Source: an uncultured bacterium
GTDB taxonomy: Bacteria > Krumholzibacteriota > Krumholzibacteriia > LZORAL124-64-63
NCBI GenBank assembly: GCA_963727525.1
Contig: CAVSGO010000007.1
Span: forward strand, 1,824,001 to 1,888,000
Reading direction: 5' to 3'
Length of the DNA: 64,000 nucleotides
Shown: positions 1 to 64,000 of the stretch, one piece after another
Layout: each line of letters opens with the position of its first letter
Position numbering within the stretch: the first letter of the stretch is position 1
Position numbers and translations under genes: made by a program
Notes under the pieces: model-generated
Told to the model about the DNA's origin: nothing
Seen by the model: the letters and a program-made list of their open reading frames with translations, nothing else
Database searches by the model: none

Positions 1-1298
1 CCGTCCTGCGTGCCGTGGCACGACACGGTGCAGCTCTGGCCGTCCGGCACCGTTGTCTGCGCCGTCCACCGCTGGATGTTGTGCGGCGACGTGTAGACCC
101 AGGTGGGACGGTCCAGGTAATTGGTCAGCGTCAGCCCCCAGTCGGCGAACGTATCCGGATCGACCGGCACGTGCCGCACGAGCGCGTAGTCATACCCGGT
201 ACGATACGGGCTGGGGTTGCGCGCGATCTTGAGCTGCAGCACGCTGGGATCGATGTCCGACTTCAGCACGCCCTCGTCGCCGAGGTTGTGGCAGTTCGTG
301 CAGTTCTTGTAGGGCTGCGAGTGACAGACCTGGCACTGCAAGCTCTTCCCCGGGCTGTTCACGTGTATCGAGTGGTAGGTGTTCGACGGCAGGGTGCCGT
401 GGCAGCTCGCGTCCTCGCAACGCGGCATCGTGGCCACCTCGTAGCGGGCCACGTAGTGCGCACCGGTGTGCTGGTTGTCGCCGTGGATCTCTTCCTTGGT
501 GTGGCAACCCTGGCACTGCATGCCGTTGGTGCGGTGAACGTCGGCCACGTTGCCCGCCAGCTCGCCCTTGAAGTCGGCGCCGATGCGGCTGCCGTGACAG
601 GCGGTGCACTGCTCGTTCATGTCGGGCGTGGCCCGGAAACGGTGCGAGTAGTACGAGCCGATCTTCGGGAAGCCGCCGCCCACGCTGGCGGGTCGGCTGA
701 TATGGCACTGGCCGCAGGTCGTGTGGCAACCGCCGCAACGTACCTCGTAGGCACCCTCGAAAGCCGAACCCTCGAAGGTGCAGCCGCAGCGCGCGGAGAT
801 GGTGGCTTTCTCGCCCCACAGGTTGGTGTGCAGGCTGTTGGCGTTGGCCGCCGCTTCGGTGGCATGGCAGCCATCGCAGGCGCCGGTGGCGCTCGGATCG
901 GATGTCAATCCCACGTGCGCCTCGGCCATCGTCGTGAACGTGCTGTCGGCCGCGCCGCCGTGGCAATCCTGGCAAGCGATCTGTCCGTGCACGCTGGAGA
1001 GGAACTGGTTTCCGTTGCTGCCGGTGATGATGACCTTTTCCCAAGCTTCCAGCTCGGGCACCTCGCCACCTCAGCCATCGTCCTTGTTGTAATCCGTATG
1101 CGCGACCTTGGTCGTAACACCGAGCGCGTCCTTGAGCATGGTCTCGTTCGCGTGGCAGCCGAGACAGGTCTTGTCCGTGGTCGTGTCGCCGCCGCCGCCA
1201 CCGGGATCGGTGGGGCCGCCGTCGTCGCTGCCGCCGCAGCCCCAGACCGCTACCAGAAGCAGCGCCGGCAAGAGTCTGCGAATGCCGTGTATCTTCAT
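1..1298 (-). CDS. Selenocysteine-containing multiheme c-type cytochrome lipoprotein (3' end beyond window)
   Basis: Manual translation from ATG 1298 (GGAG RBS): lipobox VWGC, then CLGCH, then in-frame TGA at 1073-1071 in DDG-U-GGEVPELEAWEKV. The frame stays open to base 1 with CQDCH, CDGCH, CGGCH, CGQCH, CTACH, CQGCH, CEDASCH, CQVCH, CTNCH and CTVSCH. A SECIS-like hairpin follows the TGA. Confidence 0.85.
1040..1058 (-). promoter_or_regulatory. Putative bacterial SECIS element
   Basis: CCCGAGC-UGGAA-GCUUGGG stem-loop starting 12 nt 3' of the in-frame UGA, with G in the apical loop. Confidence 0.7.
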
Positions 1299-1317
1299 GG
1301 CCACTCCCATGGTTGCG

Positions 1318-1938
1318 CTACGGCGTTTCCACCGCAGCATCCGTACGTAATCCGCGAGCAAAGATCGGAACCGTATTGCAATAGACGTCGCGCGCGACGA
1401 ACTCCGGGCAGCTCATCACGCGCTCCCAGACGCCGAAATTCAGCGCGCAGTCCATGGCCATACCCACGAAGCAGCGGCTGGTGATGAAGGGTTCGATCGG
1501 ACGCACCTCGCCGCTGGCGATGCGCGCGTTGAGTTCTTCCGTGAGGAACCGGACGTAGGGCAGACGCACTTCCTTGAAAAGCACGTGCGCGACGTCGCCG
1601 CTCTCGAAGCTGTTGTTGACCATCAACCGCATGAGCGTGGAATCATCGAGAGTGATGGCGAGGATGTGCGCCGAGACCGCCTCGAGAAGCTGCTCCAGGC
1701 TGCCTTGACCCCGGCGTTGCGCGAGATAGCCAGCGATCTCGTGTTGCGCGGCCTTCTGCCGGATGACTGCCTCGTAGAGCGCGAGTTTGCTTGCAAAGTG
1801 ACGATAGATGGCGCCTTCCGTGATCCCGCACGCCGTGGCGACGGCGCGTACCGCCGTGCCGGCGAAACCGTGCTTCGCGAAGAGTTCGGTCGCGACCTCG
1901 AGGATCTGCTGCTTCCGATTGCCTGTGGCCTGTGGCAT
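1318..1938 (-). CDS. TetR/AcrR family transcriptional regulator
   Basis: N-terminal HTH ILEVATELFAKHGFAGTAVRAVATACGITEGAIYRHF; ends 19 bp upstream of the cytochrome start. Confidence 0.93.
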   Translation of the reverse strand: MPQATGNRKQQILEVATELFAKHGFAGTAVRAVATACGITEGAIYRHFASKLALYEAVIRQKAAQHEIAGYLAQRRGQGSLEQLLEAVSAHILAITLDDSTLMRLMVNNSFESGDVAHVLFKEVRLPYVRFLTEELNARIASGEVRPIEPFITSRCFVGMAMDCALNFGVWERVMSCPEFVARDVYCNTVPIFARGLRTDAAVETP

Positions 1939-1962
1939 TGACACGTCCCGCTGGGTTCCCCG

Positions 1963-2015
1963 GAGTCAGTGAACGTTTACCAACTCGACGGTAATGGCTG
2001 TGAATGTATTGTCAA
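1963..2015 (-). promoter_or_regulatory. Sigma70-type promoter with adjacent imperfect palindrome (candidate TetR operator)
   Basis: Minus-strand TTGACA (2015-2010), 16 nt, TACCGT. The palindrome GAGTCAGTGAACGTTTACCAACTC (1963-1986, 18/24 self-complementary) lies just downstream. Confidence 0.55.
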
Positions 2016-2270
2016 GAACAGATCCCATGTTAACAATCCAGGATCACAACAATCGCGCTTTGTGGGCCAATATCTAGCGGTTTTCAGAAACAATCGAGGT
2101 GTCTTGAAGCAAATATCGGGCTAGACAGGGATGAATATGTTTATCAAATAACATATCATACCGTTTAAGTATGCGTCCGCCGCCTCGATCGAAATCCGGC
2201 GAGGATCCACCGTGGGCAGGAAGCGGTGGTGGCGCTATCATCCCGAAAACCGACAGCCAGCGAGGTGAGC

Positions 2271-2834
2271 ATGTCTGATCTCTACCATCGCGACCACGCC
2301 CTCACGCTCCTGCACGAGTTCACGCACGGCGAGGCCCTGCGCCGCCATGCCTACGCCGTGGAAGCCGCCATGCGCGCGGCCGCCCGGCGCACCGATCAGG
2401 ACGAGGATTACTGGGGCGCCGTGGGCCTGCTGCACGACTTCGATTACGAGATGTATCCCGAGCCGCCGGACCATCCGCTGAAGGGGGCGGACATTCTGCG
2501 CGAGCGGGGCTACCCGGAGACGTTCGTGCGCACCATCCTCGCCCACGCCAGCTACACCGGCATACCGCGCGACAACGAATGCGCGCGCTGGCTCTTCGCG
2601 GTGGACGAGCTGTGCGGCTTCTGCATGGCCTGCGCCATGGTGCAGCCGGATCGCCTCATCGCGCAGGTCAAGCCGTCTTCAGTGCGCAAGAAGCTCAAGA
2701 AGAAGGACTTTGCCGCCAAGGTGAATCGCGAGGAGATCGCCGAGGGCGCGGCCGACCTCGGCCTCACGGTGGACGAGACGATCGTCCACGTGCTCGAGGC
2801 GCTGGTGCCCATCGGCAACACTCTTGGCCTGTGA
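2271..2834 (+). CDS. HDIG/HD-domain metal-dependent phosphohydrolase
   Basis: Motifs RHAYAVEAAM, GLLHDFDYE, ILAH and AVDELCGF; GAGG RBS. Confidence 0.88.
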   Translation: MSDLYHRDHALTLLHEFTHGEALRRHAYAVEAAMRAAARRTDQDEDYWGAVGLLHDFDYEMYPEPPDHPLKGADILRERGYPETFVRTILAHASYTGIPRDNECARWLFAVDELCGFCMACAMVQPDRLIAQVKPSSVRKKLKKKDFAAKVNREEIAEGAADLGLTVDETIVHVLEALVPIGNTLGL

Positions 2835-2859
2835 GGCGGGCCGCGGCCATGGTGAACTC

Positions 2860-4059
2860 ATGACGCCATCGATTCCCACCGTCACCGTCACGGTGGACGC
2901 GCTGCGCGACCGCCTCGCCGCGCTCTGCCCCGACCAGGCCATCGATCTCGCCGGCGCGGTGCCGCTGCCGGTCGCTCTGCCGCACCGCGAAGCCTGGCTC
3001 GACTGGGTGGCCAGTGGGCGTCACGCTGGCCTGGAGTACCTGGCGCGCGACCCCGAGGGGCGCGCCGATCCCACGCGCCGCGACCCCTGGGCCCGCGCGC
3101 TGCTCGTCTTCGCCCAGCGTTACACCGACGGCTGGCCGGCCGACGACCCCTCCGCGCGTGAAGGAATCACGGCCGGCGGGACGTGGATCGACGGTGTCGC
3201 ACGTTACGCGCGCGGCGACGACTACCACGAGGTTCTGCACGACGCCATCGCCGCGGTGCTGAGGGGACTGGCGGACACGTGGCCCGGTCTGCGCGCGCAC
3301 CCGGCCGTGGACACCGGTCCTTATCTCGAACGCGAGTACGCGCTGCTGGCCGGTCTCGGCTTCGTCGGCAAGAACACTTGCCTCATCCACGAGCGCCTGG
3401 GTTCCGGCCTGTTCCTGGGCACGGCGCTCACGAATCTCGCGATCACGGGCCTGCCCGCCGCTGATCCGGGACGCGCCGAACCCCTCTACGCCACGGCCCC
3501 GCGTCCCCATCGCGCCCGGATCGGTCCGGCCGCCGCGAGCCGTTGCGGTTCATGCACGCGCTGCCTGGAGGCCTGCCCCACCGGCGCGCTCGTCGCCCCC
3601 TACGTGATGGACGCCAACCTCTGTCTCGCCACCTGGACCATCGAGTGGAAGGGGCACGCGCCGGCCGCCGCGCGCCACCGCCAGGGGGGCATCGTCTTCG
3701 GTTGCGACATCTGCCAGGCCGTGTGCCCCTGGAACGTGCGCGCCGCGCGCCGGGCCGCCGACGGCGAGACGGAGGTGCCGCCGCCTCCACCGGCCTACGC
3801 CACCCGCGCGGACCACGCCGAGATCGCCCTCGCCGACCTGATCGTGCTCGGCCGCGATGCCTTCCGCCAGCGCTTCCGCGCCACCGCGATCTGGCGTTGC
3901 CATCCCGAGGGCCTGCGCCGCAACGTGATGGTAGCGGTGGCGAATGCCAGGCGCCGCGATCTGCGCCTCGCCCTTGGCGCGGCTGCTCAGGAAGACCCTG
4001 ACCCGGAAGCCCGGCAGGTGGCCACCTGGGCCACGGACCAGCTTGGCGAGGAGGCCTGA
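2860..4059 (+). CDS. queG: Epoxyqueuosine reductase
   Basis: YARGDDYH, VDTGPYLERE, GFVGKN, CGSCTRCLEACPTGA and FGCDICQAVCPWN. Confidence 0.92.
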   Translation: MTPSIPTVTVTVDALRDRLAALCPDQAIDLAGAVPLPVALPHREAWLDWVASGRHAGLEYLARDPEGRADPTRRDPWARALLVFAQRYTDGWPADDPSAREGITAGGTWIDGVARYARGDDYHEVLHDAIAAVLRGLADTWPGLRAHPAVDTGPYLEREYALLAGLGFVGKNTCLIHERLGSGLFLGTALTNLAITGLPAADPGRAEPLYATAPRPHRARIGPAAASRCGSCTRCLEACPTGALVAPYVMDANLCLATWTIEWKGHAPAAARHRQGGIVFGCDICQAVCPWNVRAARRAADGETEVPPPPPAYATRADHAEIALADLIVLGRDAFRQRFRATAIWRCHPEGLRRNVMVAVANARRRDLRLALGAAAQEDPDPEARQVATWATDQLGEEA

Positions 4060-5048
4060 TGGACGCGCAGTGGTGGCAACCCCTGGATGGCGACCGCGTG
4101 GCCTGCGCACTCTGCCCCATCGGCTGCCGGCTGCGCCCTGGACAGGACGGCCCCTGTGGCACGCGCGGCAACCGGCGCGGCCGCATGGCCACGCTCCACT
4201 ACGGCAAGGTCGTCGCCCTCGGTGTCGACCCCATCGAGAAGAAGCCGCTCTACCACTTCCTGCCGGGCAGCCTCGTCCTTTCGGTCGCGGCGCCCGGCTG
4301 CAACATGCACTGCTTGTTCTGCCAGAACTGGGGCATCAGCCAGAAGCACGACGCGGCCACGCGCGACATGTCGCCGCAGCACGTCGTCGACCAGGCCGTG
4401 CGCGCGGGATCGCGTTCGGTGGCCTTCACGTACAGCGAGCCTCTGGTGTGGTACGAGTTCGTGTGCGACACGGCGCAACTCGCCCGCGATGCCGGCCTGC
4501 GCACCGTGATCGTGTCGAACGGATTCCTCAATCGCGAGCCGCTCGCCGCGCTCATCCCGTACATCGACGCCGCCAACATCGACCTCAAGTCGATGGACGA
4601 TGGGTTCTACCGCAAGGTCTGCAAGGCACGCCTGCAGCCGGTGCTCGATACGATCACCGACCTCCACGCGGCCGGCGTCCATCTCGAGATCACGAACCTC
4701 GTGATCCCGGGCCAGAACGACAGCGATGCGGCCATCGCCGCCCTCGCCGACTTCGTCGGCGGCTTGAGCCGTACCATCCCGCTGCATCTTTCGGCCTACC
4801 ACCCGAGCTATCGCTTCGACGCGCCGGCCACGCCGCCGGCCACACTGGCGCACGCCGCCGCTGTTTGCGCGCAGCAGGTCGATCACGTCTACGTGGGCAA
4901 CTGCGATCTGCCGGAGTGGAACGATACCCTATGCCCCCAGTGCGGCGCCACGGTGATCGCGCGCGTGGGGTACCATACGCAGAATCGCCTCACAGCCGAC
5001 GGCCAATGTCCGCGTTGCCGGCACCTCATCGCCTGCGTCGTGACCTGA
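4059..5048 (+). CDS. amrS: AmmeMemoRadiSam system radical SAM enzyme
   Basis: N-terminal CALCPIGC, DPIEKKPLYHFLPG, CNMHCLFCQNW, and C-terminal CPQC/CPRC. Confidence 0.9.
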   Translation: MDAQWWQPLDGDRVACALCPIGCRLRPGQDGPCGTRGNRRGRMATLHYGKVVALGVDPIEKKPLYHFLPGSLVLSVAAPGCNMHCLFCQNWGISQKHDAATRDMSPQHVVDQAVRAGSRSVAFTYSEPLVWYEFVCDTAQLARDAGLRTVIVSNGFLNREPLAALIPYIDAANIDLKSMDDGFYRKVCKARLQPVLDTITDLHAAGVHLEITNLVIPGQNDSDAAIAALADFVGGLSRTIPLHLSAYHPSYRFDAPATPPATLAHAAAVCAQQVDHVYVGNCDLPEWNDTLCPQCGATVIARVGYHTQNRLTADGQCPRCRHLIACVVT

Positions 5049-5056
5049 CGATCGCG

Positions 5057-5413
5057 TCAGGCTTGCGGGTAGGTGCAGGTGACGCGGGTCGTGATGCCCC
5101 CGCGTACGAACCAGTCGCCGGTGACGACCAGGCGGCGCGGCTGCGTGACCGCCACGATGTCGTCGAGGATCTGGTTGGTCACCTTCTCGTGGAATGCCCC
5201 TTCGTCGCGATAGCTCCACAGATACAGCTTCAGCGACTTCAGTTCCACGCACCGCGCGTCCGGCATGTAGGTGATACGGAAATGGGCGAAGTCCGGCTGC
5301 CCCGTCAGCGGGCACAGACAGGTGAACTCGGGACAGTCGAAGGCGATCTCGTAGTCGCGGTCAGGCGCCGGGTTGGAAAACGTCTCCAGCGTGCGCGACG
5401 GCTGCGTGGGCAT
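5057..5413 (-). CDS. queF: NADPH-dependent 7-cyano-7-deazaguanine (preQ0) reductase, type I
   Basis: [25 protein letters not shown] and FHE motifs; GAGGAGG RBS. Confidence 0.95.
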
Positions 5414-5548
5414 CGGCAAACCTCCTCGGGGTGACAGCCAAGGTAGGGCGCCGCAGAGGCCGTGGCCAGGGGGAGACGCCGGCGCCATGCAGGCGGCCCC
5501 CGGTCGCGAAGACCAGGGGCCGCAGGTGCCGGTCGGGCGGGGCCGCGC

Positions 5549-6739
5549 TCAGCGCAGGCGCTTGCCCGGCAGCTTCTGGGGATACATGGGTTCGTCGTGG
5601 CATCCCTGACAATCGGGTTTGCGCGCGAAGTCGCGGTCATGATGGCAGTCGCCGCAGCTCACCTCCTGGTGGATCTCGTCGAGTTCCACACCGGTAACGC
5701 TGTGGTTGAACGCCCCCTCTTCCCAGTGGATGTGGCAGTTCGTGCAGCGAGGCGACGGCGTACGGAACGCCTTCGGCTCGCCGTGGCAGGTATTGCAGGC
5801 CACCTTGGCGTGGAAAGGCGTCAGCGAGAATTTCGCCGACTCGGCGTGGTGGAACGCCGGCTCCTCCTGCTGCGAGTGGCAGAAGTCACAGTTGCGCTCG
5901 GCGTGACAGGCTCCACATGTCGTGACGTGGTCGACCTTGCGCACGGGAACGGTGGTGGCCGTACCCTTCAGGTTATCATGGCAACGACTGCAGCTCTCGC
6001 CGCGATGGCAGTCGACGCACTTGAGGCCGAACTTCTCCACGTGATCGTTGTGATGGAAGGTCACCACTGGACCCTTGGCGTAGCTCGTCTTGTAGGTGTA
6101 GAACGGCGTCGCCTCGATTTGCGGATGCCGCACGCCCAGAAGATCCGTCTTGTCCGGCTTCGCGGTCACGTGATTCGCTCCCGATTCCGCGTGACAGAAC
6201 TCGCAGGCGTTGTCGTGGCTCCAGTCGAGGTGGCAGTTGATGCACTGCCGGTGATACGCGCCCTTGAGCGATGGCTGCCGGAGGTCCATCGCCGCCGGGG
6301 CCGGATCATGGCAATCGCGACAGGGCGGAATCGTTCCCGATTGCTCCGAGTAATGGTGGCAGTTCTCGCAGCCGCCGGTCATCGCCGACATCTGCGCGTG
6401 CAGGCGATGCGCGAACACGACCGGTTCGTAGAGCTTGGAGAGCTGATCGATCACGACGACCTCCGGCCCCTCTTCCAGCTTGTGCGTGCCCACGAAACTA
6501 TCCTTGTGCCGGGGACAGGTGCCCATGCAGGGATCGTCGGCCGTGGGATTGTCGCACTGGTGGCACTCGGCGCAGGCCAGCGACGTGTTCACGTGTGACG
6601 ACGGAACGGCCTCCCGGGGATGGGCCGGGTCCATCACCTGGCCAGCCGCCGTTGCGGCCAGCACGGTCACGCCGACGGCGACGAGCAGGGACAGGAACCG
6701 GGTGCGGTTCTCGGGGCAGCAAAACTGCACGTCACGCAT
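5549..6739 (-). CDS. Periplasmic multiheme cytochrome c (cytochrome c3/HmcA-like), 13 CXXCH
   Basis: Signal peptide; 13 CXXCH motifs counted; c3-type VVFAHRLH, SLKGAYHRQC and VTFHHNDH motifs. Confidence 0.9.
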   Translation of the reverse strand: MRDVQFCCPENRTRFLSLLVAVGVTVLAATAAGQVMDPAHPREAVPSSHVNTSLACAECHQCDNPTADDPCMGTCPRHKDSFVGTHKLEEGPEVVVIDQLSKLYEPVVFAHRLHAQMSAMTGGCENCHHYSEQSGTIPPCRDCHDPAPAAMDLRQPSLKGAYHRQCINCHLDWSHDNACEFCHAESGANHVTAKPDKTDLLGVRHPQIEATPFYTYKTSYAKGPVVTFHHNDHVEKFGLKCVDCHRGESCSRCHDNLKGTATTVPVRKVDHVTTCGACHAERNCDFCHSQQEEPAFHHAESAKFSLTPFHAKVACNTCHGEPKAFRTPSPRCTNCHIHWEEGAFNHSVTGVELDEIHQEVSCGDCHHDRDFARKPDCQGCHDEPMYPQKLPGKRLR

Positions 6740-8033
6740 GGTCGGCTCCTTCTTCGACTGGCAGCACGGGGAACACGAACACGAACAGCCGGTACAGTAG
6801 TGTCAGCAGGGAGATGAAGCCGACGGTCAGCACGATCTCGGTCCACCGCGGGATGTAGGGGCCGGTGGCGAACGGCGGGTGGTAGGCGATGATGAACACG
6901 TCGAAACGGTTGAGCGCCACGCCGAAGACCACCATGGCCGCCGCCGCGAAGAGCCAGCCGGGATGACGACGCAGGCGGTGGCTCAGGAAGATCGCCCACG
7001 GGATCACGATGCCCACGATCAGCTCGATCCAGTACATCGTGCTCTGCAGCGACCCCTCGAAGAGGTAATGCCAGGCGTTGCGGTTCACGAGGTCGATGAC
7101 CTTGGCCGCGAAGTAGACCGTCAGCAGGAAGGGGATCAGTCTTGCCAGCGGACTGAGCACCTTCATCTCGTAGGGACGTTTCAGCGAGCGCGACGCCAGG
7201 AGCGACTCGAAGACCACCATCGACAGGCCCACGGCGAAGGCCGACAGCAGGAAGAACAGCGAAAGGACCTTGGTGTGCCAGAGCGGATGCAGCTTGGTCG
7301 GCGCGAGCACCATGAGCGTACCCAGCGACGACTGGTGTGCACATGAAAGCACGACACCCATGATCACGAAGAACCCGATGACCTTGCTAAGGGTCTTGTC
7401 GATCAGGCGCAGCAGACCATCGAGAGGACGGTTCAGCACGCGCAGCGCGCCGGGCAGGTTCACCCGGCCGATGAACCGCTCGCAGACGATCGGCAGGAAC
7501 TCGATGTACAGCACTGTGAGATAGCAGCACACGCACATACCGACCTCGAAGAGCGCCGAATTGCCCTGCCACATGGACGGCACGAGCACGTGCCAGATGT
7601 TGTAGTAGCGGCCCAGATCGACCACCACGCCCAGCGCCACGAAGGTGTAGCCGAGCATCGCCGTCAGCAGCGCAGGCCGCACGATCGCCTCGTAACGATC
7701 GTTGTGCAGGATGTGCGCCACGAAGGCGCTCGTGAAGCCGCCGGCCGCGAGGGCCACGCCCGTCGCCACGTCGATTCCGATCCAGATGCCCCAGGGGTAC
7801 TGGTTGTTGAGATTCGTGACGGCGCCGAGACCGGCGAAGAGGCGGTAGATCAGCACGGCGATGCCCGCGGCCGCGAGCACCGCGAGCACCATGACGCCGG
7901 GCGTGAAGAAGGGCACCGCGGAGCGCCCGAACAGGGGTGCGGCGTGTTCGTGGTGCGGAGCGTGTGTCGCCGCACGGGGTGCGACGGCTCCGTCGAGGAC
8001 GGCGGCACCGCCCCGGGACGTGGCGCTAGACAT
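6732..8033 (-). CDS. NrfD/PsrC family integral membrane subunit (HybB/HmcC-like)
   Basis: YPWGIWIGIDVATGVALAAGGF, DLGRYYNIW, SALFEV and HQSSLG. Confidence 0.9.
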   Translation of the reverse strand: MSSATSRGGAAVLDGAVAPRAATHAPHHEHAAPLFGRSAVPFFTPGVMVLAVLAAAGIAVLIYRLFAGLGAVTNLNNQYPWGIWIGIDVATGVALAAGGFTSAFVAHILHNDRYEAIVRPALLTAMLGYTFVALGVVVDLGRYYNIWHVLVPSMWQGNSALFEVGMCVCCYLTVLYIEFLPIVCERFIGRVNLPGALRVLNRPLDGLLRLIDKTLSKVIGFFVIMGVVLSCAHQSSLGTLMVLAPTKLHPLWHTKVLSLFFLLSAFAVGLSMVVFESLLASRSLKRPYEMKVLSPLARLIPFLLTVYFAAKVIDLVNRNAWHYLFEGSLQSTMYWIELIVGIVIPWAIFLSHRLRRHPGWLFAAAAMVVFGVALNRFDVFIIAYHPPFATGPYIPRWTEIVLTVGFISLLTLLYRLFVFVFPVLPVEEGADHA

Positions 8034-8934
8034 CGGAGTCCTCCTTTTCACGGCGCCGGTCACTCGAAGACTTCATCAGGACGGTCAGCAGGCCTAGGAG
8101 CATCAACGGACCGGTGAACCCCTTGAAGATGCCGTGCTGGATCCGCTCGGTCACCTCGTTGGGACTCTCGTCCGATACACCCGGGAAGCCGGCTTCCTGG
8201 AAGTCACGGTCCGCGAGGTAGAGCCAGGAGGTCCCGCCCACCTCGTGCTCGCCGTAGATGTGGGAAACGTAGCGCTCGGGATAGTTGCGCAGGCGCTGAT
8301 TCGCGAGTTCGACCAGCTCATCTCGCCGGCCGAATACCAGTGCCTCGCGCGGACAGATTTCCACGCACGCCGGCAACCCGCCCTCGAGAGTCCTCTCGGC
8401 GCAGAGAGTGCACTTCATCACCTTGGGCGTGAGCGCGTTCTGGAACTCGTACGCGGGGATCTGGAATGGGCAGGCCACCATGCAGTAGCGGCAGCCGATG
8501 CACTTTCCGGCGTCGTACGTCACGGGGCCTCGGTCGTTCTTCTGCAGAGCGCCCACGATGCAGGCCGAAACGCAGGCCGGGTGCTCGCAATGCAGGCAGT
8601 TCACCTTCACGTCCACCTTCTTGGCGTGCGTGGCATCCTCGGGATACCGGTTGACCACCGTGAAGGCCTGGGCGTCGGGGCGCCGCATATGCTGGAATAC
8701 GCCGGTGTCGTCGTACGCCTCGAGGTCGCCATGGGGCAGGCCGTTCTGGCGCGCGCAGGCCCACTCGCAGCGGCGGCAGCCGATGCAGAGCGTGGTATCC
8801 ACGAGCACGCCGAACCGATCGGGCGCAAGCTCGTGGTGCGTGGCCGCGGAGGCCACCGATGCGCTCGTCACGGCGATGGCGGCTGTCCCCGTCGCTGTGC
8901 CGGCGAGCTTGAGGAAATCTCGACGACTGACCAT
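8026..8934 (-). CDS. Tat-exported 4Fe-4S dicluster protein (HybA/HmcB-like)
   Basis: SRRDFLK Tat motif; CIGCRRCEWAC, CLHCEHPACVSAC, CIGCRYCMVACPF, KCTLC...PACVEICP; YGEHEVGGT; C-terminal TM helix. Confidence 0.92.
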   Translation of the reverse strand: MVSRRDFLKLAGTATGTAAIAVTSASVASAATHHELAPDRFGVLVDTTLCIGCRRCEWACARQNGLPHGDLEAYDDTGVFQHMRRPDAQAFTVVNRYPEDATHAKKVDVKVNCLHCEHPACVSACIVGALQKNDRGPVTYDAGKCIGCRYCMVACPFQIPAYEFQNALTPKVMKCTLCAERTLEGGLPACVEICPREALVFGRRDELVELANQRLRNYPERYVSHIYGEHEVGGTSWLYLADRDFQEAGFPGVSDESPNEVTERIQHGIFKGFTGPLMLLGLLTVLMKSSSDRRREKEDSDV

Positions 8935-8944
8935 GCTAGCCTCC

Positions 8945-9547
8945 TCACTCGCACCGGGGGAGCGGCCGTTCGGCCTCCCCGCCGGGATGATCGACCGACG
9001 TTCCTGACGGATCTTGACGGCGGGCACACGTACCCAGGAATTCCTCGACGACGCAGTGGTCGTCCTCGCGCGCCACGCAATGCCAGCACGCGGACTCCGC
9101 GCATGCCTGCCCCACGAGCGCGCAGCGGATCAACCGCTGCATGAAGCTCAGGAGCAGGGTCTTCTCGTCGGCCTCGAATCCAGCGAACAGCGCGTCCGCA
9201 CGTGCGGCCGCCAGCTCCGCATACTTGGCCACGAAGGCGCGCCCGGGCTCGAGCAGACACACGCGCTGGCTACGCCGGTCTTCCGGGCTGGGGACGCGTT
9301 GCACGAATCCGAGTTGCTGGAGGTGGTCCACGTTCTTGCTCGCCGCGGAATTGCTGATACCGAGGGCCAGCGCGATTTTCCCGATCGGGAAACATCCATG
9401 CGGCCCCACGACGCGGAGCATCGTGACCTGATTGCGCGACAACGAGGCGTCGGTGGCAGAGAGCGCCAGATCCGGCACGCAGCCCTCCCCCAAGACCTGC
9501 GACAGGATCCGGAGGTTCTGACCGAGTGCGCGGGTGACGGCGTCCAT
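8945..9547 (-). CDS. MarR family regulator with Cys-rich C-terminal extension
   Basis: wHTH IGKIALALGISNSAASKNVDHLQQLGFVQR...EDRRS; tail CAESACWHCVAREDDHC...C. Confidence 0.85.
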   Translation of the reverse strand: MDAVTRALGQNLRILSQVLGEGCVPDLALSATDASLSRNQVTMLRVVGPHGCFPIGKIALALGISNSAASKNVDHLQQLGFVQRVPSPEDRRSQRVCLLEPGRAFVAKYAELAAARADALFAGFEADEKTLLLSFMQRLIRCALVGQACAESACWHCVAREDDHCVVEEFLGTCARRQDPSGTSVDHPGGEAERPLPRCE

Positions 9548-9558
9548 CGCTTAACCTC

Positions 9559-9781
9559 GTTAAATGTTTAACCAAGAAAATATTCGGCCGCTCTCGGAAT
9601 GAAATCAAGAAAATTCCTTGTTATCGACTGGGAGGCGCGGATAGCGTCGGCGTGATCGGAAACTTTGAGGAATTCTTGATGAATTTAATTTTTCTGAGGA
9701 AAACATCTATTATCCATTAAAATAATAGGTTACACCACTCGCAGCTGATTTTCGAATATCCCACCATGTCAATATATTAAC
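9559..9781. promoter_or_regulatory. AT-rich regulatory region with two GTYAA-N4-TTAAC palindromes
   Basis: GTTAAATGTTTAAC at 9559-9572 and GTCAATATATTAAC at 9768-9781. Confidence 0.5.
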
Positions 9782-9838
9782 ATCAATCGCACCCCTCACC
9801 GAACCTCCGGAGATCGTCCGCCCTGCCCTGCGGCAAGG

Positions 9839-10564
9839 TCAGACCTCCAGGCTGTCCCCATGGTCATCGAGCCAGGCCATGTGCGCGTCGTGGTCCGGGC
9901 AGTGGCGGCGTACGAGCCCGCGGAAGCGCGGTCCGTGATTGTGGTGCCGGAGGTGGCAGAGTTCGTGCACGATCACGGCGTCGGCCACCGCGGGGAGCGC
10001 CATCACGAGCCGGTAGCATAGGGAGATGGTCCCGCTCGTCGAGCAACTCCCCCAGCGAGTCACCCGTTCCCCCACCACCACCCGCGCCGGACGCAGCCCC
10101 GTCGATGCCGCCAGCGCCTCCACCCGGGCGCGTAGGGACACCCCGGCCAGATGGCGCAGCCAGCGGATGATCGCCGGACGCGGATCGAGCACCTCTTGCG
10201 GGGGCAAGCTGAGGTGCAAGACGTCAGCTGTCAGGTCGGCGACCGGCCGGACCCGTCCCGGCGGCAGGACCGTCAGGACGAGCCGCCGCGCGCGACCGAA
10301 GATCAACAGCGTGCTTCCGGTCCCGTAGGAGCGCCTCACGGGTCCGTCCCACACGCGATATCGCTCCACCTGCTTCACGAGCCAGGCGGTCGCCTCGCTG
10401 AAGAGACGTTCCACATCCGCACGTGTGGCGCTGCGCGGCATGACAACCTCGACCCCGTCGCGGGCATTCACGGACACGCCCAGGCGACGAGCGCGCGTAC
10501 TGCGGCGCACCCGGTAGCGAAGCCGGCGTCCAGCCAGGAGACGGTCTTCGAGTCGATCAGGCAT
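9839..10564 (-). CDS. YgjP-like / M48-type zinc metallopeptidase (DUF45)
   Basis: RWGSCS and VIVHELCHLRHHNHGPRF. Confidence 0.85.
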   Translation of the reverse strand: MPDRLEDRLLAGRRLRYRVRRSTRARRLGVSVNARDGVEVVMPRSATRADVERLFSEATAWLVKQVERYRVWDGPVRRSYGTGSTLLIFGRARRLVLTVLPPGRVRPVADLTADVLHLSLPPQEVLDPRPAIIRWLRHLAGVSLRARVEALAASTGLRPARVVVGERVTRWGSCSTSGTISLCYRLVMALPAVADAVIVHELCHLRHHNHGPRFRGLVRRHCPDHDAHMAWLDDHGDSLEV

Positions 10565-10743
10565 GCTCTGGATATCCGGTGAAGAGTGGCGACCCCTGCA
10601 GTATGGCGATCCGGGGGCCTCCAGAAAAGCCTGGAGTTGGAGAGACACGAAGTAGGCAACCCAATGAGCTGCTGGCATCGCTGGCGCAGCGCCGATGTCT
10701 GCGCTAGGCTGGCGGGAACGACCGCAACCAGGGGGCGATCGCG

Positions 10744-11502
10744 ATGCTTTTCTTCAGGCGGCGCAAGCGTCGGAAACTCCTGCAGCAGACGCTCATACCG
10801 GAGCAGGATGCCATTCTGCGCGCCCGCGTTCCGCTCTATGCCCGGCTCCCCGCAGACGTCCGGATGCGCCTCGCCGGCCCCACGCAGGTCCTGCTGGCGG
10901 AGAAGCACTTCGAGGGATGCCGCGGCCTGGACGTCACCGACACCATGTCCCTGATGATCGCCGCGCAGGCGGCGCTCCTGCAGCTCCGTCCCGGAGCCGA
11001 CCATTACCCGGCGCTGGACACGATCCTGGTCTATCCGGACACCTTCGTCGTCGATCACCCCCGCGAGGACGAGCACGGATTCGTCACCGTCGGCGAGGAC
11101 GAGCTGGCCGGGGAGTCGTGGCAACGAGGCGTGGTGATCTTGAGCTGGCGCGACATCGAACGCGACCTCGGCCCGCGCGCCGAGGGCACCAACGTCGTGC
11201 TGCACGAGTTCGCGCACCAGCTCGACGACGAGAACGACCGTGCCGAGGGAGCCCCGCGGTTGCCGGCCGCGCTGGTCCCGCGCTGGGCCGAGGCCTTCGG
11301 CGAGGCCTACACGCGCCACCGGCGCCGCGTGGCGCGCGGCCGGGAGGTGCTCTTCGACGCCGACGCCGCGGAAGACCCGGCGGAGTTCTTCGCCACGGCG
11401 GTCGAGCTATTCTTCACCGCGCCCAGGGCGCTGCGGGAGGAATTCGGAGCTGTGTCCGAGGTGCTGGCCCTCTACCTCGCCGTCGACCCCGGCGGCTGGT
11501 AG
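10744..11502 (+). CDS. MtfA-like zinc-dependent peptidase (M90)
   Basis: GESWQRGVVILSW, NVVLHEFAHQLD and EFFATAVELFF. Confidence 0.88.
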   Translation: MLFFRRRKRRKLLQQTLIPEQDAILRARVPLYARLPADVRMRLAGPTQVLLAEKHFEGCRGLDVTDTMSLMIAAQAALLQLRPGADHYPALDTILVYPDTFVVDHPREDEHGFVTVGEDELAGESWQRGVVILSWRDIERDLGPRAEGTNVVLHEFAHQLDDENDRAEGAPRLPAALVPRWAEAFGEAYTRHRRRVARGREVLFDADAAEDPAEFFATAVELFFTAPRALREEFGAVSEVLALYLAVDPGGW

Positions 11503-11503
11503 G

Positions 11504-14285
<2,782 letters not shown>

Positions 14286-14292
14286 GGGCGCA

Positions 14293-14321
14293 AAAGTACT
14301 TGGCCCCCCCGGACCTGTCAA
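14293..14321 (-). promoter_or_regulatory. Sigma70 promoter for udk-hpt-guaB (probably leaderless)
   Basis: TTGACA (14321-14316), 17 nt, TACTTT (14298-14293); 7 nt before ATG 14285. Confidence 0.65.
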
Positions 14322-14462
14322 TCGCACCACCCGGGCGGCGCGGCGCGCGCATTTCCGGTGGCGTCCCCGGGGGTGCACGGTGTATCATCCCCCTAGCCCC
14401 CGCCTCTGCGGCGGGGCGTCCGCGCCGCAACCAGATCGGATGGGTGCCTGCGGGAGGATCCC

Positions 14463-15746
14463 TTGCTCGAGAATATCGTGTCGCTGCTCGGCGTGGCCGT
14501 GCTGATCGCGCTGGCCTGGGTGCTGAGCAACAACCACCGCCGGTTCCCGTTCAGGGTGGTCGCCTGGGGGCTCGCGCTCCAGCTCACCTTCGCCCTGATC
14601 CTGCTGCGCACCGGCTGGGGCCACGCCGTGTTCGATTGGGCGCGGGGGGCAGTGGTACGCCTCCTCAGCTTCACCGACCCCGGGGCCGAATTCGTGTTCG
14701 GGCCCCTGTTTCGCACCAGCCCCGATTTCGTCGCCCATCTCGGTTCCGGGGCTACCTGGTGGCAGGGCGTGGACCCGGCCACCGGGCAGCCGGTCACCCT
14801 GGGCCTGATCTTCGCGATCCACGTGCTGCCCATCATCATCTTCTTCTGCAGCCTCATGGCCGTGCTCTATCACCTGGGCGTGATGCAGCGGCTCATCCAG
14901 GGCATCGCCTGGATCATGCAGCGCACCATGCGCACCGGGGGCGCCGAGACCCTGAGCGTGGCGGCCAATATCTTCGTGGGCCAGACGGAAGCGCCGGTGG
15001 TCATCCAACCGTTCCTGCGGACGATGAGCCAGAGCGAGCTGATGGCGGTGATGACCGGCGGATTCGCCACCATCGCCGGCAGCGTCATGGCGGCTTACGT
15101 GCGCTTCGGCGTGGACGCCGGCCATCTGCTGGCCGCCAGCGTGATGTCGGCTCCGGCCGCCCTGGTGATGGCCAAGATCATGTACCCGGAAACCGACCCG
15201 GCGGCGAGCACCCGGACGGTGCAGTTGACGGCCACCAGGGAGTACAGCAACGTTCTCGAGGCCGCGGCCGGGGGCGCCACGGTCGGGGTCAAGCTGGCGG
15301 CGAACGTGGCCGGCATGCTCATCGCGTTCCTGGCGCTCGTGACGATGATCAACTACGTTTTGGGCTGGGTCGGCACTTCGCTCCAGCAGATCTTCGGATT
15401 CGTGTTCGCGCCCTTGGCCTGGACCATGGGCGTACCCTGGAGCGAAGCGCGCACCTTCGGCGACCTGCTCGGCACCAAGCTGGCCATCAACGAGTTTGTG
15501 GCGTACATCCAGCTATCCGGTGCCGCCCATGCCGGGACCCTGTCCCCGCGCAGCGTCGTCATCGGGACCTATGCCCTGTGTGGGTTCGCCAATTTCAGCA
15601 GCCTGGCGATTCAGATCGGCGGTATCGGCGCCTTGGTGCCGGAACGCCGCGCCGACCTCTCGCGGCTGGGTTTGCGGGCCATGTTCGCCGGCGCGTTCGC
15701 GTCCTGGCTGACGGCCTGCATCGCTGGAATCCTGACCCCCGTGTGA
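14463..15746 (+). CDS. nupC: Concentrative nucleoside transporter (NupC/CNT family)
   Basis: NIFVGQTEAP, GGFATIAGSV, KLAINEFVAY and ALCGFANFSS; TTG start with GGAGG RBS. Confidence 0.93.
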   Translation: MLENIVSLLGVAVLIALAWVLSNNHRRFPFRVVAWGLALQLTFALILLRTGWGHAVFDWARGAVVRLLSFTDPGAEFVFGPLFRTSPDFVAHLGSGATWWQGVDPATGQPVTLGLIFAIHVLPIIIFFCSLMAVLYHLGVMQRLIQGIAWIMQRTMRTGGAETLSVAANIFVGQTEAPVVIQPFLRTMSQSELMAVMTGGFATIAGSVMAAYVRFGVDAGHLLAASVMSAPAALVMAKIMYPETDPAASTRTVQLTATREYSNVLEAAAGGATVGVKLAANVAGMLIAFLALVTMINYVLGWVGTSLQQIFGFVFAPLAWTMGVPWSEARTFGDLLGTKLAINEFVAYIQLSGAAHAGTLSPRSVVIGTYALCGFANFSSLAIQIGGIGALVPERRADLSRLGLRAMFAGAFASWLTACIAGILTPV

Positions 15747-15763
15747 CGGGAGTGAACCGCAGC

Positions 15764-16192
15764 ATGAGCCGGATCAAGCTTGAACCGCGTACGGCGTACG
15801 AGTTCGTCGTCGCCATCACGGTGCGCACCACCGACCTCAACTACGGTGGCCATCTCGCCAATGACCGCATGCTGGCGCTGCTGCACGAGGCTCGCGTGGC
15901 CTTTCTCGGCACCTACGGCTGGAGCGAGATGGACATGGCCGGTGCGAGCACGATCATGACTGACGCCGCCGTCGTCTTTCGGGCCGAGGCCTTCGCCGGC
16001 GAGGAGCTGCGCATCGAGGTGGCCGCTTATGACGCCGAGCGCGCCGGCTTCCGCCTATCCTATCGAGTCACCCGCGCGTCCGACCAGGTGCTGGTCGCGC
16101 TCGCGGAATCCGGACACGCCTGCTTCGACTACGCCAGCCGTCAGGTCGTCCCCCTTCCCAACCCCATTCGCGAGATCTGTCAGGAGACATGA
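15764..16192 (+). CDS. Acyl-CoA thioesterase (4HBT/hotdog fold)
   Basis: VRTTDLNYGGHLAND...HEAR. Confidence 0.85.
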   Translation: MSRIKLEPRTAYEFVVAITVRTTDLNYGGHLANDRMLALLHEARVAFLGTYGWSEMDMAGASTIMTDAAVVFRAEAFAGEELRIEVAAYDAERAGFRLSYRVTRASDQVLVALAESGHACFDYASRQVVPLPNPIREICQET

Positions 16193-17094
16193 ACCGCAGA
16201 CGCAATGATCGACCCAGGGGCAGCGGCGGCGGTGGTCGCCGACGGCCCGCCAGCGAAGCGGCCAAGCCGGCCCCCGACCTGCGGGTGACCAGCCCGCAGA
16301 ATTCCCAGGTCAAGACCCTCGTGCGCCTGAGGCATCGACGAGAACGCGATCAACTCGGTCTGACCATCATCGAGGAACCGCTCGTCCTGCGCCGGGCCTG
16401 GGAGTCGGGATATCCGCTCAATTCCATCTACTACGCGACCGAGCTGCTCACGCCGCCGGCCGCCGAGCTGCTGGAGGATCTGCGCGCCGCCGTGCGCGCC
16501 GGCCAGAGCAATCTCGAGATGATCGATCTGGCGCCGGGCCTCCTACGCCGGGCGGCCTATCGCGACCAGCCCGAAGGGTTGCTGGCGATCGCGCCCCAGA
16601 AGCGCCTGACGCTGGCCGACCTCACGCTCCGGCCCACCGCCCTGCTCATCGTGGTCGAGAACGTGGAGAAGCCTGGCAACCTCGGCGCTCTCCTGCGCAT
16701 CGCCGACGGCGTGGGCGCCGACGCGGTGCTGGTGGCGGGCGAGGGTACCGACCTCTACAACCCGAACGTGCTGCGCGCCAGCCGGGGATCGTTCTTCTCG
16801 GTCCGGGCAGTGGAATGCGGCGTGGGCGAAGCCCGCGACTTCCTGCATGGCGCCGGCATCAAGGTGCTCGCCGCCACGCCGCACGCGCCGCAAACATATA
16901 CCTCCGCCGACCTCACGGGGCCGCTCGCCGTGGTCCTGGGCGCCGAGCACCGCGGCCTGAGCGAGGCCTGGCTCAAGGACGAGAACTGCGAACCGGTACG
17001 GATCCCCATGCTCGGACGCGGCGACTCCCTGAATCTGGCGACCGCTGCCGCCGTGCTCGTGTACGAGGCCGTGAGGCAGCGGGCAGCCGGTTGA
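16189..17094 (+). CDS. TrmH/SpoU family RNA methyltransferase
   Basis: EKPGNLGA, VLGAEHRGL and IPMLGRGDSLNLA. Confidence 0.92.
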   Translation: MNRRRNDRPRGSGGGGRRRPASEAAKPAPDLRVTSPQNSQVKTLVRLRHRRERDQLGLTIIEEPLVLRRAWESGYPLNSIYYATELLTPPAAELLEDLRAAVRAGQSNLEMIDLAPGLLRRAAYRDQPEGLLAIAPQKRLTLADLTLRPTALLIVVENVEKPGNLGALLRIADGVGADAVLVAGEGTDLYNPNVLRASRGSFFSVRAVECGVGEARDFLHGAGIKVLAATPHAPQTYTSADLTGPLAVVLGAEHRGLSEAWLKDENCEPVRIPMLGRGDSLNLATAAAVLVYEAVRQRAAG

Positions 17095-17098
17095 GGCG

Positions 17099-18361
17099 AT
17101 GCAGAACACGTTCTACAACGATTTCGACGGTCAGCGCCTCGTCCCCGGCCGGCAGGACTGGCGCACGGTGTTCCGCCGCGATCGCGATCGCCTCATCCAT
17201 AATGCCGCGTTCCGGCGGCTGCAGGCCAAGACTCAGGTCTTCCTCTCCGGCGAGTACGATTTCTACCGCACGCGCCTGACCCACTCGATCGAGGTCTCCC
17301 AGATCGCCGGTTCGATCTGCGGCTGGCTGAATCACAGCTCGCCCCTGCTCGAGCCCGGGTTCACGATCGATCGCGACCTCTGCGAGGCGGCGGCTCTCGC
17401 CCACGACATCGGCCATCCGCCCTTCGGCCATGCGGGCGAGGCCGCCCTGCACGCGTGCATGCGCCGGTATGGCGGCTTCGAGGGCAATGCCCAGACGCTG
17501 CGCCTCATCAGCGAGACGATCTTCACCGCCGGCGATACCCGGCGCGGGCTGAACCCCACCCGCGCCCTGCTCGACGGTGTGCTGAAATACAAGTCGCACT
17601 ACGGCGAGCTTGAAGCGCCCGACCGTCACTTCCTGTACGACGATCAGGCGCGCATCCTGTCCTTTGTCGTCGGCAGCTTGCCCTGGCCGGACGACCTGCC
17701 GGCGGGCGCAGCGCGCAATGGCTTCCGAAGTCTCGAATGCCAGATCATGGACTGGGCCGACGACACGGCGTACTCGCTCAACGACCTCGTCGACGCCGTC
17801 CACGCCGGTTTCGTGACCAGCGCCAAGATCCAGTACTGGGCCGAGCGCCACGCGGGCGACGACGACCGCGCCACGATCGCCGACCTCGTGAAATCCATCG
17901 ACAACGGCACGGTGGAGCGCGCCATGAACGCGCGTATCGGGCGGTTCGTGGAGACCTGCCAGCTCGCCGAGCGCGACGGCTTCCTCGCCGACCTCACCAA
18001 CCGGCATCGGTTCGCGCTGATCGTCGATCCCGTTGCCCGCCGCGAGCAGAAGCTCCTCGCTCGCCTCATCGCCGACCTGGTATTCCGGTCGCCGCAGGTC
18101 TGCCAGCTCGAGCACAAGGGTGAGATGATGCTGCGGCGCCTCTTCGACACGCTGCACGCCGCATACCTCGAACAGCCGCACCCGCACGCCACGCTGCTCT
18201 CGCGGGATTTCGAGCGGGAGATCGCCCGCGACGACCTCGACGGCACCGGCAAGGCCCGCGTGCTCTGCGACTACCTCGCGGGCATGACCGACGGCTTCGC
18301 GAGCCGCATCTACCGGCGCCTCTTCGACCCAGGCTACGGCAGCATCGTCGATCTGGTGTGA
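17099..18361 (+). CDS. dgt: dNTP triphosphohydrolase (dGTPase)
   Basis: FRRLQAKTQV, RTRLTHSIEV, AHDIGHPPFGHAGE, FEGNAQ, ADDTAY and DYLAGMTD. Confidence 0.93.
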   Translation: MQNTFYNDFDGQRLVPGRQDWRTVFRRDRDRLIHNAAFRRLQAKTQVFLSGEYDFYRTRLTHSIEVSQIAGSICGWLNHSSPLLEPGFTIDRDLCEAAALAHDIGHPPFGHAGEAALHACMRRYGGFEGNAQTLRLISETIFTAGDTRRGLNPTRALLDGVLKYKSHYGELEAPDRHFLYDDQARILSFVVGSLPWPDDLPAGAARNGFRSLECQIMDWADDTAYSLNDLVDAVHAGFVTSAKIQYWAERHAGDDDRATIADLVKSIDNGTVERAMNARIGRFVETCQLAERDGFLADLTNRHRFALIVDPVARREQKLLARLIADLVFRSPQVCQLEHKGEMMLRRLFDTLHAAYLEQPHPHATLLSRDFEREIARDDLDGTGKARVLCDYLAGMTDGFASRIYRRLFDPGYGSIVDLV

Positions 18362-18369
18362 CCGACTCA

Positions 18370-18549
18370 GTCCACGTTATTCATGCTATCGCGTAGCGAG
18401 GCGAGTGGAACGGTCTCTGTGAGCGGGATCTCGCAGGGTTTGTGAGGGAGCCGTACCCCCTGGGGTACGGTGACCGAAGCAAACCCGAGAAAGCCCGCTC
18501 ACAGAGACCGTTACGCCGCCGCAGTAGCAATAGTATGAATAAGGTGGAC
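18370..18549. mobile_element. 180-bp hairpin MITE/REP-like element
   Basis: Terminal inverted repeats match 20/23; perfect internal 19-bp IR (18409-18427 / 18494-18512); central CCGTACCCC-CT-GGGGTACGG; TCA on both flanks. Confidence 0.7.
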
Positions 18550-18963
18550 TCAGTCCAATTCCACGAGCAACGCGCCTCGAGCCACCAGCTGTCCCGTGGC
18601 CACGTGCAGCGCGGCCACGCGCCCAGCGACGGGTGCCTGCACATCGTTGGCCATCTTCATCGCCTCGAGCACGAGCAGACCCTGACCGCAGGCCACCTGG
18701 TCGCCCGGCGCCACCAGCACGCGCAGGATCGTGCCAGGGATCGCCGCCGTCACGCGACGAGGATCGCGCGGCTGCCACGGCGAGCTGCGCCGCGCCTTCA
18801 CTGTGAGGTGGGTCTCGTAGGCCGTGTCGTCGATGACCAGCACGTCCATTGGCTCTGTCGGCACGGACGAACGCGACCGTCGTCGATCGCGGTGAGCGGT
18901 CGGCGCGGTGGCGGTATCGCGTGACGGGGGTTGCCCGTCCTTTGGCTTCAGTTTGCCTTGCAT
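18550..18963 (-). CDS. Biotin carboxyl carrier protein
   Basis: Biotinylation motif LEAMKMAN. Confidence 0.9.
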   Translation of the reverse strand: MQGKLKPKDGQPPSRDTATAPTAHRDRRRSRSSVPTEPMDVLVIDDTAYETHLTVKARRSSPWQPRDPRRVTAAIPGTILRVLVAPGDQVACGQGLLVLEAMKMANDVQAPVAGRVAALHVATGQLVARGALLVELD

Positions 18964-18976
18964 GGTTCCCTCCGGC

Positions 18977-20521
18977 CTAGAACGGCGGCACGCCGTGCTT
19001 GCGCCAGGGCCGGCTCTCCTCCTTGGAGGCCGACACCTGGATCGCGTGCAGCAGGTAATCGCGCGTCTCGTGCGGCTGGATCACCGCATCGATATGACCG
19101 TCGCGGGCCGCGATGTACGGATTGGCGAACTTGTCCTGGTATTCCTTGATCTTCTCCTGGCGCATGCGCTCCGGATCGGCGGCCGCCGTGATCTCCTTGC
19201 GGAAGATGATGTTCGCGGCACCCTCAGGCCCCATCACCGCGATCTCGGCGCACGGCCAGGCGAAAACGAAGTCGGCCCCCAGATGGCGCGAGCACATGGC
19301 GATATAGCCGCCGCCATAGGCCTTGCGAAGGATCACCGTCACCTTGGGCACCGATGCCTCGCTGTAGGCGTACAGCAGCTTGGCGCCGTGGCGGATGACG
19401 CCGGCGTGTTCCTGATCCACCCCAGGCAGGTAGCCCGGTAGGTCGACGAACGTCACCAGCGGAATGCCGAAGGCGTCGCAGAAGCGGATGAAGCGCGCGG
19501 CCTTGTCCGAGGCATCGACGTCGAGCACGCCCGCCAGGTACGCCGGCTGATTGCCGATCACCCCGACGGTTTGCCCGTCGAGGCGCGCGAATCCGACGAT
19601 GATGTTGCGCGCGAAGTGGGCCTGGATCTCAAAGAAATCCGAGTCGTCGCAGACCGCCTGCACCACCTGGCGCACGTCGTAGGGCTTGCGCGGATCGTCG
19701 GGCACGATGCGGTCGATCGCCAGTTGCGGACGCGGCGGTCTGGCGGGATAGGGTTCGGCGCGCTTGCGGTTGTTCCAGGGGATGTAGGTGACGAGCTTCT
19801 GGATCTGCGCGAAGCATTCCGCCTCGCTCTCGGCAAAAAAATGCGCATTGCCCGAGATCTCCGCCTGCACCCGGGCGCCGCCCAGATCCTCCATCGAGAT
19901 TTCTTCACCCAGCACCGTCTTGATGACCTCGGGCCCGGTGATGAACATCTTGGAGATCCTGTCGACCACGAACACGAAATCGGTGAGGGCCGGCGAATAC
20001 ACCGCGCCGCCCGCGCACGGGCCGAGGATCACCGAGATCTGCGGGATCACACCCGACGCGACGGTGTTGCGATAGAAGATCTCACCGTAGCCGGCCAGAG
20101 AGTTCACGCCTTCCTGGATCCGCGCACCACCGGAATCGTTGATGCCGATAAGAGGCACGCCCAGCTTGAGGGCGTGGTCCATGATCTTGGTGATCTTGCG
20201 CGCATGCGCGAGGCCGAGCGACCCCCCGGCCACGGTGAAATCCTGCGCGAAGACACAGATGGGAAAGCCCTGGATCGTGCCCGTGCCGGTGACGACGCCG
20301 TCGCCCGGTAACGACTTTGTGTCCATGCCGAAGTCCTGGCACTTATGCTCCACGAAGAGATCGTACTCGTGGAACGAGCCGTCATCGAGCAGGGCTCGCA
20401 CCCGCTCCCGCGCCGCCAGCTTGCCCTGCTGCTCCTGCTTCTCGAGCGCCTGGGGTCCGCCGCCCTGCATGAGCGTGCGCGTACGATTCAGGAATTCCTG
20501 GATCTTCTGACCGAGCGTCAT
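18977..20521 (-). CDS. Acyl-CoA carboxylase / methylmalonyl-CoA carboxyltransferase beta subunit (PccB-like)
   Basis: QDFTVAGGSLG, DSGGARIQEG, GPCAGGAVYSPA and RKAYGGGY. Confidence 0.93.
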   Translation of the reverse strand: MTLGQKIQEFLNRTRTLMQGGGPQALEKQEQQGKLAARERVRALLDDGSFHEYDLFVEHKCQDFGMDTKSLPGDGVVTGTGTIQGFPICVFAQDFTVAGGSLGLAHARKITKIMDHALKLGVPLIGINDSGGARIQEGVNSLAGYGEIFYRNTVASGVIPQISVILGPCAGGAVYSPALTDFVFVVDRISKMFITGPEVIKTVLGEEISMEDLGGARVQAEISGNAHFFAESEAECFAQIQKLVTYIPWNNRKRAEPYPARPPRPQLAIDRIVPDDPRKPYDVRQVVQAVCDDSDFFEIQAHFARNIIVGFARLDGQTVGVIGNQPAYLAGVLDVDASDKAARFIRFCDAFGIPLVTFVDLPGYLPGVDQEHAGVIRHGAKLLYAYSEASVPKVTVILRKAYGGGYIAMCSRHLGADFVFAWPCAEIAVMGPEGAANIIFRKEITAAADPERMRQEKIKEYQDKFANPYIAARDGHIDAVIQPHETRDYLLHAIQVSASKEESRPWRKHGVPPF

Positions 20522-20626
20522 CGCATCGACCTCCATGACTGCGCCGCAAGCGCAACGAACCGGTCGATCCCGGGCCGGCCGCAGCGGCGAGTGGCGTCCC
20601 AACGATGGGCGATCGAGGAGCCGGCG

Positions 20627-23116
20627 TCAATGCATGGTGCGGGTGATATCCGAAGAACGTTGCGGTTTACCGAAGTAGAATCCTTGGACTTGTGGACACC
20701 CCAGACGCCGCAGCACGTCGGCTTGCGCCTCGGTCTCCACGCCCTCGGCGATTGCCGCAAGGCCCAGACTCGCGGCCAGGGTGATGATGGTGCCGACCAC
20801 GGCCTCGTCCCGCGCATCGGTCGCGATGTCGGCGACGAGTTCGGCCGCGATCTTCAGACGGTCCACCGGGAGTCGCTTGAGGTAACCGAGCGAGGAGAAC
20901 CCGGTGCCGAAGTTGTCGATGGCCAGGCGCACGCCATCGTCGTGCAGTGCCTGCAGCGTGGTCAACGCCTCCTGGGCATCGTGGAGAAGTGCGGCCTCCG
21001 TCACCTCGAGTTCCAGGAGTTCCGGACGCAGGCCGGTCTCCGCCAGCACGCGGCGCACCAGGTCCACCAGCCCCGGCTCGAGGAACTGGCGGCTGGACAG
21101 GTTCACACCCACGGCGAGGTCGGCGAATCCGAGCGCTTGCCACTCGCGCGCCTGGGCGCAGGCCGTACGCAGGACCCACTCGCCGATCGGCAGGATCGCA
21201 CCGGTCTCCTCGGCCAGGGGCACGAACTGCGCAGGGACTACCGTGCCACGTTCCGGATGGCTCCAGCGCAGCAACGCCTCCGTGCCGCGCAGCACTCCCG
21301 TGGCGAGGTCGTACTGCGGCTGGTACACCAGGGTGAACTCGTGCCGATCCAGCGCCTGGCGCAGCCCTGCTTCCAGCGACATGCGCTCGCGCGCCCGCCG
21401 GTTCATGTCCTCGCTGAAGAACTGGTAGCGATTGCGCCCGCGCGACTTGGCGGCGTACATCGCCATGTCGGCATGCCGGAGTAGGGTACCCACGTCCTGT
21501 CCGTCGTCCGGGAAGACGGCGATGCCGATGCTCGTCGACGTGTACACCTCGTGGCCTTCGAGATCGAATGAGCGCCCCATCGTGCGCTTGATCTTGCGCG
21601 CCACGGTCATGGCTTCGCGGTCGCCGACCGTGGCCGGCAGCAGCAGCACGAACTCGTCGCCGCCCAGCCGGCTCAACGTGTCACCCTTGCGGATGCACGC
21701 GCTCAACCGCGTGGCGATCTGCTTGAGCAGGACGTCGCCCTTGTCATGGCCCAGCGTGTCGTTGACGTCCTTGAAGTTGTCGAGGTCGCAGAAGAGCAGG
21801 GCCACGTGATTGTCGTTGCGACGCGCCGTGTCGAGAGCACGCTGCAATTGCTCGAGGAAGAAGGCGCGATTCGGCAGCCGCGTGAGAGCATCATAGTACG
21901 CGAGCTGCCGGATCTCCTCCTCGTTGCGCTTGCGCTCGCTGATGTCCGTCACCGAGCCGATGTAGCCGGTCAACTCGTCGTAGCTGTCGAAGACGGGCTC
22001 GGCCTGCGCCATCACCCAGGTGGTGAGCCCGCCGGGCCGTTTGAAACGGCACTCCGTGCGGAAGGTGCGGCGCTCGCCCACGGCCACGCGCCAGGCCGAC
22101 TGCACGACATCGCGATCATCCGGATGCACCGCGGCGAACCAGCCGTCGGTGGCGGCGCGCTCGGCCGTGAGGCCGGCGATCTCTCGCCAGCGCCGGTTCA
22201 CGTAGCGGCAGCGCCCCACGGGGTCGCAGCGGAAGATGCCGACCGGCGACGATTCGGCCATGATCTGGTATCGCCGCTCGCTCTCGCGCAGGGCCTCCTC
22301 GGCGAGCTTGCGATCGGTGGCGTCCTGCACCGTGGAGATCATCAGCCCCTGCTCCGGCAGCGGGATGTTGGCAGCGGTGACAATGCGTGTGGTGCCGTCC
22401 TGCCCCGTCACCCGGATGTTGTCCCATTGCATGCGCCGGAATGGCTGCCCCTCGCCCTGATTTTCGAGGTCGCGTCGGATACGCTCGCGATCGCGCGCAT
22501 CCGGGCAGAGGCGCTCGAGGAAGGATTCGCCCGTCTGCAGGCCGCCGTCGATCCAGGTGCCGTAGATCTCCTGGAAGCGCGCGTTGACGAAGCCGACCTT
22601 CGACATGTCGAGAGCATTGACGGCCAGACCGATGGGCAGATTATTGAGGATCGTCTCGATGAAGCGATTGCGGCGGCGCAACTCTCGCTCGAGGGAATGA
22701 TCGCGCTCGGCAAGGTCCAGCAGCACGGCCACGAGCCCGGCCGGCTGACCCTGGGCATCGGCAAGCGCAGCGGGCAACGCGAGCACGCGCACCTCGTCGC
22801 GTCCGGGTCGCGCCACCGTCAGCTCGGCGGGCTCCAGACTCGCGCCCTCACGCAGGCGCACCAGGGCGCCCGCGAGCGTCGCCCGCGTCGTGTCGTCGAG
22901 ACCGGCCGGATCGCGTCCCAGCACCCGTTCGGCATCCACGCCGAGCAGGTCGGCGATCGCCGCATTCCAGCACACCACCCGCCCTTGCAGATCGAGCGCA
23001 CAGACGGCGACCGGGAGCACCTCGACCAGCGGGTGCCGCAGAAAGGTCGCGTCGAGCCCGTTCGGCTCCGTGTGGTCCGGTGCCGATTCCACGGACTGGT
23101 GTCGCTCTGGCTTCAT
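20627..23116 (-). CDS. PAS-PAS-PAS-GGDEF-EAL diguanylate cyclase/phosphodiesterase
   Basis: Three PAS repeats; RKGD I-site and GGDEF; EAL, ELEVTE, IDNFGTG, AEGVE and QGF. Confidence 0.92.
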   Translation of the reverse strand: MKPERHQSVESAPDHTEPNGLDATFLRHPLVEVLPVAVCALDLQGRVVCWNAAIADLLGVDAERVLGRDPAGLDDTTRATLAGALVRLREGASLEPAELTVARPGRDEVRVLALPAALADAQGQPAGLVAVLLDLAERDHSLERELRRRNRFIETILNNLPIGLAVNALDMSKVGFVNARFQEIYGTWIDGGLQTGESFLERLCPDARDRERIRRDLENQGEGQPFRRMQWDNIRVTGQDGTTRIVTAANIPLPEQGLMISTVQDATDRKLAEEALRESERRYQIMAESSPVGIFRCDPVGRCRYVNRRWREIAGLTAERAATDGWFAAVHPDDRDVVQSAWRVAVGERRTFRTECRFKRPGGLTTWVMAQAEPVFDSYDELTGYIGSVTDISERKRNEEEIRQLAYYDALTRLPNRAFFLEQLQRALDTARRNDNHVALLFCDLDNFKDVNDTLGHDKGDVLLKQIATRLSACIRKGDTLSRLGGDEFVLLLPATVGDREAMTVARKIKRTMGRSFDLEGHEVYTSTSIGIAVFPDDGQDVGTLLRHADMAMYAAKSRGRNRYQFFSEDMNRRARERMSLEAGLRQALDRHEFTLVYQPQYDLATGVLRGTEALLRWSHPERGTVVPAQFVPLAEETGAILPIGEWVLRTACAQAREWQALGFADLAVGVNLSSRQFLEPGLVDLVRRVLAETGLRPELLELEVTEAALLHDAQEALTTLQALHDDGVRLAIDNFGTGFSSLGYLKRLPVDRLKIAAELVADIATDARDEAVVGTIITLAASLGLAAIAEGVETEAQADVLRRLGCPQVQGFYFGKPQRSSDITRTMH

Positions 23117-23150
23117 CGCAACGGGCCTCCTCCGAGACAGGCGTGCACCG

Positions 23151-24440
23151 TCACTCCCGCCGTTGCAGCACGAGGATGGTGAGGTCGTCGGTAGCCGGTG
23201 TCGAGCCGGCATGGGCCTGCACCGCGTGGACGACATGGTCGACGATGACCCGCGACGGCTGGCCGCACAGGTCCTCCAGGATCTCGCGGATGCGCGCCTC
23301 GCCAAATGGAACGATCTGGTCGTTCTCCATGTCGGGAGCACCATCCGAGAACACAGCGACGAGGTCGCCGACCTCGAGATGGCAAACATCGTCTTCGTAA
23401 GGGACGTTGTCCATGAGCCCCACGACCAGCCCACCCGTGGCCAGCCGCCGCGGCTCGGCACCCGCGGACAGGTGGAAGGGGCGCTCGTGCCCGGCATTGC
23501 AGTACGTCAGCAGATGTGCGCGCGCATCGAGAACGCCGTAGAACAGCGTGGCGAACTTCTCGGTGGCCGTGCAACGAAAGAGCAGGCGATTGCACCAGCT
23601 CAGGCAGTCGCGGCAGGTGCCGTCGCGCAACGCCTGGCCGCGCAGAGTAGCCTGCAGATTGGCCATGAGCAGCGACGCCGGCAGCCCCTTGCCCGAGACG
23701 TCGCCGAGGCAGAACGCCAGGCGATGCGCGTCGATAGGGATGAAGTCGTAGTAGTCGCCGCCGACTACCTCCGCCGGGACGCTGAACCCAGCGATGTCGT
23801 AGCCCGCCAACTCCGGTGTGCTGCGTGGCAGCAAATCCTGCTGGATACGCTCGGCCAGACGCACCTCCTCGCGCAGGCGCACTGCCGCCTTCTCCTCCTC
23901 GAGCAAGCGCGCCGTCTCGAGCACCTGGCCCGACTGCGCCCCGATGATCGAGAGTAGACGCTGGTCCGACGCATCGAAGGCCTGGCCACCGCGCTTGTTG
24001 AACGCGATCAGCACGCCGATGAGACTCGATTTCACGAGTAGCGGCACGCACAGAAGATTGCGCAGCGTCGGCGGGATCTCCACGCCGGCGAGGCGCTGGT
24101 CCTCCGCTGGCTCGTTGCACAAGCATGGTTGCTTGTGATGCAGCATGTAGCCCAGGAGGCTCTGATTCAGGTGGTAGCGCTCCGAGCCCTCGCCCTCGGC
24201 GGCGTACCGCACGAGGGTGCCCGCCGAGACGCGGGCCTCCTCGTCGATCAGCGTGATCGTGGCCTGCTCCGCCGCCACGGCGCGGGCCGATCGATCGACG
24301 ATGATCCGGATGATCTCCTGGGGATCGAAGACCGAGCCGATGGACTGGGCGAGATCGTTCAGGACCGAGAGTTCCTCCACGGCGCGCCGAAGCCGGATGA
24401 TCTCGCCCTGGAGGACCTGTGTCTGCGGGACGTCGCTCAT
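23151..24440 (-). CDS. GAF + SpoIIE/RsbU-type PP2C phosphatase
   Basis: VGGDYYD, GDVSGKG, NAGH, FSDG and DDLT. Confidence 0.92.
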   Translation of the reverse strand: MSDVPQTQVLQGEIIRLRRAVEELSVLNDLAQSIGSVFDPQEIIRIIVDRSARAVAAEQATITLIDEEARVSAGTLVRYAAEGEGSERYHLNQSLLGYMLHHKQPCLCNEPAEDQRLAGVEIPPTLRNLLCVPLLVKSSLIGVLIAFNKRGGQAFDASDQRLLSIIGAQSGQVLETARLLEEEKAAVRLREEVRLAERIQQDLLPRSTPELAGYDIAGFSVPAEVVGGDYYDFIPIDAHRLAFCLGDVSGKGLPASLLMANLQATLRGQALRDGTCRDCLSWCNRLLFRCTATEKFATLFYGVLDARAHLLTYCNAGHERPFHLSAGAEPRRLATGGLVVGLMDNVPYEDDVCHLEVGDLVAVFSDGAPDMENDQIVPFGEARIREILEDLCGQPSRVIVDHVVHAVQAHAGSTPATDDLTILVLQRRE

Positions 24441-24696
24441 AGGCCATTGCTCCCAACAACTTGGCTGCGGCGCAAGCGCGGTGGTCGTGCCGATGATACG
24501 GCGACCACCGGGCGCCCGCAATGCGCTTGGCGTTTCGTTTCCGTTTCTCCGGGTTCACCCGGCGCATCCATAAAGATACCATTTCTTGTTTTCAATCCCG
24601 CACATGCGGTATCATGTGCCCGCTTCATGTGATGGTATAAAATTTTCACCGCTAGCAGGCGGTTCGTCCCGGTCCCCCGCGGAAGGGTGTACGCTC

Positions 24697-26829
24697 ATGA
24701 GCAGTCGTCTTGCTCGTTCCACCATCCTGGGCTTCCTGATCCTCCTGGTCACCGGCAGCACGTCGCTCGCCACCACCGACATGCTCGTGGTCGATGGTCC
24801 CATGACCATCAGCGCCGACGACGCGACCTACGATGGCTACGACGTCGTCGTCACCGGGGAGACCGCCGTGCTGACGATCAGCGGCGATCACGTCCTGGCC
24901 AGCCTCGTGGTCACTGCGGGCGGCAGCGTCGAGCACGAATCGCTGCTCGGCCTCACGCTCACCGTCACCCACGATCTCGAGATCGACGCCGGCGCGTCCA
25001 TCGACGTGAGCGGCCTCGGTTTCCCGACCGATGAGGGCCCGGGCGCCGGACATTCGAGCACGTATTACGGCAGCGGCGCCGGCCACGGGGGCGTGGGCGG
25101 CGACGCCGCCGAGGGCGTGCCCGGTGGCGAGACCTACGGCTCGGCCGCCAATCCGCTCGCCCTCGGCAGCGGCGGCGGCTCGGGCGGCGAGACAGCCGGC
25201 GGCACCGGCGGCGGCCAGGTGTCGCTCGCCGTTGGCGGTACGCTCACGGTCAACGGCGCGCTGCGCGCCGACGGCGAGGACGGCGCGGCCGGCCTCACAA
25301 CCTGGCCCTATCGCAGCGGCGGCGGCTCCGGCGGCAGCATCCTGATCCACTGCGCGTCCCTGCAGGGAATCGGTACGATTTCCGCCAGCGGCGGCGAAGC
25401 GCCCGTGAATGGCGGCGGCGGTAGTGGCGGCCGCATCGCGATCTACTGCCAGGACAACCAGTTCCCATCCGAACAGATCGACACGGCCGGTGGCGGCGGC
25501 TATGACGATGGCGACGGTGGCACGGCCTATCTCGGCTTCGTGGTCGTGTCCCCCGACGGCACCGGCGACTATGCGACGATCCAGGGGGCAGCCGATGCCG
25601 TCGACGACGGCACCATCGTGCTGCTGGAGGACGGCGTCTTCTCCGGTGACGGCAACCGCGATATCGACCCGCGCGGCAAGGACCTCCTCTTCCGTTCGCT
25701 CAGCGGCGATGCAGCCAGTTGCATCATCGATTGCGAGGGATCCGCCGAGACGCCCCATCGCGGCTTCTTCATCCACAGCGGCGAGACTGCCCGCACAATG
25801 ATCGCCGCCATCACCATCCGGGGTGGCTGGGCCGCGGGACGCGACGGCGAGGGCGGCGGCATTCTCGTTGACGGCGGTTCATTCACCAACGTCGAGGGCG
25901 TGATCTTCAGCGGGAACCGCGCCGCGAGCGGTGGCGGCGGCCTGCACTACAATCCCGAGTCGGCAGGCAAGGTCATCGACTCGATCTTCGACGCGAACAT
26001 CGCCGACAGCGGCGGCGGCGGCCTCCACTACCGCGAGGGCTCCTCGGGCTCGGTAGTGAACTGTGTGTTCTTCGGCAACGTCTCGGGTCCCGAAGCCGCA
26101 GCCGCGAACTTCGACGGAAACGCGGTGGTGACGCTCCTGAGCTGCACCGTCGTCGGCAACACGGGCAACGGCGTCCGCTTCGGCGATCAGACGACGGCGT
26201 CGATCGAACGTTCGATCATCGCGTTCAACACGGGCACCTCGGTCGTCTGCGGCGACGCGGTTGCGATCACGGTCAGCTGTAGCGACATCTTTGGCAACGA
26301 CGGCGGCGATTGGACCGGCTGCATCGAAGGGCTCGACAGCGACGGCGGCCCCAGCGGCGGCACCAATATCTCGCTCGACCCGCTCTTCGTCGACTGGCCG
26401 GCGGGCGACCTCACCTTGCTGCCCGATTCGCCGTGCTTGCCGGATGCCAGCCCCTGCGGTCTGTTGATCGGAGCCGACCGCGGCGGCGTGATCGGAGGCC
26501 GCGCGGCCGCGCCCGGCCCAGGCTCCTCGCAGGCAGGCAGCACCCCGCGTCCAGGGGTGCAGCTCGGGCAGAATTACCCGAACCCGTTCAACCCCACGAC
26601 GACGATCGCCTTCGCACTGCCTCACCAGGACCAGGTGCGCCTCGCCGTGTACGCCCTCGACGGGCGTCGCGTGGCCACGCTGATCTCGGGCGCGGTGCCG
26701 GCGGGCTGGCACACGGTGACGTGGCCAGGCACGGACGACGCCGGCCGCGCCGTGGCCTCGGGCGCATACCTGTACCGCCTGCGGACATCGGCCGGCCTCT
26801 TCACGCGGGTGCTGACGCTCGTGAAGTGA
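24697..26829 (+). CDS. Secreted Gly-rich / beta-helix protein with C-terminal FlgD-like (T9SS-type) tail
   Basis: Signal peptide; GGGSGGSI repeats; PDGTGDYATIQ; GGG-spaced beta-helix repeats; QNYPNPFNPTTTI...ASGAYLYRL...LTLVK. Confidence 0.85.
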   Translation: MSSRLARSTILGFLILLVTGSTSLATTDMLVVDGPMTISADDATYDGYDVVVTGETAVLTISGDHVLASLVVTAGGSVEHESLLGLTLTVTHDLEIDAGASIDVSGLGFPTDEGPGAGHSSTYYGSGAGHGGVGGDAAEGVPGGETYGSAANPLALGSGGGSGGETAGGTGGGQVSLAVGGTLTVNGALRADGEDGAAGLTTWPYRSGGGSGGSILIHCASLQGIGTISASGGEAPVNGGGGSGGRIAIYCQDNQFPSEQIDTAGGGGYDDGDGGTAYLGFVVVSPDGTGDYATIQGAADAVDDGTIVLLEDGVFSGDGNRDIDPRGKDLLFRSLSGDAASCIIDCEGSAETPHRGFFIHSGETARTMIAAITIRGGWAAGRDGEGGGILVDGGSFTNVEGVIFSGNRAASGGGGLHYNPESAGKVIDSIFDANIADSGGGGLHYREGSSGSVVNCVFFGNVSGPEAAAANFDGNAVVTLLSCTVVGNTGNGVRFGDQTTASIERSIIAFNTGTSVVCGDAVAITVSCSDIFGNDGGDWTGCIEGLDSDGGPSGGTNISLDPLFVDWPAGDLTLLPDSPCLPDASPCGLLIGADRGGVIGGRAAAPGPGSSQAGSTPRPGVQLGQNYPNPFNPTTTIAFALPHQDQVRLAVYALDGRRVATLISGAVPAGWHTVTWPGTDDAGRAVASGAYLYRLRTSAGLFTRVLTLVK

Positions 26830-26852
26830 TCGCGCCGATTCGTCGCCGACGA

Positions 26853-26886
26853 GAAAGCCCGGCCGCAAACGCGGCCGGGCTTCTTT
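26853..26886. terminator. Intrinsic terminator between convergent genes
   Basis: AAGCCCGGCCGC-AAAC-GCGGCCGGGCTT followed by CTTT. Confidence 0.8.
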
Positions 26887-26906
26887 GTGGCGAACCGGAC
26901 TCGTGT

Positions 26907-27767
26907 CTAGCCGTAGTTGTCGAAGAGCTGGTTCAGATCGTCGTATCGCCCCACCCGCTCCTCGAGCGCGGCGATGCGATCGTGGATGGTGGCACGCTCC
27001 TTCTGGTACACGATGCCGGTCCAGAACGTGTCCGTGTCCATCGCCTTCTCCATGGCCGCCAGGCGGTTGCTGGAATCCCAGTCGTCGGGCAGCGGCTTGA
27101 CGACCTCGCTCATGGTCTTGAACGTGACCTGCTTGTTCATGGAGACGCACGGCGAAAAGACATGCACCACCGAGAAGCCCTTGTGCTTCAGCGCCGCGGT
27201 GAACACATGGCGCAGGTCCTTGGGCTTACCGGCATAGCCGCGGCCGATGAAACTCGCGTTATAGCTGAGGAACATCAGTAGCGGGTTCAGGGGATCCTCG
27301 ATGTTCGTGTAGGGCGCCGTCTTGCTGACCATGTCGATCGGCGACGTCGGCGAGCTCTGGCCCTTGGTGAGACCGTAGATCGAGTTGTCGATCAGGATGT
27401 AGGTCATGTCGACGTTCTTGCGGGCCACGTGCGGAATGTGCCCGCCGCCGATACCCATGCCATCGCCATCGCCACCCACTGCCACGATCGTGAGATCGGG
27501 CCGGGAGATCTTCATGCCCGCGGCCGTCGGCAGCGCGCGTCCATGCACGCCGTGGAAACCGTAGGTATCGCAGAAGTAAGGAAAGCGGCCGGAGCAGCCG
27601 ATGCCGGAGACGATCACCGTCGCCATCGGGTCGACCTGCACGTCCACGAGCGACTGGTAGAACGACGTGATCACGCCGTAGTCGCCGCAGCCGGCGCACC
27701 AGATCGGCTTGAGGTCCGATTTGTAGTCGGCAACCTTCAGGGCCGTCGAAGCCGTGGTTTCGCTCAT
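26907..27767 (-). CDS. korB: 2-oxoacid:ferredoxin oxidoreductase beta subunit
   Basis: WCAGCGD, SGIGCS, HGRALP, GGDGD and YGLTKGQ. Confidence 0.93.
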   Translation of the reverse strand: MSETTASTALKVADYKSDLKPIWCAGCGDYGVITSFYQSLVDVQVDPMATVIVSGIGCSGRFPYFCDTYGFHGVHGRALPTAAGMKISRPDLTIVAVGGDGDGMGIGGGHIPHVARKNVDMTYILIDNSIYGLTKGQSSPTSPIDMVSKTAPYTNIEDPLNPLLMFLSYNASFIGRGYAGKPKDLRHVFTAALKHKGFSVVHVFSPCVSMNKQVTFKTMSEVVKPLPDDWDSSNRLAAMEKAMDTDTFWTGIVYQKERATIHDRIAALEERVGRYDDLNQLFDNYG

Positions 27768-29491
27768 AGCTGCTCCTTGAACGCGGCGTACAGTTCCTCG
27801 GACGTGAAGGGCATGCCCTTGCACTTGTGGACCTCGATCGGCTTGATGCCGAACTTGCCCTTGAGGAAGTGTGCGTACTGGCCGGTGAAGTTCTCCTCGG
27901 GCACGATCAGCTTGCGTAGCGGACCGAGGAACTGGCGGATCCGCCACTCGTTCAGCGGCGACAGGATACGCGGATGCAGGTGCGCGATTCGTTTGCCCGT
28001 ATCCGCCTCGAGCATCTCGATGGCTTCCTGCACGGCGCCGTAGGTGGAACCCCAGCCGATCACGCCGATCTCGCTGAACTCCGGCTCCACTTCCTCGATC
28101 GGCTGCTGCTTGATGTTGGCCGCCAGCGACTCGAGCTTGCGAAAGCGCCGCGCGGTCTGGGCTTCGTGGTTTTCCGGCGTGTAGTCGGGGGCGCCCTTCT
28201 CGTTGTGCTCGAGACCGGTGCCCATGTATGGCAGCTTGTGCCAGCCGGGGATCGCCATCGGGCTCACACCCGACGGCGTGTCCTGGTAGCGCTTGAAGTT
28301 CTCGCGCGTGGCGTTGGCCGACGGCAGCAGGCGCTCGCCGATGTCGATCTGGCCGAGATCCGGGCGCGGGATGTTCTGGCTGGTATAGGCCAGCGCCTGA
28401 TCCGTGAGTACGATCACCGGCAACTGGTACTTCTCGGCGATGCGCACGGCGCGGATGGTTTGCCAGAAGCAGTCGTAGATGTCCAGCGGCGCCATGATCA
28501 CCCGCGGCGACTCACCGCTGGTGCCGTAGATGGCGAACTTGAGATCCGACTGCTCCGTCTTCGTGGGTAAACCGGTGGACGGGCCACCGCGCATCACGTT
28601 GACGATGGTCAGCGGTGTCTCCGCCATGGCCGCCAGATTCAACGCCTCGCTCATGAGCGACAGGCCCGGGCCGCTGGTCGCAGTGAGCACGCGTTTGCCG
28701 GCGTAGCTGGCGCCGATGCCGGCACATAGCGTGGCGATCTCGTCCTCGAACTGGACGGTCTGGCCGCCGAACTTGGGCAACTCGCGGCAGAGGAACTCGA
28801 AGATCGGCGTGGCCGGCGTGATCGGATAGCCGGGCACGAAGTTCACGCCTGCCGCAATGGCACCCAGGGCCACGGCCTCATTGCCCGTCACCAGGATGTG
28901 GTCGCGCTCCGGCTGGCGGTCGAAGGTGCGATGCAACGGTGCGAAGTGCTCGGTGGCGTACTTGTGACCGGCATCGAGCGCGCGCTTGTTGGCGTTGACG
29001 ACTTCTTCGCCCTTCTTGCCGAAGTGCTCGCCCACGAGCTTGTAGCCGTAGTCGACCGGCGTGTCGAAGAGCTTCATCAGCGCGCCGAGGGCTACCATAT
29101 TCTTGGCCCGGCTGGTGCCCATCGCCTCGCTCGACAATGCGTCGAGGGGCAGCGGGAACGCGCGGCGGCCGGCGAGCCGGTCGTCGGGCGTGCACTCCTT
29201 CGGATCGTACAGAAGCGCGCCATCCTTGTCGACGGCATGCACGTACCGATCGTAGGCGAGCTGATTGAAGGCGCAGTAGACGTCGACGATCTGCTTCAGC
29301 GACCGCGCCGGTCCGCTGCTGGCGCGAAGCTGGAACATCGCGAGCCCGCCGCGGATCTCGGCGGGAAACGTACGGAACGCATGGATGTTGAGTCCTCCAC
29401 GCGCCACGGCCTTCGACAGGATCTCGCCGCAGGAGATGACGCCCTCGCCACCTTCTCCGCCGATCCTGACGACCAAGTCCTGGGTAGCCAC
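27764..29491 (-). CDS. korA: 2-oxoacid:acceptor oxidoreductase alpha subunit (gamma-alpha fusion)
   Basis: GGEGGEGVIS, AEIRGG, GYPITPAT, TSGPG and RGGPSTGLPT; GTG start with GGAGG RBS. Confidence 0.93.
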   Translation of the reverse strand: MATQDLVVRIGGEGGEGVISCGEILSKAVARGGLNIHAFRTFPAEIRGGLAMFQLRASSGPARSLKQIVDVYCAFNQLAYDRYVHAVDKDGALLYDPKECTPDDRLAGRRAFPLPLDALSSEAMGTSRAKNMVALGALMKLFDTPVDYGYKLVGEHFGKKGEEVVNANKRALDAGHKYATEHFAPLHRTFDRQPERDHILVTGNEAVALGAIAAGVNFVPGYPITPATPIFEFLCRELPKFGGQTVQFEDEIATLCAGIGASYAGKRVLTATSGPGLSLMSEALNLAAMAETPLTIVNVMRGGPSTGLPTKTEQSDLKFAIYGTSGESPRVIMAPLDIYDCFWQTIRAVRIAEKYQLPVIVLTDQALAYTSQNIPRPDLGQIDIGERLLPSANATRENFKRYQDTPSGVSPMAIPGWHKLPYMGTGLEHNEKGAPDYTPENHEAQTARRFRKLESLAANIKQQPIEEVEPEFSEIGVIGWGSTYGAVQEAIEMLEADTGKRIAHLHPRILSPLNEWRIRQFLGPLRKLIVPEENFTGQYAHFLKGKFGIKPIEVHKCKGMPFTSEELYAAFKEQL

Positions 29492-29651
29492 CGTCAACCT
29501 CCAGACGTAGCGTCCCACCCCATACCTCCTACCGGGCACGGGGCAAGGGAGGCACCCGGCGCGATGTCGCCACGGCATCTCCCTTTTCGCGTTGCACGCG
29601 TTGGCCTAAAGTAATCGCTTGGCTCCAGGGGACCAAAGGGAAAGGCCCGAC

Positions 29652-30770
29652 GTGATACGTTATTTTCCAAACAAATTCGCCCCGGTCCCCCACGTCGCCT
29701 TCGTCAACTCGTTGCGCGAACTCGGGGGCGCGGAACTGTGGTTTCTCGACGCTGCGCAGGGTCTGGCCGACCGCGGCCTGCGCGTGACGATGGTGGCTCA
29801 GCCGGGCAGCCGCCTCCTCCAGCGCGCGCGCGCCGCCGGGCTCCCCACCGCCGCCGTGCCCATTCGCTGCGATGGCGCGCCGTGGACCCTCGCCGCTCTC
29901 GCCTGGACCTTCCGGCGCCGTGGGATCACGGCACTGGTCTGCAATCTCACCAAGGACCTCAAGGCCGCAGGCGTGGCCGGTCTCCTGGCGGGCGTGCCGG
30001 TGCGCCTCGCCTCGCGCGAGAGCGACTTCCCGCTCAAGAGCAAGGGCTACTACCGCTGGTACTTCACGCGCGCAGCCACCGGCGTACTGGTCAATAGCGA
30101 GGCAACCCGCGCCACCATCGCCGCCAGCGCACCCTGGCTCCCGCCGGAACGCGTGCACCTGCTCCCCAAGGGCATCGACGTGGCGCGCTTCCTCCCCGCG
30201 GCGGCGGCGCCTTCGATCCCGATTGTCGGTTTCGTCGGCCAGTTCATCGAGCGCAAGGGACTGGCTTGCTTGATGTCCGCCTGGTCGCAACTCGAGCATG
30301 ACGCCAGGACCGCTTCTGCGCGCCTGCGGCTCGCCGGCGAAGGCCCGATGCGCGACGCGATCGTGCGCTGGCGGGAGACGCTGCGGCGGCCCGACGCCGT
30401 CGAGCTCGTGGGCTTCGTCGAGGACGTGCCTGGATTCTGGGGCGGCTGCTCGGTGGCCGTGCTGCCGTCGCGCGCCGAGGGTTTCGGTCTCGCCGCGGCG
30501 GAGGCGGCGGCGTGCGCCCTGCCCGTCGTGGCGACAGACTCGAGCAGCCTGCCCGAGATCGTCCGCGATGGCGAGACCGGCCTGCTCGTGCCTCCCGACG
30601 ACGCCGCCGCTCTCGCCGGCGCCCTGGCGCGCCTGCTCCGCGATCCCGCCCTGGCCGTTCGCCTGGGCGCCGCCGGCCGTCGCCACATCACCGCCCACTA
30701 CGATCGTCGCCGCTGCCTGGACCGGCTGCAAGAGCTGGTCACAGACGGGCGGCCGGAGGCAACCAGATGA
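29652..30770 (+). CDS. Glycosyltransferase family 4
   Basis: GGAE, EGFGLAAAEA and ETGLLVPPDD. Confidence 0.88.
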   Translation: MIRYFPNKFAPVPHVAFVNSLRELGGAELWFLDAAQGLADRGLRVTMVAQPGSRLLQRARAAGLPTAAVPIRCDGAPWTLAALAWTFRRRGITALVCNLTKDLKAAGVAGLLAGVPVRLASRESDFPLKSKGYYRWYFTRAATGVLVNSEATRATIAASAPWLPPERVHLLPKGIDVARFLPAAAAPSIPIVGFVGQFIERKGLACLMSAWSQLEHDARTASARLRLAGEGPMRDAIVRWRETLRRPDAVELVGFVEDVPGFWGGCSVAVLPSRAEGFGLAAAEAAACALPVVATDSSSLPEIVRDGETGLLVPPDDAAALAGALARLLRDPALAVRLGAAGRRHITAHYDRRRCLDRLQELVTDGRPEATR

Positions 30771-31564
30771 CACGTTTCGCCGCTGCCGTCGTGCAGACCT
30801 CGCCCAGCTTCGGCGAGGTCGACGCCAACCTCGCACAGGCGCTGGACCTCGTACCACGAGGATGCGACCTGGCCGTGCTGCCCGAGCTGTTCAGCACCGG
30901 CTACCAGTTCCGCGACCGTGCCGAGGCCCGCGCGCTGGCCGAGCCGGTACCGGACGGACCCACCTGCCGCACCCTCGCCGCCTTCGCGAGCGACACCGCA
31001 ATCACGGTCGTGGCCGGTCTCGCCGAGCGCGACGGCGACCACGTATACAATAGCGCCGTGCTCGTGCGCCCCGAGGGCACGCACGCGCTCTACCGCAAGA
31101 TGCACCTCTTCTGGGACGAGAAGGCGATCTTCGACCCGGGCGACCTCGGCTTTCCCGTATTCCCGGCCTGCGGCACCACGGTGGGCCTGATGATCTGTTT
31201 CGACTGGATCTTCCCCGAGGCGGCCCGCACCCTCGCGCTGCGCGGTGCGCTGGTGCTGTGCCACCCCGCAAACCTCGTGTTGCCGCATTGCCCGCAGTCG
31301 ATGCCCGTGCGCGCCCTCGAGAACCGGGTGTACGCCCTCACGGCCAATCGCGTCGGTACCGAGCACCGCACGGAGACGCCGCTGACGTTCATCGGCCGCA
31401 GCCGCATCGTCGCCCCGGACGCCGCGGTGGTCGCCAGTCGTGGAGATACCGACGTCGGAGCCGCCGTGGCCGATCTCGATCTCGCGTGCTGCACCAAGGC
31501 GATCACGCCGCGCAACGACGTGTTCGCCGACCGCCGACCCGAATTCTATGACCTCGGGGCGTAA
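30767..31564 (+). CDS. Carbon-nitrogen hydrolase (nitrilase family)
   Basis: Catalytic E-K-C motifs LPELF, YRKMHL and MICFD. Confidence 0.9.
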   Translation: MTRFAAAVVQTSPSFGEVDANLAQALDLVPRGCDLAVLPELFSTGYQFRDRAEARALAEPVPDGPTCRTLAAFASDTAITVVAGLAERDGDHVYNSAVLVRPEGTHALYRKMHLFWDEKAIFDPGDLGFPVFPACGTTVGLMICFDWIFPEAARTLALRGALVLCHPANLVLPHCPQSMPVRALENRVYALTANRVGTEHRTETPLTFIGRSRIVAPDAAVVASRGDTDVGAAVADLDLACCTKAITPRNDVFADRRPEFYDLGA

Positions 31565-31650
31565 ACGCCGGCCCGCCTCCGTCCGTCTACCCCAACGTGA
31601 CCCCGGAGGAGGTGACGGTGATGGGAGACACGACACATCGTCGGCGGATA

Positions 31651-32109
31651 TCAGTGCATCGTGGGCGGGGCCTGGCCCTCGACGGCGGTGCGGTCGTCGG
31701 CGGCCGCCTCGCCGCGGAACTCGGGGAAGGGCTCCGATTGCGGATCCAGCTCGAGGCTGTGTTCCCATATCTTGAGCAGATTGTCGAATTCCAGGCGCTG
31801 CGCGATGGCCACGACGTCGTCCTCGAGAAACGTCGTGAGGTACTCGGTGCGCCGATCACGGTCCCGCAGGCTCTCCACCAGCGGGATCTCGCGCATCCGC
31901 TGCTCGGGCACCACGCGCGGGCCCTGCAGGTAGTCGAGGTACATGTCCCAGTCGCCGCGGAAGTACCGCAGGCACACGAGGCTGATCTCGACCTCGAAAT
32001 CGGACAGGGGTTCGCCCGCGTCGTCCCTGGCATCATGGTCCCCGGGATTGTCATCTCTCGGACTACCCGGCTTGGAGCCGTTACGCGAGGATTTCTTCGT
32101 CTTGGCCAT
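31651..32109 (-). CDS. Hypothetical acidic protein
   Basis: GGAGG RBS and typical codon usage; co-oriented downstream of glgC. Confidence 0.65.
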   Translation of the reverse strand: MAKTKKSSRNGSKPGSPRDDNPGDHDARDDAGEPLSDFEVEISLVCLRYFRGDWDMYLDYLQGPRVVPEQRMREIPLVESLRDRDRRTEYLTTFLEDDVVAIAQRLEFDNLLKIWEHSLELDPQSEPFPEFRGEAAADDRTAVEGQAPPTMH

Positions 32110-32181
32110 GGATCCTCCAGCAGCAGGGCCGGCCACCGAGGCCAGCCCAGGCTCAAAAGATCGACCGAATCGGTGCCGCGG

Positions 32182-33435
32182 TCAACCAGCGTCCATGCCG
32201 GACAGGTCCATCTCCTTGGGAACGACGACGATACCCCGATCCGTGACCTTGAACAGCCGCCGGTCGCGCTCGAGGTCGCGCCCGATCACCATGCCTTCGG
32301 GAATTCGCACGTCCTTGTCGCAGATCACCCGGTGCAACTCGGCATAGCGGCCCACCTGAACGCCGTCCATCAGGATGGAGTCGGACACCTTCCCGTAGGA
32401 ATTCACCTTGATGCCGCGGTGCAGGATCGAGTGCTCCACGCGCGCGCCGGACACCACCGAGCCGCCCCCGATAATCGAGTTGGCCAGCACGCCCGGAAGC
32501 TGCTCATCCTCGGTGAATCCGTGGATGGCCTTGGCCGGCGGCACGGGCGGTTGCCAGGCCCGGAATGGCCAGTCGCGGTCGTAGAGATTGAGCTGGGGGT
32601 TGCGCGACACGAGGTCCATGGCCGCATCGTAGAAGCTGTCGAGCGTGCCGATGTCGCGCCAGTAGAGCGGCAGCAGCGTCTTCTCGTCGCGGAAGGGGTA
32701 GGCGTACACCCCGCCCTCCTCCACCAAGCGCGGGATGATGTCCTTGCCGAAGTCGTGATTCGAGTCCGGGCGCCGCGCGTCGTTGCACAGCTCCTTCACC
32801 AGGGATTCCGTGTCGAAGACGTACACGCCCATGTTCACGAGGCAATGATGCGGATCGCCGGGAATGGTCTTGGGATTGGGCGGCTTCTCCTCGTAGCCGA
32901 TCACGCGCCAGTCGGCATCCACCTCGAGGATACCGAACTGGTTGGCGCCCTCGCGCGGCACGACGGCGGCACAGAGGCTGAACGGCGCTCCCTTGGCGAT
33001 GTGGAAGTTCATGAAGTCGCCGTAGTCCATCTTGTAGACGTGGTCGCCCGAGAGGATCAGCACATGGAGTGGCCGGTGCTTCTCCAGCAGGTAGATGTTG
33101 TGATACACCGCGTCGGCCGTGCCCTCGTACCATTTGGTGCCGATGCGATGTTGAGGCGGGATCCGGTAGAGGAACTCGTCGGCCTCGTAGTTGAAGATGT
33201 TCCAGCCGCGCTGCAGGTGTTTGTCCAGCGAATAGCTCTTGTATTGCGTGAGCACGAAGATCCGGCGCAGCCCGCTGTTGAAGCAGTTGGAGAGGGTGAA
33301 GTCGATGATGCGGTAATGGCCACCGAAGGGGACCGAGGGCTTGGATCGGTCTCTCGTGAGGGGGTACAACCGTTCGCCCTGACCCCCGGCCAGCACGATG
33401 GTCAGAGTCCGGCGCATGCGCTGCAGCAAATCCAC
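32182..33435 (-). CDS. glgC: Glucose-1-phosphate adenylyltransferase
   Basis: VLAGGQGERLYPLT, KPSVPFGG, LSGDHVYKMDY, DFGKDIIP and YWRDIGT. Start codon uncertain. Confidence 0.95.
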   Translation of the reverse strand: MDLLQRMRRTLTIVLAGGQGERLYPLTRDRSKPSVPFGGHYRIIDFTLSNCFNSGLRRIFVLTQYKSYSLDKHLQRGWNIFNYEADEFLYRIPPQHRIGTKWYEGTADAVYHNIYLLEKHRPLHVLILSGDHVYKMDYGDFMNFHIAKGAPFSLCAAVVPREGANQFGILEVDADWRVIGYEEKPPNPKTIPGDPHHCLVNMGVYVFDTESLVKELCNDARRPDSNHDFGKDIIPRLVEEGGVYAYPFRDEKTLLPLYWRDIGTLDSFYDAAMDLVSRNPQLNLYDRDWPFRAWQPPVPPAKAIHGFTEDEQLPGVLANSIIGGGSVVSGARVEHSILHRGIKVNSYGKVSDSILMDGVQVGRYAELHRVICDKDVRIPEGMVIGRDLERDRRLFKVTDRGIVVVPKEMDLSGMDAG

Positions 33436-33496
33436 TGATCGCGGCTCCCCGGTTCCCGCGCGGGTGCTCAACCGGCCGCCCGCGCGAACCGCGGGA

Positions 33497-33865
33497 TTAG
33501 TTCTCGATCATCTTGGCGGCCAGCAGTTCCTTGACCTTGGCCAGGAGTTCCGTGACATCCGACGACTTCGTGATGTACGCGTCAGCAGACCAGGTCAGGA
33601 AGTTTTCCTTGTAGCTCGAGTACGCGGTGTTCAGGATCACCGGAATGGTATTATCCATATCCAGGATCCTTTGCAAAGCTTCGATTCCGTCCATGCCCGC
33701 CATCCTGATGTCAAGAATCACCAGATCGGGCTTCATGGTCTCGACGTACTCGAGTGCCTGTTCCGCGTCGGAGGCAGTCAGCGTCTCGTAGCCGGCTCGC
33801 CGCAGTTCCGTCTCGTATAGCAGGCGCAGATGGGGCTCGTCGTCCACGATCAGGACTTTTACCAT
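33497..33865 (-). CDS. Single-domain response regulator
   Basis: LIVDDE, ILDIRM, NTAY and TKS. Confidence 0.92.
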   Translation of the reverse strand: MVKVLIVDDEPHLRLLYETELRRAGYETLTASDAEQALEYVETMKPDLVILDIRMAGMDGIEALQRILDMDNTIPVILNTAYSSYKENFLTWSADAYITKSSDVTELLAKVKELLAAKMIEN

Positions 33866-33949
33866 GTCATACCTCCTTGCCGGCCCTCCCGGGTGAGGGC
33901 GTCGTGAAACACCATATCAGAGGCGCCGAGCTTCAGCCAGGGCAATCGC

Positions 33950-35716
33950 TCAGTGGTCCGGTTCCGCGGCGCCACGCGGCAGGGGCAGAATGAAGCTGAC
34001 CCGCGCGCCGCCCTCCGGTCGGTTCTCCGCGCGCAACACGCCCCCGTGGGCCTTGATGATCTGGGCGCAGATCGTCAGGCCCAGTCCCGAACCAGTGGTC
34101 TTGGTCGTGAAGAAAGGCGCGAACATCCGTTCGGCCACATCCTTGGCAATTCCCGGGCCCTGATCCTCCACCTGGACAAGCACACCGCCCCCGAGGGTCC
34201 GGCTGTGGACACGCACGATTCCCCCATCTGGTTGGGTCTGGATCGCGTTAACTATCAAATTTTGCAGTACTTGTTGAATTTCACCGGGATGGCAGTTCAC
34301 CTCCGTAGGACCAGCTTGCAGGTCGCGCGCGAGGGTGACACCCGCCTCCGCGAATTGCGGTTCCATCTTGGCGAGCGCATCCTCCACCACGCGATCCGCT
34401 GACACGATCCTGCGCATCATCTTCTGCGGTCGGATGAAATCCAGCAAGTCGTGGATGATCCGCTCGAGACGCTCCACCTCGCCGGTGATGATCTTGGCGA
34501 ACTCGCGGTTCGGATCGCCCTCGGGTAGTCCGCGCAGCAGCGAGCGCGCGAAACCGCCGATCGCGACGAGAGGATTGCGGAGTTCGTGCGCGACGATGGC
34601 GGAGGTCTCGCCCATCACCGAGAGTCGTTCCATGCGCAAGAGAGTCTGTTGATCCTCTTTCTGCTTCCGGTGCGCCTTGTGCAGATCGCGCACCTTCTGC
34701 GCGAGTTCGTGGGTCAGGCTACTGTTCTCGATGGCGTTGGCCGACTGGTTCGCGAAGAGTTGCAGGAACTCCAGGTCGAGCGGCGTGATCTCGAGACCGC
34801 TGATGGCGTTGTCCGCGATGAGCACCCCCAGAGGACCCTGACGGGTAGCAAGCGGTGCCACGGCGAAACGGTGCGCGCCCAGCCAGCCGCGAACGTCGTC
34901 GACGGACGGTCCGGAGTCGGTCTCGGTGACGTAGATGACCTTGCGGTCGAACATGGCCCGGATCAGCACGTTGTCGGCCTGGCCGAGCGGCACCTCGAGG
35001 CTTCGCACCACGTTGTTGACGGCCACGTCGGTCTCCTTGAGGGACCGGTCGTAGCTCGTCATCATCTCGTAGAGATCCGTGGGCTGGTGGGCGAGATCGG
35101 TCCAGATCCGCGCCGCCTCCTCGCGGCTGCTGGGGCCGATGGCGATCTCGCCGCGCAGCACCTTGCGCTTCTCGTCGATCAGCAGCAAGAATGCGCGGTT
35201 GAAGCGCAGGCCCTGGCCGGCGGTCATCGCGATGAGCACCGCCTCGAGCACCTGGTCGAGGCTGAGATGCGCCCCGTACAGCGCCTCGTTGAGCTGGTTG
35301 AGCAGGCTGAGCTTGGCAAGACGCGCCGCGCGCAGGGCATCCTGCGCCTCGAGTTCGCTCGCATCGTGCAGGACAAGACTGAAGTAGGCGCGCCCCATGG
35401 CGTCGTGGAAGCACTGGCAGTGCACCTCGGCCGGATGCACGGCGCCGCTGGCGGTGATCAGCTCCAGCTCATGATAGCAGCCAGCCTCGGGACAGTCCGG
35501 CGTGGCGCCGTCGCCGAAGACGTCGAGATTGGCGACGATCCGGTCGAGCGTCAGCCCACGCAACTGCTTGCGCGGGATCTGCAGGATGCGGGCCGCGCCA
35601 TCGCTCGCCATGACGATGTGCCAGTCGCTGCTGATGATGAGCTGGGCGACCTTGCTCGTGCCGAAGCCCAGTTCCGCGAGTTCCGCGGGATCGAAGTCCG
35701 CGTGCGGATCCGTCAT
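33950..35716 (-). CDS. Cytoplasmic PAS-GAF sensor histidine kinase
   Basis: AHELRNPL, NLIVNA, DQGPG and FFTTKTTGSGLGL. Confidence 0.92.
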   Translation of the reverse strand: MTDPHADFDPAELAELGFGTSKVAQLIISSDWHIVMASDGAARILQIPRKQLRGLTLDRIVANLDVFGDGATPDCPEAGCYHELELITASGAVHPAEVHCQCFHDAMGRAYFSLVLHDASELEAQDALRAARLAKLSLLNQLNEALYGAHLSLDQVLEAVLIAMTAGQGLRFNRAFLLLIDEKRKVLRGEIAIGPSSREEAARIWTDLAHQPTDLYEMMTSYDRSLKETDVAVNNVVRSLEVPLGQADNVLIRAMFDRKVIYVTETDSGPSVDDVRGWLGAHRFAVAPLATRQGPLGVLIADNAISGLEITPLDLEFLQLFANQSANAIENSSLTHELAQKVRDLHKAHRKQKEDQQTLLRMERLSVMGETSAIVAHELRNPLVAIGGFARSLLRGLPEGDPNREFAKIITGEVERLERIIHDLLDFIRPQKMMRRIVSADRVVEDALAKMEPQFAEAGVTLARDLQAGPTEVNCHPGEIQQVLQNLIVNAIQTQPDGGIVRVHSRTLGGGVLVQVEDQGPGIAKDVAERMFAPFFTTKTTGSGLGLTICAQIIKAHGGVLRAENRPEGGARVSFILPLPRGAAEPDH

Positions 35717-35729
35717 GGTGGACACCTCC

Positions 35730-35852
35730 TCAGGCCGTGGTTGGCGACTTCAGTCGCCGGTAGGCCGCCTCGTATTGCGGAGCCGCTGCATCCCAGCCGA
35801 AGTCCTGCGCCATGCCGCCGAGGTGGCCGTAGAGGGGCAGCACGATGCGCAT
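35730..35852 (-). pseudogene. glgA: Internally deleted glycogen synthase remnant
   Basis: 40-aa ORF MRIVLPLYGHLGGMAQDFGWDAAAPQYEAAY joins GlgA-like N-terminal pieces (MRIV, VLPLYG) to the GlgA C-terminal motif (MxxDFxWxxxAxxYxxxY). It overlaps the galT stop in a glgC locus. Confidence 0.7.
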
Positions 35853-36880
35853 CACGTCTCGGCCTTTCCCCCGCGCAACTCCGCCAGGGCGTCGCGCAGA
35901 TGCGCGGCGGCCGTCGCTGGAGCGAGCGGATTGATGAAGAACCCGGATCCCGTCTCGAATCCCGCCATCGGCACGAGGCGCGGCAGAACCTCGAGATGCC
36001 AGTGGAACCCGTCGGCGGCGCCGCCGACCGGCCCCGTATGCAGCACGAGATTGTAAGCATGATCGCCGGCCGCGGCGCGTAGCGCCAGCAGGACGGAAAC
36101 GATCATGCCGCCGAGGTCCTCCAGTTCGGCCCCACTCGCCGCGGCAACGTGCGCCGCATGGCTGCGCGGCACGAGCACCACCTCCCAGGGGAAGCGACTG
36201 GCCCAGGGTGCGAGGGCTAGCCAGCACGGCGACGCAGCCACCACCCGCGCGGCATTCGCCTCCTCCTGCGCCGCCAGATCGCAGAACAGGCAGCGCCCCT
36301 GCTGCGCGCGCCAGGTCGCGAGAGCGCGCACCTCCTGGCGGACGACCGTCGGCACGACGGGCGTGGCGATGATCTGACCATGCGCGTGAGCGAGCGTGGC
36401 CCCTGCACCAGCCCCGGCGTTGACGAAGAACAGGACCGACACGATTCCCGGCATCGCCTCGAGCACCGCCACCCGGTCTCGCACGACCCGCAGGATCTCG
36501 GCCACGTGAACGGGCGCCAGGTCTGCCAGCGAGGCGCCGTGCTCGGGAGTGAAGACGACGACCTCGTGATGGCCATGGCCAGGCCAGCCGGTGGCGAGAT
36601 CCGGCGCGTCCGGCGCCGGCACGGCCGCACGCGGAACGAGGGCCGGATAGCGATTGGGGAAGACTCGCACGCGCCACGGCGACCGATTGGCCGCGAATCC
36701 GGCTGGGCGCCCGGTCGCCACGATCTCCGGCGGCGTCTGCGCTTCCTCGCCGGGACAGAAGGGGCACGGCCGCGCCGTGACGAACTCGCGGGCGAGACCG
36801 ATGTCGCGCGGACGCCCACCACGGTCGGGCGCGATGATCACCCACCCGTCCCGGAGCGCATCGTACCGTAGCTCGGACAT
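35852..36880 (-). CDS. galT: GalT-like galactose-1-phosphate uridylyltransferase / HIT-family nucleotidyltransferase
   Basis: WVIIAPDRGGRP, CPFCPG, FPNRYPAL, GATLAHAHGQ and HWHLEVLPR. Confidence 0.85.
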   Translation of the reverse strand: MSELRYDALRDGWVIIAPDRGGRPRDIGLAREFVTARPCPFCPGEEAQTPPEIVATGRPAGFAANRSPWRVRVFPNRYPALVPRAAVPAPDAPDLATGWPGHGHHEVVVFTPEHGASLADLAPVHVAEILRVVRDRVAVLEAMPGIVSVLFFVNAGAGAGATLAHAHGQIIATPVVPTVVRQEVRALATWRAQQGRCLFCDLAAQEEANAARVVAASPCWLALAPWASRFPWEVVLVPRSHAAHVAAASGAELEDLGGMIVSVLLALRAAAGDHAYNLVLHTGPVGGAADGFHWHLEVLPRLVPMAGFETGSGFFINPLAPATAAAHLRDALAELRGGKAET

Positions 36881-37013
36881 GGGGGCCTCCGCTGCCGAAA
36901 AATCGCGCGATTCCCGGGAACCCCGGGACGCGCCCCGCGTAGAATACCGCGTCTCCAGGAGAGTACCAGAGCTATCCCCCCATGGCTGCCTCCAGGAACA
37001 CATCGCGTATGCA

Positions 37014-37044
37014 CAGAGACGGGGCCCGCGGAGCCCCGTCTCTG
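37014..37044 (-). terminator. Intrinsic terminator-like hairpin
   Basis: CAGAGACGGGG...CCCCGTCTCTG downstream of the 1017-aa gene. Confidence 0.7.
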
Positions 37045-37066
37045 TTTCTAGCCTGCACGCAGTGGG

Positions 37067-40000
37067 TTACTTGATGAGCGCCATCTTCCCGAGGCGCACG
37101 TCGTCGCCGGCCACGAGTTCACGCACGTAGATCCCCGACGCGACCGCGGCACCGCGTTCGTCGGTGCCGTCCCAGACCACGGAGCCCGGCCCCGCCGGTT
37201 GGCGACCGCGCAGGAGGGTCTTCACGAGGCGGCCGCGCAGGTCATAGATCCGCAGCGTCGCATCGCCGGTACGCGGCAGGTTGTAGGCGATGGTCGTCGA
37301 CGGGTTGAAGGGGTTGGGGTAGTTCCGAGCACTCAGCACGGGAGCGGCCGGAACGTCGGTGGGGGTACCGCCGCCGGTGCCGAAGTACGCGAGCACGTCG
37401 CCGAGCAAGCGCGTCCGCGCAGCCAGCGGCATTCCCGTGGCGTCCTCGTCGGGATCCGTGAGCACGGCTCCCAGCCCCATGGGTAACGTGATCACCGTTT
37501 CCCGCGTCGTCATCGCCTCGTGCAGCACCAGCGCCGCGTACGGATACACGCCTCCTTGTCCCTGCGCGTTCGTGAACTCGGCCAGCGATACGCTCCCCGG
37601 CTCGGGCACGAGGCCATCGAACGTCTGCCGCTGCGGACAGGCGCCGAGAGCGAGCCAGCGGTTCACCGACGTGACCACGGTGTTGTCGGCCATCGCGAGC
37701 ACGAGCGGCGACACCTGGCCGCCGATCGCCCCCGACACGTCGGCCGCGGTGACCTCCACGCCCATCTCCGCGGACACGAACGCCGCGCCCTGCGTACCCG
37801 ATGCCGCCACGCTCGACGCGAGATTCGCGCCGCAGAGCAGGGCATGGCCCGCCGTCGCCTGGAGCCAGGTCGTGAGCACCTGCAGGTCCCGTGACGGCTC
37901 GAGATCGGCGGCGCCATCGCCGAGCGTGGCGCGCGCATGGTCGCCGGCCGAGTAGAGCAGCGTGGCGTAGCCCGTGAGCTGGTCGGGTGTCGCACGGCCG
38001 CCGAGTCCGTTGCCGGCCCCGGCGGAGGGCGCGCGGGTGACGAATCGATCGAAGTCCACGCCCTCATGCAGACCGAGATTCGCGAAGGCGACGTCCCACT
38101 CGTCCTCGCGGTCGCCGGTCGTAAAGTCGTCCCAGAACAGGATGGCGGGCTGCGCCCCCAGCACGGCGTCGGTCAGGGTGGGCAAGGCGCGCATCGTGGC
38201 AACCCGCGGGTACGGCGACTCGCCCGCGAACGAGGCGAAGCCCGTCGTGTCAGCCGGCCAGGTCGTCATCGCGAGATCGGCGCCATCCAGCTCGCTCATG
38301 ATGAAATAGAAATGCAAGACGTCGCCAGGGAAGATGAGGTTCGAATCGGGCAGATCGAAGTAGTAGCGGTTCGGCACCACGGCACCGTCCGCATTTCGAC
38401 ACGGAGTGCCCTGGACCTGGAGCGAGATGACACCCTCGCCGTTGGGCTGCGCGACCCGGTATGGATTGAAGAGAGCATTCGCCTTCAGGCGGACCTTGAG
38501 GTTCGGTACACCGAGCGGGATAGCGCCCGCGCGCAGCACGGCCGATGTGATGACGATCGAGTCGCCCGGGTCGTTGCGCAGCGTCTCGAGCGGGCTGATC
38601 GACCGCCCCATGTCGAACCGGCACGAGTTGCGCCCCAGGTCAACGTAGTCGATCGAGCCGATGGCCGGGAACGTGTCTTGCGGCAGGTCGGCCTCGGCGA
38701 CGAGGATGGACGGCGCCGTCGCAGGCCACGCCTTCACCGCCACGTTATCGAAGTACGGGGCCGGCGTCGCGTCAGTGCCGGTGAGGCCCCAGACCCAGCC
38801 GTACTGCTGGACCCCGAGTTCCACCTGCACCCAGCGGCGGCCGGCAACGAGCAGATCGCCGACAAGCTCGTCCTGACGCAGATACGCCGGGCTGCCGTAG
38901 TAGAGCGCATCGCGCGATTGCCACGGCGCAGTATCGAGGTTGGCGGGATCATCGCTGGCAGTGGAGCGCACGCGCCAGCGGTAGAGCATGCCCGGCGACT
39001 GGCCGGCCAACGGTTCGTGGCGCCAGACGTCGAACGCGACCCTGGCCTGATCGCAGCCGTCGGGCCACGCCAGCGCCGGCGAGATGATCGCATTGTCGAG
39101 ATGGTGCGTCGGCCCCAGCAAGCCCCCCGTGGCATTCACCACGTATCCACCCGGACCGTAGCACCACTGGATGCATGGCGCGCCACCGGTTCCGGGCACC
39201 ACGGAACCGTCGTCGACGAAGCAGACCTGCCATGAGGCATTGCTGCGGCAGGGATCGAGGTCGAGCAGATTGTCTACCAGATGGGCGAAGTCGCCGACGC
39301 CAGCGTCGAACTCGGTGACCCAGGACACGGGCGTGCCCGGTTCGAAATCGTCGTATGTGGCCAGTTGGGTGTTCACGGACACGGCGATGTCGTCGATCTG
39401 ACAGCCGCCTGTGGTGGGGTACAGACCGTCCTCGTCGGACCAGATCTCGTCGGACACGAAGGTCCAGCGCAGAAGGATCGCATCGCCGTCGGCGCCCGCG
39501 TAGTCCTCCGGATCCACGGTGAACGACACGTCGACCGCGCGGTTGATCCGCCAGCCCTCGTAGATCGCCAGCGTGACCCAGCCACCCGCGCGAGAAAGGC
39601 TCAGCTGGACGTGGTCGAAGCCGGGTTCCGTGTCATGATTCAGATAGGCCTGTACCGTCACGTCGCTGGGCACGGCCGGGTCAGCCACGATGCCGGTCCA
39701 TCGCAGCTTGGCTTGCCAGCCGTTGCCGTAGCCGCTGCGACCGCTGGGGAACGTCGCCCCGCACCACATCGCATGGTTGCCGGCGCCGTGATCGCCCAGC
39801 GCCGCGGCGTTGAAGGTGGAGACGTGCCAGAGCGTGTCGCCCACCACGGTGTAGTCTTTCGAGGTCCACCCTTGCCAGTCGGGCCCACCGGCCGGTGTCT
39901 CGAAGCGCCCGTCCCAGCGATCGGGTCCGCCCAGCAGGACCAGGGTGTCGCGACTCGCCACGGCGCTCGCCGGCGGGCCGTATGGTGGCAACATGGTGGC

Positions 40001-40120
40001 GCCGGCCTGCGTCAGCAGCGGCGATGGCGCCGGCGTGAGCGCGCGGGCAGGACAGGAAATACTGTCCAGGAGGATCAGGCATACGCTGGCGGCGAGAACG
40101 GGGCCCAACGTGAAGCGCAT
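37067..40120 (-). CDS. Large secreted protein (1017 aa) with C-terminal FlgD-like tail
   Basis: Signal peptide; jelly-roll-like motifs GYGNGW, DTEPGFD and SDEDG; C-terminal NYPNPFNPSTTI...ASGIY...KMALIK. Confidence 0.88.
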   Translation of the reverse strand: MRFTLGPVLAASVCLILLDSISCPARALTPAPSPLLTQAGATMLPPYGPPASAVASRDTLVLLGGPDRWDGRFETPAGGPDWQGWTSKDYTVVGDTLWHVSTFNAAALGDHGAGNHAMWCGATFPSGRSGYGNGWQAKLRWTGIVADPAVPSDVTVQAYLNHDTEPGFDHVQLSLSRAGGWVTLAIYEGWRINRAVDVSFTVDPEDYAGADGDAILLRWTFVSDEIWSDEDGLYPTTGGCQIDDIAVSVNTQLATYDDFEPGTPVSWVTEFDAGVGDFAHLVDNLLDLDPCRSNASWQVCFVDDGSVVPGTGGAPCIQWCYGPGGYVVNATGGLLGPTHHLDNAIISPALAWPDGCDQARVAFDVWRHEPLAGQSPGMLYRWRVRSTASDDPANLDTAPWQSRDALYYGSPAYLRQDELVGDLLVAGRRWVQVELGVQQYGWVWGLTGTDATPAPYFDNVAVKAWPATAPSILVAEADLPQDTFPAIGSIDYVDLGRNSCRFDMGRSISPLETLRNDPGDSIVITSAVLRAGAIPLGVPNLKVRLKANALFNPYRVAQPNGEGVISLQVQGTPCRNADGAVVPNRYYFDLPDSNLIFPGDVLHFYFIMSELDGADLAMTTWPADTTGFASFAGESPYPRVATMRALPTLTDAVLGAQPAILFWDDFTTGDREDEWDVAFANLGLHEGVDFDRFVTRAPSAGAGNGLGGRATPDQLTGYATLLYSAGDHARATLGDGAADLEPSRDLQVLTTWLQATAGHALLCGANLASSVAASGTQGAAFVSAEMGVEVTAADVSGAIGGQVSPLVLAMADNTVVTSVNRWLALGACPQRQTFDGLVPEPGSVSLAEFTNAQGQGGVYPYAALVLHEAMTTRETVITLPMGLGAVLTDPDEDATGMPLAARTRLLGDVLAYFGTGGGTPTDVPAAPVLSARNYPNPFNPSTTIAYNLPRTGDATLRIYDLRGRLVKTLLRGRQPAGPGSVVWDGTDERGAAVASGIYVRELVAGDDVRLGKMALIK

Positions 40121-40221
40121 GGGGTGTCCTTGGTCTGCGTGTCCGAGGTGCTCGTCGTCATGATACGAGGGTCCAATTTTACCCTTTTTAGCATATGCGC
40201 GTCAAACCGGTGGGTATGCAG

Positions 40222-40248
40222 GCAGGGGAGGCAGCCGGCCTCCCCTGC
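40222..40248 (-). terminator. Hairpin downstream of FlgD-tail remnant
   Basis: GCAGGGGAGG-N7-CCTCCCCTGC. Confidence 0.6.
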
Positions 40249-40271
40249 ACTCCTAACCCCATTCAATACCG

Positions 40272-40440
40272 TTACTTGACGAGCGCCACCTTGCCGAACC
40301 CGACCTCCGCGCCCACCCGCGCTTCGTAGAAATATACCCCCGCGGCGGCGGCGGCACCGCGCTCGTCACGGCCGTCCCAGGCGAGAGCGTGGTCTCCGGC
40401 ACCACGACCGCCGCCCGGCCGGTCCAGATCGTCATCCGCC
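40272..40440 (-). pseudogene. Orphan FlgD-like C-terminal tail fragment
   Basis: AWDGRDERGAAAAAGVYFYEARVG...KVALVK-stop with no intact upstream body. Confidence 0.7.
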
Positions 40441-40534
40441 AGTGTCCAACGTGCGATGCCCTCGTTCACGATGCGCCGGTGCGCCCAACCGCGCCACGAT
40501 TCCCCCGAGAATACGGGCTTCTGCGTGCCGTCGA

Positions 40535-41551
40535 TCACTTCACAAGAGTCATCTTCGCAATCTTGCTCTGCCCGTCCGCACGAGCTTCGTAGAAATAGAC
40601 GCCGCTGGCTGCCTGGGCGCCACTGCGATCGCGGCCGTCCCAGCCGAAGTCGTACGCTCCGGCCTCGAGTTTCCCGTCAACGAGCGTTCGCACCAGCTCG
40701 CCCCGCACGCTGTAGACCTTCAGACTGACCGATCAGTATCTGGGCGAAGTTACCAACTCCCGGCGCGACCTGCGGACGCCAGTGGTCGGCGACACCGTCC
40801 TCGAAATCCTCGTTCTCCACCTCCGTACCGCAGACCGTGATCTGCACGTCGTCGAGGTGACAAGCACCATCGGAATCGTACAGGCAATCCTCATCGGACC
40901 AGCCTGAATCCGACACGAACCGCCAGCGCATCCGCAAGGCTCCGCCGAGGTAATTGCCGGGAGATACGGAGAAGTCGGTCTCGACCATTGCCACGCGGGC
41001 ACCGGTGTAGAACCCGATCTGCGACCAGCCGCCACTGTGGTATACCTCGGCGTAGACAAATTCGTAAAGGTCTTCACAGTTCGTGCGCAGAACCGCGCTG
41101 AGATGGCAGTTGTAAGATTGGGCCGGATTGGGCACCATATAGCCATAGAGTAGCCATTCGAACCAGCTGTTCCCATAGCCGAATCCGCAATCCGTGTCGA
41201 AATCAGCGCCGCAGACCATCGACCGGGCACCTGCGAGCGGCGCATGTGTGCTGACGAACCAGTGGGGATCGCCGTAGTAGGTATGGTCGACCGACCTCCA
41301 GCCATTCCAGTCGGGTTCGCCCGTGGCGTTCTCGAACGTGCCGTCGCGCGAGTCGTGTCCACCGATCAGATACACGGTATCGACGACCGCCTTGCCGGTC
41401 GCGACAGGCGCTCCCATGTGAAGAGAATTCACGTGAATGATGTTGTTACCAGTCGATCGTTGAAGCTCGCCGGGCCGCACGGAGCCCTGAGCCAGGCTTG
41501 CCTGCAAATAGGCAAACAAGGCGCTTGCCCCACCCTCGTCGTTCGGTTCAT
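40535..41551 (-). pseudogene. Internally deleted, frameshifted paralog of the 37067-40120 gene
   Basis: DTVYLIGGHDSRDGTFENATGEPDWNGW aligns by eye with DTLVLLGGPDRWDGRFETPAGGPDWQGW. After GVGNFAQIL (~40735) the sequence jumps out of frame to the tail VSLKVYSVRGELVRTL...KMTLVK-stop (40535). Confidence 0.8.
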
Positions 41552-41658
41552 GATGGACCTCCCGGGACGCAAGGTGGGGCGCGCGTCCCATGATACGGAT
41601 AGGTGACGATAATGTTTGAAAGGGATATCGAGCAATAGCTGACGCCGAGATGGCGGGA

Positions 41659-42540
41659 TCAGCGGAGAGGGAGCGAACGCAACGGCAACTCTCCCTTCCT
41701 CAGTAGCGTATGCACGTGATCGCCGAGCGTGGTGAAACGGCCACGGCGCAGAAGATTCTCGAGCTTGCGGATCATACCGGTCTGTCCGCCCTGGCTCCGT
41801 AGCTTCGACAGGCGCGACTGGCCAACCTCCGGCCGGAAGTCATCGATCTCCCAGGGGTGCAGATAGATCACGCAGGGCTGGTCCTGTGCGGCTGCGAACG
41901 CGCGCAACGTCCGGTAGGCCGGCGCGGGGAGCAGGCGCATGTAGCCGCCACCCGAGAACGGCACGTTGACACCCAGACAGCGCCAGGTGGGCATGGGCAT
42001 GACGACGAAGGAGGTCGCCGCCCCGTCGGGCATGGCCAGGCGAAACGGCCGTCGCGGCGCGCCGGGCTGCCCGTAGCGAGGATGCCGCACCGGATAGATC
42101 GAGCAATCGTAGTGCAGGCCGCGCTCACGCAGGATGTGCAGGTAGTCGTGGACCCGCGGGGTGATCGTGAAGCTCGGGGCACGATATCCGGTCACCTCCA
42201 CCCCGCAGCGCTGCAACGCCTCGAGAGCGCGATCGAGATCGGCGATGAACTCGTCACGGCTCAGCCTGTAGACCACGGGATGCGCATAGCTATGGCACCC
42301 GATCTCGTGCCCCGCGGCCGCCAGACGCCGGACGAGGTCGGGATGGCGCTGCGCCGTCCAGCCGAGCACGAAGCAGGTGGCCCGCACGCCGTGGACGTCG
42401 AGCAGGGTCAGCAGGCGATCGATGTTGGCCTCGACACGTTGCTCCTGCATCTCCCACTGCGCCGGCGGTACGGTTTCGAGATAATTGTGACCGTGGAACC
42501 ACTCCTCCACGTCGATCGTCAGGATGTCGACCGCCGTCAT
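41659..42540 (-). CDS. Polysaccharide deacetylase family protein (DUF3473-type)
   Basis: TIDVEEWF, GHEIGCHSYAH, GYRAPSF, GGGYMR and YLHPWEID. Confidence 0.9.
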   Translation of the reverse strand: MTAVDILTIDVEEWFHGHNYLETVPPAQWEMQEQRVEANIDRLLTLLDVHGVRATCFVLGWTAQRHPDLVRRLAAAGHEIGCHSYAHPVVYRLSRDEFIADLDRALEALQRCGVEVTGYRAPSFTITPRVHDYLHILRERGLHYDCSIYPVRHPRYGQPGAPRRPFRLAMPDGAATSFVVMPMPTWRCLGVNVPFSGGGYMRLLPAPAYRTLRAFAAAQDQPCVIYLHPWEIDDFRPEVGQSRLSKLRSQGGQTGMIRKLENLLRRGRFTTLGDHVHTLLRKGELPLRSLPLR

Positions 42541-43199
42541 CGCCCATTCCCTTCCCGCGGGATCGCCACACAGGCGAACTGCAGATAACGCATGTCCGCG
42601 AAGCGCCCCAGGGATAGCAGATTTGTCAGACGGAAGCGCCAGCTTCCAGTGGCGTTGATACCGTCCTGGCGGACGACGTCGTAACCCGCCGTCGCGAACA
42701 ACTCGCGCATGCTGCACCGCGTATAGAACCGCAGATGGGTGCGATCGCGGATACCCTCGTCGCCGTAGCTCCAGTCGCCGTGTACGACCAGGTCCCACAC
42801 ATTGAAGAAGTGGCGCACATTGGGAATGCTCGCCACAACCACACCGCCCGGACGCAGGACGCGCCGCAGATCGCGGAGCACCGCGTCCGGCCAGGCGAGA
42901 TGCTCGAGGATATCGTTGCAGACGACGCAATCGAAGTGGGCCGCCGGCAGTGTCGCCACCGCATCCTCCACGCGACCCGTGATGACGCGATGGAGGCGCG
43001 TCGCAGCGGTGGCGGCCGCGTCGGCGGCGAGTTCGATGCCCCAGATCTCGAGCTCGGTACCGCTCCCGGCCCGGACCTCGCGCAGCCCGGCCGCGAACGC
43101 GCCGGTGCCACAGCCCACGTCGAGGATACGTCGGGCGGAATCCGGGATGTATGCCCGCATCTGCGGACGATCATGCGTAAAGTAGCTCTGCGCAGGCAT
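42537..43199 (-). CDS. Class I SAM-dependent methyltransferase
   Basis: ILDVGCGTG, NDILEH, SIPNVRH and DRTHLRFYT. Confidence 0.9.
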   Translation of the reverse strand: MPAQSYFTHDRPQMRAYIPDSARRILDVGCGTGAFAAGLREVRAGSGTELEIWGIELAADAAATAATRLHRVITGRVEDAVATLPAAHFDCVVCNDILEHLAWPDAVLRDLRRVLRPGGVVVASIPNVRHFFNVWDLVVHGDWSYGDEGIRDRTHLRFYTRCSMRELFATAGYDVVRQDGINATGSWRFRLTNLLSLGRFADMRYLQFACVAIPREGNGR

Positions 43200-43277
43200 G
43201 GTACCTCCGGGCCGGCTTGCGGCCACGGCCAGATCGCCCGGCAGGGTAACACGGAAGCGACGCGGGCGCACCCGCGA

Positions 43278-45389
43278 TCAGGACGGAGACGGGGGCCCCG
43301 AGAACCCGTCGGGCCGGTGTTCGGCGAGCAGGCGATCGAGGTCGTCCTGGTGACCCACGATGATGAGCCGGTCGCCGGGCTGGACCTGCGTATCCGGCTG
43401 GGGCAACTGATTCGCACTGCCGCCGATCAGACGGTGCTTCTTGATCGCGAGCACCGAGACATTGAACTGCTGCCGGAGTGCCAGCTCGCGCAGCGTCTTG
43501 CCCAGGAAGTGGGCCGGCGGCACCAGCACCTGCACCTTGTAGGCCTCGGGCAGGTCGACGCAGTCGTGCATGCGCGCCTCTCCCGTCACCAGCTTGATGC
43601 CCTTGTCCTCCTGATGCAGGACTTCGCGGTTGTACACCTCGAAGATCGCCTTGCGCGCGATCAGACCCACGAGCACCGGGCGTGCCCGTGAGAAGAGCAC
43701 CGGCAGGTCGACACTGTCCTCCTGCCCGAGCAGAAGGAGGCAGTCTTCCAGGTTGTCGGTGCGGTAGACGATGTCACCGACGGGCGAGAGGATATCGTCG
43801 GCGATAAGCACCTTGCCCAGGCTCTCCTCGTGCAGGATGTCCTTGACATCGTGGATCGAGATCTTGCCGATGAGGCGCCTCTCGCCGTCGACGACGAAGA
43901 AATGCTCCTCGTTGTGCGTGAGGAAGAGCTGGAGGATGCGATCGAAGCCCCACGTCTTCTCGATCGCGAGGGGGTTCACTTCCATGATGTCGTTCACGTG
44001 GTAGCTGCGCAGGATGGCGCTCTCGCGGCCGAATTCCAGCTTCTTGCCGGCCATCGTGAACTTCAGCGTGAAGATGTTGTCGTCCATCACGGCGCGATAC
44101 ATCAGCGTGGCCGTGATGCTGGCGAGCATGAGCGGCAAGATCACGCGGTACTCGCCGGTCATCTCGAAGAGGATGAGAATGCCCGTGAGCGGTCCGCCGG
44201 TTGCCGCTCCCACCATGGCGGACATGCCGACCATGGCGTAGGCGCCGCCTGGAATGTTCAGACCCGGCCACAGCAGGGCGAACATGCCGCCGCATACGCC
44301 CCCCGTCATGCCGCCCAGAAAGAGCGCGGGCGCGAAGATCCCGCCCGAGAAGCCCGATCCCAGGGTGAGGTCCACCGCCAGGAGTTTCACGATGACGAGC
44401 AGGGCCATGAGCACGAGGTCCATGCGCCCATCGAGGGCCTGAACCATGGAACTGTAGCCCACGCCATAGACCTGCGGAAACCAGATGAACAGCACGCCCA
44501 GCGGTACCGCGCCCAGCACCGGCTTGAGCCAGGGCGGGAACCGCAGGTTCTCGAACCAGTGCTCGAGGGCGTAGAGCGTGCGCACATAGGCCACGGCCAC
44601 GAGGCCCACGACCAGCCCCATCAGCAGGTACAGCAACAACTCCACGTGGCTGTGCATCTCGAAACCGGGCACGGGAAACGCCGGGGTGTCACCGAGGTAG
44701 TGGCGGCTGACGGCCGTGGCGCAGACGCTGGCCACGATGATCGGACTGAACGTGACGATGGCGAAATCGCGCAGGATGATCTCCAGCGCGAAGAAGGCGC
44801 CCGCGATGGGGGCGTTGAACGTGGCGGCGATGCCCGCGGCCGCCCCGCAGCCGATCATCACCCGCAGACGTTGCGGCGAGAAATGGAAGGCCTGCCCCAG
44901 GGTGGACGCCATCGCGGCGCCGATCTGCACGATCGGGCCCTCGCGCCCGACGGAGCCGCCGAATCCGATGGTGATGGCGCTGGCCGTGATCTTCACGGCC
45001 GCCACGATCGGGCGGATGATCCCGTTCTCGAAGAGGATCGCGTTGAGCACCTCGGGCACACCATGGCCCTTGGCCTCGCGGGCCAGGAAATGGACCATGG
45101 GGCCCACGATGATCGCACCGATGATCGGCAACAGGATCTTGTGCCACCAGTGCAGCGGAGCCAGGAGCAGGGCCGTGTCGTCGCCATGGCCGATCGCGAA
45201 GCCCTGGAAAAACGTCACCATCCGGCGGAAGAGGATCGCGCCGAAGCCCCCGGCCAGGCCCACCAGGATGGCCATGACCACGAGGAGGGACGTCTCGTCG
45301 AAAGACAGACGGGTGAGCAGCCGATGCCCCGCGCCTTGCAGGAAAGACTGCCAGCGCGACATCCGGGGCTGTTGTTCGTCGCTGCTCAT
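43278..45389 (-). CDS. ClC chloride channel protein with CBS pair and TrkA-C (RCK-C) domain
   Basis: GHGVPE, GREGP, FNAP, GGIFAP and EMTG; C-terminal GKTLRELALRQQFNVSVLAI...PGDRL. Confidence 0.93.
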   Translation of the reverse strand: MSSDEQQPRMSRWQSFLQGAGHRLLTRLSFDETSLLVVMAILVGLAGGFGAILFRRMVTFFQGFAIGHGDDTALLLAPLHWWHKILLPIIGAIIVGPMVHFLAREAKGHGVPEVLNAILFENGIIRPIVAAVKITASAITIGFGGSVGREGPIVQIGAAMASTLGQAFHFSPQRLRVMIGCGAAAGIAATFNAPIAGAFFALEIILRDFAIVTFSPIIVASVCATAVSRHYLGDTPAFPVPGFEMHSHVELLLYLLMGLVVGLVAVAYVRTLYALEHWFENLRFPPWLKPVLGAVPLGVLFIWFPQVYGVGYSSMVQALDGRMDLVLMALLVIVKLLAVDLTLGSGFSGGIFAPALFLGGMTGGVCGGMFALLWPGLNIPGGAYAMVGMSAMVGAATGGPLTGILILFEMTGEYRVILPLMLASITATLMYRAVMDDNIFTLKFTMAGKKLEFGRESAILRSYHVNDIMEVNPLAIEKTWGFDRILQLFLTHNEEHFFVVDGERRLIGKISIHDVKDILHEESLGKVLIADDILSPVGDIVYRTDNLEDCLLLLGQEDSVDLPVLFSRARPVLVGLIARKAIFEVYNREVLHQEDKGIKLVTGEARMHDCVDLPEAYKVQVLVPPAHFLGKTLRELALRQQFNVSVLAIKKHRLIGGSANQLPQPDTQVQPGDRLIIVGHQDDLDRLLAEHRPDGFSGPPSPS

Positions 45390-45614
45390 CGAGGCGATCT
45401 CCGGGGGAAACGCTTGCTACGGGGCGGAACCGGCCGTCGGGCCCCGCCTAAACTGGTCGCTCGCGCCGCTCGCGTCAATCCGCGTCCCGTTTTCCGGGCA
45501 CCGGGCCGAAGGTGGGGATCGCGTGCCGGCAGGGGCGGGTGGCAGCCCACCGTGATGAGGGCATCTCCGGTCGGACACCCCCAAGACGGCGGCATTCGGC
45601 GAGCAGCGCCGACT

Positions 45615-45646
45615 GACGAGGGCCGATCTTGCGATCGGCCCTCGTC
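45615..45646 (-). terminator. Terminator-like hairpin after cupin gene
   Basis: GACGAGGGCCGATC-TTGC-GATCGGCCCTCGTC, a perfect 14-bp stem. Confidence 0.7.
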
Positions 45647-45661
45647 CCGGTGCATCTCGTG

Positions 45662-46024
45662 TCAGGCCCGTACGACGGGATAGCGGTCGGGGGCGTCGGA
45701 TATGTCGATCAGGACCGTACGTTTGCTGAAACTGGTCCGGTGCTTCACGCCCTGGGGCACGTGATAATGGTCGCCCGGTTGATAGAGATTCGTCTCGCCA
45801 TCGATCTCCATGACCATTTCTCCCGACACCACGGTGCCGCTCTGTTCACAATGGGAGTGGTCGGGGAACGAGACACCCTCCTCGAAGACGAAAAAAACGA
45901 CCTGCTTCTGGTCGTCGTTCAGGCAGAAGCCGGTCGCACCCGCGATCGGGACCTCCACCTTGGGCAGGGCGAGAACCTCTTGCGGGAGAAGTCCTTCGAA
46001 TTCGTTGGTCTTCGTGACAGCCAT
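45662..46024 (-). CDS. Cupin domain protein
   Basis: PDHSH...VVSG...PGDHYHVPQGVKH. Confidence 0.85.
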   Translation of the reverse strand: MAVTKTNEFEGLLPQEVLALPKVEVPIAGATGFCLNDDQKQVVFFVFEEGVSFPDHSHCEQSGTVVSGEMVMEIDGETNLYQPGDHYHVPQGVKHRTSFSKRTVLIDISDAPDRYPVVRA

Positions 46025-46112
46025 AAGCGCCCTCCTAGCGATATGAGAGAGGCGTTCGGATCGCACCGGGGTGCTGAACGTCATTTTAACATGGCGGTTC
46101 CCGCGCGCAAGG

Positions 46113-47024
46113 TCAGGCCACGAGCGAGAACTCGGCCAGGACCGGAAAATGATCCGACGGCCACGGCGCGCCGCGCCCCAGCACGTGGTCGAAAGTGTGC
46201 CGCTGGACGCTGCGGACACTGAGCCGGCCCCGGAAGAACACGTAGTCGATCCTCCGTGGTCCCAGCAAGCGGGTCAGGAGCCGGTCGCGCCAGCCGAGAC
46301 CCTGGAACGTGGCACCGTCGTCCTGGCTTTCCGGCCCGCAATGGGCCCAGGCATCGCAGAGGCCCGCCGTACCGGCCGCCGCATCGCTGAGAGCCCGGAT
46401 CTCGGCCGAGCGCGCGCCGGCGTTGAAATCGCCTGTCAGAAACACGGGCACATCGTCCCCGAGCGTGCGCACGGTACGGGCGACGTGGGCGCGCAGCAGT
46501 CGCACGCTGCGCCGGCGGTGGTCGGCCAGCAAGGCCTCGAGGTGCGTCGTGCCGAAAACGAGGGTCCGGCCCGTGGCCCGGTGCTCGAAGGTGCTCCAGG
46601 TCACGAGGCGCGGACGCGTGCCCAGCGTGAACTGCGATGCCGGAATCTCGGGACGCGGGGAGAGCCAGAACACGTCGTCGGCCCCGGGCACGTGGGCCAC
46701 GCGATCGCGACGGTAAAACGTGGCGCAGTACCAGTTCCGCTGGTCGTGAACGAGATCGGGACCCAGATTGCCATGGGCGATGCAACCGTAATCGGGCAGG
46801 AGCGCGATCAGTTCGTCGAGCTGGTCTCGATTGGCCTCCTGAGTACCGACGATATCGGGCTCGAGGATCTCGAAGAGCCGCGCGATGCCGGGCCGGCGCA
46901 GATGCCAGGGGCAGGTGCGACGCAACTTGCCGGCGGATAGCAGATTGAAGGTCATCACGCGAAGATGCGGGCTGGACAACGCGCTGCTCCCCGTTCGACA
47001 ATCGAGGTTCCGATGCGATATCAT
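46113..47024 (-). CDS. Endonuclease/exonuclease/phosphatase family protein
   Basis: VMTFNL, GTQE, TTHL, TGDFN, IDYVF and PSDHFPV. Start uncertain. Confidence 0.88.
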   Translation of the reverse strand: MISHRNLDCRTGSSALSSPHLRVMTFNLLSAGKLRRTCPWHLRRPGIARLFEILEPDIVGTQEANRDQLDELIALLPDYGCIAHGNLGPDLVHDQRNWYCATFYRRDRVAHVPGADDVFWLSPRPEIPASQFTLGTRPRLVTWSTFEHRATGRTLVFGTTHLEALLADHRRRSVRLLRAHVARTVRTLGDDVPVFLTGDFNAGARSAEIRALSDAAAGTAGLCDAWAHCGPESQDDGATFQGLGWRDRLLTRLLGPRRIDYVFFRGRLSVRSVQRHTFDHVLGRGAPWPSDHFPVLAEFSLVA

Positions 47025-47106
47025 CGGGCATCTTGCGACCCCTGCGACCACGTCGGACGCGGTCAGCAAGAGATGAGCCAAGAGCGCGCTTGCCGGACAG
47101 GACGCG

Positions 47107-47658
47107 TCAGAAGAGGTCGAGCTGCGGGGCGTGAGGCGGCAGATCGAGCCGGTCGAGAATGAGCGGCAACCAGCGGCTGCGATCACCGGACGGCAGGGCC
47201 AGGTGAGGAACGGTAAACTCCGCCAGCAACGTGTCGATCTGATGATCGATCGCGAGCTGCCAGGCCACGGAGACATCGCGAGTGCCGTCGAAACGCGGCG
47301 GCGCGACGATGGGCACCTTGACCATGAGCGTGTAGGTGTCCACCCAGTGACGCAGGAATGGCTCGAGATCGGGGCGACGTCCGGCCGCGTGCACGAGGTA
47401 GGCGTAGTTGTCGATGACGGCGCGATCGCAGACGATGGCGTCGTACTGGCTGCCCAGCGCGATCTCCTCGGCGATCTGGGTGTGCAGGATCCATTCCTGC
47501 GCCGCCGCCGTGGTATCGCGATTGATGGGCAAAGGACAACGCCGCGCGACCTCCTTGACGAGGTCGACGCTCAGATCGAGGCGCTTGAGCGTCGCCGCGA
47601 GATCGTAGCACAGAGTCGTCTTGCCGACGCCGTGAGTACCGATAAAGGCGATCTTCAT
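47107..47658 (-). CDS. AAA_28/NadR-like P-loop NTPase
   Basis: GTHGVGKTT, EVAR, CDRAVIDNYAY and DGTRD. Confidence 0.8.
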   Translation of the reverse strand: MKIAFIGTHGVGKTTLCYDLAATLKRLDLSVDLVKEVARRCPLPINRDTTAAAQEWILHTQIAEEIALGSQYDAIVCDRAVIDNYAYLVHAAGRRPDLEPFLRHWVDTYTLMVKVPIVAPPRFDGTRDVSVAWQLAIDHQIDTLLAEFTVPHLALPSGDRSRWLPLILDRLDLPPHAPQLDLF

Positions 47659-47756
47659 GGTGCCCCACGGTAATGCAGGCGCCCCGGTAAGTCCAGGTGG
47701 ACGCGACGTTCGCAACGGCCCGGGAGGTTCAGGTGGCGAGGGAACAGGACAGGCCC

Positions 47757-48416
47757 ATGAGCTGGCTCCAGATCGATGGCGGCCCGCGGCCCAGCCTGGT
47801 CATCCAGATCGGCGCCGGTGTGACCGTACTGGCCGCGCTATCTCGCGCCGTGTTCGTGGCCCTGGGGCTTGCCGCCTCCACGCACACGCTGGTCGCGTGG
47901 TGGCTCTGGGACCTCGCCCTCGCGTTGACGGGCGCCGGGCTGGCGATGACGGCGATACGCCCGTGGATGACCCGCTTCGGACTCGTCCCCGCTGGCTTCC
48001 ACCTGGCCCAGGCCACGGTGCTCGCGGTGGTTCTGATCGGTTCGGGCGTCGTGGCGCCGGCTTACCACGTGCTCTCCACCCCGAAGTACTTGAGCCTCTT
48101 CCTGTTCACGTTCACCGAGAGCCGTAACCTCCGCTTGCCACGACGGTTGCCACTCGCCGCGATCTCGCTGGTGGGGGCGGCGAAAACGCTGATCACGGGA
48201 CGCGTCGCTATGACGCCCGTGACCGGTACTCTTGCCGACACCCTGGTCCTGGTGCTGCTCGGCTGGGCGCTGTTCGTGGTGGCCGGTACCCTCCGGCGAC
48301 ACGAGAACGCCTGGCTCGAGCGCCAGATCAAGGCGCGGACCGCCGAGCTCGCCGACTTCAACAACCCGGTCGCGGTCGCGTCCCGGGCGGGGATCAGGCC
48401 GGCGAGCCGTCGTTGA
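47757..48416 (+). pseudogene. Multi-TM membrane sensor domain, probably a truncated histidine kinase
   Basis: About 6 TM segments, then the coiled-coil LERQIKARTAEL typical of kinase linkers. The ORF ends without an output domain and overlaps the lemA end. Confidence 0.5.
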
Positions 48417-48966
48417 AGGACACCTCGACGACCCGGCGAACCACCGCGCTTTCCACCTCGAAGTACTCGGCCGGCGCGAAGTGGAACCAGCGTCCGACGA
48501 GATTCGCCGGAAAGACCTGGAGCCTAGTGTTCAACTCGCGGACATTGGCGTTGTAGAGACGTCGCGACGCCTGGATGCGGTCTTCCGTATCCACGAGTTC
48601 GCGCTGCAGGGCGAGGAAGTGTTCACTTGCCTTGAGTTCAGGATACTGCTCCGCCACGGCGAGCAGCCGCTGCGTCCCCTCGACCAGCGGTCTTTCATGG
48701 GCCGCCTTCTGCGCCGCCGACCCCGACGCCTCGACAGCGCGGGCACGCGCGTCCGCGACTTCCGCGAAGAGCGACTGCTCATGTCCGGCATAGCCCTTCA
48801 CCGTGGCCACGAGGGCCGGCACGAGATCGTGGCGACGTTTGAGCTCGGTATCGATGGTGGCCCAGCTCTCGCGGCAGTACTGCCGCAGGCGCACGAGACC
48901 GTTGTAGGTGAGGAAGAGCCACACGCCGATGATCACGACGACGAAGATCACCACCTGCACAGTCAT
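48394..48966 (-). CDS. lemA: LemA family protein
   Basis: YNGLVRLR, LKRRHDLVP, AEQYPELKAS, EDRIQASRRLYN and FPANLV. Confidence 0.93.
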   Translation of the reverse strand: MTVQVVIFVVVIIGVWLFLTYNGLVRLRQYCRESWATIDTELKRRHDLVPALVATVKGYAGHEQSLFAEVADARARAVEASGSAAQKAAHERPLVEGTQRLLAVAEQYPELKASEHFLALQRELVDTEDRIQASRRLYNANVRELNTRLQVFPANLVGRWFHFAPAEYFEVESAVVRRVVEVSFNDGSPA

Positions 48967-49654
48967 CACGCCTCCCGGTCGGGCGTAACCCGACCCTGGC
49001 CGAGCATATCCCGCCGCACCCGGTCGGGAATACGCTCGAGAAACCCCATCGCCAGCGCGAGCGACCTCGCGATCGCCGCCGGGGACAGACGACCCGGCGC
49101 CACCACGAGGCAGTTCCCCCCCCCAGTTCCAGCGGATAATCCGCATGTTCGAGCAGGAACTCCATCATGCGCGGATGAATCACGTCGTAGGCCCAGCGTC
49201 GATCGGCCGACGTGACGTGGAAGCGATTGCTGAACGCGGCCGACTCGAAATCGATGTCGTTGAAGCCCAGCGCCTCGCCCACGCGATCGAGCACGTGCTC
49301 CTGCCGGATGTGCAGGGGGATGAGCGGAAAATCGGCGCGGACGAGCACCACGGTCAGATCCCTGTCCGCATCGTCGTTGTTGCGGGCCGTCTGGCGCAGG
49401 TCGTAGACCCAGACCTCGCGGCCCTCGAGGGTGCCGTGGCTGATGTTGCGGGCCACCTGTTGCGATCCGCGCGTCAGCGTCGAGAACTCGGCGAATTGCC
49501 GGATGAGCTTGCGGTCGGGGCCGACCTGGAAGTCCAGGCCGCGTTGCCGCGCCCAGATTGCAAGGTCCCGCGAGCGCGCCGCCGCGCGCCGCGCGTTCAC
49601 GACGATTGCGGCCACCACGACGATGATCCCGAGAATGAACCAGCCCAGCCGCAT
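48966..49654 (-). pseudogene. LemA-associated membrane-anchored protein (DUF3137-like), frameshifted at a G9 run
   Basis: MRLGWFILG...DIDFESAAFSNRF...HPRMMEFLL continues in another frame (NCLVVAPGRL...FLERIP) after the run at 49116-49124. Confidence 0.7.
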
Positions 49655-49883
49655 GCATCGCCTCCCGTCCGGCGAGATTACGGGCCCGGGGCTCTGGTAG
49701 CAACACCAATGCCAGATGCCGGCTGCGGCCATGCCCCCCCCATGGCTCCCCGTCGAATACCGTCGTGTCACAACGCTTACGATGGCCTTCAAGGTACGCA
49801 GCAATGCACCGAATGGGTTGATGCGTATTCAGCGCCCGTCCCCTGACGGGTGGCCGGTCCGGAAACCTCTCGCGGCGGAGCGT

Positions 49884-50993
49884 GTGCTCACGATTAGCGA
49901 CAACGACGCCTTCTGCATAGACGGCGGAATCGTACAGCTCGTGCTCAGCGGCAACCGGGTGCGGTTCCGGATCAACCAGGCGAACGCCCAGGCCCATGGG
50001 CTCAAGCTGAGTTCCCAGTTGCTCAAGATGGCGGAGATCGTGGGACCCGCGCCGGGCGAGGACGTGCGCCGGTGAGCTTCGGCAAGCGTATCCGAGTCGT
50101 CGATGACAACATCGCGAATATCCTGCTGATGGAGAACGCAGTCTCTGCCAAACACGAGGTGGTGGAGGCCAACGGCGAACTCGATGACCGCCTGGAGGGC
50201 TACGCTGCGGGCGCGGGCGAATACATCGTCAAGCCCTTCGAACCGAGCGAACTGCAAGCCAAGGCCGAGGTATTGCTCCGCCTCAAGTCGGTGGAAGAGC
50301 TCGACGCCCTCAAGATGGACGTGATCCGCCTTCTCACGCACGAGACGCGCACGCCGCTGAACGGTATCCTCGGCTGCCTCGACGTGATCGAGACCACCAC
50401 GTCCGAGTCGCTTGACGAGATCCCCGAGTACGTGGAGATGGCGTGATCGGCTTGCAACCGGCTCCGGCGGCTGGTCGACCGCAGTCTGCTGCTCTGCGAA
50501 GTGCGTTCGAGTCTGGAACCAGTCCAACGAGCTGGAGATGCTGGCGCGCACCGTCGGGGTGAACTGCGGCTCGGCCATGATCTTCGACGACGAAGCCTTC
50601 GCTCGGTCGACGCTCGCGTCGCTCGCCGCGGTGCCCCATGTGCGCAGCGCCACCCTGTATCGCAAGGACGGGTCGTCCTTCGCCGCCTACCTGCGGCCCC
50701 GCGTGGCGGCGGACGACCAGGACCACTCCAGGACCTGGGTCTCGCTGCTCCTGCGCGACGCCACCGCAGCCGGTGACGCCGTCGCCTTCGCGGCGCACAG
50801 CGTCAAGTCGGACAGCGCGAACCTGGGCGCGACCGATCTCGCCGCGTCCTTGCAAGCCCTCGAGACCGCCACCAAAGCCGGCGACCTCGGCCGGGCGGAC
50901 ACCATGGTCGGCACGATCGCTGCGATGCACGCGACCGTGCGAGAGTACCTGGCAGGACAGCCGGAAGCGCCAGTTGCGGCACCGACGAGCTGA
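49884..50993 (+). pseudogene. Collapsed signalling locus: YfiR C-terminus, receiver + HisKA fragment, CHASE8-like fragment, Hpt fragment
   Basis: VLTISD...VRFRIN...LKLSSQLLKMA (YfiR); VVDDN...YIVKPF...HETRTPLNGI; SAMIFDD...ATLYRKDG; AHSVKSDSANLGA (Hpt). Confidence 0.7.
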
Positions 50994-51006
50994 GCGGCAT
51001 CGACAC

Positions 51007-51044
51007 GAACGGCCCGGCATCCCGAGGCGGGCGCCGGGCCGTTC
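51007..51044. terminator. Hairpin between convergent genes
   Basis: GAACGGCCCGGC...GCCGGGCCGTTC. Confidence 0.65.
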
Positions 51045-51057
51045 GGAATCGCGGCCG

Positions 51058-51439
51058 TCAGTGCGAGACCTTCGGCTCCATTTCCTTGGCAGCCTCGACC
51101 CACTTGGCCACGGTCGCGGCAGGTGGCGACGTGCGCGCCAGATTCTTCGCCGCGTTGACCTCGTCCATCTTGTTCGCGAGGTTCTCGGCCACTCGGGTTC
51201 GCAGCTCCTTCACGGTGTCCACGCCGACCGCCTCGAGCAACTCGGATAACTGCGGCCCGACGCCGGAGATCCGCATCAGATCAGCGAGGTTGGTCCACTT
51301 GAGCAGGAGTGCCTCGGAAAGACCCGTGACCGCCGCCACACTGGCTCAACAGGTCGTCCGTCGTCTCGATGCTGGCCGCGCCCAGCTTCTCCGCGTAGGA
51401 AGGGCCGATACCCTCGATCTCGTTGACCTTGTACGCCAT
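51058..51439 (-). pseudogene. DUF4332-like HhH protein, frameshifted by a small deletion
   Basis: MAYKVNEIEGIGPSYAEKL...LLSQCG in one frame; AAVTGLSEALLLKW...ADLMRISGVG...GVDTVKEL in another. Confidence 0.75.
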
Positions 51440-51710
51440 CGTCGTCACGTCCTTTCGTTGGTGCACGGAAAATCGACCGTGCAGGTTGGTTCCAGCCGAC
51501 GAGTTTCTCGAGATCCGGAATGTGCTGAAGGATCCTGGCGACCGGCTGCCGTCCGTCATTCCAGACACGCGGTCGAGATGCGGGGTCACACGATATCGCA
51601 ACTTGGCGGTGTTGTTCACCCGGTTCATCGAATTGCGTTGCCACCGCGGCCCGGTCATCTATTCTTGAAGCGATCGGACCTCCTATCAATCTGGCGAAAC
51701 CGGTGGCTTC

Positions 51711-52604
51711 ATGGTCGAACGCACCGCACTGGACCGCCGCGGTCTCGTCCACCTCGGGATCGTCTACGTCGTCTGGGGTAGCACCTATCTCGGGATCCGC
51801 GTGGCGGTACGCGAGGGATCGGGGTTTCCGCCGTTCGCCATGGCGTGCCTGCGTACGGAGGTCGCGGCGATCATCTTACTGACCTGGGCAGCGCTTCGTC
51901 GCGAGCGCTGGCGCTTGACACGCAGCGAACTGGCCCTCCTGGGTGGAAGCGGCGTGTTGCTCTGGGTCGGCGGCAACGGTCTCGTGAGCTGGGCCGAGAA
52001 GCATACGGCCTCCGGCCTCGCCGCTTTGCTCGTGGCTGCCATGCCGATCTGGGCCGAACTCATCGTCCTGGTCCTCGATCGCCGACCACCCGCCCGGCGC
52101 ATGGTGGCCTCGATCGCACTCGGGTTCGCCGGGGTCGGCGTGCTCTCGTGGCCGGTGCTGCGCCAGGGCACCCGCGCCGATGTCTTCGGTGTGGTCGGGC
52201 TGTTGCTCGCTCCGTTCTTCTGGGCTCTCGGCTCGATCTGGTTGCAGCGACGCCGGCCTGATCTCGGCGTGCGCGTGATCTCCGGCTGGCAACATGCGCT
52301 GGGCGGACTCGGCCTGTTCGTGGCCGCCTGGTGCCACGGAGAGCCCCTGCCCCAACCGACGGCTCAGGCCTGGTTGGCCTGGGGTTACCTCGTGCTGTTC
52401 GGTTCGGTGATCGCCTTCACGTCCTACATGGCGGCCCTCCGGTCCCTGCCTTATGCGGTCGTCGTCACATACACCTACGCGAATCCGGTCATTGCCGTAT
52501 TCCTGGGCCGGCTGATCCTGCACGAGAGCGTGACGGGTTGGACCCTCGCCGGTTCCGGCTTCGTGGTCGCCGGCATCACGGGCGTCTTCCACAACCGGCG
52601 CTGA
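51711..52604 (+). CDS. EamA/DMT family transporter (YedA-like)
   Basis: VWGSTYLGIR, FGSVIAFTSY and YANPVIAV. Confidence 0.92.
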   Translation: MVERTALDRRGLVHLGIVYVVWGSTYLGIRVAVREGSGFPPFAMACLRTEVAAIILLTWAALRRERWRLTRSELALLGGSGVLLWVGGNGLVSWAEKHTASGLAALLVAAMPIWAELIVLVLDRRPPARRMVASIALGFAGVGVLSWPVLRQGTRADVFGVVGLLLAPFFWALGSIWLQRRRPDLGVRVISGWQHALGGLGLFVAAWCHGEPLPQPTAQAWLAWGYLVLFGSVIAFTSYMAALRSLPYAVVVTYTYANPVIAVFLGRLILHESVTGWTLAGSGFVVAGITGVFHNRR

Positions 52605-52610
52605 TCGGCG

Positions 52611-54458
52611 TCACCCGGTCTCCGCTTCGCGGATGAGCGCAAGGAACGCGTCGCCGTAGCGCGCCAGCTTGGACTCGCCGACGCCGCTGATCTGCAGCAT
52701 GGTTTCCGGAGTCAACGGACGGTGCGCCGCCATGGCCGCCAGCGTGCGGTCGTGGAAGATCACGTAGGGCGGCACTCCCTGTTCCGCGGCGAGTTCCCGG
52801 CGCCTGGCCCGCAGCTGCGCGAACAGAGCCTCCGCACCGGCGTCGAGCTGCGTGCCGTCGGCGTCTAGGGCAGCCGAACGCCGGGTCCGGGCGGCGGTGC
52901 GCGCGCCGACGAGCACGTCGCGCCGCAACTCGAGACGATCGCGACCGCGGAGCACCGGGTCGGCTGCCGCTGTGAGGCGCAAGCCGCCGTAGCCGTCTGG
53001 ATCCACGACCAGCAGGCCTCGCGCGAGGAGCTGCCGCGCCACGCTGCGCCACCCGTGTTCGTCCAGCTCGTCCCCCACGCCGAAGGTTGGCAGCCGATCG
53101 TGTCCCCACTGGCGGATGCGGTCGTTCTCGCGTCCGCGCAGCACGTGGATGAGGTGCTGCGCCCCGAAACGCTGACCGGTACGCACGGCGCAGGAAAGGA
53201 ACTTCTGCGCGGCCACCGTGCCGTCGTAGGTTTCCGGGGGTGCGAGACAGGTATCGCAGTTGCCGCACGGGGACTCGAGCACGTCACCGAAGTAGCGCAG
53301 CAGCACCTGCCGGCGGCACGTCGTGACCTCGCAGTAGCCGAGCATGGCATCGAGCCCCTGCTGCTCGCGGCGCTGATGCATGGCGTCCGCGTCCGACCGA
53401 GCGAGCATCTGGCGCAACAGCACGACATCCTGCAGTCCGTAACAGAGCCACGCCTCGGCGGGCATCCCATCGCGGCCGGCACGGCCCGTCTCCTGGTAAT
53501 AAGCTTCGAGCGAGCGCGGCAGATCGAGGTGCGCGACGAAGCGGACGTCGGGCTTATCAATGCCCATGCCGAAGGCGATGGTCGCCGTCATCACCAGGCC
53601 GTCCTCGCGCAGGAACCGCTCCTGATGCACGCGGCGCACCTCGGCGGGCAGGCCCGCGTGGTATGGCAGCGCGGCGATCCCCTGGCCTTCCAGGAAGGCC
53701 GCCGTTTCCTCCGTCTTGCGCCGGGACAGGCAATAGACGATGCCCGCGTCGCCGGGATGCTCCCGTTGCAGGAAGCGCAGGAGTTGCTGGCGCGGTTGCG
53801 TTTTTGGCGTCACGAGGTAGCGGATGTTGGGACGATCGAACCCCGCGACGAAGAGCCGCCCACCGGCGAGCCCCAGCTTTTCGACGATCTCCTCGCGCGT
53901 GCGCTGATCGGCGGTGGCCGTGCTCGCCAGCCTCGGCACGTCGGGATAGCGGTCCGCGAGAACGTCGAGCTGCAGATACTCGGGGCGGAAATCGTGTCCC
54001 CACTGGGAGACGCAGTGCGCCTCGTCGATCGCGAAGAGAGCGAGACCTGTGGGCGGCTCGGCCGCGTGCACCTCGTCGAGCAGGACGAGTGTGCGCTCCT
54101 GCAGGAGCCGCTCGGGCGCCACATAGAGCAGGTCGAGCGTACCGTCGCGCAGGGCCGCCTCCGTACTTCGCACCTGCGCGGCCGTCAGCGTGGAGTTGAG
54201 GTAGGCGGCGCGCAGACCAAGAAGGTGCAGAGCCGCCACCTGGTCTTGCATGAGCGCAATGAGCGGCGACACCACCACGCCCGTACCAGGCCGGAGCAGG
54301 GCCGGGATCTGGTAACACAGAGACTTGCCGCCACCGGTGGGCATGAGCACGAGCGCGTCGCCACCACCGACCACGTGATCGATGATCTCGGCCTGGGCGC
54401 CGCGGAACGAGGGATACCCGAAGACGTTACGGAGGATGTCGCGTGCGTTCGCCGTCAT
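52611..54458 (-). CDS. recQ: ATP-dependent DNA helicase RecQ
   Basis: [40 protein letters not shown]...CGNCDTC, RQC and HRDC domains. Confidence 0.97.
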
Positions 54459-54574
54459 GGGGGCAGACTATGCACGGTCCGGGCCGAACGCCACGAAACA
54501 CCGTCGCGTCGACGGGCATGCACGCGCAGCCGCACCCCTGAGCGTGGCCCCGGCGCGGGCGCCGTCAGCGATCG

Positions 54575-54880
54575 CTAGGTGTGGGTACGTTGGTGCCGGC
54601 GCCACTGGCGATGGCTACGCAACGCTCCGAGGAAGGCTCCCACGGCCACCGCCATGCAGGCCCAGTCGAACCGGATCTGGAATCCGAAGGCATCGACCAG
54701 TCGGAAGTAGGGACCGCTGAAACTCCCCGCAACATACGCGACGATCAGCAGCAACCCGTATCCGCCGAGGTGGCGTGGTCGGACCCGCCGTCCCGTGAGC
54801 GCCCAGCCCAACCCCCCGAAGATGCCGGCCGTCACGAGCCAGCTCACAACGCCAGTAGCATCGCGTCGTTCCTCCTGCAT
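54575..54880 (-). CDS. Small hypothetical membrane protein (possibly a fragment)
   Basis: Three hydrophobic segments. Confidence 0.4.
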   Translation of the reverse strand: MQEERRDATGVVSWLVTAGIFGGLGWALTGRRVRPRHLGGYGLLLIVAYVAGSFSGPYFRLVDAFGFQIRFDWACMAVAVGAFLGALRSHRQWRRHQRTHT

Positions 54881-54914
54881 GTTTCCACGGACCCCGTGTG
54901 GGACAACGGGCAAT

Positions 54915-55456
54915 CTACCCTGCACTACCGGCCGCTATTCGAAGGCCGAACAGGCGACCTGCGCGGCGCATATCAAGACACCTGGCCCTCAGCACATGCC
55001 GCGATGTTGACGGCGCTCCAGTGCGAGTCGGCTTTGCGCGGCGTGAAACGGATCTGGTAGCGCTTGTCGACGCAGAACGACTCACCTGCCACCCCACGCG
55101 AACGGCCACGAGATTGACGATGAGCTGGAACGACCAGAGTGCCACCAGATTACCGAACGCGGTGAGGTAGCCCTGGGTGACGTAGTGCACCGGTACGAAG
55201 ACCAGCGCCGCGATGACCGGTGCCAGCCCGTAGACCCACCAGCTCTGGCGAACTTCGACGAGGCGCAGACATCGCGGGCCGCGATGGCTCACGAGCCACG
55301 ACCACAGCGCGAACGCCGAGATCGACACCAGGACTGCGGGACCTGCGACTCGAGTTGAGCGCCGCCCGTCAGGGCCCACGCGTAGAAGCCCAAGACGATG
55401 CTGCCAAGATTCAGGAACGCCAGGATACTCGAGTGAAGCATGATGCGTCGGATCAT
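54915..55456 (-). pseudogene. Frameshifted membrane protein
   Basis: GGAGG RBS and MIRRIMLHSSILAFLNLG...QVP shifts frame near 55338 into AVLVSISAFALW...HYVTQGYLTAFGNL. Confidence 0.5.
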
Positions 55457-55529
55457 CCCGTCCCTCCTCCGTACTCCGTTCGGGCCGGACTCACCGCAGG
55501 ATCATACCGCATTGCCAACGCTCATTCAA

Positions 55530-55949
55530 TCACGGCATCTCGCCCCGCGCATAGGTCACGAGGAACTGCTGCGTGCCCGCGGCCGTGGTGAACGTCGTGG
55601 TGCGCTCGGGCCCGCCGAGGTTGTAGCATATGCGGAGCGATTCGCCGCTCACCTCGTAGATCGCCGGGATCGTCTTGCCGGCGTTGGGGCCGGCGACACC
55701 GGTGATGTCGAGCGCGCGCGGCGTCGTGTCCGGCACGAAGACGACGGTCCCCTCGTCCTCTTGCTCTCCCACGAGCACGGTATAGTGTCCATCCTTCACG
55801 GTGAGCTGAATCGTCTTCACGACAGCGTCCGGAAACGGCTGGCCGCCCAGCTCTCCGGATACGGCATGCCACGTGCCCTCGACCATGGCGGCCGCCTTGG
55901 CGTGGTGTATCTGGCAACCGGCAGATACCAGCGCGAGTCCGAGCAGCAC
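55530..55949 (-). CDS. TIGR03067-like lipoprotein
   Basis: Lipobox SAGC; EGTW, LDIT...GKTIPAIYE...LRICY...RTTTF. Start uncertain. Confidence 0.75.
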   Translation of the reverse strand: MLLGLALVSAGCQIHHAKAAAMVEGTWHAVSGELGGQPFPDAVVKTIQLTVKDGHYTVLVGEQEDEGTVVFVPDTTPRALDITGVAGPNAGKTIPAIYEVSGESLRICYNLGGPERTTTFTTAAGTQQFLVTYARGEMP

Positions 55950-55988
55950 AGAAACCAGACTTGAAGTTTTCGAGATACGCCTCCGATC

Positions 55989-56435
55989 TCAATCCGGTAT
56001 ATCAGGTTCGACGACGCAGGCCAGCTGCGCGAGAGATTCCTGCCATCCCAGGTAACAGGCTTCGACGGGAATCGCCTCGGGAATGCCTTCCTGCACGATG
56101 GTCAGCTCCGTCCCGCAGGAGACGGCTTTCAATGTGACCGTGGTGATCATTTCCCCAGGGAGATTCGGATCATCGAAGTGGTCGTCGTATCGCAACTTCG
56201 CGTTCGGCACGAGTTCGAGGTACTTGCCACCGAACGATTGCGCCGTGCCCGTGGAGAAGTTCGTGAACGACATCTTGAACGATCCGCCCACCCTGGCGTC
56301 GTCGTGGTGCACCGTGGCGGTGAACCCATGCGGCGGCAGCCATTTCGCCTTGGCGTCGGCGGCGAGGAAGGCACGGTAGACCTTGTCCGGGGTCGTACGG
56401 AGCACGCGGTGGAGTTTCACGGTGCCGGAAGCCAT
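55989..56435 (-). CDS. SRPBCC/AHSA1 domain protein
   Basis: LHRVL...KWLPPHGF...FGGKYLEL...CYLGWQESL. Confidence 0.9.
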   Translation of the reverse strand: MASGTVKLHRVLRTTPDKVYRAFLAADAKAKWLPPHGFTATVHHDDARVGGSFKMSFTNFSTGTAQSFGGKYLELVPNAKLRYDDHFDDPNLPGEMITTVTLKAVSCGTELTIVQEGIPEAIPVEACYLGWQESLAQLACVVEPDIPD

Positions 56436-56439
56436 GGCA

Positions 56440-56946
56440 TCACCTTTCCGGGTTGGGGACCGAGGCGCGATAGACGAGGAAGTCCGTGACGGGCGGCGGC
56501 ACGTCGACACGGCGCAGCATCGCCGCGAGCTGGCCACGATGATAGGTACCGTGGTTCACCATATGAACGCACACGTCGACGAGGAGACTCGCACCAGCCT
56601 TGCCGCTGAGCAATTGGAATGTGAGCGGCCTGGCGAGTGCCCCGTCGTCGAGGCCATCGAGAAAAGCTCGACGTCGCTCGCTGATACCGATGAGCCGCTC
56701 GACGATCGCGGGCAGATCGTCAGTGTCAATCCACTCCGGGATCGCGGACGGGTTCACGCCGTCGAAACGCTCGACCCAGATCCACTCGGCGCCCGTGATG
56801 TGCGCCATCACGCCCCGGATGGAGGGAAAACTGCCACCGAGGTCGCGGTCGGTCACATCGGCGGGAAGTGCGAGCACCGCGGCCGCGCAGCGCGCGTTCG
56901 CCCAGTCGTGATAGCGGAACAGGTCACGCACGTCCGCCACCGTCAT
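56440..56946 (-). CDS. DinB family protein
   Basis: YHDWAN, FPSIRGVMAH and HMVNHGTYHRGQ. Confidence 0.9.
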   Translation of the reverse strand: MTVADVRDLFRYHDWANARCAAAVLALPADVTDRDLGGSFPSIRGVMAHITGAEWIWVERFDGVNPSAIPEWIDTDDLPAIVERLIGISERRRAFLDGLDDGALARPLTFQLLSGKAGASLLVDVCVHMVNHGTYHRGQLAAMLRRVDVPPPVTDFLVYRASVPNPER

Positions 56947-57605
56947 TTTGACGCCGCCTCGTCGCGCCTTCGCAGAAAGACGTGTGGGGCACGCTCACCC
57001 GCCACGTGGCGCGTGCACGCGTAACCCAGCGCGCTCAGATCGAGGTCGCGAAAGAGCGGTTCGCCGCGCCCCAGAAGGACGGGTCGGACGGCGAGATGCA
57101 GCGAGTCGATCAGACGTTCCTGCAGGTACTGCCGGATGGTCGCGACACCGCCGCCGACCCGCACGTCCTTGCTGCCAGCCGCGGTGCGCGCCTGCGCGAG
57201 GGCGTCGTGGATCCCGCCGGTGACGAAGTGGAACTCGGTGCCGCCGGCCATGCGTAGCACGGGCCGCGCATGGTGCGTGAGCACGAAGACTGGGACGTGG
57301 TACGGAGGCTCCTCGCCCCACCAGCCGCGCCAGCGGTCGTCGGGCCAGGGGCCGCGCACGGGGCCGAACATGTTGCGACCGAGGATCCAGGCGCCGACGT
57401 TCGTGAAGCCACGTGCCGCCGTCTCGTTGTCGATGCCTGCCTCGCCGTCCTCGCCGCCGTGCATCTGCCGGAAGACGTGTGTCGGGAAAAACCACTCCAT
57501 CAACTCGGGGCCACGGACACCGAGCGGATGCTCGGAATCCTGATCAGGGCCCGCCCCGAAGCCATCGAGCGAGACGGCAAAGCTTTCGACACGGAGTTGC
57601 GACAT
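56943..57605 (-). CDS. Dihydrofolate reductase-like (RibD C-terminal) protein
   Basis: SLDGFGAGP, ILGRNMF, VFVLTHH, GGGVATIRQYL and PVLLGRG. Confidence 0.9.
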   Translation of the reverse strand: MSQLRVESFAVSLDGFGAGPDQDSEHPLGVRGPELMEWFFPTHVFRQMHGGEDGEAGIDNETAARGFTNVGAWILGRNMFGPVRGPWPDDRWRGWWGEEPPYHVPVFVLTHHARPVLRMAGGTEFHFVTGGIHDALAQARTAAGSKDVRVGGGVATIRQYLQERLIDSLHLAVRPVLLGRGEPLFRDLDLSALGYACTRHVAGERAPHVFLRRRDEAASK

Positions 57606-57724
57606 GGTGCACCTCGATCGCCGTGGCAAAGGGATCCCGGGGCGTCCCGGAGTCTATTACGACAAATATTGTAAAGTATCCGGCGAATCCCGGCAATGGC
57701 TTGCCGCTCGACCGAGCCGAAAGA

Positions 57725-57753
57725 TGAGGCCGGTCGTGCGGCGACCGGCCTCA
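57725..57753 (-). terminator. Terminator-like hairpin after prxU
   Basis: TGAGGCCGGTCG...CGACCGGCCTCA. Confidence 0.7.
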
Positions 57754-57782
57754 ACCTCTCGACCCGGGATGCGAAAGTCAGC

Positions 57783-58493
57783 TCATGGCTTCCAGTGCTG
57801 CCAGACGTTGCCGACCAGGTCCGGGCCCGGCGTGAGCGTCGTGTCCCCCGGCTGCCAGCCCGACGGCGTGACCTCGCCCGTCTTGACGACGTGCTGGAAC
57901 GCCTTCACCTGGCGCAGGAGTTCATGCGGATTGCGGCCCACCTCGGGCGTGAGCACTTCCATGGCGCGGATATTGAAGTCGGGATCGATGATGAAGCGAC
58001 CGCGGATGTCGACACCCGCCGCTTCCTCGTACACGCCGTAGACGGCGCCGATCTGCCCGCCGGCGTCGGAGAGCATCGGGAAGGGCACGCCACCCTCCAC
58101 CATCTTCGCCAGCTCCGCGGCCTGCCAGATCTTGTGCACGAATCGGCTGTCGGTGCTCATGGCCAGCACCTGCACGCCCAGCTTGTCGAACTCGTCCCTG
58201 AGGGCTGCGACCGCAGCCAGCTCGGTGGGTCAGACGAAGGTGAAGTCACCCGGGTAGAAGCAGAGGACGATCCACTTCCCCTTGTGGTCGCTCAGCCTGA
58301 CTGGCAGAAAACCCTTGCCTTCGACGTAGGCGGTGGCCTCGAAATCCGGCGCGGGATGGCCGACCCTCGCATGCATGCGCGGTACCTCCTGGACGGTCGT
58401 GGCCGCGACCTGCGACGGGGCGTTATCCTGGACGATGGGCCCGCGCGCCGGCTTCACGCAGCCGTCCTTCTCCTTGGGTTGGGTCATGGTCAT
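57783..58493 (-). CDS. prxU: Selenocysteine-containing peroxiredoxin (AhpC/PrxU type)
   Basis: [15 protein letters not shown]: the UGA (58232-58230) sits at the peroxidatic Cys position. The two track ORFs are in the same frame. AAGGAG RBS before ATG 58493. Confidence 0.93.
58203..58218 (-). promoter_or_regulatory. Putative SECIS element of prxU
   Basis: GGCUGC-GGUC-GCAGCC hairpin 11 nt after the UGA. Confidence 0.75.
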
Positions 58494-58540
58494 GAACTCC
58501 TTGCTGCCGGACGGGATGGTCCCGGCTCCAGAAAGGTAGC

Positions 58541-58555
58541 TTAGACGTTGTCTAA
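58541..58555. promoter_or_regulatory. Candidate PerR/Fur-family operator upstream of prxU
   Basis: 15-bp palindrome TTAGAC-GTT-GTCTAA in an AT-rich region. Confidence 0.5.
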
Positions 58556-58600
58556 CGTAAACCGTTATCAATTCAATAGGATATACGGCCCGGGCCTATG

Positions 58601-59232
58601 TCAGAAATGCAATCCGAGGAGCACGTCGATCGCCTCGACGTTCGCGCCGTAGGTGAACCCGTCGGCCTCGTCGAGGCCCGAGAGGGTGCGGCTGGCGTGG
58701 ATCTCGACGCTTCCCTCCCACGGGCCGAAAGGCACCTCGACACCCGCCCCCAGCACGGCGGCAACCTCCGAGGATTCGGCCCAGCCCGAGATGCGCGTGG
58801 TGTCCCACGTCAATTCGGACGATACGGGCCGGCGCCACGTCACACCCCCGATCAGCACCGGATGCCACCGCTGGCGCTCGCGGAATCGATGGCGCAGGCA
58901 GAGAGGGACTTCCAGGTAATCGATCCGGTAGGTCGCCTCCCTGACCTCGGCGAGCGGTCCATCGGGATAGGACAGCTCGTCCCGGTACGCACCGCCGCGA
59001 CGGCTGACGAAAAGACCCGATCGCACGGACAGGTTGGGCGCGAGTTCCAGCGCCACGGTGGGGCCGACGATCACACCTTCGCGCCAGTGCGATCCCCCCA
59101 GCCGCGCATGTCCAGGCGCGACGACGAGAGGCCGACCTGCGTGCCGAACTTGACGCCGCCCGCGCACGCCGCGCCGACGAAGACGCCTGCGAGTGTGGCG
59201 ACCACCGCCGCGGTCCTCATGATCGTGCGCAT
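58601..59232 (-). pseudogene. Outer-membrane beta-barrel (PorT-like) protein, frameshifted at a G6 run
   Basis: Signal peptide plus KFGTQVGLSSS in one frame; RRGG...DYLEVPL...LLGLHF (terminal Phe) in another. One extra G at 59094-59099 restores the frame. Confidence 0.7.
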
Positions 59233-59243
59233 CGCGTCCACCT

Positions 59244-59913
59244 CTAGCCTGGGTTCGCGCCGCGTACGTGGCGGCGGATCCTCGCCACCGCCACCCGGTA
59301 GAAGTCTTCCCACTGCCCCGGATTGATCGCCACACGCACCATGCGCACTCCGAAGGCCTCGAGCATCTCGAGCTTGCGTTCCTCGGCACGGTGTTCGCGG
59401 ATGCCTGTCTGGCGCGGATGATAGTAGCGAATCGTACCCGTGATGTCTCGTCCGTCGGCAAGCATCCGCGCACGATAAGAGAGGATCCACCACAGGTGCA
59501 TCTCCACCGTGTCGAGCGCGAGCCCGAGGATGTGCACGTCGGTGGTGAAGAACAGATCGACCCAGGAATAGAGGGGCATGTCCGGCGACAGCCGACCGAT
59601 CAACGGCGGCGGGCGGAACCCGCGATACGCGGGACGCGACGTCGTGTACTCCCCGATCTTCTGCAGCGCTCCGGCGTAGTGGTCGTAACCGAGCATGATC
59701 GCGCGAGGCGCCGTCACGTCGCCATGGAGATGCCAGAAGTACCGCCCGTCGATGGGGAAATGTCGGAACAGGCTGTATCGCTGCTCCCTCACCACCGCGG
59801 CGCTGCGCAACCGTATGTGTCCGTTGGCCAGATGCTCGAACACCGTGTCGTAGTTGGTCGTCAAGAAGTGCTGCAGACCAAGGGCGAGAATATCCGCATG
59901 CAATCGATGTAAC
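59244..59913 (-). pseudogene. SIR2-like domain protein, N-terminally truncated at the IS
   Basis: FLTTNYD, WHLHGD...IMLGYDHY and HILGLAL...E; no start or RBS before the IS end. Confidence 0.75.
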
Positions 59914-61136
59914 GTGCCACGAAGAATGTTGACCGGTCCAGCGCTTGCCTGGGCCCGTCTTCATGAACACCAAAACACTCACTTCATGCCCTACGCTTCC
60001 GCCCCACTGCCCCAACCCTAACTGCAAATACCACAAGCCTCAGCCGCAACCCTGGCCCTTCGCGCTCTTCGGCACGTTCTCCCGAAAATCCCCGCCCTAC
60101 ACCGTCCAACGTTACCTCTGCCTGGCCTGTGGCAGAACCTGCTCAGACCAGACCTTCCGCACCACATACTGGCTCAAACGCGCCGATCTCCTGCCCAAGG
60201 TCCACAAGCACGCCGTCTCTGGCGCCGCCAACCGCCAGATCGCCAGGCTCCTCGACACCTCGCCGACGACCGTCGACAACCTCCTCGCTCGCCTCGGCCG
60301 ACACTGCATCCTCTTCCATCGACACCTGGTGTCCCAGGCGTCACCCTTCGTGGACATTGCCATCGACGGGCTCGTCACCTTCGAGCACTCCCAGTACTTC
60401 CCCTACGAGATCGTCGCGGCCGTCGATCGCCGCTCCAGCTTCATCATCCACTTCGCCGAGGCCGAGCGACGACGCAGCGGGGCGATGACCGACGAGCAGC
60501 AATGGAAACGGTCCCTCTTTGAACAAAACTATGGCCGGCCGGACCCCAGGTCGTTGATGCGGGCGCTGCTCGAGGTGCTCTCGGTCTCGCTCGACGGCGC
60601 CACCGAGGCCCACATCTGGAGCGACAAGCACAAGACCTATCCCTATGCGATCGCGAAGCTACGGTACGGCAAGGTGATCCACGAGACGATCGACTCCCGT
60701 GAGCCGCGGACGAGTCGCAACCCGTTGTTCGAGGTCAACTTGCTGGACATGTTGCTGCGGCATTGTCTGAAAGACCACACGCGGGGGACGATCGCGTTCG
60801 GAAAGCGACGCCAGCATTCGATCTACCGGCTGGCGATCTTCCTGGTGTGGCGCAACACGATCAAGTTGCGTCGGGAGAAGCGGTGCTGGAGCACGCCGGC
60901 GATGCAGATCGGGATCGCCACGAAGCCCCTGACCGAGGAGGAGGTGTTGTCGCGGCGGCTGTTCGTGTCGCATATCGAGTTGCCGCCGTTGTGGGATGAC
61001 TACTACTGGCGACGGGTCGAGACGCGGCCATTGAAGGTGAACCGGAGGCACAAGCTGACGTACGCCGCGTAGTGAGAAAGTCGGGCCTAGCGGGCGAGAT
61101 CGCGGTGCGAAGCCTCATCAACATTCTTCTTGGCAC
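59914..61136 (+). mobile_element. Insertion sequence with 19-bp terminal inverted repeats and AAC on both flanks
   Basis: GTGCCACGAAGAATGTTGA (59914-59932) vs the reverse complement of TCAACATTCTTCTTGGCAC (61118-61136), 18/19 identical; AAC at 59911-59913 and 61137-61139. Confidence 0.88.
59963..61072 (+). CDS. Transposase (IS1/IS1595-like: zinc ribbon, HTH, RNase H-like DDE region)
   Basis: CPNPNC...RYLCLACGRT zinc ribbon; NRQIARLLDTSPTTV HTH; IAIDG, WSDKHKTY and TPAMQIGI. Confidence 0.8.
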   Translation: MNTKTLTSCPTLPPHCPNPNCKYHKPQPQPWPFALFGTFSRKSPPYTVQRYLCLACGRTCSDQTFRTTYWLKRADLLPKVHKHAVSGAANRQIARLLDTSPTTVDNLLARLGRHCILFHRHLVSQASPFVDIAIDGLVTFEHSQYFPYEIVAAVDRRSSFIIHFAEAERRRSGAMTDEQQWKRSLFEQNYGRPDPRSLMRALLEVLSVSLDGATEAHIWSDKHKTYPYAIAKLRYGKVIHETIDSREPRTSRNPLFEVNLLDMLLRHCLKDHTRGTIAFGKRRQHSIYRLAIFLVWRNTIKLRREKRCWSTPAMQIGIATKPLTEEEVLSRRLFVSHIELPPLWDDYYWRRVETRPLKVNRRHKLTYAA

Positions 61137-62773
61137 AACTCAATGCGTGCGGCGGGCGCGCCGTCGGCGGTAGTGAAGCTGCCACCGGCGTAGAGCACGC
61201 CATTGTCGGAGTAGAGAGCGCGCACGGTGCCATCCAAGCCGCCGCCGAGGGCGTGCCACGCATTGCCGTCGTAGGCGGCCACGCGATTGGCGGGCACGCC
61301 ATCGAAACTGGTGAAGGCGCCGCCGGCAATCAGCTCGCCCTCGTGCACCACCAGTGCCCAGACCGAGTTGCCGGGCGCGCCGGCGCCGGACCAGCCGACG
61401 CCGTCCCAGCGCTGGATGCGGTCGACGCCGAAGCTCTGGTCCGTACCCGCGTAGAGGTCGCCATCGTACACGGCGAGCGCCCGCACGTCGTTGCCCACGC
61501 CGCCGCCCACGCGGTGCCACGCGTCACCGTCCCAGCGCACGACGTTGGTGCATTTGCCCTGGCCCTCGATCACCGAGGGCAGACGGATGTTCTCGCCACC
61601 TGCGATCACGTCGCCGTCGTAGGTGACGAGGGCGTGGATCCAGTGGCGGTTGAACGTGGTCATACCGATGCCACCCCCCAGGTGCACCCACTCGCCATCG
61701 TCCCAGCGCACGATGCCGTTGGCGAAGAACCCGCTGACATACAGCTCGCCGCCGATGTTGGCGATGGCGTTGATCCCGTCGGTGAAGTCGCCGCCCTGCG
61801 GAGGTTGCCAGGTGGCATTCTCGTAGGCGCGCACCCGCCAGTGCGTCGCGCCGTCGTACTCGCGGCACACGGTGTAAAGCGTTTCGCCCAGCGTGCCCAT
61901 GCTCATGACGTAGCGATCGGCGGAGGGATCACCGCATGGGTCGTAGCTATCGCCGGCGTGCAGGACGAGACCGCGCGACTCCTGCCCGTCGGCATACTGG
62001 AAGCTGCCACCGACGAAGAGGTTGCCGACCCCAGGCTCGAAGCACTCCACCCAGCCGAGCGTGAGGCCCGCGCCGAAGGCGGCCGTGCCCTCGTCCTCGC
62101 TCCAGGCCGTATGGCCCCAGGTCTCGGCGATAGGTCCGGGGGGATCGAAGGAGAAGTCACCACCGAAGTGGAGCCGACCACCATACGAGGTCAGCGCGTG
62201 GACCTCGTCCTCGAGATCCCAGCCGGGCGTGCCGGCGGGCCGTACCCACTGGAGTCCCTCCCAGCGCATGAACGGGGTGAAGGGTACGTTGACGTCTCCG
62301 GTGGGCAAGTTGCCGCCGACATAGATGTGACCATCGTGATATGCGGCGCACAACGGCTCGTCCGGCAGGCCCGGCAAGGCGTGCCAGGCACCGTCCCAGC
62401 TGGCGCAGCGTACGATCTCCTCGCAATCCACTTCCCAGAACGGACCACCCACGACGACAGCCTGCTGCAAGCCGAGGACGAAGTTTGGAATGGTGTTGAT
62501 GCCGGCCCCCATCGGTTCCCAGTACCGGCCGTTCCAGATCGCCACATGGGACGAAGGCTGGCCGCCGGCCGACTCGAACCAGCCGCCGACCACCGCGTTG
62601 CCTTGCCATTCCGTGAGGCAATAGCCCTCCCCGTCGTACCCGGACGGCCCCACGAGACCCATGGGCGCGAATTGCCACGACCAGTACTGGGCCACGGTGG
62701 GCGCCGCGAAGGCGAGTCCGAGCCAGACACATAAGACGTGGGCCCACCGAGATCCAGCGAGACGGGAACCCAT
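61137..62773 (-). pseudogene. Secreted beta-propeller repeat protein interrupted by the IS
   Basis: Signal peptide; repeated WDG.W..LG.G...V.AL..Y.G.LY.GG.F units; reading frame runs into the IS right end. Confidence 0.8.
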
Positions 62774-62934
62774 GGCACGACCTCCGGGAGGCATCATGAA
62801 CACCGAGTTGCAGCTCTCAAGATCATGAGACGCGGCCGGAGCACCGCCATCACGGCAAGCCGCTCTTTCGGCGCATCCGCCGTGGCAGTACATTGCCCGC
62901 CTGAACGCCACGCCACGCCACCCGAGGAGCCCCC

Positions 62935-64000
62935 ATGGCCAACCCCGCGAGCTCGGCCCGCGACGATCTGGTCACCGCGCCCATCCCTCAACTCGTGCGC
63001 AGACTGGCGATCCCGGCGTCGATCGGCTTCTTCTTCAACACGATGTACAACGTGGTGGACACGTTCTACGCCGGGCGCCTGTCCACGGACGCCCTGGCCG
63101 CGCTCTCGCTGACGTTTCCCATCTTCTTCGTGCTCGTGGCCGTGGGGTCGGGCTTCTCCACGGGTGCCACGGCGCTCATCGGCCATGCCCTCGGGCAGGG
63201 CGATCGGCGGCAGGCTGCGCTCACGGCCTCGCAGGGGGTGGTGCTGGGCGGGCTGGTGAGCGCGGTGGTGATGGTGGCGGGCTACCTGGCGGCGCCCGCG
63301 CTTTTTCGGCTGCTCGGTGCGCGCGATGCCTACCTCGGCCTATGCTTGCAGTACCTGCACGTGATCCTGGCCGGCGCCGTGGTGGTGCAGACGTTCTACA
63401 TGCTCAACGGCGTGCTCAACGCCCAGGGCGACACGCACTCGTTCCGCGACTACCTGCTGGTGGCCACGCTGGTCAACATCGGGCTCGACCCCTGGTTCAT
63501 GTACGGCGGCGCCGGATTGCCGGCGATGGGCATCGGCGGCATCGCCCTGGCCACGGTGGTGGCACAGACTGGCGGCATGGTATTCCTAGCCATCCGCGCG
63601 CGCCGCACGGGGTTGCTGAGCCGCGCCAGTGGCGCCCAGTGGACGCCGCACCGCAACGTGCTGCGCGCCATTCTGGGCCAGGGGATCCCGGCGAGTCTGA
63701 ACATGATGACGGTGGCCCTCGGCATCTTCATCATCACCTACTTCCTCAGCGGCTTCGGGCAGTCGGCGGTGGCGGCCTACGGTGTGGCCACGCGCGTCGA
63801 GCAGATCGTATTGCTGCCGACGCTGGGGCTGAACGTGGCCGCGCTCACGCTGGCGGCGCAGAACGGTGGGGCCGGCCGGATCGATCGGGTGCGCACGGCG
63901 GTGCGCACATCTCTCCTGTACGGGGCCGGTGTGATGGTGATGGGATCGGCCCTGGTGTTCTTCGGCGCGCCGTTTCTCATGCACCTGTTCACCCAGGACA
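62935..64000 (+). CDS. MATE family efflux transporter (3' end beyond window)
   Basis: Manual translation: LAIPASIGFFFNTMYNVVDTFYAGRL, NIGLDPWF and AAYGVATRVE; GAGGAG RBS. Confidence 0.92.
   Translation, partial: MANPASSARDDLVTAPIPQLVRRLAIPASIGFFFNTMYNVVDTFYAGRLSTDALAALSLTFPIFFVLVAVGSGFSTGATALIGHALGQGDRRQAALTASQGVVLGGLVSAVVMVAGYLAAPALFRLLGARDAYLGLCLQYLHVILAGAVVVQTFYMLNGVLNAQGDTHSFRDYLLVATLVNIGLDPWFMYGGAGLPAMGIGGIALATVVAQTGGMVFLAIRARRTGLLSRASGAQWTPHRNVLRAILGQGIPASLNMMTVALGIFIITYFLSGFGQSAVAAYGVATRVEQIVLLPTLGLNVAALTLAAQNGGAGRIDRVRTAVRTSLLYGAGVMVMGSALVFFGAPFLMHLFTQD

Follow-up and report, generated by a model that had tools for sequence, protein, structure and literature searches.

Multihaem selenoenzymes have been present in the literature only since 2026, with the description of MccSep (ExtKL, GSU2937-2936; NCBIfam NF040886) from Geobacter sulfurreducens (Mihara et al., Sci Adv 2026, PMC13510729). 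MccSep, encoded by gsu2937-2936 (extKL), is a proven multihaem polysulfide (and selenite) reductase that carries selenocysteine (Sec) in a D-G-U-P loop (PMC13510729). Work on ExtH, a rhodanese-like lipoprotein, is cited in the reference list of the same paper, whose Data S1 contains Krumholzibacteriota entries, one row of which is of the pentahaem HGIPDGUPTPNR type (PMC13510729). GenBank-annotated Sec forms of octahaem tetrathionate reductase (OTR; Shewanella oneidensis, PDB 1SP3, TIGR04315), a multihaem enzyme that catalyses reactions of S-S compounds, are tabulated in a 2026 review (PMC13188914). Further systems suited for comparison are the dihaem proteins TsdA and SoxAX and the multihaem lipoproteins MtrC and OmcA.

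We analysed a 64,000-nucleotide stretch of DNA from an uncultured Krumholzibacteriota bacterium, referred to as the window, whose left end encodes a multihaem cytochrome with an in-frame TGA. This cytochrome and MccSep are alike in that both are exported multihaem cytochromes c with an in-frame UGA at which gene callers cut the gene in two, and in that the Sec, proven or predicted, belongs to a D-G-U loop that is not part of a CXXCH motif. In contrast to MccSep, a soluble tetramer with five haems, the cytochrome possesses eleven haem motifs and a lipoprotein anchor. The Sec of MccSep is located in a C-terminal Ig-like domain beside a His/Cys-ligated haem, whereas that of the cytochrome falls in an N-terminal extension (residue 80, counted like all residue numbers here from ATG 1310; counted from ATG 1298, Sec is residue 76). 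MccSep also has a conserved haem-ligating Cys while the cytochrome has no invariant one. Our literature search returned no prior description of the cytochrome family, only MccSep/ExtKL and catalogue entries (ExtKL, GSU2204 family, OTR). The features of the locus, with the basis of each assignment, are:

1..1298, minus strand, plus 117 nt left of the window to G000:C7:1823883: gene for a predicted selenocysteine undecahaem lipoprotein cytochrome c (frame, homologues)
1310, minus strand: alternative ATG of the cytochrome gene (frame)
1236..1298, minus strand: predicted signal peptide with lipobox LVAVWG-C (N-terminal sequence)
1152..1166, minus strand: haem motif 1, CLGCH, the sole haem motif 5' of the TGA (motif pattern)
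1071..1073, minus strand: in-frame TGA, almost certainly Sec (D-G-U-G-G) (TGA in 62/63 loci, TGG in 1; Cys in 5 distant homologues)
1040..1058, minus strand: SECIS-like hairpin with 8-bp stem and GGA loop (fold, conservation, covariation)
306..881, minus strand: OTR-homologous core, residues 144-335 (hhalign; VIA-align against 1sp3_A)
723..737, minus strand: haem motif 4, CGGCH, counterpart of OTR haem motif 2 (hhalign alignment)
1318..1938, minus strand: TetR-family regulator (Pfam TetR_N 8.7e-17; tetR homologue upstream in 57/63 loci)
1963..1986, strand not assigned: imperfect palindrome around AACGTT, candidate TetR operator (similar motif noticed by eye ahead of tetR in many related loci)

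The in-frame TGA and its decoding

The reading frame of the cytochrome gene continues far beyond the TGA. A 96-aa ORF that starts with TTG at 1361 on the minus strand is terminated by the TGA at window 1073-1071, after which the frame stays open for 353 codons, reaching window base 3, and then for another 39 codons outside the window, with the stop at G000:C7:1823883-1823885, 115-117 nt left of the window. The read-through product is 475 aa long if ATG 1310 is the start and 471 aa long if translation begins at ATG 1298. The latter is the likelier start because database entry P0192 corresponds exactly to residues 5-79 of the read-through protein (ATG 1310 numbering). The product carries the lipobox LVAVWG-C and eleven haem motifs (nine CXXCH, CEDASCH as CX4CH and CTVSCH as CX3CH), with the Sec context D-G-U-G-G-E-V-P-E-L-E-A-W-E-K-V located between haem motifs 1 and 2. 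A lipobox-like N-terminus was matched by pattern in 44 of 54 related loci and recognised by eye in the other 10. These results bear out the first-pass annotation of this DNA, which had described a 96-aa ORF followed by more than 350 further codons in frame, a lipoprotein with at least nine CXXCH motifs, Sec at residue 76 (as holds from ATG 1298) between haems 1 and 2, and a position downstream of a TetR gene.

The TGA is conserved across several phyla. Of 63 loci, each taken from the genome of a different species, 62 have TGA at the Sec column and one has TGG; Chloroflexota and a Desulfovibrionaceae MAG are among the sources. The protein is conserved on both sides of the codon, with the flanking motif [D/E]G-U-GG-x-V-P-x-LEAWEKV. 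Five of 19 distant full-length homologues (P0123, P0127, P0159, P0160 and P0188) have Cys at the Sec column in a retained C-G-G context. The other 14 have W, P, Y, L, Q, M, G, A or a gap at this position, suggesting that the residue is dispensable in some family members; the fusion protein P0190 has Tyr. The first-pass annotation had asked whether Cys or UGA aligns at this position in homologues, and both do. It had also counted Trp or other residues at this column as evidence against Sec: among the loci these are absent but for the single TGG, while other residues do occur in the 14 distant homologues. Loss of the Sec machinery as an explanation of the TGG variant was ruled out, as the genome in question still encodes selA. 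A short list of residues co-varying with the presence of Sec was set aside as confounded by relatedness.

A conserved hairpin follows the TGA at the position at which a SECIS-like element had been noticed in the first pass. The hairpin, CCCGAGCU-GGA-AGCUUGGG, spans window 1058-1040 with its first base 12 nt after the TGA. Folded alone, it is mildly better than shuffled sequences (z -1.79; 10 of 200 shuffles as stable). Across 46 distinct sequences, 95.7% of cells pair, compared with 17.7-50.3% when the partner strand is slid, and this value was reached by none of 500 shuffles. One pair is C-G in 23 and A-U in 21 of these sequences and has switched at least seven times on the tree, four times on well supported branches, with no switch left uncompensated; each exchange couples one amino-acid change with one synonymous third-base change. 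Because it is conserved and covarying, the hairpin is more than a product of chance. Two Chloroflexota loci have a different hairpin in a shifted register. The genome also encodes the Sec machinery for which a check had been proposed, namely selA (388.8 bits), selB (302.2 bits, cut-off 242) and selD (365.2 bits) together with a tRNA-Sec with anticodon TCA.

Two other readings of the TGA have to be weighed. It could be a true stop separating a 75-residue monohaem lipoprotein from a 392-residue multihaem protein synthesised by translational coupling. The two pieces coincide exactly with what gene callers predict, P0192 and P0003, and the studied genome has a candidate coupling site 3' of the TGA, an SD-like GAGGTG-N5-GTG with the GTG four codons past the stop. 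However, signal peptide and lipobox are present in the first piece only, so that the second could not receive haem, multihaem cytochromes c requiring export. Moreover, many relatives have GTA, GTT or GTC, none of which can serve as a start codon, at the site from which the callers begin the second ORF, frame and spacing across the TGA are unvarying in 62 loci, and both unsplit full-length homologues and Cys forms are found in the database. The two-gene reading, which we regard as very improbable, was dropped on the grounds of the missing second signal peptide, the non-start codons and the unsplit homologues. Judged from sequence, this is one exported, lipid-anchored cytochrome c gene and not two. 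That standard pipelines would split it, as anticipated in the first pass, is reflected in the database, where 114 of the 120 best homologue clusters begin 3' of the TGA. Just as improbable is read-through by a near-cognate tRNA for Trp or Cys in place of the Sec machinery. TGG at this site in one relative and W in the three database homologues P0024, P0135 and P0150 would fit such a mechanism, the latter possibly as an artefact of callers using another genetic code. Against it stand the conserved and compensated hairpin at SECIS distance, the complete Sec machinery of the studied genome with selA also in the TGG genome, and the Cys/Sec exchange at this column, which is the usual pattern of selenoproteins. 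The in-frame TGA is almost certainly read as Sec.

Relation to tetrathionate reductase, MccSep and other cytochromes

According to profile alignment and a predicted structure, the core of the cytochrome is a remote relative of OTR. The AF2 model of the cytochrome has a pLDDT of 84.5 and a pTM of 0.81 and is weak just ahead of Sec (mean pLDDT 53, residues 71-80). VIA-align superimposed model residues 105-475 on 1sp3_A with 272 residues aligned, Z 8.7 and rmsd 4.2, the next match reaching Z 3.8. Using hhalign against eight true OTR proteins, core residues 144-335 aligned with a probability of 97.3% (E 2.4e-11) and with seven haem motifs in register, cytochrome motifs 3-9 matching OTR motifs 1-7. 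Cytochrome motif 4 is thereby the counterpart of OTR motif 2, which we take to be the catalytic haem of OTR, as Mowat et al. (2004) reportedly showed. K76 and C84, invariant in the OTR set, belong to a loop ahead of OTR haem motif 2, with the Lys as haem ligand, that aligns to a gap in the Sec cytochrome family, in a low-confidence stretch of the hhalign register, and the nearly invariant R174 lies near the gap facing this loop. While the core fold and the seven motifs are common to both proteins, three extra haems, the lipid anchor and the N-terminal Sec loop are present in the cytochrome only.

Searches with single sequences and family models gave few matches. Neither TIGR04315 nor the other NCBIfam models match the cytochrome at E up to 1, and the only gene in the studied genome matched by TIGR04315 is a separate OTR-like gene on contig C3. 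A PDB search with the single protein returned one marginal match (E 0.97), the family profile found generic multihaem matches only, and Foldseek against the PDB gave no match at E up to 0.001. None of the non-motif Cys residues of the family is invariant. A conserved haem-ligating or resolving Cys was rejected since C175 and C177 are absent in about one third of Sec-type sequences.

Membership in MccSep was likewise rejected. NF040886 does not match the cytochrome, and an hhalign comparison with four genuine MccSep homologues from the same class reached 31% over 64 columns with the Sec sites out of alignment. Taken at the level of sequence, the cytochrome represents a second multihaem selenoenzyme family, unrelated to MccSep at family level and built on the tetrathionate-reductase fold. 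Both families appear to use a common idea, Sec beside a c-type haem together with a rhodanese partner, the placement of Sec at the haem being a prediction for the new family.

Other multihaem and dihaem systems show partial similarity. TsdA and SoxAX, like the proposed cytochrome, apply a chalcogen nucleophile at a c-type haem to S-S chemistry (PMC13510729), but they are dihaem proteins of another fold that use Cys and not Sec, and PDB sequence and profile searches detected no sequence relation to the cytochrome. MtrC and OmcA resemble the family as multihaem lipoproteins beside MtrA-like and MtrB-like genes, an arrangement found in 44 of 63 related loci. The Pfam MtrC/MtrF domain PF22113 scored 24.6 bits (2e-5) against the cytochrome at a cut-off of 30, and 6r2q_A, used for the MtrC/OmcA comparison, aligned with the model at Z 3.7. 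Unlike MtrC and OmcA, the cytochrome has Sec and a rhodanese partner, and conduit genes are not adjacent to it in the studied genome.

Gene neighbourhood and possible function

The cytochrome is part of a conserved cassette with the order tetR, cytochrome, multi-rhodanese lipoprotein. The TetR gene lies directly upstream (1318-1938/1944, minus strand; Pfam TetR_N 8.7e-17), its stop 7 nt before ATG 1310, and a tetR homologue is found 5' of the cytochrome in 57 of the 63 loci. Past the window edge, where the first-pass annotation had advised looking, the next gene encodes a rhodanese lipoprotein with four rhodanese domains and Cys loops, a neighbour that fits the sulfur or selenium chemistry suggested at that stage. 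Among the 63 loci, 60 have this gene adjoining the cytochrome and the other three stop at contig ends; P0183 and P0190 are two natural fusions of cytochrome and rhodanese. Visual inspection showed a GTnAACGTTnnCTnAC motif similar to the palindrome at 1963-1986 ahead of tetR in numerous related loci. A promoter and terminator scan of the cassette gave nothing above shuffles, and the sequencing runs listed comprise one DNA run with a 0.05 share of words and no RNA run. MtrA-like and MtrB-like genes precede the cytochrome in most of the related loci, which makes a cell-surface location possible; in the studied genome, the cassette has no conduit genes next to it, and two queries (the L015 protein and PF11854) did not find an MtrB-like porin.

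Based on sequence and on analogy with characterised enzymes, the cytochrome probably reduces sulfur or selenium compounds. We assign a probability of about 0.6 to a Sec-decoded eleven-haem lipoprotein with an OTR-type core that uses Sec as nucleophile on S-S or Se substrates and works with a rhodanese partner. The data show a single gene, a conserved UGA with a SECIS hairpin, a full set of Sec machinery, remote homology to OTR and linkage to rhodanese; how Sec is placed in the active site, which substrate is used, which way the reaction runs and where in the cell the protein resides are inferred. TetR would switch the cassette on, and UGA is almost certainly decoded as Sec with the help of the SECIS hairpin 12 nt downstream. 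The resulting protein consists of the OTR-related core and an N-terminal extension bearing two more haems and the D-G-U-G-G loop. This loop may approach the OTR-type catalytic haem (motif 4, C192-H196) from its distal side, where the OTR Lys/Cys loop is apparently missing in this family. In that position, Sec could be the nucleophile attacking and opening S-S or Se-containing substrates such as polysulfide, sulfane sulfur, tetrathionate or selenite, with electrons supplied through the haem chain, and the multi-rhodanese lipoprotein may deliver or remove sulfane sulfur or selenium. In most relatives, the cytochrome would take the position of MtrC at an MtrAB-like conduit through the outer membrane. 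An elaboration of this proposal, which we consider unlikely, is that Sec80 is the distal axial ligand of the OTR-type catalytic haem, or at bonding distance from it, in a surface-exposed lipoprotein that is the terminal reductase of an MtrAB-type conduit and hands sulfane to rhodanese. If true, it would be the first natural selenolate-haem centre, in a surface cytochrome that reduces extracellular elemental sulfur, polysulfide or selenium and passes sulfane atoms to a surface rhodanese, and sulfur respiration by a multihaem selenoenzyme would have evolved a second time, independently, with uncultured Krumholzibacteriota and Chloroflexota as carriers.

Two functional alternatives differ from this proposal in the role of Sec and in the direction of the reaction. 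Sec could serve as an axial haem ligand or redox-tuning residue in a pure electron-transfer cytochrome, for example the outer component of an Mtr-type system, with the rhodanese merely co-regulated. Eleven haem motifs face ten conserved non-motif His residues, leaving one haem without an obvious His partner, and the MtrAB-like genes upstream in 44 of 63 loci, the sub-threshold MtrC/MtrF match and the many homologues without Sec or Cys at the column are all compatible with this alternative. We nevertheless find it unlikely: the near-universal rhodanese pairing and the fusions point to chalcogen chemistry, the core is related to the catalytic enzyme OTR, and Sec is costly for the cell and as a rule catalytic. 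A similarly low likelihood applies to an oxidative direction, in which thiosulfate, sulfide or rhodanese-delivered sulfane sulfur would be oxidised in the manner of TsdA and SoxAX and electrons would enter the chain. The His/Cys haems of TsdA and SoxAX oxidise thiosulfate (PMC13510729), bifunctional TsdA enzymes are described as working both ways (PMC5146829), and the sequence is compatible with either direction. However, OTR and MccSep, the nearest characterised relatives in design, are both reductases, and the conduit adjoining the cytochrome in relatives is of a type for outward electron flow. Mtr/Pio-type conduits can run inward too.

Distribution and annotation of the family

The cytochrome family is widespread and is mostly concealed by its split genes. 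For phyla that, to our knowledge, are without cultured members, it would provide a candidate respiratory enzyme for sulfur or selenium that can be tested. Recognising the family would enlarge the prokaryotic selenoproteome by one family and correct many genome annotations. The family has over 1000 matching proteins in the database and occurs in 18 of the 41 relatives sampled. Members are misnamed because the UGA cuts their genes in two: among the matches listed, the names given by the source are 'hypothetical protein' or, wrongly, 'sulfurtransferase'.

The TGA-interrupted gene and the decoding of its UGA

The minus-strand gene at the left edge of the window encodes an eleven-haem lipoprotein cytochrome c interrupted by an in-frame TGA. 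Its ATG at 1310 lies 7 nt past the end of tetR and is followed by a second ATG at 1298, which public gene callers use as the start of the 75-residue upstream piece (database protein P0192).

Features of the cytochrome locus
1938/1944-1318, minus strand: TetR-family gene (Pfam TetR_N, 8.7e-17)
1073-1071, minus strand: in-frame TGA between haem motifs 1 and 2 of the cytochrome
1058-1040, minus strand: hairpin with an 8-bp stem and a GGA loop, first base 12 nt past the TGA
1963-1986: imperfect palindrome around AACGTT, upstream of tetR
About 100 nt downstream of the cytochrome gene, outside the window: rhodanese lipoprotein of 621 residues from its likely start, with four rhodanese domains

After the TGA the frame continues for 353 codons up to the window edge and 39 beyond it, with the stop codon located in the whole-genome sequence (G000) at G000:C7:1823883-1823885. 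Reading through yields 475 residues (ATG 1310) or 471 (ATG 1298), with the lipobox LVAVWG-C and nine CXXCH, one CX4CH (CEDASCH) and one CX3CH motif; relatives carry CEDCH in place of CEDASCH. The UGA context is D-G-U-G-G-E-V-P-E-L-E-A-W-E-K-V. The first-pass annotation had proposed a hidden selenocysteine (Sec) cytochrome here, and every element it described was found where it had been placed, including Sec at residue 76, which is right when counted from the second ATG.

The read-through product is very probably a selenoprotein. We searched 41 related genomes and found the cytochrome gene in 18, with a single TGA within the match in 15 of those; a species-representative scan gave 51 further named MAG loci. 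Counts by locus below are over 63 loci. The source MAGs are labelled mostly Krumholzibacteriia, together with three Chloroflexota and one Desulfovibrionaceae. At the Sec column, where the first-pass annotation had suggested looking for UGA or Cys in homologues, the codon is TGA in 62 of the 63 loci and TGG in one, and the motif [D/E]G-U-GG-x-V-P-x-LEAWEKV is kept on either side. Distant full-length database homologues carry Cys at this column in 5 of 19 cases, with the next G-G retained, while the other 14 have W, P, Y, L, Q, M, G, A or a gap. This variety, combined with the presence of selA in the TGG genome, speaks against a universal need for Sec. The W-form distant homologues are known as protein only; the TGG codon was read in DNA for locus L009 (G024:C80:1-3101), where the flanking Gly residues are altered too (D-A-W-V-G) and the hairpin is retained. 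In a Latescibacteria-labelled MAG, the cytochrome gene matches in two overlapping frames (L060:4070-4334), which points to a frameshift or assembly error.

Comparison among relatives indicates that selection acts on the hairpin as RNA. Across 46 distinct sequences, pairing holds in 95.7% of cells and drops to 17.7-50.3% with the 3' arm slid; none of 500 shuffles equalled the observed values for pairing or covariation. One base pair alternates between C-G (23 sequences) and A-U (21), a switch that couples an amino-acid change (Glu GAG versus Ala/Pro/Thr xCG) with a third-base change that leaves an Ala codon synonymous (GCU versus GCG). The switch occurred at least 7 times on a tree of the remaining protein, including 4 times on branches with good support, and is uncompensated in 0 of 45 rows; a sign test on the 4 pairs gives p = 0.125, a number of pairs at which significance is unreachable. 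The SECIS-like hairpin reported in the first-pass annotation is present, paired and compensated among relatives. Two Chloroflexota loci (L063 and L065) possess a different perfect hairpin in a shifted register. The Sec machinery, named earlier as a check, is encoded in the genome by selA, selB (over the curated cut-off), selD and a tRNA-Sec with anticodon TCA. The selD gene (G000:C8:225636-226547) itself has an in-frame TGA and SelD is therefore also a selenoprotein.

Two alternatives concern decoding itself. Two separate genes, third in weight among the four alternatives considered, would match the pieces called by annotation pipelines, but the downstream piece has no signal peptide. Signal peptide and lipobox are found in the upstream piece only and c-type cytochromes need export, so only that piece is exportable. 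Moreover, the callers' start codon for the downstream ORF is GTA, GTT or GTC in many relatives, making a restart impossible there. Near-cognate read-through of the UGA carries the least weight of the four.

The expectation that standard pipelines would split or miss the gene is borne out: 114 of the best 120 homologue clusters begin just past the UGA at 59-83% query coverage. The called product for the window gene is the 392-residue downstream piece (P0003), and homologues are named 'hypothetical protein' or 'thiosulfate/3-mercaptopyruvate sulfurtransferase'.

Relationship to octahaem tetrathionate reductase and MccSep

The read-through cytochrome has no NCBIfam match at E up to 1, and its multihaem Pfam matches are all below threshold. 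An AlphaFold2 model (44-row alignment) was of good overall confidence, reaching pLDDT 84.5 and pTM 0.81, but weak immediately ahead of Sec, where residues 71-80 have a mean pLDDT of 53. Foldseek found nothing with this model. Using VIA-align against 48,161 representative chains, the best match is Shewanella octahaem tetrathionate reductase (OTR; 1sp3_A, Z 8.7, rmsd 4.2 Å, 272 residues, model residues 105-475), the second-best chain having Z 3.8. Comparison of the family with eight true OTR proteins (TIGR04315) from relatives by hhalign gives a probability of 97.3% (E 2.4e-11) and lines up motifs 3 to 9 of the cytochrome with motifs 1 to 7 of OTR. Because of the profile match, the motif register and the structural match of the model, we consider the Sec cytochrome family a remote OTR relative.

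Compared with OTR, the Sec cytochrome adds an N-terminal extension, which bears the Sec loop and the first two haems, a further haem inserted as motif 10, and a lipid anchor. Our OTR set contains invariant K76 and C84, eight residues apart; Mowat and colleagues reportedly described in 2004 a Lys56 haem ligand and Cys64 with the same spacing in the Shewanella enzyme. In the alignment with the Sec cytochrome family, a gap stands opposite K76 and C84, in a stretch where the register is of low confidence; the matching segment of the family has a nearly invariant R174 and a frequent though not universal C177. The second OTR motif, that of the Lys-ligated active-site haem, corresponds to haem motif 4 (C192-H196) of the cytochrome. 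A separate OTR-like gene without internal stop is found in the same genome (G000:C3:335099-336367; 282 bits, under the TIGR04315 cut-off), and true OTR genes are common among relatives, with 23 of 61 genomes above the cut-off.

A 2026 study established the Geobacter selenoenzyme MccSep (ExtKL) as a polysulfide reductase, a pentahaem tetramer whose Sec lies in the D-G-U-P loop of its C-terminal Ig-like domain, beside a His/Cys-ligated haem (PMC13510729). Five loci from the same bacterial class hold true MccSep homologues that score above the NF040886 cut-off, with a single TGA apiece; G000 has no match above it. Against a profile of four of these, hhalign gives 31% over one haem-motif stretch with the Sec sites out of alignment, and relatedness of the two families could not be demonstrated. 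Haem or cytochrome entries in the part of a 2026 review's selenoprotein table consulted include ExtKL, the GSU2204 family and GenBank-annotated OTR forms (PMC13188914); the Sec cytochrome family matches none of the ExtKL, GSU2204-family or OTR models in an NCBIfam search. No published description of it was found in a search that included passages of this review and, by term, a few rows of the MccSep supplement. It is a new family, of a kind established only recently.

The rhodanese partner and proposed chemistry

Of the 63 loci, 60 have a rhodanese homologue beside the cytochrome, the other three being contig ends, and 57 have tetR upstream. Each of the four rhodanese domains has an active-site-type Cys loop, and the lipobox is FWG-C, followed by SDDD. 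Two of ten longer homologues scanned (P0183 and P0190) are natural fusions in which the cytochrome is followed by two rhodanese domains at the C-terminus. P0183 begins directly past the Sec column and was therefore probably split at a UGA; in P0190 the residue at the Sec column is Tyr. The palindrome at 1963-1986 is a candidate TetR operator, and by eye a similar motif, GTnAACGTTnnCTnAC, follows a TTGACA-type box upstream of tetR in many related loci.

The locus encodes a single selenoprotein that is exported, has an OTR-like scaffold bearing eleven haem sites and is linked to a rhodanese. We propose Sec-based S-S/Se chemistry at an OTR-type haem with a rhodanese partner, a functional reading to which we assign a probability of roughly 0.6 as a whole. 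The Gly-flanked, flexible Sec loop of the N-terminal extension would fill the pocket on the distal side of the OTR-type catalytic haem, where the Lys/Cys loop would be missing. Sec could then attack an S-S (or Se) bond in polysulfide, rhodanese-borne sulfane sulfur, tetrathionate or selenite, and the resulting selenenyl-sulfide would be reduced via the haem chain, by analogy with the MccSep working model (PMC13510729). The rhodanese may shuttle the chalcogen and TetR may sense substrate or product. Eleven haem motifs are set against ten conserved non-motif His residues, leaving one haem without an obvious His partner, which fits a Sec-ligated haem or an open catalytic haem alike.

The heaviest of the four alternatives is that Sec serves as a non-catalytic ligand or redox-tuning residue. 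Next in weight, the enzyme may run in the oxidative direction.

Mtr-type genes and further neighbours

A gene for an MtrB/PioB-like barrel of 630 aa directly precedes tetR in 44 of 63 loci (e.g. L015:1398-3302); PF11854 scores 29.4 bits in one of three barrel genes tested. In L020:203-3053, the sole locus examined further upstream, a gene for a ten-CXXCH MtrA-like periplasmic cytochrome precedes the barrel gene. The Sec cytochrome thus occupies the place of MtrC. In the G000 cassette MtrAB-like genes are not adjacent; divergent from tetR on the plus strand are instead an HD-domain protein gene (2226-2834) and a queG-like epoxyqueuosine reductase gene (2824-4059). Two queries found no MtrB-like gene in G000. 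A cluster at G000:C6:104256-110719 (L100 4256-10719) encodes an MtrA-like decahaem, an unassigned protein of 522 aa, a cytochrome of the MtrC/F kind and a fusion of a multihaem cytochrome with cytochrome b (873 aa), and could feed the Sec cytochrome.

Nearly all rhodanese partners begin C-SDDD (in G000, region L002:9780-9661) and most relatives' cytochromes C-[E/D]-N-D-T-S-N (window 1236-1220). An acidic run after the lipid-modified Cys resembles the surface-export signal of Bacteroidota lipoproteins, and by analogy these residues would fit a cell-surface location for both lipoproteins. The rhodanese gene is followed, left of the window, by a minus-strand gene for a 942-aa protease-like protein (L002:4912-7740; G000:C7:1818912-1821740). 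This protein combines a propeptide motif of the fungalysin/thermolysin type, a P domain of the proprotein-convertase type and, at its C-terminus, a type IX secretion-type sorting tail.
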